The position numbers were made by a program, and so were the translations under genes. A stretch of DNA of 38,727 bases from a virus (lineage: Duplodnaviria; Caudoviricetes): positions 1-38,727 of IMG/VR virus record IMGVR_UViG_3300037478_000411, one strand, 5' to 3'. The notes under the pieces are model-generated. The model did no database searches and was not told where the DNA came from. It was given only the letters and a program-made list of their open reading frames with translations. Shown piece after piece: positions 1-38,727 of this stretch (positions are counted from its first letter, which is position 1; the number at the start of each line of letters is the position of its first letter).

Positions 1-56
1 GTCTTCCCTTCTAAAATCGGACTCTGAGACTTAAAGAAACCTTGGGAGGTGAACCC

Positions 57-482
57 GTGGCTGGTCATGGTTTTGCTCCGAAGCCCCGCACTGAGCGGCG
101 CAACAAGAATGATGTTCCTGTCCGCGGCGAGTGGGAGGAGGCTCCGGTTGTCGGCTGGCAGCATGGGGACCTGCCGGCACCGCCGGACGGGTTGACTGCT
201 GCTGCGGTGGAGGCGTGGGGCACCTGGTTTTCGGCCTGGTTTGCGGCTCATTGGACTCCTGATGATCTTCCGGGTTTGCGTCAACTGGTCCGACTGTACG
301 ACCAGGTGGAGCGGAACGAGTTTCAGCGGGCGTCGGAGCTGCGTTTGCAGATGGACACTTATGGGATCACGCCGAAGGGTCAGCAGGATCGCAGGTGGAA
401 ACGTCCGACGGTTGATCCGGTGCCTGCTGACGGGAAGGTGATCGAGGGGCGGTGGGCGGACCTTTCGGTCGTTGATGGCTGA
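57..482 (+). CDS. terS: terminase small subunit (actinophage type)
   Basis: GGAGGT RBS before GTG at 57; WxxW...ELRLQMDTYGITPKGQQDRRW pattern; TGATG-coupled to the large subunit. Confidence 0.8.
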   Translation: MAGHGFAPKPRTERRNKNDVPVRGEWEEAPVVGWQHGDLPAPPDGLTAAAVEAWGTWFSAWFAAHWTPDDLPGLRQLVRLYDQVERNEFQRASELRLQMDTYGITPKGQQDRRWKRPTVDPVPADGKVIEGRWADLSVVDG

Positions 483-2026
483 TGTTTGTCCCTCGTGTTG
501 ATGGTGAACTGCCGTCGCTCGGCCAGCAGGTCGGCCAGCATATTGAGCATTATCTGGGTATTGAGCTGACCGACGAGCAGGCGCATCGGCTGGTCCGGCT
601 GTATCAGGTCGATCCGGTTAATGGCCGTCGGGTGATCCGCCGTGCCGGGCTGCGAGCTCCGAAGGGGAAGGGTAAGTCTCCGGAGGGCGGCTATATCGCT
701 TTCGCCGAGTTGACGGGCCCGGTCGTGTTTTCGCATTGGTCGGCGGGCCGTCCGGTGGGGATGCGGCATCCGTCTCCGTGGATCCAGTTGGCTGCCGTGT
801 CGAAGGATCAGACGGACAATATGGGTGTCTGGCTGTTCGAAGTGTTGCGGGAGCGGGAAGCGGAACTGGCTGACCTGCATGTGGATTTGGGTCGGACTCG
901 GATCTACTTGCGGGACCGGCCGGGGCGGATCGAGCAGGTGACGGCGGAGGCTGGTTCTCGTGAGGGGCAGCCGATCACGTTCGCCGCGTTGGATCAGACG
1001 GAGTCGTGGAAGCAGTCGAATGGTGGGGTCCGGTTGGCGGCGACGCTCCGTCGGAATGCGGCGAAGACGGGCGGCTGGACCTATGAGCTGCAGAATGCTC
1101 CTGGTCCGGCGGACGGGTCGGTGGCTGATCTGACGTCTCGGGCGTGGGAGCGGGGTCAGAAGGGTGTCCTGTTTGACACGGTGCAGCCGTCGAAAATCCC
1201 TGAACTTGACGACCGGCCAGCCTTGCTGGCTGCTCTCGCTGAGGTGTATGGGGAGGCGGTCGATCGGGGTTGGGTGAACCTTGAGCGGCTGGCGGATGAG
1301 TGTGTGGATGCTGATACTTCGCCGTCGGAGGCGTTCCGCTACTACTTGAACGTGTCGGTGCCGGCTGAGGAGGCCGCCTTCGACATTGAACTGTGGAACA
1401 GTCTCGCCAAAGATTTCGTAGTGCCGGACGGGGAGCTGATAACCCTCGGCTTCGACGGTGCTCGCTTCTGGGATACGACGGCTCTGGTTGGCACTCATGT
1501 CGAATCTGGGTATCAGTGGGTGGTTGGCATGTGGGAGCGTCCGCCGAATGTGGTCGACTGGACGGTTCCTGAAGCTGAGGTGACGGAGACGCTTGCGGTG
1601 GCTCAGGAACGGTGGAAGGTGAACCGGGTGTATGCCGACCCGCCGTATTGGGAGACGACGATCGACGCCTGGTCGGGAAAATGGGAGAATATTGTCCTCT
1701 GGTGGACGAACCGGCCGAAGTTCATGGCGTATGCGTTGAAGGCGTATACGTCGGCGATGCGTTCTGGTGAATTGTCTCATGATGGGGATCCTCGGTTTGC
1801 GGAGCATGTTCGGAATGCTCGCCGTAAGGAGTCGCCGCAGGCGCGGGATGAGGATGGTCGTCCTCTCTGGGTGATCCGTAAGGAGTCTCCTGATTCTCCG
1901 TTGAAGATTGATGCTGCGATGGCGGGCTGTCTGTCGTGGGAGGCGCGGGGCGACGCGATCGCTGATGGTGTCTTGGAGAAACGATCGAGCGTGTATGAGC
2001 GGCGGGGCCTTGAAACTGTTGGATGA
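482..2026 (+). CDS. terL: terminase large subunit
   Basis: Walker A-like PKGKGKS, AAVSKDQT, Walker B-like ALDQTE, nuclease LGFDGA and C-terminal KIDAAMA. Confidence 0.95.
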   Translation: MFVPRVDGELPSLGQQVGQHIEHYLGIELTDEQAHRLVRLYQVDPVNGRRVIRRAGLRAPKGKGKSPEGGYIAFAELTGPVVFSHWSAGRPVGMRHPSPWIQLAAVSKDQTDNMGVWLFEVLREREAELADLHVDLGRTRIYLRDRPGRIEQVTAEAGSREGQPITFAALDQTESWKQSNGGVRLAATLRRNAAKTGGWTYELQNAPGPADGSVADLTSRAWERGQKGVLFDTVQPSKIPELDDRPALLAALAEVYGEAVDRGWVNLERLADECVDADTSPSEAFRYYLNVSVPAEEAAFDIELWNSLAKDFVVPDGELITLGFDGARFWDTTALVGTHVESGYQWVVGMWERPPNVVDWTVPEAEVTETLAVAQERWKVNRVYADPPYWETTIDAWSGKWENIVLWWTNRPKFMAYALKAYTSAMRSGELSHDGDPRFAEHVRNARRKESPQARDEDGRPLWVIRKESPDSPLKIDAAMAGCLSWEARGDAIADGVLEKRSSVYERRGLETVG

Positions 2027-3990
2027 TTGAGAGGTCCGCCCGGATGAAGCAGTCTTTCTTGGGTCGCCTGTTTGGCCGGCCCGCTCCTGAACAGGCCAAA
2101 TCGGTATTTGAGGGCCTGTCCGCTTCGCCGGAGACGTTGTGGACTATCCGACATGGCGACTTTCTCGGAACCTATTCGGAGATTTACCGGAAGCAGCCGG
2201 CGGTCCGGACGGTCGTCAACTTCCTGTCATCGCAGATCGCCTCTTTGAACGCGAAAGTGTACGAGCGGGTTTCTGATAATGATCGGCGCGAGTTGGATGA
2301 TCATCCGCTGGCGGTCAGGCTGCGAGCTCCGAACGACGAGTCGACCCGGTTTCGGCATATGCGGGATACGGTTGCTGATCTTGCCGTATATGACCGGGCG
2401 TTCTGGTGGAAACAGTTCTCCGGTGGGGAGATTGTCAACCTGCAGCGATTGTCTCCGGCGAAGGTGGATGTTGCCAGGTTGGATGGCAGGTCGGTCTACC
2501 GGCTGGTCGAGTCTGGTCGGGTGATTCCTCGTGAGGAGCTGGTCGTCTTCCAGGGTTATTCGCCGACGGGTGATGATCTGGGCGTGTCGCCGATGGAGAC
2601 TTTGCGTCGGGTGTTGGCGGAGGAGCGGGCTGCCGTGTTGAACCGGGAGATGATGTGGCGGAACGCTGCCCGTCAGAGCACAGTGCTTACTCGGCCTCCC
2701 TCACCCCCAGCTCCGGAATGGTCGGATGAGGCGCGGGAACGGTTCCGTTCCGACTGGGAAGCGACGATGACCGGGGCGCCGAATTCTGGTCGGACGGCCA
2801 TTCTCGAGGACGGGATGACGGCGAACACCTTGTCGGCTTTCTCTCCGAAGGAGGCGGAGTATGTTACCGGTCGGAAGCTCACCTACGAGGAAGTAGCCTT
2901 GGCTTATGGTGGCGCTCCGTTGGCTGCTCTGGTGGTCGGCCAGTATTCCGGGTCAGGATCGTCGCTCGAATCGTTTCACACGCAGCTCTACCAGGATGTG
3001 CTTCCACCGTGGCTGCGGATGCTGCAGGATGAGATCGAACTTCAACTGCTTCCGAACTTTGACAGTGTGGGTGGCCGACGTCGCATCTACATCGAGTTCA
3101 ACCTGTCGGAGAAGCTGAAGGGGTCGTTCGAAGAGCAGGCTTCGGTTTTGGCGACTTCGGTTGGTGTCCCGTTTATGACGGTGAACGATGCCCGGTCCCG
3201 GCTGAACATGCCGATTGTTGACGATGACATTTTTGACGTGCCGGTCATGCCGATGAACGTCATGTACGGCGGTCAGCAGTCCACGCAGGAGCCGACCGCA
3301 GATCCGTCAACCCCGCCTGGCATGTTGTCCCGGTCGAAGGCGGTGGCTCCGCGGAGTGTGATCCGCCGTCGCGACGAGACGGCCGGTGAATATGAGAGAT
3401 TGTTCCGGGACCATTTCGCCCATCAGGAACGGTCGATCGTTTCCGCGGTGAAGGCGAAGGCTGATATTCCGGCGTCCCGTTGGGAGTCGTGGGATAGGAC
3501 ATTATCCGACCTGATTTTTGAACGGTCCGCGCAGACGACCCGTCGGATGGGTGAGCTTGCCGCTGCTCAGATCGATGGGGTCTACGATCCGCCTCGGACT
3601 CTCCCCTATCTGGTGGAACGTTCCCGCATCCAGGCTGAAGGTGTGAACAGTGTCACCCGTGAGGCGGTGGAGGCTGCCGCGGATGTTGACGAGCTGGTGC
3701 ATGTGTTTGATGTGGCGAAGTCGTCGCGTGCGGAGAAGTTGGGCGTGGGGACGGCGACGGCGCTGATCGGTTTTGCTCGGATGGAAGCGGCGAAACATTC
3801 GCAGGATGCGGACGGGAAAGTGCGGACGAAAACGTGGGTGGTCACCTCCGGGAATAGTCGTCATCCAGAGATGGACGGTGACACGGTTCCCGTCGGGGAG
3901 ACTTTCTCAAACGGAGCGCTGTGGCCGGGGGATCCGTCTTTGGGCGCCGACCAGACCGCCGCCTGCCGTTGCCTGCTGCTGATCAACTGA
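2023..3990 (+). CDS. HK97-type portal protein fused to a C-terminal MuF/gp7-like minor head domain
   Basis: Portal motifs (GVSPMETLR, NSGRTAILEDGM, LPPWLRMLQDEI, TVNDARSRLNM), then KTWVVTSGNSRH...WPGDP...CRC typical of MuF. Confidence 0.88.
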   Translation: MIERSARMKQSFLGRLFGRPAPEQAKSVFEGLSASPETLWTIRHGDFLGTYSEIYRKQPAVRTVVNFLSSQIASLNAKVYERVSDNDRRELDDHPLAVRLRAPNDESTRFRHMRDTVADLAVYDRAFWWKQFSGGEIVNLQRLSPAKVDVARLDGRSVYRLVESGRVIPREELVVFQGYSPTGDDLGVSPMETLRRVLAEERAAVLNREMMWRNAARQSTVLTRPPSPPAPEWSDEARERFRSDWEATMTGAPNSGRTAILEDGMTANTLSAFSPKEAEYVTGRKLTYEEVALAYGGAPLAALVVGQYSGSGSSLESFHTQLYQDVLPPWLRMLQDEIELQLLPNFDSVGGRRRIYIEFNLSEKLKGSFEEQASVLATSVGVPFMTVNDARSRLNMPIVDDDIFDVPVMPMNVMYGGQQSTQEPTADPSTPPGMLSRSKAVAPRSVIRRRDETAGEYERLFRDHFAHQERSIVSAVKAKADIPASRWESWDRTLSDLIFERSAQTTRRMGELAAAQIDGVYDPPRTLPYLVERSRIQAEGVNSVTREAVEAAADVDELVHVFDVAKSSRAEKLGVGTATALIGFARMEAAKHSQDADGKVRTKTWVVTSGNSRHPEMDGDTVPVGETFSNGALWPGDPSLGADQTAACRCLLLIN

Positions 3991-4073
3991 CTCCGGATCT
4001 CCGGATAAACGACTGTCCAACCCGGCCCACCCGGCCCACTCCCATCCCGACTCACCGAACCGAGGTGAACATC

Positions 4074-4988
4074 ATGCCTACTAAGCAGAGCGTCCACGAC
4101 GTTGAATTCAAAGCCCTGTCGAACGGGTCCGGTGATACCGGCCAGTTCGAAGCTCTCGTTTCCATCTTCGGCAACGTAGACCATGGCGGCGACCGCGTCG
4201 TCAAGGGTGCCTTTACTGATTCGATCACAGAACTGCGCGAGAAGGGCGATCCACTGCCCATCCTCTGGTCTCACTCGTGGGGCGATCCGAACGCTCATAT
4301 TGGTTTCGCACGTCCCGAGGACATTGAGGAGACCGACCAGGGGTTGAAGGTCAAAGGCCAATTGGACATTGAGGAGAACCAGTTTGCCCGCCAGGTCTAC
4401 AAGCTGTTGAAGGAGCGTCGGGTCAAAGAGTTCAGCTTCAGCTACGACATTCGTCGGGAGAAGCGAGCGAAGGACGGTGCCAACGAATTGCTGCAGCTCG
4501 GTTTGATCGAGGCGGGTCCGACACTGAAAGGCATGAATCCTGATACGGAGTTGCTTGGCGTCAAGGCTGACCTGGAGGCTGCTGCTGCGAAATCCGAGGC
4601 TGAATCTGAGGACGCCGAGTCCGTTGAGGAGCATGTCTGCTCCTGCGGGAAGGCCCACGAACTGGGAACCGCTTACGTCGACCTTGTTCCTCGCATTGTT
4701 AATGAGGAAGCGAAGGCTTCGGACGGGATCACGTTCGGCACCGGATACATCGACCTAATGGTCCGCCCGGACGGTGAGAAGGCTGGCCGTCGGATTTCTC
4801 GTGCCACCGAATCAGAACTACGCGGTGCCATCTCCACGCTTCGTGCGGAGATTGACCGTCTTGAAGGTTTGCTGCCCGCTGAGGACAGCGATGATGAGAA
4901 GAGTGAAGTCGAAGACGATGCCCCTGCTGGTAAGTCGATAGACGACGTGAATCTCAAAGCCCGGTTGTTGATCGACCGGCTCCGCTGA
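4074..4988 (+). CDS. HK97-family prohead protease with acidic C-terminal extension
   Basis: GAGGTG RBS before ATG 4074; FGNVDHGGDRVVKGAF, LWSH, FSFSY, LIEAGPTLKGMNP motifs. Confidence 0.9.
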   Translation: MPTKQSVHDVEFKALSNGSGDTGQFEALVSIFGNVDHGGDRVVKGAFTDSITELREKGDPLPILWSHSWGDPNAHIGFARPEDIEETDQGLKVKGQLDIEENQFARQVYKLLKERRVKEFSFSYDIRREKRAKDGANELLQLGLIEAGPTLKGMNPDTELLGVKADLEAAAAKSEAESEDAESVEEHVCSCGKAHELGTAYVDLVPRIVNEEAKASDGITFGTGYIDLMVRPDGEKAGRRISRATESELRGAISTLRAEIDRLEGLLPAEDSDDEKSEVEDDAPAGKSIDDVNLKARLLIDRLR

Positions 4989-5011
4989 ACCCACTCCGGG
5001 TTCACATTTCC

Positions 5012-5036
5012 AGCCCGCCAACGTGGCGGGCTTTTT
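5012..5036 (+). terminator. intrinsic terminator-like hairpin upstream of the major capsid gene
   Basis: AGCCCGCCA-acg-TGGCGGGCT followed by a T run. Confidence 0.65.
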
Positions 5037-5058
5037 CATTCCTGAAAGGAGTCCCATC

Positions 5059-6330
5059 ATGGCGCAGAGCGCAAGGGACTATCTCGAGGGTGAGAGGAAC
5101 GCCAAACTCGACGCCGCTCAGGCGATCGTCGACAAGGCGGACGCTGAGAAGCGTTCTCTCGCCGTTGAGGAAACCGATCAGATTAAGGCTCTCACCGAAG
5201 AGGCCGAAGAGATCGGACTTCGTATCAAGAAGTTCGACGAGGACGCCAAGATCAAGAGTGGTCTTGACGAGATGCGTGGCTCTGTCCAGGCTCCCGGCGA
5301 ACGTGCCAAGCGGCACGCCCGGTCCATCGGTGAGGCTTTTGTCGAATCGGATGCTTACAAGCTGCTCGTTGAGCAGGGTGGTTTGAAGTCTGCCAACTGG
5401 CGGACCGGTCCTGTCGAAGTCCCCTTCGGGTGGAAAGAGGCAGTTCCCGCCGAGGTTCTGGAGACTGCGAACAGTGGTGACGCTGTAATCGCGCAGGTCC
5501 GTCCTGGTATCCAGGCTCTCCCGATGGAGCGGTTGACGGTCGCCGACCTGATGCTGTCCGGTACGACCAACTCGAATTCGGTGTTGACCATCGTTGAAGA
5601 GGGTGGGTCGGCTGGTTCGGTGAACGCTGCTGACACGGTGACTGAGACCGCGCTGAAGCCGATCTCTCGTCTCCGGTTGGAAGAGGTTCCCGAGGCTGTC
5701 AGGAAGATCGCCACGATCCTTCCTGTCTCCGACGAAATGTTGGAGGATGTGCCGGCGCTCCGTTCGTTTATCGACGGTCGGCTCCGTGCCTACATTCAGC
5801 GTGCCGAGGAGGATCAGCTTCTGAACGGTTCTGGCACTCCGCCGGACCTGTCCGGAATTCTGGACCGTGCCATTCAGACTGCCACTCAGGCGTCGCTTGC
5901 CGGCAACGCGCATGAGGCCGTGTTCGAGGCGATTACTGCCATTCGGAACGTGTTCGCTGAACCGTCCGGTGCTGTGATCAACTCGACCGACTGGGCGTTC
6001 ATCCGACTTGCGAAGGATCTGAACGAGCAGTATTACGGTGGTGGCCCGTTCACGGGCGCCTACGGGAATAGCCCTGTTGCGGCTAACAGCCTGTGGGGTA
6101 TCCCCGTCGTGGTCACTTCGGCGATTGCCTCCGGGACGATCCTGGTCGGTGCGTTCTCAACGCAGGCTCAGGTCTTCCGGCGTAGTGGTCTGACTGTGGA
6201 AGCGTCGAACTCTCACGACGATTACTTCCGTCGGAACCTGACCGCTATTCGCGCTGAGGAGCGGTTGGCTCTGGCTGTCTACCAGCCCGACGCCTTCTTC
6301 GCTATCACCAGCGTCGAGGAAGCCTCCTAA
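5059..6330 (+). CDS. major capsid protein, HK97 fold, with N-terminal coiled-coil delta domain
   Basis: AAAGGAG RBS; KIATILPVSDEMLED, EEDQLLNGSG, LWGIPVV, FRRNLTAIRAEERLALAVYQPDAF. Confidence 0.95.
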   Translation: MAQSARDYLEGERNAKLDAAQAIVDKADAEKRSLAVEETDQIKALTEEAEEIGLRIKKFDEDAKIKSGLDEMRGSVQAPGERAKRHARSIGEAFVESDAYKLLVEQGGLKSANWRTGPVEVPFGWKEAVPAEVLETANSGDAVIAQVRPGIQALPMERLTVADLMLSGTTNSNSVLTIVEEGGSAGSVNAADTVTETALKPISRLRLEEVPEAVRKIATILPVSDEMLEDVPALRSFIDGRLRAYIQRAEEDQLLNGSGTPPDLSGILDRAIQTATQASLAGNAHEAVFEAITAIRNVFAEPSGAVINSTDWAFIRLAKDLNEQYYGGGPFTGAYGNSPVAANSLWGIPVVVTSAIASGTILVGAFSTQAQVFRRSGLTVEASNSHDDYFRRNLTAIRAEERLALAVYQPDAFFAITSVEEAS

Positions 6331-6352
6331 TCCGGCTGAGGGGGCGGCAGCA

Positions 6353-7027
6353 GTGGACATTGTCTATGTTGTTGCTGCCGCCCCCATGTCCGGGTCTGCG
6401 ACTGGTGAACTCCGCTATTCGTTGAGGTCGCTGGTCAACCTGCCACATGATCGGGTGATCATTGCCGGTTGGAAACCCGACTGGATTCGAAACGTCACGT
6501 ATGTGTCGACTGTCCAGTCGAAGGGCCGTTGGGAGAACGCGTTTCGCAATTTGAAGGCTGCTCTCCCGCATGTGTCGGACGATTTCGTCCTGATGAACGA
6601 CGACTTTTTCATTATGCGTCCCGTCGATGAGATGCCTGTCTTCCATGGGGTGGCCTGGTCTCCGACCGTGAGAGCGCGGAATACGGAGTATCAGCGGGCG
6701 AAACTGTCCGTCTGGCATATTTGCACGGAGGAGGGGATTGCTGATCCTGTCTCCTATGAGCTGCATGTTCCCCTGCCGATGAACCGGCATCTTCTCGAGC
6801 GGAGTCTGGCCAGGGCGAACGGGTTCAGGGTTGCCGGCTATCAGCGGAGTCTCTACGGGAATTTGAACCGGATTGGAGGCTCCCATATGGACGACGTGAA
6901 GGTGATCTCCAACCGTGCTGACATGGACAAGCCGTTCCTGTCCACCAACGAGGCCAGTTTCAAGGGTGGGAAGGTTGGCGAGCTGATCCGGGACACGTTC
7001 CCTGAACCTTCGCCCTACGAATCATGA
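6353..7027 (+). CDS. Stealth-family-like (hexose-1-phosphate) transferase
   Basis: MDIVYV, ELRYSLRSL, KPDWI, FVLMNDDFF and HVPLPM resemble Stealth conserved regions. Confidence 0.65.
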   Translation: MDIVYVVAAAPMSGSATGELRYSLRSLVNLPHDRVIIAGWKPDWIRNVTYVSTVQSKGRWENAFRNLKAALPHVSDDFVLMNDDFFIMRPVDEMPVFHGVAWSPTVRARNTEYQRAKLSVWHICTEEGIADPVSYELHVPLPMNRHLLERSLARANGFRVAGYQRSLYGNLNRIGGSHMDDVKVISNRADMDKPFLSTNEASFKGGKVGELIRDTFPEPSPYES

Positions 7028-7686
7028 GGGTGGTCGTGTGTGTCCCTTATCGGGGGACCGACGAGTTTCGGACTCGTGCCTGGGAGTATGTGCGGGAATG
7101 GTGGCATCAGTTCGACTGGCCGTTGAGTGTGGCGGAGGGCCCGCCTGGACTGTTTAACCGGTCGGCTGCACGGAATCAGGCTGCCGCCCGGGCTGGCGAC
7201 TGGGATGTGGCCGTGTTTGGTGATGCGGACACGGTTGGCGAACCGGATCTGGTACGTAAGGCGGTCCTATCTGCTTCTGACGGTTGGCTTGCCTACCCGT
7301 TCACAGAGTTTCTGGGACTGTCTAGGGGGGGAACCATCTCGCTGCTGCAGGGTGGTTTGGATCTGGCGGTGACGAAACGTATGTCAGGTTCGCCGGGTGG
7401 GATTCTTGCCGTTCCGCGGGACCTGTTTGACGAGGTTGGCGGATTCGATGAGATGTTCACTGGCTGGGGTTATGAGGATCTGGCCTTCGCGTATGCGGCG
7501 GGAACGTTGGGTGGGGTTCACCGGGAGGATGGGATGATCACTCACCTGTGGCATCCGAACGCCGGTGAGAAGCGGGATGCGATCGCTGGGAAGAGTGGGA
7601 ATCGGAGACGGTCGGAATTGTATCGGGCGGCGAACGGGGATCCGGTGATGATGCGGATTCTCCTCGAAAGCCTGAAAGAACTGTGA
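7024..7686 (+). CDS. GT-A glycosyltransferase (GT2/GT7-like)
   Basis: VCVPYR, FNRSAARN, DxD motif (GDAD), GGFDEMFTGWGYED, HLWH. Confidence 0.88.
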   Translation: MRVVVCVPYRGTDEFRTRAWEYVREWWHQFDWPLSVAEGPPGLFNRSAARNQAAARAGDWDVAVFGDADTVGEPDLVRKAVLSASDGWLAYPFTEFLGLSRGGTISLLQGGLDLAVTKRMSGSPGGILAVPRDLFDEVGGFDEMFTGWGYEDLAFAYAAGTLGGVHREDGMITHLWHPNAGEKRDAIAGKSGNRRRSELYRAANGDPVMMRILLESLKEL

Positions 7687-8540
7687 CCCTGTTCTTCGGC
7701 CAGCAGCATGCGACCACTGGCCCCTGGTTTCACGAACATTACGGCCAGGCCCATTCGATTCCTGTCGGAGACTTCCCGCATACTAGAGCCTTAGCGGGCG
7801 ACTATGGGGTCTACCTGGATTATCTGCGGGTCTCTTGGGACTACTACGGCCGGGAGAACACGGACCGCACCAGGCGCGCCCAGTTGGACCGTCTGCTATC
7901 CGGCGGGCCGGGTCCGGTGAAGACGGTCCGTCGGCCTGACGGGAATCGTCTGATTGTCGACGGGAACCATCGTGCCGCCGTCTCTTATGCGGCTGGTGTT
8001 GAACCGGAGATTGTGGAAGTGTCCACCGCTGACTGGCTGCGGCGGGTGACCACAAACCGGGGGGAACGGTACGGCAGCCAGCCAGGCAAGCCCTACCAGT
8101 CAGTGTTCCACGACGGATACGAGTGGGTGGAAGGGCGACGTCGGGACACGCTGGCCCGTCATGAGACGATCGGAGAGTCTGATGTTTTGGATTTGGGCTG
8201 CAATATTGGCGCTGCCACTCTTCTTGCTGGCGGCCACGGCGTGGATTCTTCTCCGAAGCTGGTCACTTCCGCCTGGCGTCTGGCCGGATTCTTCGCCTCG
8301 CCGGCCACCTTCCAAGTCGCCGATCTGAACGAGATCGTGTTCAACGGTGAGACGGTCTTCTGTTTCGCAGTGGTCGCCCATCTGAAACGGCTAGATGCTC
8401 TCCGGAAAACGCTGGGTGGAGCTCGGGTCGTCTACTTCGAAGAGAACGCGGGGAAACGGCAACTGTCCAAAGTGGTCGACCTGTTCTCCCATGTGGAACG
8501 GCTCGACGGGGAACGTCCCTTATACCGGTGTGTCCCGTGA
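7683..8540 (+). CDS. ParB/Srx-like domain fused to a class I SAM-dependent methyltransferase
   Basis: LIVDGNHRAA in the N-half; VLDLGCNIG and GVD in the C-half. Confidence 0.7.
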   Translation: MTLFFGQQHATTGPWFHEHYGQAHSIPVGDFPHTRALAGDYGVYLDYLRVSWDYYGRENTDRTRRAQLDRLLSGGPGPVKTVRRPDGNRLIVDGNHRAAVSYAAGVEPEIVEVSTADWLRRVTTNRGERYGSQPGKPYQSVFHDGYEWVEGRRRDTLARHETIGESDVLDLGCNIGAATLLAGGHGVDSSPKLVTSAWRLAGFFASPATFQVADLNEIVFNGETVFCFAVVAHLKRLDALRKTLGGARVVYFEENAGKRQLSKVVDLFSHVERLDGERPLYRCVP

Positions 8541-9199
8541 AAGCCTACTGGCATCGGGAGCGCCGCGGTCCGAACTTCGGTGACATGCTCACCCCTTGGC
8601 TGCTTCCCAAATATGGGATTCCGGTCCGATGGGCGCAGGCCGGTGAAGCCGACTTCTTCGGAGCCGGGTCGATAGCAGCCCGTATCCCGGCAGGGTTTTC
8701 CGGCTGGGTGTGGGGTACTGGCAAGCTGAAAGCCGACCAGCAGATCAACCTCACCGCCGCTCGAGTGTTAGCCGTTCGGGGCCCGCTCACCCACGAGGCT
8801 GATCTGTATGCGGATCCTGGACTGTTGGCAGGATTGTATGCGCCGGCTGAGGAGAAACGTTGGCCGGTTGGGGTCATCTCCCACTACATCGAAGACCTGC
8901 CCCATAAGGGGAAGCGGATCAGCATTCTCTCCGCCCCGGAGGAGATCATCCGTGCTGCCGTCCGCTGCGAACGGATCGTCACGAGCTCGCTGCACGCTCT
9001 GATCCTGGCCGACTCGTTGGGCATTCTGAACATGTGGGTCTACTCGTCGAAGGTGATCGGCGAGGGCTTCAAGTTTCGGGATTACGCCGCCTCGTACGGC
9101 CAGACGATTGAACCGGACGTGTGGCGTCTCGCTCCACAAGAACAGGTAGCCGAAAAGCAAGCGGCACTCATCAGTGCCCTAGATAAGGAGAAACTCTAA
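8537..9199 (+). CDS. polysaccharide pyruvyl transferase family protein
   Basis: NFGD, GAGSI, WGTG, AVRGPLT, DPGLL, TSSLHALILADSLGI, FKFRDY; GTGA overlap with the upstream gene. Confidence 0.88.
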   Translation: MKAYWHRERRGPNFGDMLTPWLLPKYGIPVRWAQAGEADFFGAGSIAARIPAGFSGWVWGTGKLKADQQINLTAARVLAVRGPLTHEADLYADPGLLAGLYAPAEEKRWPVGVISHYIEDLPHKGKRISILSAPEEIIRAAVRCERIVTSSLHALILADSLGILNMWVYSSKVIGEGFKFRDYAASYGQTIEPDVWRLAPQEQVAEKQAALISALDKEKL

Positions 9200-9840
9200 T
9201 GGTACAAGCACGCTGGTATCCCCAGGGGATGGGGGCGATAGCAAACGCCACCGTCGACTGGGATGACAACGCCGGCCAGGATGTCAAGGTTGCCCTAATG
9301 GGTACCGGACATTCGTTTAACGACGCCCATGACTTTTGGGATGACGTCTCCGCCAACGACTACTCATCGGCCACTGGCTATAGCGCTGGTGGAGAAGAGA
9401 TCACCACCCGTGCTCTTGTTGAAACCGACTCGTCGGCGCTGTCAGCAAGAGCCAACACTACCGCCTATGTGGTCGGTGATATTGTCCGCACGGCCTCCGA
9501 CTCGGGTCGAGTGTTCCTCTGTGTCGAGGCTGGAACTTCTGCGGGTTCGGAGCCTGGCGGCATGTCGACTCTCGGCACGCTCCGGGAGCTCACCGACGGG
9601 ACCGCGGTATGGGTGAATGTCGGGTCGGCGATCACCATCCTCGACGGTGATGCTGTCTCTTGGACCGGCCTTGATCAGACAGGAACGGTTGGTGCGGTGA
9701 TCTACCGCGACACTGGTACTCCGTCTACGTCGCCGCTGCTCGGATACATCGACTTCGAAGCCACTGAAACGCCGACAGATCTGACGATCACTCCACCGGC
9801 GGAAGGGTATCTGGCGATCCCCTCCGGCGGGGCTCTGTGA
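9199..9840 (+). CDS. putative virion structural protein with an inserted small beta-rich (CBM-like) module
   Basis: DVKVALM...TGYSAGG...AVIYRDTG...PLLGYIDF phage structural pattern; insert ANTTAYVVGDIV...FLCVEAGTS...DGTAVW. Confidence 0.55.
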   Translation: MVQARWYPQGMGAIANATVDWDDNAGQDVKVALMGTGHSFNDAHDFWDDVSANDYSSATGYSAGGEEITTRALVETDSSALSARANTTAYVVGDIVRTASDSGRVFLCVEAGTSAGSEPGGMSTLGTLRELTDGTAVWVNVGSAITILDGDAVSWTGLDQTGTVGAVIYRDTGTPSTSPLLGYIDFEATETPTDLTITPPAEGYLAIPSGGAL

Positions 9841-9841
9841 T

Positions 9842-10786
9842 GTGGCTGTCTCTAAGATTGAGTTCAAGTTCGACGGGAGCCCGCCCCGCCGCCGGGTAGT
9901 CAGAGGCAGGGACGTTCTCTTTGAGGACCCCTACGATTCGGAAGGTGGCGGTTGGCCGTTCCCGATGCCGCAGACCACGGGCATCATTGGAGCTGGTTTG
10001 ACCTACGGTGACCTGACTCCGTCCTCAGGAGATTTCAACACGACCTCGGTCGGGCAGGTCGTGGAAGGTCTCGACATCACAGGTCGGTTCGTCGTGAACC
10101 ACGCCAACGTGACCCTCAGAAAGTCGCGGGTGCGACACTCCGGCAACTACGGCATCGACAATCGAGATAGTCACCTCGGTTTGCTGGTCGAGGACGTTGA
10201 GATAGATGGTGTTAACACGTCGTCCACAACCAGCGTCGTGTCAGGCCTCGACTTCGGAGCATCCACCACCTACCGGCGTTGTTATCTGCACAACGCCACC
10301 AACGGGATCACGACCTACGGTGGGTCCACCTTTGAGGACAACTATCTGATCGTGAACAGGGCCACGACCGACGGGGCACACCGGGAGGCCATTCTCGGTC
10401 GAGGGTCGAACCACACCTGGCAGCGGAATGTCCTGATCTGCGCCTCCTCAACTGGCTGTTCGGCTGCGGCTGTCCTCTACGGGTTCCCGTCCGCGGTAAC
10501 CAACTGTCTTATCGAGGACAATTACTTCGCCGGGCTGTGCGGCTTCTGCTTCTACGCCGGCGCCACCCACGACTTTCCCGACGACACCGAGGACATCAGG
10601 GTCCTCACCAATGCCTTCGACCGACGCCTCGGTTCTGAGGGTGGCTACAAAGAGGAGGACGACGACCCGGATTTGTGCGGACGAGCTGGTGACATAACCG
10701 GCTTCGACGGTTCGGGGCCAGGCAACGTTTCGTCTGGCAACTACTACTGGCCGGACCTTTTGCCGCTAGGAACACCGGAGCCGTGA
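9842..10786 (+). CDS. right-handed parallel beta-helix (pectin-lyase-like) protein, copy A, no signal peptide
   Basis: ANVTLRKS, VEDVEIDG, FEDNY, LIEDNYF, IRVLTNAF beta-helix rungs. Confidence 0.7.
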   Translation: MAVSKIEFKFDGSPPRRRVVRGRDVLFEDPYDSEGGGWPFPMPQTTGIIGAGLTYGDLTPSSGDFNTTSVGQVVEGLDITGRFVVNHANVTLRKSRVRHSGNYGIDNRDSHLGLLVEDVEIDGVNTSSTTSVVSGLDFGASTTYRRCYLHNATNGITTYGGSTFEDNYLIVNRATTDGAHREAILGRGSNHTWQRNVLICASSTGCSAAAVLYGFPSAVTNCLIEDNYFAGLCGFCFYAGATHDFPDDTEDIRVLTNAFDRRLGSEGGYKEEDDDPDLCGRAGDITGFDGSGPGNVSSGNYYWPDLLPLGTPEP

Positions 10787-10862
10787 ACGTTCTGTGAAAG
10801 TCGGCCCCCGCGCATCGGCGAGATGCCGGGGGCCATGGCCGACACCCCAGGAGGTGCCTGCA

Positions 10863-11987
10863 TTGTCTTCATCGTCCCGTTTTCGTCGCGTCTTAACAGC
10901 CTGGGCTTCTGGACTGATTGTTGTCGGGTTGCTCGGTGGTATGGCTTTTGCTGCTGGTCCGGTCAGTGTCGTCAAGTATGACGAGTTCGTAGCTTTGGAG
11001 GAGCGGGTTGCCGCCTTGGAGGCGGAAGTGTTCTCGTCTTCGACGACGACAACGGTTGCTCCCGAAACGTCTACGACCGTTGCTCCCGAAACGACCACTA
11101 CGGCTGCTCCCACAACTACCACTACTGAAGCCACAACTACCACTCAGGCGCCTACGACCACTGTTCCCGAAACGACCACGACCACGGAAGCCCCGACTTC
11201 GACTCTTCCTGTGACGGCAGGCTGGCCTACCAGCCCTCCCGGCCCTTCGGGAACCCTGACTGTTCACTCTGGTGACTTCACCACGTCGAGCGCCGGGCAG
11301 GTGGTGCAGAACTTGGAGATCAGGGGCCGGTTCATCGTCAAGCACGCCAACGTGACGCTGCGGAACAGTCTGGTCCTCTACACGACCAACTACGGATTGG
11401 ACAACCGGGATAACCATCCTGGTCTAGTCGTGGAGGACACTGAGTTCGACGGGCGGAACCTTCCCACGAATGCGACTCGGGGTGCAGGTCTGTCCTACAC
11501 GAACGGCGTAACGCTGCGCCGGGTCTACGCCCACAACATGAGCCAGGGCTTTATCTCCTATGGCAACACCCTGATCGAGGATTCGATCCTGATAGTTGAC
11601 AGGCCGATAGCGGATAGTGCTCATCGTGAGGCTGCTCTGCTTCGAGGGTCTGACCATACGGTTCTCCGCTCCAAGCTGATCTGCGATGTGCCGTCCGGTT
11701 GCTCGGCTGCTCTCGCCATCTATGGGTATCCGTCGCCGGTCCATGATGTGCTGGTCCAAGATAACTTGTTTGGTGGGCAGGCTGGATACTGCGTTTACGC
11801 CGGGTCAACCCATGATCAGACGGATACGGCTCGGGTACGAATCTTGGACAACGGCTTCGACCCGTCCTATGTGGCACCGTTCGACATTTGCGGGCGGGCG
11901 GGAAATATCACCGGTTTCGACGCTTCCGATCCTGGCAATCTCTCGGAGGGCAACTACTACTGGCCGTCGATGCAGCCGATTCCATAG
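10863..11987 (+). CDS. secreted beta-helix protein, copy B, with signal peptide and Thr-rich linker
   Basis: AGGAGGTG RBS before TTG 10863; RFRR + hydrophobic stretch + AFA; TTTT/APET repeats; domain paralogous to copy A. Confidence 0.7.
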   Translation: MSSSSRFRRVLTAWASGLIVVGLLGGMAFAAGPVSVVKYDEFVALEERVAALEAEVFSSSTTTTVAPETSTTVAPETTTTAAPTTTTTEATTTTQAPTTTVPETTTTTEAPTSTLPVTAGWPTSPPGPSGTLTVHSGDFTTSSAGQVVQNLEIRGRFIVKHANVTLRNSLVLYTTNYGLDNRDNHPGLVVEDTEFDGRNLPTNATRGAGLSYTNGVTLRRVYAHNMSQGFISYGNTLIEDSILIVDRPIADSAHREAALLRGSDHTVLRSKLICDVPSGCSAALAIYGYPSPVHDVLVQDNLFGGQAGYCVYAGSTHDQTDTARVRILDNGFDPSYVAPFDICGRAGNITGFDASDPGNLSEGNYYWPSMQPIP

Positions 11988-12005
11988 GCTGATAGGAGCC
12001 TGCAC

Positions 12006-12662
12006 ATGACAGCGGTATCCGACACATTTACTTACAGCGATGGGGCATTGGTGACGGTGTCGTCGGGGGTGTGGGCTGCGGTAACCGGCCTGAGTGATTT
12101 GGATGTCGTTTCGGGTCTGGTAGGCGCCCCTGCCAACTCGACGGTCTCACAGGCTCGCCATACGACTGCGCTCGCTTCGGACGACCAATTCTGCGAGGCA
12201 GAGTTTGTCAATGATGGTACGACCGTCACCTACCGAGAAGCGTCGGTGATGGTCCGAGTGTCACCGACGGCGGCAACGTTCTACCGGATCGACTGGAACC
12301 CGGCTTCGAGCGGCGAGTTGACGCTGTATCGATGCAACGCCGGGACCTTCACCGAGATCACCAGCGCCACCGGGGTGGGCGGGGTTGACACCAACCCGCA
12401 CACCATCCGTATCGAAGCCGAAGGGTCCACGATCCGGGGCTTCTTCGACGACGTTGAGGAAATCAGTGTCACGAATACCAGCATCGCCTCGGGTGCCCAT
12501 GTTGGCGTAGGGGCGTATCGGACTGTCATCGACCGGAACGCCAGAGTCGATAGCTTCTCTGGTGGTGATCTAGGTGACCTGGGTGACGTGCCCAAATTGG
12601 TCGGGCGCTCGGTCCACTACGACTTCTCGACAAAGACGGTGACCATCGAATCAGGCGTCTGA
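12006..12662 (+). CDS. concanavalin-A/lectin-like beta-sandwich protein, putative virion component
   Basis: All-beta pattern: SVMVRVS, FYRIDW, LTLYR, IRIEAEGSTIRGFFD, GAHVGV. Confidence 0.5.
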   Translation: MTAVSDTFTYSDGALVTVSSGVWAAVTGLSDLDVVSGLVGAPANSTVSQARHTTALASDDQFCEAEFVNDGTTVTYREASVMVRVSPTAATFYRIDWNPASSGELTLYRCNAGTFTEITSATGVGGVDTNPHTIRIEAEGSTIRGFFDDVEEISVTNTSIASGAHVGVGAYRTVIDRNARVDSFSGGDLGDLGDVPKLVGRSVHYDFSTKTVTIESGV

Positions 12663-12663
12663 C

Positions 12664-12936
12664 ATGATGGTCTGCACTGGTCAGGGACTTGACGGAGACC
12701 ACTGTTGCTATCTGAACGGGCGACAGTGTTCGTTCCTGGTTGAGAATGTTGCTGGCCGTCGTTACGCCTGTGGGCTGAGACTCGAAGTCGACTCGTGGGA
12801 AGCTGTGGTCAGCGACCTCCGCTACCGACCGATTGGTGAGTTTTGGGAGTCGGTCGGCCAGCCGTTCGACTACTGCATGAGCTTCGATCCCGCGCTGTGC
12901 TGCCAGAAAGAGGTTGCTAATGGCGACGTGGGTTAG
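12664..12936 (+). CDS. small Cys-rich protein (8 Cys), YkgJ-like metal/Fe-S cluster candidate
   Basis: CC-x6-CSFL-x10-C...RP...C pattern. Confidence 0.45.
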   Translation: MMVCTGQGLDGDHCCYLNGRQCSFLVENVAGRRYACGLRLEVDSWEAVVSDLRYRPIGEFWESVGQPFDYCMSFDPALCCQKEVANGDVG

Positions 12937-14818
12937 GCAGGGAACAGGGACCGCACCGTCAGCGACGAACGCTGATCTGATCGGTAACTACGCACTCGAC
13001 AACGCCACAGCTCCCGGAGACTTCGACCCTGCGGGGGTTACCAGCGTCCGAACCGAGTGGACGATCACCGGGTCGGGGTTCGGTGACGACTCCTGGGACA
13101 ACGTCATAGGGGTGGCCCTCGTCGGTGGTGTTTCTAGCACCGAGATCGGCCAGCATCCCGGCGAAGGTTCGACCGGCAACAAAAACGTTGCCCGTTCCTC
13201 CGACCACACCGACTCGACGGGTATTCCTGCCGGTCTGACTGTCGCTGACTGGGAGGCTGCGTTCGTTCGTGGTGATGGGGCCGCGGATGTCTGGTGTCTG
13301 TGGAACAAGGTCATGGGGCCGGACGGTTCGACCCTCGCGGCCTCCTCTCTAACGGTCACGATTACCTACACGCCCGGTTCAGCGTCGAATCCGGTGGATA
13401 TTGACCCACCTTCGGGTGTCAGTGTCGGAGCGTCACTGGCCACCATCCTCGCCTTCGTTATGGCGGTACAGGGAGCTGTCGCCCCGGCAATAGCAGTCAG
13501 TCCGTCTCCAGTCGTATCAACGGCGGCCCCGGCAACAAATATCGACTCTCCACCGGGAGTGGCGGTCGCTGTTACCGGCCTCGAGGATGTAGCAGCGTCG
13601 GCGGTCGTTGACGTTACATCGCTCCCAGCGATCGCGGTTGGCTTGACTGCACCAGGCGACATGTCGGCTACGGCAGAGATTGGGGTTACTTCAACGTCCG
13701 CGGTGGCGGTCAGCATTGCGGCACCAGAGGACGTGTCGACCACCGCCGGGATCGACATCGATCCACCGTCTGCGGCGGCCGTCGGCACCGGCAAGGTCAT
13801 GGTCAACGCCCAGGCTGTTATTGGCATCACCGGACCGGCTGGGAACGGGATTGGTTCAGCAGTCCCAGCGGCAATATCGCTCTCTGAGCTCACCGCTATC
13901 GCCGCATTGCCAGGAGTAAGCCCGGCCATTGCGGCCACTCCTGTTGCCACCGTGTCGGTAACCGTCGCCCCCTACTCAGGGTTTGGCATCTCGGTTGCTG
14001 CACCGTCGGACGTGTTGGCGGAGGGGGCCCCCCCCGAAGTCGACATAACCCCGCCGGCCGGTGTGGCCTTTGGGGTCAGCAGCGCCGCCTCCACGGTCGA
14101 CGTTGCCACCTTCGCACCTTTCGCCAATCTGGCGGTAGGACTGGCATCGCCACCGGCCGTCGTCCTGGCCCAGGCCACCACCGTTGACACGCCTGTGGGT
14201 ATGGCGATCGGTGTCGGTGGAGCCACAGTCGACGTCCAAGCCCAGGTTGTCGCCGACCCCATAGCCTCTGTCAGTGTCGGTATAGCGCCCCAGGCGACAG
14301 TGTCGCTTACTGCGCTCACTGCTATCGCCCCGCGGTCCGCTATCGCCGTCGGGACAGCGGGCACGACAACAGTCAACGTTCGTCTTGTTCTGATCCCGCC
14401 TGCCGGTATCGGTCTTGGACTCGGCCACGTCGATGTAACCGTTCAACTGCAACGGGAACTTGACTCGGTCTCAGCGGTCGCAGTCGGAGCAGCATCAACC
14501 GTCAACGTCAGTTCGGCGGCAGCGACCAGCATCCTTCCACCGCCGGGAGTTGCTAACGCTGCCGCCAAACCGTCCGCCATCAGCAGCCTCATTGTTGCTG
14601 ACATCAACCCGGCTTCGGGTGTGGCGGTCGGAGTCGGCCCTGATGTAGACGTCCAACCGCGGCGGATCCTCATTCTGATCTCAGGAGTGGCGTTAGGAAT
14701 CGCCGGGCCTGCAGGAACAGCCGCCTTCGTTCCGATCGGCCCGGAATGGCCGCTGTCAGTTCCGATCGAATGGGTTTTAGCAGACTCGGGCATATGGCCT
14801 CTGCCGTCAGGAGAATGA
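12920..14818 (+). CDS. large Ala/Val/Pro/Ser/Thr-rich repetitive protein, putative fibre or decoration protein
   Basis: GAGG RBS before ATG 12920; degenerate repeats of (I/V)DIxPPxG(V/I)A(V/I)G type after a ~155 aa globular N-terminus. Confidence 0.6.
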   Translation: MATWVRQGTGTAPSATNADLIGNYALDNATAPGDFDPAGVTSVRTEWTITGSGFGDDSWDNVIGVALVGGVSSTEIGQHPGEGSTGNKNVARSSDHTDSTGIPAGLTVADWEAAFVRGDGAADVWCLWNKVMGPDGSTLAASSLTVTITYTPGSASNPVDIDPPSGVSVGASLATILAFVMAVQGAVAPAIAVSPSPVVSTAAPATNIDSPPGVAVAVTGLEDVAASAVVDVTSLPAIAVGLTAPGDMSATAEIGVTSTSAVAVSIAAPEDVSTTAGIDIDPPSAAAVGTGKVMVNAQAVIGITGPAGNGIGSAVPAAISLSELTAIAALPGVSPAIAATPVATVSVTVAPYSGFGISVAAPSDVLAEGAPPEVDITPPAGVAFGVSSAASTVDVATFAPFANLAVGLASPPAVVLAQATTVDTPVGMAIGVGGATVDVQAQVVADPIASVSVGIAPQATVSLTALTAIAPRSAIAVGTAGTTTVNVRLVLIPPAGIGLGLGHVDVTVQLQRELDSVSAVAVGAASTVNVSSAAATSILPPPGVANAAAKPSAISSLIVADINPASGVAVGVGPDVDVQPRRILILISGVALGIAGPAGTAAFVPIGPEWPLSVPIEWVLADSGIWPLPSGE

Positions 14819-14819
14819 T

Positions 14820-15437
14820 GTGAGCGTCCCCTTCGTCAGCCTCGACGACCTGTCCGCCTATCTGAAAACAACCTTGGAGGCAAGCGACCTGCTGGCTGTC
14901 GCCGCATTAGACACGGCCTGTCAGGCGATCCGCACCTACACGAACCAGGAGTTGAACCTGGTCCGCCATGATGTGGTCACTGTCGATGGAACATGGCGGC
15001 GGGATCTGCTACTCCCCCAACTGCCCGTCCTCGAAGTTCACGCTGTCAACGTCACCTATGCGGACGAGACGGTAATCCTCGACGTGGACGACCTGTATCT
15101 GACTCCTGCCGGACGGCTGTTCATACTTGCTACTCCCTGGTATTGGCGTCCCGGATTCGGCAATGTGGAAGTCGAATACTCCCACGGATGGGGGGTTACG
15201 GAAGAGGAGTTGGAAGAGTCGGGGGAGCCGACCGCGGAGCGGATGCCATCCGACCTGCGGATGGTCGCCCTCCGTATCGCCGCCAACCTTTACAACAGTC
15301 CTGCCACAACGTCGATCCGTCAGGAAACACTCGGGTCGTACAGCTACACGGTAGGCGACGACATGGTGGGGATGGTCGAACCGGCGTTGAAGCTGATCTT
15401 GGACCGTTACACGATTAGGAAGGTGCCCGTCGCATGA
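14820..15437 (+). CDS. head-to-tail adaptor (gp6/gp15-like)
   Basis: FVSLDDL, LPQLPV, VEYSHGW, RQETLGSYSYT, LDRY. Confidence 0.8.
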   Translation: MSVPFVSLDDLSAYLKTTLEASDLLAVAALDTACQAIRTYTNQELNLVRHDVVTVDGTWRRDLLLPQLPVLEVHAVNVTYADETVILDVDDLYLTPAGRLFILATPWYWRPGFGNVEVEYSHGWGVTEEELEESGEPTAERMPSDLRMVALRIAANLYNSPATTSIRQETLGSYSYTVGDDMVGMVEPALKLILDRYTIRKVPVA

Positions 15438-15601
15438 GATGGCGTAACCGTTTGACCGGTGGGATTGTCGTCTCCGATAAGCAGCTCTCCTACCCGTATG
15501 TGCGGGAGCCTGGCATGCCATTTCACAAGGCGGTACTCCGTCCTGTCGCCCGATTCGACCAGCTCGAGGAGTCCGTCGAAGGTGGAGATGAGGAAGAGTA
15601 G
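15434..15601 (+). CDS. small hypothetical protein, 55 aa (not in the ORF track)
   Basis: ATGA overlap; MRWRNRLTGGIVV...EEE; fills the gap between connector genes exactly. Confidence 0.6.
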   Translation: MRWRNRLTGGIVVSDKQLSYPYVREPGMPFHKAVLRPVARFDQLEESVEGGDEEE

Positions 15602-15964
15602 ATGAACCCTGCTCATCTGATCACACAATCCTGTGTGGTCACCGCCCGTTCGCAGACTGGCCCGCCCGACACCTACGGAACCCCCACCTGGGTTGAAGTC
15701 GAAGCCTCAGACCTGGTCCACGTCCAGCCGGTCTCCTCCGACGAAGTGGAAGACCGCCCGGCAGGGAAACTCACCCACCGAGGATTCTTCCGGCCTCTGT
15801 CGGCTGTCGGCCATGCTGACCGGGTGACCCTCGCCTCCGGCCAATCCTGGGAGGTTGACGGACCTGCTCGCCTGTGGACCAATCCGAGGACACTCGTCGA
15901 CGTCTACCAGGAGGTCGACCTGGTCGGCTACACGGACACTATCGAACAGTCCGAATCGTCATGA
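15602..15964 (+). CDS. head-to-tail stopper (SPP1 gp16-like)
   Basis: DTYG, VQP, DRVTLASGQSWEVDG; position. Confidence 0.75.
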   Translation: MNPAHLITQSCVVTARSQTGPPDTYGTPTWVEVEASDLVHVQPVSSDEVEDRPAGKLTHRGFFRPLSAVGHADRVTLASGQSWEVDGPARLWTNPRTLVDVYQEVDLVGYTDTIEQSESS

Positions 15965-16179
15965 CGACCCTGTCCGCCGCGGCCGCCCTCTGCAAGATCC
16001 CTAAGACGGGCATACCCGAATACGGGGTGACAGTCATCTCCTACATCGGTGAGGACGGTGAGGAAATGTTCGGCTGGGCAACTCACGGGCAGACCAATCG
16101 GTCGTCAATGGTCGGCCTGCTAGCCATGGCCTCCCACTACATGATCCACATGCCCGAAGACGAGGACGACGATGATTGA
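15961..16179 (+). CDS. hypothetical protein
   Basis: ATGA overlap with the stopper gene; acidic tail. Confidence 0.55.
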   Translation: MTTLSAAAALCKIPKTGIPEYGVTVISYIGEDGEEMFGWATHGQTNRSSMVGLLAMASHYMIHMPEDEDDDD

Positions 16180-16549
16180 CATTGCCGCCCTCACCCTCAA
16201 CGCGCTTCAAGCCGCAGGGGTCAACGCCTACGCCGAACTGCCCGAAAACTCAACCCGCCCCGTTCTACGCATTCAAGAGATAGGCGTGGACGGACCCAGC
16301 TCACATATGCCCGACTGGCTGCACGAGTTCGACCTGCAGGTCGACTCGTGGGGCGAATCGAAAGGCGACGCCCACGGTCTGCTCGAAGCGGCCGCCTCGG
16401 TCCTCCGCGGCCATCCATCGAACCAGCATGGGCAGATCACCCGGTTCCAAGTTGTCTCCCTCGACTATCAGCCGGATGAGGACTGGCCTGCCAACGGTCG
16501 CCCAGGCCCCCGCTACCTGTCAATCCTGCGCCTGTTCGCGCACCCGTAA
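16172..16549 (+). CDS. tail terminator protein
   Basis: LQVDSWG, RY near the C-terminus; immediately before the major tail gene. Confidence 0.75.
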   Translation: MIDIAALTLNALQAAGVNAYAELPENSTRPVLRIQEIGVDGPSSHMPDWLHEFDLQVDSWGESKGDAHGLLEAAASVLRGHPSNQHGQITRFQVVSLDYQPDEDWPANGRPGPRYLSILRLFAHP

Positions 16550-16591
16550 ACGGCAGCCCTGCCGTCGTCTAAGAAAGAAGGAGGCCCCTAA

Positions 16592-17170
16592 ATGGCCTTG
16601 TTAAGTGGTGAGACGCTGGCGAAATCTGCTGGTGATCTTTTCCTCGCCCCCTATCCTGAGGCTGCTCCTGTGGTAGCTGACATTGCCACTACGGCCACTC
16701 TCGAGGCGGCCGGCTGGGTACATGTCGGCTGGCTGCACGAGGACGGTCCGTCCGTCGAAGGCTTCGAAGGTGATACGACTCGTCACTATGGCTGGAACGC
16801 TGTGGCGCCGATTCTTACCATCACCCGCGTCACCGAACCGCAGGTCCCCGTATCGCTCCTCCAGTGGAACGTGGAAAACCTTCAGCTCTACTTCCCCGGC
16901 ACCACCTACGACGCCGGCACCCAGGTGCTGACCATTCCCGAAACTGGGAACCCGGTCGAGCAGGCGCTGCTTCTCCGCATCGCTGACGGTGCCGACTGGA
17001 TTGCCATTTGGGTTGCGAAGGTGACCGCCCGTGGTGGGGCCAGCTTCGAATTTCCTGGTGATGGGCTCGCTCCGATCCCGGTTGTGTTCGACGTGCTGTC
17101 CACTGGTGATGACGCCTCCTATGTGAAGGTGATCGGCCTCGAAATGGCCGGTACTGGCGAGTCGTCCTGA
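16592..17170 (+). CDS. major tail protein
   Basis: AAGGAGG RBS; GDLFLAP, WVHVGWLHEDG, GWN, LLQWN. Confidence 0.85.
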   Translation: MALLSGETLAKSAGDLFLAPYPEAAPVVADIATTATLEAAGWVHVGWLHEDGPSVEGFEGDTTRHYGWNAVAPILTITRVTEPQVPVSLLQWNVENLQLYFPGTTYDAGTQVLTIPETGNPVEQALLLRIADGADWIAIWVAKVTARGGASFEFPGDGLAPIPVVFDVLSTGDDASYVKVIGLEMAGTGESS

Positions 17171-17475
17171 TGGAAGAGTTCGAGGCAGCCGTCAACGAGT
17201 CGAATGGTGAAAGCCCTTCGATGGAGGTTGCCGGGCGGGTCGTTCTGTTCCCGGCGAAACTTCCGCTTGGGCTTGCTGCTGCTGTGCAGATGCAACGTGC
17301 GGACGTTGTCTACCGGATTCTGGCGAATGGTGCTTCCTTCGCCGAACCGGTAGATGAGGATGCTGACGATGAGGTTCTGGTCCATCTGATGATGCACCTG
17401 TCGGAGGAGGATTTCGACAGGGTTGCCGCCTTGTATGGGACGACCGTCCCAAACTCGCAAGACTCGGCTGGCTGA
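17170..17475 (+). CDS. tail assembly chaperone G
   Basis: Between major tail and tape measure; slippery site near its 3' end. Confidence 0.8.
   Translation: MEEFEAAVNESNGESPSMEVAGRVVLFPAKLPLGLAAAVQMQRADVVYRILANGASFAEPVDEDADDEVLVHLMMHLSEEDFDRVAALYGTTVPNSQDSAG
17448..17454 (+). other. programmed -1 ribosomal frameshift site C CCA AAC
   Basis: X XXY YYZ heptamer in frame; the -1 frame is open to 17825. Confidence 0.85.
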
Positions 17476-17825
17476 TCACCGAACGGTGGAATCTGGTCGA
17501 GTCTGACATTCGCCGCTACTACGGAGTGGACGCTGCGTCTCTGTCGGCCCGCCGGTTGCTTGTCTATGTTGATGGGCTGCCTGATGGGGCGCGGACGTGG
17601 GGGTATGACGGCTGGTCTATGGAAATGGAACTACGGGCCAGACTGCTCGAGTTTCTCGATCTGACCCGTTTGGACTTGTTGTACGCCCTGACTGGGTCGC
17701 GGAAGGTGAAGTCAGTTAAGCCGGTCGATGTTCCCCGTCCTGAATCGGTGAAGCCTCGGAAGACTGCTTCGCAGTGGGTGGCGTTCGCTCGGAATCTGGC
17801 TGGCACGTTGAAGAAGAAGGGGTGA
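17448..17825 (+). CDS. tail assembly chaperone GT extension (via frameshift)
   Basis: -1 frame reads ...WNLVESDIRRYYGVD...RRLLVYVDGLP, typical of actinophage GT. Confidence 0.8.
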   Translation, partial: PKLARLGWLITERWNLVESDIRRYYGVDAASLSARRLLVYVDGLPDGARTWGYDGWSMEMELRARLLEFLDLTRLDLLYALTGSRKVKSVKPVDVPRPESVKPRKTASQWVAFARNLAGTLKKKG

Positions 17826-17830
17826 ACTAG

Positions 17831-19786
17831 ATGGCTGGAGCGGTATATGGCCGTGGCTTCTTAGACCTTCAACCCCGATTGGATAAGGGTTCGTTGGGCG
17901 GGTTTGCCGGAGCGTTCGGTCCGGTTGGCAGGGCTGCTGCCGGCGTGTTCGCTGCCACGTTCGGAACGGCTCTTGCTGCTGGCGGGTTTCTCGCCGGGTT
18001 TGCTATTAAGGGCGGTATCGACCGGGTGTTGCAAACCGAAGAGGCTGTCGTCCAAATGGGACGCCTCGGGTTGAGTGTCGATGAGATCGACAGGCTGATC
18101 GGTGCTGTCGATGACACGTTCGACGGAACCGTGTTCACTAATCCGGAGGGGTTCGCTCTCACCCAGCGGCTGATAGGCGCCGGGGAGGAGTTGGATTCGA
18201 TCCCGGATCGTCTGAGTACCATCTCCGACTTTGCGGCTCACGGGAATGTGCCCTTAGACCAGATGGGGAACATTTTCGAGCGGATCATCGGTCAGGGGCG
18301 TGTCACTGGCGAAGAGTTGAACCGTCTGTCGGATGCGAATATCCCTCTCGGAACTCTTGCTGAAACGCTTGGTCTGACGATTCCGGAACTGCGGAAGATG
18401 ACCGAAGAGGGCGAGTTCACGTCCGACATGTTCCTGCAGGCCGCGACGGATGCGGAAATGTTCCGAGGGGCTGCACATGCGGCTGGGGATACAACGTCGG
18501 GAGCTTTCAAGAATACTCTCACCCAGTTGAAGGTTTTGGGTGAACAGTTGGTGAAACCTCTGTTCGGCGAGGACGGCCCGATGGTCCGACTGTTCAAAGC
18601 GTCCCGTCAGGCTCTGATTGATCTGCGGCCACAGTTCAAATTGTGGGGGGAGCAGCTCGGCAACTTTCTGGTACCTCGTATTGAACGGCTGGCCGACTGG
18701 CTTTCGTCGGGTGGACTTCCCGACATGTTCGCCAGGTTGGGTGATACGGCGCGGAACCTGTTCGACCGGATTAAGCAGGTCGGCCCTTCTCTTGGGGGTC
18801 TTACGGATGGGTTTGCCCTGCTGGGCGGTCCGCTGGCGATCATCGCCCGGGAACTGTTCCCGCTTATCAGCCCGCTGCTTGAAGCGATCATCCCGCCGCT
18901 TGCCCAGCTGGCAAACGGGCTGGCCCCAGCATTGGCTAAGGCGCTCGGATTTCTCTCCGAGGAGATCCTTCCCGGATTCATCAAGATTGTCGAAGCGGTC
19001 GTCGGATGGATTACTGAAAACAAGGGGCTGGTCATAGCTTTGGGTATTGCCGGGATCGCATTCAAAATCTTCTCGACGATTGTGGCTGTCAACCCGTTCA
19101 TTCTCCTGGCAGCCGCGGTGATAGCCATCGTGTCGCTGATCATCACGAACTGGGATTCGATAGTCGCCTTTCTCAAACGAGTCTGGACGTGGATCAAAAC
19201 GACGGTCGGACAATTGTGGGATACGGTTAAGAGTGCGTTTAAGAAGGCGCTCGAGTTCCTTGTTAACCTGTTCCTGAATTGGACGCTGGTCGGTCGGATC
19301 ATCAAACATTGGGATGCGATCAAGGACAGCGTCCGGAATCTGATCGACTTCGTGAAGAACATTTGGAATGGGCTGGTCGACTGGTTCAAGAAGCTTCCTG
19401 GGAAGATCGGCCGTGCCGTGTCCGGCATGTGGGATGGAATCAAAACTGCGTTTCGGTCTGCTCTGAACTGGGTGATCGACAAGTGGAACAATTTCAAAAT
19501 CACGTTTCCGTCGATTGACACTCCGTTTGGTTCTATCGGCGGGTTCACGATTGACACGCCGAACATTCCCCGCCTCCACGATGGCGGTCTGGTCACTGGT
19601 CCCGCCGGGTCGGAGATGCTCGCCATTCTCGAAGCGGGGGAACGGGTTCTCTCCCGAGCTGAAGTGGCTGCCGGTGCGGATGATGTGCGGGGCATGTCGA
19701 TCCGGGTGGAAACCACGGGGGATGCCCGCGTGTTGGCCCGTGAGATTGAACGGGAATCCCGGTATGCGCTCGCGTTGGGAGGCTGA
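17831..19786 (+). CDS. tape measure protein (651 aa)
   Basis: Tape-measure domain (GQGRVTGEELNRL), Trp-periodic amphipathic repeats, C-terminal IPRLHDGG...EAGERVL. Confidence 0.92.
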   Translation: MAGAVYGRGFLDLQPRLDKGSLGGFAGAFGPVGRAAAGVFAATFGTALAAGGFLAGFAIKGGIDRVLQTEEAVVQMGRLGLSVDEIDRLIGAVDDTFDGTVFTNPEGFALTQRLIGAGEELDSIPDRLSTISDFAAHGNVPLDQMGNIFERIIGQGRVTGEELNRLSDANIPLGTLAETLGLTIPELRKMTEEGEFTSDMFLQAATDAEMFRGAAHAAGDTTSGAFKNTLTQLKVLGEQLVKPLFGEDGPMVRLFKASRQALIDLRPQFKLWGEQLGNFLVPRIERLADWLSSGGLPDMFARLGDTARNLFDRIKQVGPSLGGLTDGFALLGGPLAIIARELFPLISPLLEAIIPPLAQLANGLAPALAKALGFLSEEILPGFIKIVEAVVGWITENKGLVIALGIAGIAFKIFSTIVAVNPFILLAAAVIAIVSLIITNWDSIVAFLKRVWTWIKTTVGQLWDTVKSAFKKALEFLVNLFLNWTLVGRIIKHWDAIKDSVRNLIDFVKNIWNGLVDWFKKLPGKIGRAVSGMWDGIKTAFRSALNWVIDKWNNFKITFPSIDTPFGSIGGFTIDTPNIPRLHDGGLVTGPAGSEMLAILEAGERVLSRAEVAAGADDVRGMSIRVETTGDARVLAREIERESRYALALGG

Positions 19787-19789
19787 CCT

Positions 19790-20689
19790 GTGGCTCTCAC
19801 TGAAGCCCACCAGCGGCAGTATCGGAGTCTGCTCATGGGGCCAGGAACCTCCTACATCATCGAGGAGGAGGAGGGGTTAGAAACCGTGTCCGTCCGGTCG
19901 GGCACCCGGCCCGCGCCTCGAGCTGCAGGATCTATCCCCGGTTTGCATGTGGCCGATTCGAAGCGGATCATCCTGAAAGGGTGGATCAACGGTACGTCGG
20001 TTGCTGACACTGAAACCAAGTGGATGGACATGCGGGCGGTCATGGTCCCATCCGAATCAGAACAGCATCAATACCTGTTCCGTCATATTGGCGGGGTCGA
20101 CCGGTTCGTATGGGCCCGCCTCATCGATCGGCCGACACAGAGGAATGCGGATACGGAGACGGTCGGACTGATCCCGTTTGTCGTCGGATTCGAAGTCGCC
20201 GACCCGCGCATCTACTCGGTGGAACAACATTCGGAGACGATCCCGATCTTCTCGACGGGTTTCCCCGGCGTGGACTTCCCCCTCAACTTTCCGGTCAACT
20301 GGGATTCAGGATCCCAGGCGACAGCCTCCCTGTTCAACGCTGGCGATCAGGACGCCTACCCGTTATGCCGGTTCCAGTTCACCGCCGGAGGAACAGGAGA
20401 CTTCGACGGGGTCGAGTTGACGAACCTGACGAACGGGGCGGTCCTGACAATCAACACGTCACTGACGGCCGGGCAGGTTCTGGAGGCGAACATGGACGCC
20501 TACGTGCGGGCCGTCGCCGACAATCTGATCATCTACATTGGCAGTTCGTCCCGGTTCGGCGACTGGGCGCATCCTCGGGAACTGTTCTACCTCTCCCCTG
20601 GTTTCAACGAGCTCACCTTTGAAGTTCTCGGTTCGAGTCCGACCAGCGACGCCGCCTGCAGCGTGTTATGGCATGACACGTCCCTCTAG
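19790..20689 (+). CDS. distal tail (Dit) / minor tail protein
   Basis: Follows tape measure; DPRIYS, FPLNFP, NAGDQDAYP, LSPGFNEL. Confidence 0.8.
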   Translation: MALTEAHQRQYRSLLMGPGTSYIIEEEEGLETVSVRSGTRPAPRAAGSIPGLHVADSKRIILKGWINGTSVADTETKWMDMRAVMVPSESEQHQYLFRHIGGVDRFVWARLIDRPTQRNADTETVGLIPFVVGFEVADPRIYSVEQHSETIPIFSTGFPGVDFPLNFPVNWDSGSQATASLFNAGDQDAYPLCRFQFTAGGTGDFDGVELTNLTNGAVLTINTSLTAGQVLEANMDAYVRAVADNLIIYIGSSSRFGDWAHPRELFYLSPGFNELTFEVLGSSPTSDAACSVLWHDTSL

Positions 20690-20702
20690 ATAGGAGCCGA
20701 CT

Positions 20703-21806
20703 TTGGCCACGACATATTCTGATCCCACAAAGTGGCTCGCCTGGGCTCTCCAGGCGCGCACAGACGCGTCCGCGGGTGCAGAGGATGACGTGTCCGGCGA
20801 GGACGCCCGCGTTCCCTTGGACATTTTCACCGAAGGTGTCGTCTCCGGCCTGGAAGTGTCGGAGCGAGGCGCTGGGGCGAACTTGAGTGTCGACGTGTCG
20901 CCTGGCCTGGCGGTAATCGAAGGCGCGAACGTCGATCAGGGGAAGTATGCGGCGAAGATTGCCGGAGCGTCAGCTTTCAACGTGACAATCGGCGCGGCAG
21001 ACGTGTCGAACCCTCGTATCGACGAAATCTACCTGGTGGTCCTGGACGACGGCTACGACTCGTCGGGTTTCGTCCTCCCTCGTATCGCGGTGAGGGATGG
21101 CACCCCCGCATCATCTCCGTCGGCTCCGGGTCCGGACGGCGGGTGGGATGCTTACCTGCTGCTCGCCACGATTGCAGTGGCAGCGAACGAGACGGAGATC
21201 ACGAACGCGGAGATCACTGACGGAAGAGTCCAGGCGGCCCTTGTCGCCGACCTGGTGACCACGGATTCGATTCAGGATGATGCGGTGACCGGTCCGAAGA
21301 TTGCTACCGATGCGGTCACCCCGTCGAAGATCATCGCTAACGCCGTATCCACATCGAAGATCATCGACGGTGCGGTGACCACGTCGAAAATTGCCGACGA
21401 TGCGGTTACGGTCGCCAAGATTGCCAACACTATCGGGATCGTCACTGTTGGCGGGGGGGCAAATACGACTAGCTCCGCCCTTACTACTTCGTTCGTTGAC
21501 ATGGTGTCAGACAGTTTCAGTCTGCCGTCTGGTTGGTCGTCGGCCTTGATTATGGCGTGGGGTGGGACCGCCGTGAGAAGTAACGGCGTGCCGATCGCTT
21601 TCGCCGAAGCACGCATCGAAATCGGAGCTAATAACGGGACGGTTGGTCAGGCTCCCGGTGATGGTGACTACACCATGGTGGCTCGGCATGAGGCGTCGGT
21701 TACGGGTACGGTGACCGTTGCCTTGGCCGCCCGCAAGATCCAGAGCGGCGATGACTACGACAGGTTCTCGGCGTCGGTGAGCTGGATCGCGGTCCGTACT
21801 GGCTAA
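20703..21806 (+). CDS. minor tail / tail fibre protein
   Basis: LSVDVSPG, NPRIDEI, GTPASSP, LATIAV, ITDGR; internal 10-aa repeats. Confidence 0.75.
   Translation: MATTYSDPTKWLAWALQARTDASAGAEDDVSGEDARVPLDIFTEGVVSGLEVSERGAGANLSVDVSPGLAVIEGANVDQGKYAAKIAGASAFNVTIGAADVSNPRIDEIYLVVLDDGYDSSGFVLPRIAVRDGTPASSPSAPGPDGGWDAYLLLATIAVAANETEITNAEITDGRVQAALVADLVTTDSIQDDAVTGPKIATDAVTPSKIIANAVSTSKIIDGAVTTSKIADDAVTVAKIANTIGIVTVGGGANTTSSALTTSFVDMVSDSFSLPSGWSSALIMAWGGTAVRSNGVPIAFAEARIEIGANNGTVGQAPGDGDYTMVARHEASVTGTVTVALAARKIQSGDDYDRFSASVSWIAVRTG
21255..21430 (+). repeat. about six tandem 30-bp repeats encoding VTxxKIAxDA
   Basis: VTTDSIQDDA VTGPKIATDA VTPSKIIANA VSTSKIIDGA VTTSKIADDA VTVAKIAN. Confidence 0.85.
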
Positions 21807-22471
21807 TGGTCTAGCTTATCCGGCTTACCCGAGTCGCGTAGCGAGACGAGAAGAATGCCGGCCAGCAGGAGGAACCCGGCCAGAAGTCCGAGGCCGTTCT
21901 CTATACCAGTGAAGGGCAGTTCAGTGAGTGTTGCATTGGGTGCAGCCTGTGTAGTCTGTGCAGTCTGTGGGACGGCAGGCTGGGTTGTTGAAGTCACCGG
22001 AGGCGGAGTAGTCGAAGTCTCCGCAGGCAGAGTGGTCGTAGTCGTTTCTTCGGCGGCAACCTCACACACGTCAGTGTCAGTCTCAAGCCGATCTCCGGGG
22101 TCGATGAAGATGAGCTTTCTGTCACGGCAAACCTGGATTGACTCCGCCGGTCCCGCATACGGTTGAGTGGTGGTTGTCGGCTGCTCGCATACTGGGAAGG
22201 CGCCCGACTCAACCAGTATCCAACCGTCATCCCATATCCACACTTCGTAAGTGCTGGTCCCCGTCGCGCCGGTTGTTTCACCGGGAGCCACCAGTTGTTC
22301 CTCCGCTTCGGCTGTCCCTGACTCGAAGGCGTAGATGCGTACTGGCATCGCGGAAGTGTTGGTGACTATCACCGAGGAGAATCCGAAATTGTCACATTCG
22401 AATTGGATGGCCACGGATGGTGCCGTGTTAACACTTCCGAATAGTGTGAGCGCTAATAGCAGGCTGATCAT
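21803..22471 (-). CDS. sortase-anchored (LPxTG) surface protein with signal peptide and Thr/Pro-rich stalk
   Basis: N-terminal hydrophobic signal; LPFTG + hydrophobic helix + charged tail. Confidence 0.8.
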   Translation of the reverse strand: MISLLLALTLFGSVNTAPSVAIQFECDNFGFSSVIVTNTSAMPVRIYAFESGTAEAEEQLVAPGETTGATGTSTYEVWIWDDGWILVESGAFPVCEQPTTTTQPYAGPAESIQVCRDRKLIFIDPGDRLETDTDVCEVAAEETTTTTLPAETSTTPPPVTSTTQPAVPQTAQTTQAAPNATLTELPFTGIENGLGLLAGFLLLAGILLVSLRDSGKPDKLDH

Positions 22472-22608
22472 TTCTTCTCCCTGTCGTCGTTCTTCGCCTG
22501 CTCGAGTAGTTCAATAATCGTCTCGCTCAGGGTCTGATCCTTGTTGAGTGCTCGTATGCGGAGCCACCTGTGCAGCTCGTCTGGTAATGCCGCCTTCACC
22601 CATTTCAT
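22468..22608 (-). CDS. ribbon-helix-helix (Arc/CopG-like) regulator, 46 aa (not in the ORF track)
   Basis: MKWVKAALPDELHRWLRIRALNKDQTLSETIIELLEQ; ATGA-coupled to the LPxTG gene. Confidence 0.75.
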   Translation of the reverse strand: MKWVKAALPDELHRWLRIRALNKDQTLSETIIELLEQAKNDDREKK

Positions 22609-22609
22609 A

Positions 22610-22644
22610 GTGTTAACTGTAGCGTGGGGTGTTAATTGTGTCAA
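22610..22644 (-). promoter_or_regulatory. sigmaA-type promoter for a leaderless RHH-LPxTG operon
   Basis: TTGACA-17 bp-TACAGT, ATG 7 nt downstream; two TTAACAC direct repeats overlap it. Confidence 0.75.
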
Positions 22645-22653
22645 GGGGGTCTT

Positions 22654-23718
22654 GTGGCCTATTCCGTATCAGTGGTGAAGCGGACCCCCACCCAATCGTC
22701 CACTCCCACGCTGGTGGAGGTCGGTCCGATCCTCGACCCGTCGGGGCTCTCCTGGTCCGACGAGCTGAACCGGGAGACCGAAGCGTCCGTCTCCTGCGAC
22801 CCGCGGCTCCTCTCCGAACCGGTGAAAGTGCAGATACGGGAGGATCTGGACGACGATTCGGATACGCCCGGATTGGAACTGTGGATCTACCGGGACAGTG
22901 TCCGGGTGTTCGAAGGCCCGATTGTCGGCTATCAGATTCAGGGTGAGGCGAACACGCTGACCGTCACCGCCCGCGGCCTCCTTTACTACCTGCGGGGGAT
23001 GTGGCTGCTGGCTGACTTCGCCCAGACTGACGACCAGTATGACATTGGGAAGATGCTGGTCGACCAGTGGCAGGCGGAAGACTACGGCCATTTCGGGATT
23101 GACACGTCGGGTATCGGCACGTCGGGGACGAACCGGCAGCGGACCTGGCTGGCCCACGAACAGCACAACGTCTTCCAACGGCTCTCTGAACTGGCCGATG
23201 TGAACGGCGGCTTCGACTACTGGGTTGAGAATGAAACCCGCGACCTCGAGTTTGCAGCAGCCCGCGGAACCGACCTGTCCGCCACCGTCTTCTTAGACCG
23301 GCGGGGTGTGGTCGACCCGGGGATAGCAGTGTCGAAGGCTGCCGGCTCGTTCGCCTCCACCGCCTTCGCCTCGTCGTCCGGTGACATGGTGCTCACCTCG
23401 TCGGATGTGGATGCGACCCTCCGCCAATCTTTCGGATATTGGGGTCATGCTGAAACGTTCGACGGGGTGACGGTTCAGGCCACGTTGGATGACCATGCGG
23501 CCCGTCTGCTGGCCGACCGGAATCGGGTCATGTTCGTTCCCGCCCCTTCGGTAATCCCGGTGTCTGGTTCGTCGCCGACTGCGTTCGACCCGGGCGACAC
23601 GATCGAATTCTCGTACGACTTCGGAGTGGGAACGGTGACCGTCCAACGGCGCGTGTTGAAGAAGCAGGTTTCTGTGGGTGATGAGGGGCAGGAGGATATG
23701 GGTGTGGCCTTCGCATGA
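22654..23718 (+). CDS. minor tail protein (Tal/hub-like)
   Basis: LSWSDELN, LWIYRDSVRVFEGPI, ARGLLYYL, GGFDY, FDPGDTI. Confidence 0.75.
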   Translation: MAYSVSVVKRTPTQSSTPTLVEVGPILDPSGLSWSDELNRETEASVSCDPRLLSEPVKVQIREDLDDDSDTPGLELWIYRDSVRVFEGPIVGYQIQGEANTLTVTARGLLYYLRGMWLLADFAQTDDQYDIGKMLVDQWQAEDYGHFGIDTSGIGTSGTNRQRTWLAHEQHNVFQRLSELADVNGGFDYWVENETRDLEFAAARGTDLSATVFLDRRGVVDPGIAVSKAAGSFASTAFASSSGDMVLTSSDVDATLRQSFGYWGHAETFDGVTVQATLDDHAARLLADRNRVMFVPAPSVIPVSGSSPTAFDPGDTIEFSYDFGVGTVTVQRRVLKKQVSVGDEGQEDMGVAFA

Positions 23719-24209
23719 GACGTTTCGATGGGCAGGTCCGCACGCTCGCCGAACTGAACCGGAAGGTCACTGATCTTGCGTCGACGGTGTTGACCCGGCT
23801 GACACAGAAGCCACATGGCGTCCTCGGCTATGCCGTTACTACAACCAACCAGTCGGGCATTTCCACTGAAGCTGACATTGCCGGGCTGGCAGCCACTGTC
23901 ACTGTCCCTGCGGGCCGTCTCGTGAAACTCTCCTACTCGCTGGCGTTGAACAACGACGGCTCTCCTGCCGCCGATCAGGTTGGGCGTATCCGAATCAAAG
24001 AGGACACCACTGTTCTCAAACTGGTCGACGTGAACATGGAGACGGCTGGTGGAACGGTCGGTACTGCCAGCTGGTGTGTCGAAGCCCCATCGGCCGGAGC
24101 GCACACTTACAAGCTGTCCGCTGAGAAACCGGTCGGTGCGGGAACCATCCAAGTGTCTTCGGCAGGGGTCAAGTCTGAATTCCTGGTCGAGGATATCGGC
24201 TCAGCCTGA
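23715..24209 (+). CDS. minor tail protein
   Basis: Short N-terminal coil + beta-rich domain; PSAGAHTYKL, LVEDIG. Confidence 0.6.
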   Translation: MRRFDGQVRTLAELNRKVTDLASTVLTRLTQKPHGVLGYAVTTTNQSGISTEADIAGLAATVTVPAGRLVKLSYSLALNNDGSPAADQVGRIRIKEDTTVLKLVDVNMETAGGTVGTASWCVEAPSAGAHTYKLSAEKPVGAGTIQVSSAGVKSEFLVEDIGSA

Positions 24210-24244
24210 CCGATCGGCTACACCCACCGTCCAGAGGGGCATAA

Positions 24245-24463
24245 ATGGCAACTATCCAACTCACTATTCCAGACGAAGCCGTATCAAGGGTTATCCATGC
24301 TCTCTGTGTCAACAGCGGGAAGATCCCAGAGGATGCGGCCAACGCCAAACAGGCGTTGGTTGAGATTGTCAAGGGGATCGTGGGCAGCGTGGAACGCCGA
24401 GAGGCGGAAGCTGCCGCCCTCGGCACGATTGTCAACTCCGACACTGAGGGGATAGTCACCTGA
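24245..24463 (+). CDS. hypothetical protein
   Basis: GAGGGG RBS; clean ORF at the end of the tail module. Confidence 0.6.
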   Translation: MATIQLTIPDEAVSRVIHALCVNSGKIPEDAANAKQALVEIVKGIVGSVERREAEAAALGTIVNSDTEGIVT

Positions 24464-24512
24464 GGAGAGGCTGGATCTCGGCCTGACCGTCCGGCTATAG
24501 AGAGGGAATCCT

Positions 24513-25367
24513 ATGCGTGCCGTTTGGCTGGCCGACATTCTCACCGATGCTGGACTGACCGTCCGACCGTATCCGGGTTGGGAGACCCGAGGCGGGAACA
24601 CGTTCGCTCCCCGCGGACTCATATGGCATCACACGGTGACCAAACCGTCCACCACCGATTCGACCGTAGACAAAATGCTGGCCGTTTGGGGCTCGAGCAC
24701 CGTACCGCCTCCGTTGGCGAACTATTCGACCAACCGTGACGGCACCGTTTCGATCATCGCCGCCGGAATAGCGAACCATGGCGGGGCGGGGTCGTGGAAT
24801 GGATTGTCCGGCAACCGGTACTGGTTCGGCGACGAAATGAAAAACCTTGGCACGTCGGCAGAGCCGTGGCCAGCCGTCCAACTCGAAGCGGCCCGTCGTG
24901 CTGCCGCCGCTGTCCTCGCACATATTGAAGCGGACCAGTCGTGGATGTGCGGCCATAAGGAGTATGCGCCCGGCCGGAAGGTCGACCCGCACACGTTGAA
25001 CATGACAGACGAGCGGGCCCGTGTAAAGCGTCTGCTCTTAAAGGAGAATCTTATGCTGCCTATCGGTCCCGGCTCACCAGCCGAAGACATCCGTTCCGTC
25101 CAAGGACTGCTCAACACGGCGTTCAACGCTGGGCTGACCGAGAATGGGACATGGGATGCGGCGACGAAGAATGCTGCCGCCGTCCACCTCGGCTCGGCCA
25201 CCGGTGATACGGCGGCGAAGGCTGGCAACTATGTGAACGCCCGCATGTACCGAGCTCTCCTCATCGGACTGGTCAGAGCGGTCGGTGGAGGGGTGGTCGA
25301 CCAGGTGGCCCGTGATGCTGCCGCCCTGGCCAATTCGAGACTGTCGAAGGTCAAGTCGGTCCTGTGA
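24513..25367 (+). CDS. endolysin: N-acetylmuramoyl-L-alanine amidase + C-terminal peptidoglycan-binding-like domain
   Basis: GWETRG, IWHHT, ANHGG, GHKEYAPGRKVDP; VQGLLN...NGTWDAAT. Confidence 0.9.
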   Translation: MRAVWLADILTDAGLTVRPYPGWETRGGNTFAPRGLIWHHTVTKPSTTDSTVDKMLAVWGSSTVPPPLANYSTNRDGTVSIIAAGIANHGGAGSWNGLSGNRYWFGDEMKNLGTSAEPWPAVQLEAARRAAAAVLAHIEADQSWMCGHKEYAPGRKVDPHTLNMTDERARVKRLLLKENLMLPIGPGSPAEDIRSVQGLLNTAFNAGLTENGTWDAATKNAAAVHLGSATGDTAAKAGNYVNARMYRALLIGLVRAVGGGVVDQVARDAAALANSRLSKVKSVL

Positions 25368-25543
25368 ACCATGTTCTCCATGTTGAGGATGAGGGCCGGC
25401 CTGATGGTGGTGGCCCGCGTGTGATGCGCCCCTGGTGTGAATGCGGCTGGCTGGGTGTCCGCTCCTATGCGGACCTGGCCGCACAGGATTGCCGCGACCA
25501 GTTCTACATGCATTTGGAGGAGGCTCAGGACGATGCTCCGTAA
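25364..25543 (+). CDS. small hypothetical protein with CxCGW...H motif, 59 aa
   Basis: GTGA overlap with the lysin; read manually. Confidence 0.5.
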   Translation: MNHVLHVEDEGRPDGGGPRVMRPWCECGWLGVRSYADLAAQDCRDQFYMHLEEAQDDAP

Positions 25544-25889
25544 TCTCGTCTTCGCCTTCCACGCGGTCGACCATGCCCATGTTGTGATCACTGCGGTCGT
25601 CTGGGCTGTCGGCTTCTTCTACATTGCGGTAACCCTGCCCAAGGTGGGGCCGATCCGCCGGGTCTCCTACATTCTCGCCCTTCCCCTATGGGCGATCGGC
25701 TCGGCCATCTACGTGTATGCGGCTGTAGCCGGAAACTTCGAACAGGGCACGCGCCTGTCACCGTTGGCGATCGGAATCCGAGTGCTCCTATTCGGCATCG
25801 CCCTGGAAGGATTACTAGTCCCGTTTATTGACAGGTTGGAGGGCCGTCACCGTCCGCAGGAGATACGCATCCTTCCGGACGGATCATGA
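25533..25889 (+). CDS. membrane protein (about 3 TM), holin candidate
   Basis: GGAGG/AGGA upstream of ATG 25533; three hydrophobic stretches. Confidence 0.6.
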   Translation: MLRNLVFAFHAVDHAHVVITAVVWAVGFFYIAVTLPKVGPIRRVSYILALPLWAIGSAIYVYAAVAGNFEQGTRLSPLAIGIRVLLFGIALEGLLVPFIDRLEGRHRPQEIRILPDGS

Positions 25890-26245
25890 CGCCGGCTGAG
25901 ATTACGGCGGGGATCTCACTGGCTACCGCTATCGCTGCCGGAGCGGGAGCGTGGACAGCGTATGTGAAGTCGAATCGGATGACCGAATCGCAGGTTATCG
26001 AAGTGACCGCGAAGACAGCGAAGGATGTTGTGTCGCTGGTCAACGTCCAGTTGGACCGGTCGATGACCGACTTTCAACGATTGTCGGAACGGGTCGAAGC
26101 TCTCGAGGAGGCTCTGACCAAGGAGCGAGGTAAGAACATGAGCCTCCAACTTCAACTGGGCATGGTCCGGAAGCGGGTGAAGACTCTCGAAGAGTTCATC
26201 CATTCGAAGGGTTTCACCCCGCCACCTCACGTGGAGGACGAATGA
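25886..26245 (+). CDS. single-TM + coiled-coil lysis-cassette protein
   Basis: N-terminal hydrophobic helix; heptad LSERVEALEEAL. Confidence 0.65.
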   Translation: MTPAEITAGISLATAIAAGAGAWTAYVKSNRMTESQVIEVTAKTAKDVVSLVNVQLDRSMTDFQRLSERVEALEEALTKERGKNMSLQLQLGMVRKRVKTLEEFIHSKGFTPPPHVEDE

Positions 26246-26472
26246 GCACCACTGAACTGCTGACGTTGATGACTGCTGTTGTGGTGCTGATTACGGCGGT
26301 TGCCACCTGGCGGATCAACCAGCTAGCCAAAGCCGTCCAAGAGGTCCATGTCATCGTCAACTCACGGATGACGGCAGTCCTGGCGCGGGTGGAGCAACTC
26401 ACTGAAGCGCTCGAAACGTCAGATACGGACGTACCCGTAGACCCCGAAGAGAGGAAAACCCATGAGCGTTGA
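26242..26472 (+). CDS. single-TM small protein
   Basis: Hydrophobic N-terminus; VHVIVNSRM. Confidence 0.6.
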   Translation: MSTTELLTLMTAVVVLITAVATWRINQLAKAVQEVHVIVNSRMTAVLARVEQLTEALETSDTDVPVDPEERKTHER

Positions 26473-26536
26473 ACGCGTCCTAGTAATCGTGATCCTGGTC
26501 GTACTGGCCGTCTGGCTGGTACGCACCCTCATTTGA
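26462..26536 (+). CDS. 24-aa hydrophobic peptide
   Basis: GAGGA RBS; MSVERVLVIVILVVLAVWLVRTLI. Confidence 0.55.
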   Translation: MSVERVLVIVILVVLAVWLVRTLI

Positions 26537-26601
26537 CCACGGTTCTAATCCTGATCCTGATCGTCGCCGTCCTATACGGCGTCACCAGAATCATGCGATG
26601 A
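26533..26601 (+). CDS. 22-aa hydrophobic peptide
   Basis: TTGA overlap; MTTVLILILIVAVLYGVTRIMR. Confidence 0.45.
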   Translation: MTTVLILILIVAVLYGVTRIMR

Positions 26602-26690
26602 CAAAGGAAAACCCCCGCCAGTGCGGCACTTTCGCACCGCACGGCGAGGAGGATTACTCCAAGTATCGACATATCTCGATCCTAAGTCAA
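26600..26690 (-). ncRNA. putative ~55-nt sRNA unit (promoter + terminator hairpin)
   Basis: Minus-strand TTGACT-17-GATACT (26690-26662), then a GC hairpin and TTTTCCTTT. Confidence 0.45.
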
Positions 26691-26732
26691 GACAAAGCTA
26701 TCCCCCACGGCCGGGGTGAAGGGAGCAGCAAA

Positions 26733-26972
26733 ATGGGAGACTTCGACGACCTGTACCAGGGACGAGCGTCCAACCGGAGCTGGCTGGCCGACCGTACACC
26801 TGAACAGCAGGACTGGCTCAACGAGCTAGCCGCACATATCCGTGAGGCGGGACGGGAGCCGTCTGTCTCATGGCGAGAGTTGAACCGCAGATTCGACTCC
26901 CGCTGGCCGGGTGAGGCACCAGCCGACGCAACCATTTTCGCCCAGCATGTACGCAGCCTGGTCGCCCAGTGA
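26733..26972 (+). CDS. hypothetical helical protein
   Basis: AAGGGAG RBS before ATG 26733; coupled to the exonuclease. Confidence 0.6.
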   Translation: MGDFDDLYQGRASNRSWLADRTPEQQDWLNELAAHIREAGREPSVSWRELNRRFDSRWPGEAPADATIFAQHVRSLVAQ

Positions 26973-27769
26973 ACGACTTCAACGACCTGTATCCGAAACC
27001 GTTACGACTGCTGTTCTACGACACCGAGAATACGCAGATCGAAATCGGAGGGCGGGTCTGGTCGCTACGGCAAGAGGGCTATCTGCCTCACCATTTCGTC
27101 AAACAGCCGAAGCATCTGATCTGCTGGTCGGCGAAGTTCTCCGACGAAACCGAAGTCCGCTCCCAGGTTCTCACGTCGAAGGAGGCGAAGGCTCACGACG
27201 ACGGACGGATTGCTGACGGGCTCGCCAAGCTGATAGGCAAGGCGGACTATGTGGTCGCCCACAACGGCGACTCGTTCGACATCAAGAATCTGAACACCCG
27301 CCTGTTGGCCAACAAGCTGACACCGTTGGGGAACATCCAGTCGATCGACACTCTGAAAATATCACGCCAGTCGTTCAACCTGGAGTCGAACAAGCTCGAC
27401 TATCTCGCTCAGTTCCTACAGTTCGACGGGAAACTACCCACATCTATGTCCCTGTGGGATCGCTGTTGGGATGGCGAGTCAGTGGCGCTGGCGGAAATGC
27501 GCGCTTACAACGAGTACGACTCGGTGCTGCTGGAACATGTTTTCCACGCCATCTCCCCCTACTCAAAAACCCTTCCGAGACTGGTCGACGCGGCGGAATG
27601 GCGACAAGAGTTGTGTCCATACTGCGGAAGCCAGGAGCGCACCAAGTCGAAGGTGCCGCATCGGACGAAGGTGAACACCTACCCGAAGTATCGGTGTTCC
27701 GGTTGTAAGCGGGAGTATCGGGGCTGGCAGGCGGTCGGCTCTAAGAAACCAGCCAGCGTCGGCCTCTAA
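26969..27769 (+). CDS. RNase H-like/DnaQ (DEDDy) 3'-5' exonuclease with C-terminal zinc ribbon
   Basis: FYDTE, AHNGDSFD, IDTL, NKLDYLA, YNEYD; CPYC...CSGC. Confidence 0.85.
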   Translation: MNDFNDLYPKPLRLLFYDTENTQIEIGGRVWSLRQEGYLPHHFVKQPKHLICWSAKFSDETEVRSQVLTSKEAKAHDDGRIADGLAKLIGKADYVVAHNGDSFDIKNLNTRLLANKLTPLGNIQSIDTLKISRQSFNLESNKLDYLAQFLQFDGKLPTSMSLWDRCWDGESVALAEMRAYNEYDSVLLEHVFHAISPYSKTLPRLVDAAEWRQELCPYCGSQERTKSKVPHRTKVNTYPKYRCSGCKREYRGWQAVGSKKPASVGL

Positions 27770-27773
27770 CAAT

Positions 27774-28115
27774 TCGGTGTCCGCTGCTGCGCACGGCGGT
27801 TACCGACAGCCAGGTCAGTCCGAAAGGTGATGCGCGAGAGCCAGTGCCCCCGTCGTGAGGCGGGGATTACGCCGCCAACCATTTCGATGGGGAAGCACTC
27901 TCGTTGCGCTGACCTGGCGTTCTCTTCCTCGGCTGCCCGGTCCCGCCCCCGGCCTGTCGAGGACCTCCGGAGCAGGGGGCTTCTCTCCCGGCCCCCTGCT
28001 CCACCGCAAAGGTTCGGATGTTCCGTGTTCTTCCGGGGAACGCGACATCCCGTCAGGCAGCCCCTCAACGCGTGGGGGGACGAAGTGGAGTCGGCGCGCT
28101 GCCTTGCCCTCCACA
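27774..28115 (+). ncRNA. unclassified highly structured RNA
   Basis: Nested stems with GAAA, GUGA and UUCG tetraloops; 10-bp closing helix 27809-27818/27909-27918; 12-bp hairpin 27969-28002; no credible CDS. Confidence 0.6.
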
Positions 28116-28119
28116 TTCA

Positions 28120-28180
28120 CTCACGGCATACCTCACGAAGTTGTGAGGTATGCCCAACTTGTGAGGTATTGCCCTGTGAG
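28120..28180. repeat. inverted/direct repeat cluster of ATACCTCAC / GTGAGGTAT
   Basis: GGCATACCTCAC-gaagtt-GTGAGGTATGCC plus a third copy at 28161. Confidence 0.8.
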
Positions 28181-28376
28181 CGCAACGTTCTTGCACCGTC
28201 AGGTCAGTATTGAGACTGCTGCTATTGGGATTGTCTCCACATGGGAGGCGGCGGTGCTTCTCTCCGGTCATGGGCCGACCGTGACCAGCCAGGTTCGACG
28301 TCTGCCGAAACCGTTACGGGTTCTCCTGGTCGCCGGATTGACCGCCTGGATGGTCCAACACTTCGAGGTGCGCTGA
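28176..28376 (+). CDS. small membrane protein
   Basis: Two hydrophobic segments ending in ...WMVQHF; start uncertain. Confidence 0.55.
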   Translation: MSATFLHRQVSIETAAIGIVSTWEAAVLLSGHGPTVTSQVRRLPKPLRVLLVAGLTAWMVQHFEVR

Positions 28377-28522
28377 TGGCCATTCACGCTCCCGTCGCCG
28401 CCGTCATCTGCCCCCGTTGCCCGTCAGACTCTGCAACCCCCTACTTCGTCCAAGACCATTCGGGGCGGCTGGTCTGCACCGTATTGGAATGCATGGTCTG
28501 CGGCTTCCTGCAGCTCGTCTGA
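28376..28522 (+). CDS. small zinc-ribbon protein
   Basis: CPRC...CMVC; TGATG coupling. Confidence 0.55.
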   Translation: MAIHAPVAAVICPRCPSDSATPYFVQDHSGRLVCTVLECMVCGFLQLV

Positions 28523-28650
28523 TGTACGTCACATTCTTGGATGCGTCGGCGAACGCGCAGCTTGTCGGCCGGCTGTTCAGAGATCTCATATCCGACTTAG
28601 AAACGGAAACACTGGCCGACATGCTCGGCCTCGAAGAAGGAGAGACATGA
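28522..28650 (+). CDS. hypothetical protein, 42 aa
   Basis: TGATG coupling in a gene chain. Confidence 0.45.
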   Translation: MYVTFLDASANAQLVGRLFRDLISDLETETLADMLGLEEGET

Positions 28651-28877
28651 GCCAACAGATCCTCGTATCACAACCATCAGCGAAGCCGACTAGGAAGGTG
28701 CGGATTGCCGGTTACGCCACGGCAGCCCTCACCATTGCCGTCTATGTCGCTTCTGCTATAGGCGGAGAAGAGGTCATCTCCGAGGAGGCGTTGACCAATG
28801 CGATAACCGTCCTGGGCACCGCCCTGGTTCCCGTGGTGAGCGCATGGCTGGCCAAATCGGATGCGACCGAAGCGTGA
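28647..28877 (+). CDS. holin-like 2-TM protein
   Basis: AGGAGA RBS; PTRKV followed by two TM helices. Confidence 0.6.
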   Translation: MSQQILVSQPSAKPTRKVRIAGYATAALTIAVYVASAIGGEEVISEEALTNAITVLGTALVPVVSAWLAKSDATEA

Positions 28878-29089
28878 GCTTCTACACGTGGGCGTGGCTG
28901 TTCTGGCTCGCCTTCTTCCTCACCATTGAAGGATCCGCCATCTTCCGCAAAGCCCGAGGCGCAACCCTATCCGAACATGTTTGGGCCTGGTTCCAAATCA
29001 AAGACAAGCCCGCCCAGTGGACATGGCGGCGGATAGTCCTAGCAGGATTCCTCTGCTGGCTGCTCATCCACATGGTCGCCGGATTCTAA
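28874..29089 (+). CDS. Trp-rich 2-TM membrane protein
   Basis: WAWLFWL...EG...TLSEHVWAWF...WLLIH. Confidence 0.6.
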   Translation: MSFYTWAWLFWLAFFLTIEGSAIFRKARGATLSEHVWAWFQIKDKPAQWTWRRIVLAGFLCWLLIHMVAGF

Positions 29090-29116
29090 AGGAGAACTCG
29101 ATATGGGAGACAAACT

Positions 29117-29401
29117 ATGAAGATTTTCGTTGACTGGCCGTGGAGCTCAGATGTTCGCCGTTACGGGGTGCCAGCCCGTGCCTACATTCACACCAAAGGC
29201 TGGCTGATCACCATAGGTCTGTTCCCCTGGGTGAGAGGACAGGTGTGGACTGGGGCCGAAGGCTGGACGGGACGGATGCGTTGGATCACTTGGGCGCCCA
29301 CCTTCAAGTATCACCGACCTGAAGCCTGCAATGTAGGCACTCTCCCTTCGGGCTTTTCGGATTCTTCTGGTGGCAACGTGAACGTAGTGTGGGGAGATTG
29401 A
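29117..29401 (+). CDS. hypothetical Trp-rich protein
   Basis: GGGAGA RBS; fills the gap before the ClpP-like gene. Confidence 0.5.
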   Translation: MKIFVDWPWSSDVRRYGVPARAYIHTKGWLITIGLFPWVRGQVWTGAEGWTGRMRWITWAPTFKYHRPEACNVGTLPSGFSDSSGGNVNVVWGD

Positions 29402-29402
29402 T

Positions 29403-30131
29403 ATGGGAGACGAACAGCAGCAGGTCAGTCCCGCCGAACAGGCGGCGAACGCGGCACGGGCCCGTGCTGAAGCCGCCAAGTTTCTTGCCGAAGCCCGCAA
29501 GGAGGATGCGCTCGCCCGGAGTGCGGAAGCATCAGCCGACCAGGCTGAGTTGAAGGCGACCGTCGCCGGCGAGGAGGATGCTGCCCGTCGGGCATCCGAC
29601 GAACATAACCATGTGTACCGGTTCGACGGAGAAGTCGGAGCCACCTCGGTTGGCAAGTGTATTAGCAAGCTGACCGAATGGCATCGGCTCGACCCCGACT
29701 GTCCCATCGAAGTCATCTTCTCAAGTCCGGGCGGGAGTATTTTTGATGGTATGGAGCTTTTCGACTTTATCGTCGAGCTGGGTGAGAACGGTCATGAGGT
29801 TACGACCGGTGGGGCGGGCATGGCCGCCTCAATGGCGGGGATTCTCGTCCAGGCCGGTACGAAACGGTTCCTCACCAAAGAATGCTGGCTGCTCATCCAC
29901 CGGGCCGCGTTCGGTGTGGTGGGTCAGACCTTCGAGATTGAGGATCGGGTGAAGCTGATCCAGCGGATCGAGAAGCGGATCATCGACATTTTCGTCTCCC
30001 GGTCGAATGGGAAACTGTCAGCGTCGAAGATCAAACGGAATTGGGAGCGCCGCGACTGGTGGCTGTCATCCGACGACTGTCTGACGTTAGGGCTGATCGA
30101 CGAGGTGCGCGGACAGATTCCCGCCGTCTGA
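29403..30131 (+). CDS. clpP: ClpP-like serine protease with N-terminal Ala-rich helical extension
   Basis: SSPGGSIFDG, AASMAG (Ser), LIH (His), RRDWWL (Asp), GLIDEV. Confidence 0.85.
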   Translation: MGDEQQQVSPAEQAANAARARAEAAKFLAEARKEDALARSAEASADQAELKATVAGEEDAARRASDEHNHVYRFDGEVGATSVGKCISKLTEWHRLDPDCPIEVIFSSPGGSIFDGMELFDFIVELGENGHEVTTGGAGMAASMAGILVQAGTKRFLTKECWLLIHRAAFGVVGQTFEIEDRVKLIQRIEKRIIDIFVSRSNGKLSASKIKRNWERRDWWLSSDDCLTLGLIDEVRGQIPAV

Positions 30132-30188
30132 GAAGCCTGGTATGATCTGTGTACGAAACGACTGTTTCTAGTCCTGATCTGCCCGTCT

Positions 30189-30218
30189 GCACCCCCCGTC
30201 GTTATTGGCGGGGGGTGT
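30189..30218 (+). terminator. GC-rich hairpin after the ClpP-like gene
   Basis: GCACCCCCCGTC-gttat-TGGCGGGGGGTGT; weak U tract. Confidence 0.5.
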
Positions 30219-30260
30219 TGACATTCCCGACAACATGTAGATAATGGACAGCATGGGAGA
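30216..30260 (+). promoter_or_regulatory. duplicated promoter, copy 1
   Basis: TTGACA-16-GATAAT with TGTTG...CAACA inverted repeat; near-identical to 31088-31132. Confidence 0.7.
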
Positions 30261-30450
30261 ATCAGCAGACAGTTTCGTGGACTACGACCTGCCCGGCCGT
30301 GGGACCACTCGTTTTCATTGGGAGTACGAACAAGTGAACGTTGAGATTGCCACGATGGCCGACCCGCCCGGATCGGTGCCCCCCCGCATCTACATTCGCC
30401 GGCGCATGGTGTCCGACTGGGAACCGTACAACCCCGTAGAGGTCGCATGA
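30253..30450 (+). CDS. hypothetical protein (probably leaderless)
   Basis: ATG 7 nt after the -10 box. Confidence 0.5.
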   Translation: MGESADSFVDYDLPGRGTTRFHWEYEQVNVEIATMADPPGSVPPRIYIRRRMVSDWEPYNPVEVA

Positions 30451-30623
30451 GCACAATTGATATGATGCAGTTTGAATTGGGCGACGAATTGCCGCCGGGT
30501 GTCCGTGTGGTGTTCGCCTCACTGCGCGAGGGCGGCGGGATAACAGCCATCGTCATCATTGACGACACCGACGGTGTGTTGAAGCATCACCACGACTGCG
30601 ATGAGCATCACCCCCTGGCGTGA
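30447..30623 (+). CDS. hypothetical protein, 58 aa, His-rich C-terminus
   Basis: ATGA overlap; read manually. Confidence 0.45.
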   Translation: MSTIDMMQFELGDELPPGVRVVFASLREGGGITAIVIIDDTDGVLKHHHDCDEHHPLA

Positions 30624-30628
30624 CGGCG

Positions 30629-30862
30629 GTTACAAATCAGGTTACAGGGACCATGACCGGATACCTCATAGATGCGGGGTAGCTCACGAAATCGTGAGGT
30701 ATCTATTAGGCTCCGCGGGTAGGACTCGAACCTACAACCAATGGATTAACAGTCCAACGGTCATACACGACAACAGATATCACCAGCTATCACATATGGC
30801 AGGTGGGAGACGACAACAGATATCAGGAGTGATCAAATGAGTACGTTACAAACGGCGTTACA
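30629..30862. repeat. attP accessory repeats (arm-type and Xis-like sites)
   Basis: GTTACA pairs with 12-bp period at 30629/30641 and 30845/30857; ACGACAACAGATATCA at 30767 and 30810. Confidence 0.7.
30709..30756 (-). mobile_element. attP core: 3' half of tRNA-Asn(GTT)
   Basis: Minus strand TGGACTGTTAATCCATTGGTTGTAGGTTCGAGTCCTACCCGCGGAGCC = anticodon arm, T arm and acceptor 3' strand; no 5' half. Confidence 0.88.
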
Positions 30863-31055
30863 CAGGGGCGGGTGCCCTCACCTAGACCTCGGCGTCTGCA
30901 CCTGTAAGGGAGCAACTCCTTCATCGCCGAAGCAACGCGGGTGGGAGTGTCCGGGCTGCGGGCGCGCTTTCGCACCTTGGTTCCGCGGTCCCTGTCTACA
31001 CGGAGCCGACGATGCTGGAAGCAATTCTGCGGCTCCCGGCCCGTTCACCTGCTGA
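30837..31055 (+). CDS. small Cys-rich protein
   Basis: AGGAG RBS; GWECPGCGR; overlaps the arm-type repeats. Confidence 0.4.
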   Translation: MSTLQTALHRGGCPHLDLGVCTCKGATPSSPKQRGWECPGCGRAFAPWFRGPCLHGADDAGSNSAAPGPFTC

Positions 31056-31087
31056 TTAGTCGTCCCATCGCCTCAGCCGCCAACTCC

Positions 31088-31132
31088 TGTTGACATTCCC
31101 GGCAACATGTAGATAATGGACAGTATGGGAGA
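31088..31132 (+). promoter_or_regulatory. duplicated promoter, copy 2
   Basis: TTGACA-16-GATAAT; two substitutions versus copy 1. Confidence 0.7.
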
Positions 31133-31141
31133 TCAGACCAT

Positions 31142-31336
31142 ATGAACACACTTCAGGTGCTGACCCTGACCCTAGCCATTATCAGCTACGCGGTCTTCGC
31201 ATACGCGGCACTGGACGCTTGGTTCCACTCGGCGCAACTCCAACGTGCCATTGACGGCCTCGAGCCTCGAGCGCATCGTTGGGAATGGCAGACTCATCTA
31301 GACCAATGGTTAGACGCACTTATCGAGCGAGTATGA
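31142..31336 (+). CDS. small single-TM protein
   Basis: Hydrophobic N-terminus; downstream of promoter copy 2. Confidence 0.55.
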   Translation: MNTLQVLTLTLAIISYAVFAYAALDAWFHSAQLQRAIDGLEPRAHRWEWQTHLDQWLDALIERV

Positions 31337-31692
31337 GCGAGTTCTTCGATCCTGTCCGAAACATCCAGTCGATCGGACCTTTCCGGCGTTATCCGGTTGT
31401 GATGAACGGATGGACGGTGCCTCACCTAGAGGCCAAGGAAACCAGTCAGGGTGTCACCCTCATGCTCGACCACAGATTCACTATTGATCTGAACGAGTCG
31501 ACCGAGCCCGGAGCTGTCGTCTGGTTCATCGCCAATGCGGTCGCCGTGGCCAAGGGTTACGCCTGCCATCCGACTAAGGACGGCTGGGCAGACGAGGACA
31601 GGACTAACCCCCCATCGAATCCGATGTGGCCTTGGCGGCATATGGCGTCGGGCGATTATCTGGCCGTGAGTGGCGCGTCACCCGCTGATTAG
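31333..31692 (+). CDS. hypothetical protein
   Basis: ATGA overlap; converges on the integrase. Confidence 0.6.
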   Translation: MSEFFDPVRNIQSIGPFRRYPVVMNGWTVPHLEAKETSQGVTLMLDHRFTIDLNESTEPGAVVWFIANAVAVAKGYACHPTKDGWADEDRTNPPSNPMWPWRHMASGDYLAVSGASPAD

Positions 31693-32799
31693 TCTGCCCA
31701 TCATCTCGGCAGCGCCACGCCGCGCATCGTCGGTCCCATGCGTATACCGGTCAAGGCTGAATCCGACGGTGGCATGGCCGAGCAGCTGGCTGACGGTTTT
31801 GGGGTCGATGCCTGCGGCTACGGCGAGGGTTCCCCAGGTATGTCGGACATCATGTAGCCGGACCTCTGGTACTTGGGCCTGACGGGCTAGCCGTTTGAAC
31901 GCCTGCGAGTAGGCGTTGGGTCTGATCCCGGTGCCGTCCGGGTTGACCACAACGAATCCACTATCGGTCCACGCCTCGCCTTGTGCGAGGCGTTCCTTCT
32001 TTTGGCGGAATAGCTCGGACCGTAACACATATGTTACGCCCTCATCTAGGGGGATGGTTCGCCGTCCCTGCTTCGACTTGGGTGACGGCTTATCGACAAC
32101 CCGCCCTTGGATCTCAAGCCGGGTTGTACGTACATCTGCCGTACACGCCTCCAGGTCGACGTTCTCCCAGCGGAGCCCGCACACTTCCGCCCGGCGCATC
32201 CCAGTCGCTGCGGACAGCAGATAGCCGACCCCCCAACGGTGCTCTCTGGCGACTCGGAGGAAGGCGGTCAACTGGTCGGGCGTCCATGTGGCGAACTCTC
32301 TTTTCTCCTGCTTCGGAGTGATCGCCGACACGGCCGGGTTTTCGGACAGGTACTTCCACATGACCGCATGGGCGAACATGCCATGAAGCACACGGTGGAC
32401 AGCTTTGATCAGGGCCGGGCTCTTCCCCTCGTCCAACATCCGCCCGTACATGGCAGAGAGCAGATCAGGTGTGATGTCTCGGAGGCGTCGTCGGCCGATC
32501 AGGCGGACCGCATGATTATGCAGATGGGCCCGGTAGGAGACGAGCGTCGACTGTTCCACATCATTCCGGGCGGCCAGATACGTTTCAACAAACGCGGCCA
32601 CTTTCATGTCGCCACGCCGTTCGTCGAAACTCATGCCCTCTTTGAGTTCGGCAGCTTTCTCGTCAAGCCAGGCTCGAGCTGATTCCTCAGACGGTAGAAT
32701 CTTGGTCCGCTGCCGGCGTTGTCCGGTCACCGGATCCGAACCGATATCCCACCAGACTCGGAACCGGTCACCGTACGGACGTATCGTCCCCTTCATCAT
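31678..32799 (-). CDS. int: tyrosine integrase
   Basis: TGMRRAE, PKS, LHDVRHT, LGHA, DRYTH; N-terminal arm-binding domain (DPVTGQRRQ); AGGAG RBS before ATG 32799. Confidence 0.95.
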   Translation of the reverse strand: MMKGTIRPYGDRFRVWWDIGSDPVTGQRRQRTKILPSEESARAWLDEKAAELKEGMSFDERRGDMKVAAFVETYLAARNDVEQSTLVSYRAHLHNHAVRLIGRRRLRDITPDLLSAMYGRMLDEGKSPALIKAVHRVLHGMFAHAVMWKYLSENPAVSAITPKQEKREFATWTPDQLTAFLRVAREHRWGVGYLLSAATGMRRAEVCGLRWENVDLEACTADVRTTRLEIQGRVVDKPSPKSKQGRRTIPLDEGVTYVLRSELFRQKKERLAQGEAWTDSGFVVVNPDGTGIRPNAYSQAFKRLARQAQVPEVRLHDVRHTWGTLAVAAGIDPKTVSQLLGHATVGFSLDRYTHGTDDARRGAAEMMGRLISG

Positions 32800-32947
32800 C
32801 AAGCTCCTGCAATACAATCCCGAGTATCGCATCGACGAGACTGTCTATCCACTCTTGATCCACACGGACCCCCATCCGTCGTGGCCTCCCCACCTCACCC
32901 CTGACGCTATTCTGACCGTACAGGGCCCCGCCGATGGACGCATGGGT

Positions 32948-33319
32948 CTACTGGCCCAAAGTCTTCCGGATATCTTGCACCATCGCCGCAATGTGCTTCT
33001 CGATGACATTGCGTAACGCCTCTGAGATTTCTGGTCTTCTGGTCCAACCCTGGATTCCCAGGTCGCTGATTTGGTCCGCCGTCTCCAGCGGCCCGTCGTA
33101 GCCGGCAACGCGGAGCAGCTGACCTCCCGCCCCCGAAGCATCGTCGAGTCGTCGTAGATCCTTCTCGGCGGGTAGATGCACTCGGTCGCCTCGTTCCAGT
33201 CTGCTAACAAGTGAGAAGTTCCATTCGGCTTGTCTGGCTAGCTCACGTTGCGACAGTCCGGCCCGTTCCCTGGCGGTGCGTAGTGCGACTGCGAGGGGGC
33301 CGATCCGTGGGTCCGCCAT
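32948..33319 (-). CDS. XRE-family HTH immunity repressor
   Basis: LRTARERAGLSQRELA...VSRLERG; divergent from the Cro/Xis gene. Confidence 0.85.
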   Translation of the reverse strand: MADPRIGPLAVALRTARERAGLSQRELARQAEWNFSLVSRLERGDRVHLPAEKDLRRLDDASGAGGQLLRVAGYDGPLETADQISDLGIQGWTRRPEISEALRNVIEKHIAAMVQDIRKTLGQ

Positions 33320-33448
33320 TGTCTCCCTTTCGTCGGTCTGATGGTCATGTTGCCAGAGGCGGACTCACCGGTCAATAGGTGAATACCACCATAAATACAG
33401 GGGTGTAACCCACTCTGCGTGTCCTGGGGAAAGTTTTCTCACTTAGAG

Positions 33449-33487
33449 TGTTGACAGACAGCTCCACATGAGTATGCTCTATCAACA
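33449..33487 (+). promoter_or_regulatory. early lytic promoter
   Basis: TTGACA(33451)-16-TATGCT; TGTTGA/TCAACA inverted repeat; ATG 8 nt downstream. Confidence 0.65.
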
Positions 33488-33735
33488 TGAGTACCGGATC
33501 GGACACGACACTCGGCACCGCCCTCCGATATGCAGCCGAACGACTCCTCGAAGCCGCCGACGCAGCCGACCGGACCCGACTCCCCGAACTGCTCACTCCG
33601 AAGCAGGCCGCGGAAGTCTTCCAGGTTTCTCAGCAGACCGTCTACCGGTGGATCCAATCCGGCCGGTTAGAGGCAAAGCAGATCGGCGACCAGTATCGGA
33701 TACCCGCCGACGCCATCCGCAGGCTCGGCACATGA
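33487..33735 (+). CDS. excisionase/Cro-like HTH (HTH_17) protein
   Basis: LLTPKQAAEVFQVSQQTVYRWIQSGRLEAKQIGDQYRI. Confidence 0.88.
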   Translation: MSTGSDTTLGTALRYAAERLLEAADAADRTRLPELLTPKQAAEVFQVSQQTVYRWIQSGRLEAKQIGDQYRIPADAIRRLGT

Positions 33736-33809
33736 TCTGGCTGGTCCTCATCTGGACGGCCCTCATCATCCTGGGTGTCCTGTTCTTCATGGGGGCCAGC
33801 CGACGATGA
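33732..33809 (+). CDS. 25-aa membrane peptide
   Basis: ATGA overlaps at both ends; MIWLVLIWTALIILGVLFFMGASRR. Confidence 0.55.
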   Translation: MIWLVLIWTALIILGVLFFMGASRR

Positions 33810-34042
33810 GCCTCACCATGAACGACCTGCGGGTGCGATCAAGAGTAGAGCAAGTAGCTGGGCGAGCAATGGTTGTAGACGCTCGTCCCGTCACTCTCGA
33901 TGATCTGGTCGAAGTCCTCGAGGAGCAAGGGGCGGAGACGCGTCAGTGGCCCGGTCCCATATCGATGTATCCGAGGGGTCACCCGGATCTAGGCGACGAC
34001 CTGCCTGCTGGCACCTATCTGGTCTTAAAGGTCGACGCATGA
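33806..34042 (+). CDS. hypothetical protein
   Basis: Translationally coupled early gene chain. Confidence 0.55.
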   Translation: MSLTMNDLRVRSRVEQVAGRAMVVDARPVTLDDLVEVLEEQGAETRQWPGPISMYPRGHPDLGDDLPAGTYLVLKVDA

Positions 34043-34227
34043 GAACGTGGACGGTTCGGACTATCGCCCGTAGCGGCTCCGACTACATGGAGCTCACCTT
34101 CCCCACCTCGAGGCCCGCCTACCGGTTCGCCATCGACTGGTTCCTCGACGACCCCACCCTCCTACGCATCGAACTAACCGACTCGGCAGGCAGGGCGGAG
34201 CCGCTCGTCATGGACCGGAGGGGGTAG
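34039..34227 (+). CDS. hypothetical protein
   Basis: ATGA overlap. Confidence 0.55.
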   Translation: MRTWTVRTIARSGSDYMELTFPTSRPAYRFAIDWFLDDPTLLRIELTDSAGRAEPLVMDRRG

Positions 34228-34231
34228 AGCA

Positions 34232-34438
34232 GTGAACAAGGAACTGAAGGGTTGGCGCATCATCACTCGTCACAACGAAGCGCTCAACCGGACCGTCTAC
34301 CGGGTGTTCCTGCCGGGGGCGCATGACCGGTTCTACTCCCGGCCGCCCCAGTGGGAAGACTTCGACGATTACGACAGTGCTCTTGCCCACTACCACGACA
34401 GGGCCGGCTGGACGGTTGTTAACGAGGAGCAGCCATGA
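34232..34438 (+). CDS. hypothetical protein
   Basis: GGAGGGG RBS. Confidence 0.55.
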   Translation: MNKELKGWRIITRHNEALNRTVYRVFLPGAHDRFYSRPPQWEDFDDYDSALAHYHDRAGWTVVNEEQP

Positions 34439-34632
34439 CCCGCCAGGCCGACCGCCGCTACACGCGGGAGCTCGAAGAGTACTGGAAACACGAACGATGG
34501 TTTGACGCCTGTGTCGCCATGCATCTCAACCGTGAGGCAGGCGCCCAACTCACCCCCGACGAGCAAGCAATGGCCTGGGTTGGAGAAGCCCTCGTACAAG
34601 CGGTCGATAGACGCGAAACGAAGAATAGTTGA
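34435..34632 (+). CDS. hypothetical protein
   Basis: GAGGAG RBS, ATGA overlap. Confidence 0.55.
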   Translation: MTRQADRRYTRELEEYWKHERWFDACVAMHLNREAGAQLTPDEQAMAWVGEALVQAVDRRETKNS

Positions 34633-35600
34633 CGCGTAATGGACATAGAGCACCCCGACAAGAGCACCGCTCCGAGCGTTTCGAAATGATGTATGCAATG
34701 GACAATGCTCAACGCGAAATCAAGATCGGATACTCCACCGATGGGCACCGAAGAATTTCGGCGCACACGACTAATGGTTTTGAACTTCTAGCTGCCTGGC
34801 CCGCCACCCAAGACGACGAAAAGGAAACGCATAAAAGGTTGCGACCGCACCGGATGGAGGGTCGAGGCAAGGAGACCTACCTGGGGACCGAAGTCTACGA
34901 CTACATCACCGGGCTATTGGGACGCAATTATGCGGCCCCCACGATCGCAGAGGCAAGGGCCCTGCCGCGACTCCCAATTGAAGTCTGGGGTTTCGGTAAA
35001 GACCTGACACACGTTCGAGCTGACGGTCAGGGTTCCCTATTGGATGCCTACGAACCCCACGACAGGCCTCGCCTCATCAGTGAACTGCCCTGGAACAGCA
35101 GCGAATCGGACGAATGGTTTACGCCGGCCCACATCATTGAGCCAGCCCGACGCGCAATGGGAACTATCGACACCGATCCTGCCTCCTGTGCGGAAGCCAA
35201 CAAAACCGTTAAAGCGGACCTTTGGTACGGGAGACATCAAGACGGACTAGACCCGCTATTGCCCTGGCGTGGCAACGTGTGGCTCAACCCCCCCTATGGC
35301 ACCGGCAATTCGTCGGCGGGTCATTTTGTTGATCGGCTTGTTCGTGAACTGGGGCAAGGCGCTGTCCACCAGGCGGTCACCTGTCTAAACCTCAACAGTA
35401 TGGGAAGCCTCTGGTTTGAAACCATATTCGATGTTGCCGCCCTGCATTGTATCTATAGGGGCCGCATCAATTTCACGCCACCTGGAGGCGGCAATTCGTC
35501 ACCGACAAAGGGCACCGTCCTGTCCTACTTCGGAAAGAACCTGGAGGCGTTCGCCGAACAGTTCCGACCTTTGGGTCACGTCTTAGAGGTGCGCGCATGA
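34629..35600 (+). CDS. phage DNA N6-adenine methyltransferase (Dam-like) with N-terminal GIY-YIG/T5orf172-like domain
   Basis: SDEWFTP, DPAS, DGL...W, VWLNPPYG, GRINF; N-terminal YAM...IKIGYS...RR...E...H. Confidence 0.8.
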   Translation: MTRNGHRAPRQEHRSERFEMMYAMDNAQREIKIGYSTDGHRRISAHTTNGFELLAAWPATQDDEKETHKRLRPHRMEGRGKETYLGTEVYDYITGLLGRNYAAPTIAEARALPRLPIEVWGFGKDLTHVRADGQGSLLDAYEPHDRPRLISELPWNSSESDEWFTPAHIIEPARRAMGTIDTDPASCAEANKTVKADLWYGRHQDGLDPLLPWRGNVWLNPPYGTGNSSAGHFVDRLVRELGQGAVHQAVTCLNLNSMGSLWFETIFDVAALHCIYRGRINFTPPGGGNSSPTKGTVLSYFGKNLEAFAEQFRPLGHVLEVRA

Positions 35601-35752
35601 GCAGCGAGTTTGACGGTCTTGTCATTGTCAAAGCCGGTCCTTCCGCCTACCAGCGGGCGTTGATTGAAGCATCCCGACTGTACGGCCCGGACGTTGAACT
35701 GAATCAGATCGGCTGGGATGGCGACGAGGTCACCTTCGAGGTTGTCGAATGA
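35597..35752 (+). CDS. hypothetical protein, 51 aa
   Basis: GAGGTG RBS, ATGA overlap; read manually. Confidence 0.5.
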   Translation: MSSEFDGLVIVKAGPSAYQRALIEASRLYGPDVELNQIGWDGDEVTFEVVE

Positions 35753-35895
35753 TCCGTCGACGCTGGTTCAAACCCTGGAAGTTCGAATACGAGTGGGTCC
35801 ACACCGGCTACGGAGCCGTCGTCGGTTATGCGTGGACCCGACGGACCGCCAGACGACGACTCGACCGTGCCATCGCAGAACTGGTTTCGGACTGA
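35749..35895 (+). CDS. hypothetical basic protein, 48 aa
   Basis: ATGA overlap; read manually. Confidence 0.45.
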   Translation: MIRRRWFKPWKFEYEWVHTGYGAVVGYAWTRRTARRRLDRAIAELVSD

Positions 35896-36008
35896 TGCTG
35901 ATAGTCCGCTGGCTCGCCCACAGGATTCGGCAACGGAGGTTTAAGGACACGCATCCTTCCTCCCCCTCCGTTGCCGAAGTTTTACGCATCTACAAGGTGA
36001 GCGGATGA
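35895..36008 (+). CDS. hypothetical protein, 37 aa
   Basis: TGATG coupling. Confidence 0.4.
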   Translation: MLIVRWLAHRIRQRRFKDTHPSSPSVAEVLRIYKVSG

Positions 36009-36097
36009 GCGACATGGTCATCAGCCTCATCGTCTACAGCCTGTTCAACATTCTCTGTGTGGCCGCAGTGGCCGACATATGGAGACAGACCAGATGA
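36005..36097 (+). CDS. 30-aa membrane peptide
   Basis: ATGA overlaps at both ends; hydrophobic. Confidence 0.45.
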   Translation: MSDMVISLIVYSLFNILCVAAVADIWRQTR

Positions 36098-36324
36098 TCG
36101 AATCGTTCACTATCGGTCTGGTCTCCGGGACTATCGCCTGCCTCATCTACATCATGTTCGCCGGACGGGTAAAAGCGAACCGTCTCGTCCAGCATGGTCT
36201 ACGCAATCTCAAATGTGCATTCGGCGCACACAGCTACATCTTCAACTGGAATGCGCCATATTTTACGCAGCCTGCCCGCTGCACCTGGTGTGGACATCAC
36301 GGACCCTGGCGGCGGATCCCATGA
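36094..36324 (+). CDS. TM + C/H zinc-finger small protein
   Basis: LKCAFGAHSY...CTWCG. Confidence 0.55.
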   Translation: MIESFTIGLVSGTIACLIYIMFAGRVKANRLVQHGLRNLKCAFGAHSYIFNWNAPYFTQPARCTWCGHHGPWRRIP

Positions 36325-36527
36325 GCCGACTTGCACCGAACGTCACCGCAGCATTCCTGCCCAGTTTGGCCCAGATCTACCAAGCAATAGAACCGCTAGC
36401 TACCGCCCAATACGGCGAGCTCTACCTCGATGGGACTCTCTCGGTACGACACCCAGACGGGTTCACCGTCGGTCGGTTTGTCATGGAAGACGAATGGTGG
36501 ATATTCGAAGTCGGAGAAGACCCGTGA
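36321..36527 (+). CDS. hypothetical protein
   Basis: ATGA overlap. Confidence 0.55.
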   Translation: MSRLAPNVTAAFLPSLAQIYQAIEPLATAQYGELYLDGTLSVRHPDGFTVGRFVMEDEWWIFEVGEDP

Positions 36528-36988
36528 CTCAGCGTCTTGTTCAGGGTGGACTCCCCCAGCGGATCATCCGCACAGTCGAACAGTCCGGACCGGTCTCCGG
36601 CCGGCAGCTCGCCCACCATTTCGGCCTCACCCCCAAAACGGTCAACCGGGCCCTCCACCGGCTCGCCAGCCGCAACCTGCTCCGACAGGCCGACGGACTA
36701 TGGGAGACCACATACAAGCCCCCACCAGCCACCAAACCACCCAACTTAACCTGGTATGACCTGCGGGCCTGCGCCACCGCCGACCCCACCATCTTCTACA
36801 ACGGCGACCATCTCACCGAAGCGCTCACCTACTGCGCTGCCTGCCCGGTCACCATTCAATGCGCCAACCTGCGAGCCGAAACGGAACGACGGTTCAACTC
36901 GCCAGCCCCCGGCATCTGGGGCGGACAACTCTGGGTCATCGCATCTGTTGGACTCAACGGCTACCGGGCAAAAAAGGCCGCCGCATGA
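36524..36988 (+). CDS. winged-HTH domain fused to a WhiB-family Fe-S domain
   Basis: SGRQLAHHFGLTPKTVNRALHRL; W...AC...DPTIFY...CAACPVTIQC...GIWGG. Confidence 0.8.
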   Translation: MTQRLVQGGLPQRIIRTVEQSGPVSGRQLAHHFGLTPKTVNRALHRLASRNLLRQADGLWETTYKPPPATKPPNLTWYDLRACATADPTIFYNGDHLTEALTYCAACPVTIQCANLRAETERRFNSPAPGIWGGQLWVIASVGLNGYRAKKAAA

Positions 36989-37119
36989 GGCTTGGCATTA
37001 ATTGGCCACGAGTGTGCTGGTTTTTCGGTCACAACTATCACATTCCAGTGATGAAACCCTTTGACCCCATTTGGTGCAAGCGGTGTGGAGAAACCATCTA
37101 TCCGATTGAGCGACCATGA
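36985..37119 (+). CDS. small C/H zinc-finger protein
   Basis: CWFFGHNY...CKRCG. Confidence 0.55.
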   Translation: MRLGINWPRVCWFFGHNYHIPVMKPFDPIWCKRCGETIYPIERP

Positions 37120-37256
37120 CCTGGAAATGCCCTGAATGCGGCATGGAAACCAGCCAGCCCGACACAGCCGAAATCGTCGTCTGCCGACAATTCAACAAAC
37201 ACAAAAAAGGCAAAGGTGTCGTCATGGAACAAGTAGAGGAGAGCAGCGATGGGTGA
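37116..37256 (+). CDS. small zinc-binding protein, 46 aa
   Basis: MTWKCPECG...C...H; ATGA overlap. Confidence 0.5.
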   Translation: MTWKCPECGMETSQPDTAEIVVCRQFNKHKKGKGVVMEQVEESSDG

Positions 37257-38082
37257 GCCTCGAGGGTACACCCGGGCCACCACCATCGCCGGCACCCTCG
37301 CCGACCGGTACGGACTCGAAAAGTGGGGTAACCGTAACGTCGTCCTGGGTATAGCCGCGCGACCCGACCTGTACGCCCTGGCAGCCTCCTGCACCGCCGA
37401 CGACAAACAGCAGTTACAGAAGATCGTCGACCAGGCCCAGGAAGCCGCCAAAGCTCAGTCAGGCGCCAACCTCGGCACCGCACTCCACCGCTTGACGGAA
37501 CGGATCGACAGCGGGGAGCTTCTCGACGTTCCCGACGCCTGGAAGCCTGATATTGACGCCTACTGCCAGACCCTCGCCGACGCACACATCAGCATCGATC
37601 TGGAATGGATGGAACGGGTTGTTCTCATCCCCGAATTCAGTGCGGCCGGCACCCTCGACCGGCTCGTCACCATCGACAACGGATCCACCTACATGGTCGC
37701 CGACCTGAAAACCGGTAAAGACGTTGTCAGCTACGGCATGAACGATATTGCCATCCAGCTCGCCCTATACGCCAACGCCACTCACGCCTGGGTTGGCGAT
37801 GCGGCCACAGTCCCCCGCGACCAGTGGGACCGCTACCTACTCCCCGATCCTGAAGAATCCGGTGCATACGACCCGATGCCAGAAGTCAACCAGGAGAAAG
37901 CGCTTGTCATACACCTGCCAGCAGGCCGAGGCGAATGCCATCTATATGAGGTTGATATTAAGGCGGGTTTAGGGGCTGCACGGCTCGCATTAGATGTACG
38001 TGAATGGCGTAACCGTGACGACCTGTCCAACCCGTTCCAACCCAAAGGAGGACATTTACAGCTGGTAAGCGACGACTGGTAA
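37249..38082 (+). CDS. PD-(D/E)XK (RecB/Cas4-like) exonuclease
   Basis: GTALH, ERVV, AGTLDRL, DLKTG, QLALYA. Confidence 0.88.
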   Translation: MGEPRGYTRATTIAGTLADRYGLEKWGNRNVVLGIAARPDLYALAASCTADDKQQLQKIVDQAQEAAKAQSGANLGTALHRLTERIDSGELLDVPDAWKPDIDAYCQTLADAHISIDLEWMERVVLIPEFSAAGTLDRLVTIDNGSTYMVADLKTGKDVVSYGMNDIAIQLALYANATHAWVGDAATVPRDQWDRYLLPDPEESGAYDPMPEVNQEKALVIHLPAGRGECHLYEVDIKAGLGAARLALDVREWRNRDDLSNPFQPKGGHLQLVSDDW

Positions 38083-38117
38083 ACATCGCAAGTCAAACGA
38101 CTATAGGAGACAAACCA

Positions 38118-38489
38118 ATGTCATTCGATTACAACCAATACGCCTCAAACGGCGACTACGCCACGTTCAAAGAGGTCGGCGACCAGGTGGTCGGCATTAT
38201 CAAAGCCGTCAGAGAAGGCCGCGATTTCAACGGCAACCCCTGCCCCGAACTCATCCTAGAAACGGGAGATGACGGCGACGAGACGACCGTCACCGCCGGA
38301 CAAGTCCTCCTCAAGGCCGCCCTGGCCGAGAAGGCTCCGCAGGTGGGAGACAAGATCCGCATCACCTACAGCGGAGTCGGCGATGCGAAACCAGGCAAGG
38401 CGCCGGCCAAGCTGTTCACCGTTGACGTGAAGGCCGGTCCGCATGAGATCCAGCAGCCGGTCGTCGCCAACAGCGAAGCCCCCTTTTAA
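38118..38489 (+). CDS. putative single-stranded DNA-binding protein (OB fold)
   Basis: AGGAGA RBS; FKEVGDQVVG...GDKIRITYSG...KLFTV; C-terminal EAPF; follows the recombination nuclease. Confidence 0.65.
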   Translation: MSFDYNQYASNGDYATFKEVGDQVVGIIKAVREGRDFNGNPCPELILETGDDGDETTVTAGQVLLKAALAEKAPQVGDKIRITYSGVGDAKPGKAPAKLFTVDVKAGPHEIQQPVVANSEAPF

Positions 38490-38495
38490 CCCGAC

Positions 38496-38527
38496 GGGAG
38501 CAGCCGTCACTACTGGCGGCTGCTCCC
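38496..38527 (+). terminator. strong GC hairpin after SSB
   Basis: GGGAGCAGCCG...CGGCTGCTCCC, no U tract. Confidence 0.5.
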
Positions 38528-38727
38528 ACCCGTATCGGATGACGATCGGACCAGCCCGGAAATGCACAGCCTGCGGAGCGATATTCCCCAAATGAAGGCG
38601 CACATTGAACCTCTCCGAAACTCTACGACGGCTACCAGACCACTATGAGGTCATCCTCAAGCCGAAAGGCGGCACCGTCGAATATGCGGACACTGTCGCC
38701 AACTGGCTCGCCGACGACGGGAAACTT

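What the first reader, a model, noticed from the sequence alone, without database searches (positions are those of the whole stretch)
27774..28115. Large unclassified structured RNA immediately downstream of a DEDD exonuclease
Seen: ~340 nt with no credible gene in an otherwise gene-dense genome, folding into consecutive domains. (1) Hairpin 27774-27806. (2) A multibranch domain closed by GCCAGGTCAG/CTGACCTGGC (27809-27918), holding CC-GAAA-GG, CGAGAG/CTCTCG, CCCCGTC-GTGA-GGCGGGG and CCAT-TTCG-ATGG. (3) Hairpin CCTCGGC/GTCGAGG. (4) A perfect 12-bp hairpin 27969-28002. (5) Hairpin 28016-28050. (6) Crossing helices AGGCAGC/GCTGCCT and GTGGAG/CTCCAC, a possible pseudoknot. GNRA and UUCG loops and G-U pairs favour a + strand RNA. 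I cannot match it to a known class. Inference: a new phage ncRNA or set of ncRNAs, possibly matured by or acting with the adjacent exonuclease.
Basis: partly seen in the sequence, partly recalled or inferred. Interest (0 to 1): 0.8.

Follow-up and report, generated by a model that had tools for sequence, protein, structure and literature searches.

The report
Phage C-rich RNA with swappable cassettes
The 340-base stretch behind this actinobacterial phage's exonuclease gene is a patchwork: an 88-base twin-hairpin element with cytosine-rich loops, kept in related phages, likely acts as a small RNA that pairs with G-rich ribosome-binding sites, while the ornate pieces on either side were found only in this phage and relatives carry different inserts there.

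Summary
The helices exist at the stated coordinates, the + strand folds far better than shuffles (z -4.5 against -0.8), no Rfam family matches and the overlapping ORFs look non-coding. It is not one conserved 340-nt RNA. It splits into independently folding modules: A (27774-27918), B (27920-28007), C (28008-28125), plus a DNA-type palindrome D. Of 11 related phage loci, 4 carry B in the same slot; none carries A or C. Relatives instead hold a gene, nothing, or other structured inserts (one is tRNA-shaped). B keeps two hairpins, an invariant UCCCGC loop and anti-Shine-Dalgarno-like linkers while its stems change. It works like 6C/sX13 small RNAs but is not a member of either family. Its first loop matches the ribosome-binding region of the small gene heading the exonuclease unit in all five carriers (weak, post hoc evidence). 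A is probably a real but single-instance structured RNA; the pseudoknot in C is weak. Maturation by the exonuclease is unsupported: it resembles PolB proofreading domains, and B is missing from 7 of 11 close and all 197 distant exonuclease loci. No transcript data were available.

The parts
26709..26725 (+). G-rich stretch (GGCCGGGG, 26709-26716) and Shine-Dalgarno of the small gene; candidate target of module B loop 1
   Evidence: ranks 8/66 loop only, 1/66 loop plus arm; local hairpin; weak lineage preference; inference
26733..26972 (+). 79-aa gene of unknown function that overlaps the exonuclease start; homologs precede the exonuclease in the clade
   Evidence: no PHROG hit; no atlas hit
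26969..27769 (+). DEDDy-type exonuclease (Pfam RNase_H_2, PHROG 403) with C-terminal four-cysteine zinc ribbon; D18, E20, D104, Y180, D184 invariant
27774..27806 (+). Module A, first hairpin
   Evidence: z -2.46; pairing 0.62-0.99; found in no relative
27809..27918 (+). Module A, multibranch domain closed by a 10-bp helix, four GNRA/UUCG loops possible; found only in this phage
   Evidence: z -4.75; tetraloop excess 7/2000; no homolog
27920..28007 (+). Module B, conserved twin hairpin with C-rich loops (loop 1 27941-27948, linker ACCUCC 27963-27968, loop 2 27982-27989)
   Evidence: z -4.87; identical 85/85 in L108; homologs in L109, L296, L297; variant contig in run X2
28008..28125 (+). Module C, two hairpins and a possible pseudoknot; found only in this phage (replaced by CC in L108 and in an X2 contig)
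   Evidence: z -0.5
28126..28170 (.). Module D, 11-6-11 inverted repeat of GTGAGGTAT plus a third half-site; probably a protein-binding DNA site, not part of the RNA
   Evidence: same motif at 30661-30702 beside attP and in mobile regions of host-lineage genomes L241, L242
28176..28376 (+). 66-aa gene that follows the slot; homologs follow B in L109 (start only), L296, L297 and the X2 contig
   Evidence: atlas lead 0.89 to viral hypothetical proteins

Best explanation
The stretch is a non-coding patchwork behind the exonuclease gene whose conserved core is an 88-base twin hairpin with cytosine-rich loops that likely acts as a small RNA pairing with G-rich ribosome-binding sites, most plausibly that of the small gene heading its own exonuclease unit, while the flanking structured pieces are lineage-specific inserts that are likely RNAs of their own. 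Shown: the sequence, the independent predicted folds, the conservation of B in the same slot in five phage records, and the absence of A and C from the relatives examined. Inferred: transcription by read-through from the exonuclease gene (A starts 4 nt after the stop, L297's B 5 nt after it, and no + strand promoter was found); C-rich loops acting as chaperone-free seeds, as shown for 6C and sX13; damping of translation of the small gene and the coupled exonuclease, either in trans or by 3'-end fold-back; the strong second hairpin also protecting the 3' end. A and C ride on the same transcript as swappable accessory domains and do not need the exonuclease for maturation.
For: B is in the same slot and strand in L108, L109, L296 and L297. 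A model trained on the window sequence alone ranks L297 (30.4 bits, E 1.4e-4) and L296 (28.3 bits, E 3.6e-4) first in 30.7 kb and L109 first in 83.8 kb (21.8 bits, E 0.018). The L296 and L297 copies fold into the same two hairpins with z -7.2 and -5.3, and the + strand is the stronger. UCCCGC in loop 1 is invariant while stems differ. On the model-fitted alignment 10 of 26 pairs have a both-side change (1 of 500 shuffles). Loops and linker are predicted open in context. The linker ACCUCC equals part of the 16S 3' tail of two candidate hosts. B is 100% identical in L108 where the exonuclease region is 73% identical. Loop 1 pairs with the RBS region of the upstream small gene with rank 8/66, 5/62, 3/82, 6/68 and 3/15 among predicted starts. 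Inserts in the slot are structured in other phages too: z -3.4 (L109), -4.4 (L296), -3.8 (L030). Precedent: PMC6486639 and PMC3771888.
Against: No transcript or target has been observed. The five carriers are about two lineages. On a sequence-only alignment just 2 of 20 pairs covary and hairpin 2 does not beat shuffles (121 of 500). The target was picked post hoc, whole-B duplex ranks are poor in three phages (53/82, 67/68, 15/15), and the preference of each loop for its own target is only 1-3 kcal/mol. A model of similar strength gave a chance hit at E 0.016, so the L109 E-value alone is not decisive. 100% identity with L108 may reflect recent recombination rather than selection. Seven of 11 close loci lack B (two of them end within 250 nt of the stop). 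A and C have no homolog, so their folds are untested by covariation.
Confidence: 0.5

Rival explanations
1. B is only a tandem, U-less intrinsic terminator or 3' stability element ending the late/exonuclease transcript, and A and C are structured passengers without a function of their own.
For: B lies at the 3' side of the gene in every carrier and directly after the stop in L297. L109's copy ends in CCCCCUUUU. The second hairpin is 12-15 bp. PMC6486639 mentions termination as a hypothesis for C-rich stem-loops (passage).
Against: Loop 1 and the linkers are kept while stems are replaced, which a terminator does not need. No U tract follows B in the window, and the scan found no + strand terminator. 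Module A has a tetraloop excess.
Confidence: 0.22
2. The slot is an array of swappable decoy RNAs (tRNA-like and other ornate folds) that titrate host RNA-binding proteins or anti-phage nucleases, with B as the constant handle or 3' cap of the array.
For: Different structured inserts occupy the same slot in the window, L109, L296 and L028/L030. L296:5316-5406 can form a cloverleaf with tRNA geometry only 3.9 kcal/mol above the minimum. Rapid turnover is typical of conflict loci (established knowledge).
Against: No insert matches Rfam, ARAGORN or host-lineage DNA. No partner protein was identified. L108 has a minus-strand ORF there instead, and L297 has nothing.
Confidence: 0.13
3. One integrated ~340-nt RNA is matured by, or works as a cofactor of, the adjacent DEDD exonuclease.
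For: The region starts 4 nt after the stop, is non-coding throughout and folds well on +. All B carriers have the exonuclease just upstream.
Against: A and C are absent from all 11 relatives; modules barely pair with each other. B is missing from 7 of 11 close and 197 of 197 distant loci. The protein's best fold matches are PolB proofreading domains, not RNase T/D.
Confidence: 0.07
4. Module C is a catalytic or nuclease-blocking pseudoknot (HDV-like ribozyme or xrRNA-like three-way junction) that cuts or protects the transcript.
For: A three-way junction with a loop-to-downstream 6-bp pseudoknot can be drawn; 29 of 1000 shuffles give such crossing helices.
Against: No ribozyme or xrRNA family scores at E up to 10. 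By eye there is no room for the P3/L3, P1.1 and P4 of an HDV fold (recalled definition). The 7-bp helix has probability 0 in the nested ensemble. There is no homolog.
Confidence: 0.05
5. The folding is a by-product of GC-rich DNA with inverted repeats at a recombination hot spot, and nothing functions as RNA.
For: Coding windows of this genome also reach z -5 to -7. C is at chance level. D looks like a DNA site.
Against: Strand asymmetry in the window and in homologs; G-U pairs on +; conserved loops across diverged phages.
Confidence: 0.08

Closest known systems
6C sRNA of Actinobacteria (Rfam RF01066; B11; PMC6486639)
   Same: Two hairpins with exposed C-rich loops in a high-GC actinobacterial setting; proposed chaperone-free pairing with G-rich RBS regions.
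   Different: No Rfam score at E up to 10; loops are UCCCGCCC and UCUCUCCC, not six C in a row; phage-borne, behind a gene, flanked by variable structured inserts; function untested.
sX13 of Xanthomonadaceae (RF02232; PMC3771888) and ar7 (RF02342)
   Same: Stable stems with apical C-rich loops; best weak Rfam hits over B (24.1 and 15.2 bits); sX13 also lies next to a DNA polymerase gene.
   Different: Scores are far below the gathering cut-offs (50 and 60); two hairpins, not three; other phylum; no sequence homology shown.
Large ornate phage-associated RNAs (GOLLD, ROOL, OLE, raiA; PMC12286853, search listing only)
   Same: Multibranch fold with GNRA/UUCG loops in module A; non-coding; phage context.
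   Different: No Rfam hit; A is about 145 nt, single-instance, with no covariation and no link to its neighbours.
hok/sok-type 3' fold-back inhibition (recalled, no call)
   Same: A 3' element of an mRNA could pair with the translation start region of its own first gene.
   Different: No antisense gene or toxin was identified; the pairing would be only 8-12 bp over about 1.2 kb; untested.

Membership tests
6C sRNA (RF01066) | Score at or above the family's gathering threshold (47 bits) | tested here: not met
   No hit at gathering or at E up to 10
6C sRNA (RF01066) | Six conserved cytosines in the stem-loops (PMC6486639 passage) | tested here: not met
   The longest C run is 5 and reaches into the stem; loops UCCCGCCC and UCUCUCCC
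6C sRNA (RF01066) | Two stem-loops with single-stranded C-rich loops | tested here: met
   (predicted, four distinct sequences)
6C sRNA (RF01066) | Repression of targets through loop pairing with a G-rich RBS | not testable with these tools
   Only in-silico complementarity
sX13 (RF02232) | Gathering score 50 bits; three stems with C-rich loops | tested here: not met
   24.1 bits, E 0.025; two conserved stems
Rfam large ncRNAs, riboswitches, ribozymes, xrRNA, tmRNA, SRP, RNase P, 6S/Ms1 | Covariance-model match | tested here: not met
   no match; four weak unrelated hits only
k-turn / k-junction in module A | Tandem G-A pairs after a 3-nt bulge; in k-junctions the extra helix is on the non-bulged strand (PMC10573300, abstract start) | tested here: not met
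   GUGAUG (27827-27832) and CUGA (27909-27912) could give the G-A pairs, but the extra CC-GAAA-GG helix is on the bulged strand and CUGA pairs Watson-Crick in P1 at 0.84-1.0
RNA-maturing DEDD exonucleases (RNase T, RNase D, Orn) | Closest structural or family match is an RNase | tested here: not met
   All listed Foldseek matches are family-B DNA polymerases; PHROG 403 'DNA polymerase exonuclease subunit'; substrate not tested
Protein-coding gene | Conserved ORF with coding bias | tested here: not met
   ORFs are broken by the module swaps in relatives

The most novel reading that the evidence does not exclude
These phages keep an RNA cassette slot: behind a DEDDy exonuclease each lineage loads different ornate RNAs (a four-tetraloop multibranch domain here, a tRNA mimic in L296, a 440-nt RNA in L030) in front of a constant C-rich module that pairs with the start of its own operon. 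The slot would be an RNA counterpart of moron genes, delivering decoys against host RNA-binding or anti-phage proteins while gating exonuclease translation.
Probability: 0.13. Interest if true: 0.78.

Novelty: new variant of a known kind. Interest (0 to 1): 0.45.

Why it matters
If B works as proposed, it adds an uncatalogued phage family to the C-rich-loop small RNAs of Actinobacteria and gives one testable target. The more unusual point is the slot itself: related phages exchange whole structured RNA domains at one position, which suggests that non-coding RNA can be a fast-turnover accessory cargo in temperate phages. It also warns that a 'large ornate RNA' read from one genome can be a mosaic. 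Without transcripts or homologs for A and C, the large-RNA claim stays open and the exonuclease partnership is unlikely.

Tried and rejected
Rfam at gathering and at E up to 10 and ARAGORN: no family for any module. blastn of the region against 50,697 phage records gave 14 short chance-level hits and against plasmids none. A module-A pattern in viral contigs gave 1 hit, inside a coding region. A module-B pattern gave 4 hits: L108, L109 and 2 in coding regions. A module-D pattern gave 24 hits, only L108's being a relative. Host-lineage genomes: DNA search of 151 gave only short hits, 2 of them to D; model R1 in 150 genomes 0 hits; model R3 in 141 genomes 0 hits; a B pattern in 401 genomes gave 22 matches with control matches of the same order, and 15 loci checked with R1 reached at most 18.4 bits; the exonuclease profile in 401 genomes gave 1 distant hit without the RNA. 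These are samples of incomplete genomes: not found is not absent. Clp-protease-linked loci (6) added no RNA homolog. 6C was not found in two candidate hosts. No RNA holder listed among sequencing runs. No match of A, B or C to 16S loci. No + strand sigma-70 promoter at 26300-27000 or 27500-28500. No PDB sequence match for the exonuclease profile. Resemblances to SRP, twister, HDV-like, xrRNA, guanidine-III, YrlA and cobalamin motifs were considered by eye from recall and dropped, because Rfam gave no score and key elements are missing. L034 was dropped from the clade count because it ends inside the gene. The metagenome scan read only 14 of 64 parts and the viral profile scan 27 of 64, so more relatives probably exist. 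Literature searches found no description of this element. No supplements were consulted.

Full report
Setting. The window is a 38.7-kb linear virus record of a temperate siphovirus: terminase, portal, capsid, tail, amidase, integrase, repressor-like and WhiB genes. A tRNA-like piece at 30711-30777 matches 2 of 401 genomes of the phylum drawn around G003 over 42 bases without mismatch. I read it as attP and the host as an actinobacterium (inference; the phylum comes from the record title of L189). The finding lies between a DEDDy exonuclease (26969-27769) and a 66-aa gene (28176).

Observation. The + strand folds at z -4.49 and the - strand at -0.81. The four overlapping ORFs have shadow-frame codon scores, no PHROG hit and, for the 116-aa one tested, no homolog. 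Rfam and ARAGORN give nothing; the best weak hit is sX13 at 24.1 bits against a cut-off of 50. Details are weaker than stated. The GTGA and TTCG hairpins are disfavoured by 8.5 kcal/mol in the energy model, although four tetraloop-capped mini-stems in module A exceed shuffles (7 of 2000). The last 118 nt fold no better than chance (z -0.5), and the pseudoknot appears in 29 of 1000 shuffles. Some coding windows of this genome also reach z -5 to -7.

It is a mosaic. I collected 11 loci with a close exonuclease and downstream DNA (L028-L033, L108, L109, L232, L296, L297; L034 dropped, it ends in the gene). L108 shares 27923-28007 at 85 of 85 bases and 28126-28172 at 96%. It has a minus-strand ORF in place of 27770-27922 and only CC in place of 28008-28125. 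A contig of an independent run (X2) shows the same 28007-to-28126 joint, four differences in the shared part and a third kind of upstream DNA. Other contigs in X1 and X2 also diverge at the exonuclease stop. The region therefore splits into A (27774-27918), B (27920-28007), C (28008-28125) and D (28126-28170), which barely pair with each other in the ensemble. A and C were found in 0 of 11 relatives.

Module B is the conserved element. It is in 4 of 11 relatives, always on the + strand between the exonuclease and the next genes; in L297 it starts 5 nt after the stop. A model trained on the window alone ranks the L297 and L296 copies first in 30.7 kb (E 1.4e-4, 3.6e-4) and the L109 copy first in 83.8 kb (E 0.018; a chance hit of similar E-value occurred). 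The L296 and L297 copies fold into the same two hairpins (z -7.2, -5.3), as does the L109 copy (centroid). Kept are a 5' CUUCC, loop 1 UCCCGC, a linker ACCUC/AUCUC, a pyrimidine-rich loop 2 and a C-rich tail. Covariation is alignment-dependent: 10 of 26 pairs on the model-fitted alignment, 2 of 20 on a sequence-only one, and not significant for hairpin 2. The five records are about two lineages. B was not found in 197 distant exonuclease loci, many of them redundant and low in GC, nor in the host-lineage genomes sampled. L028 and L030 lack B but carry another structured RNA in the slot whose loops also show CCUCC and CCCGCU.

How it most likely works. C-rich loops on stable stems are the seeds of 6C RNA, which binds G-rich RBS regions without a chaperone (PMC6486639; abstract and passages), and of sX13, which needs C-rich loops and G-rich target motifs and lies beside polA (PMC3771888; abstract and section 23). 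B's loops and linker are predicted open, and the linker equals part of the candidate hosts' 16S tail. In all five carriers loop 1 pairs with the stretch at or just before the SD of the small gene that heads the exonuclease unit, ranking 8/66, 5/62, 3/82, 6/68 and 3/15 among predicted starts. Target and loop differ between the two lineages, and each loop prefers its own target by 1-3 kcal/mol. This is post hoc and weak, and whole-B duplexes rank poorly in three phages. I give 0.5 to B as a C-rich seed RNA made by read-through, with this operon as best target, and A and C as accessory inserts. A plain terminator (0.22), a decoy array (0.13), an artefact (0.08), the integrated exonuclease partner (0.07) and a ribozyme or xrRNA in C (0.05) are the rivals.

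The exonuclease. The catalytic residues are invariant in 67 close homologs. The model is confident (pLDDT 87) and its listed matches are all family-B polymerase structures (TM about 0.5). Five of the 11 relatives go from the stop into another gene directly or within 85 nt, with no such RNA. Nothing supports RNA maturation by this enzyme; its substrate is untested.

Modules A, C, D. A is the best candidate for a real novel fold (z -4.75, 10-bp closing helix, tetraloop excess) but has one instance only. Other phages put other structured DNA in the same place (z -3.4 for L109, -4.4 for L296, -3.8 for L030, where the minus strand scores -4.6; gene-filled controls +1.2 to -2.1 on +), including a tRNA-shaped domain in L296 that neither Rfam nor ARAGORN calls. 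D is an 11-6-11 palindrome repeated beside attP and in mobile regions of two host-lineage genomes (one, L242, lies in unpublished genome G454). It is most likely a DNA-binding site.

Novelty. B is not a member of 6C or sX13 but likely works like them. Notes from this scan describe similar C-rich-loop RNAs in other actinobacterial phages (unchecked, not independent support), so the kind is recurrent. The variable RNA slot around B is the new aspect. Nine literature searches found no account of this element; PMC10573300 and PMC12286853 were seen as search listings only. Verdict: real non-coding structured region, mosaic, new variant of a known kind, interest 0.45.

Noticed in passing
L030:3950-4390 (5' part also L028:921-1052): A different ~440-nt structured non-coding region behind a close exonuclease, with UUCG/GNRA loops, long-range helices and a terminal hairpin plus U tract; z -4.5 on +, no Rfam hit. 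A better candidate for a large ornate RNA than the window's mosaic.
   Followed up: partly
L296:5316-5406: tRNA-shaped cloverleaf (7-bp acceptor, D arm, GAU-bearing loop, 5-nt T loop) closed by an extra 8-bp stem; 3.9 kcal/mol above the minimum; not called by Rfam or ARAGORN.
   Followed up: partly
L296:5695-5810: About four tandem 31-bp repeats with an internal palindrome directly after module B, where the window has palindrome D.
   Followed up: no
window 28126-28170 and 30661-30702; L241, L242: TACCTCAC-N6-GTGAGGTA palindromes beside the RNA slot, beside attP, and in mobile regions of two host-lineage genomes (L242 is from unpublished G454); operator or recombinase site.
   Followed up: partly
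window 30713-30754: attP-like core: 42 bases identical to the 3' part of a tRNA-Asn gene in G050 and G020; it lies about 0.9 kb from the integrase, with small genes between.
   Followed up: partly
window 30219-30245 and 31090-31117: Two near-identical strong promoter-like repeats (TTGACA...TAGATAAT) followed by the same leader, each heading small genes on either side of attP.
   Followed up: no
window 6353-9199: Cluster of glycan-related genes (Stealth-like, glycosyltransferase, pyruvyl transferase) between capsid and tail genes, suggesting virion glycosylation.
   Followed up: no
L109:4780-4830: Hairpin whose loop (AACCUU) is complementary to AAGGUU just downstream: a possible H-type pseudoknot directly after the exonuclease stop.
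   Followed up: no
window 38670-38727: The last 58 bases equal the first 58 bases of record G001 (reversed), although the two phages differ over most structural genes.
   Followed up: no
window 29403-30131: Stand-alone ClpP-like protease gene among small late genes; homologs also lie near exonuclease genes in L266 and L017.
   Followed up: no
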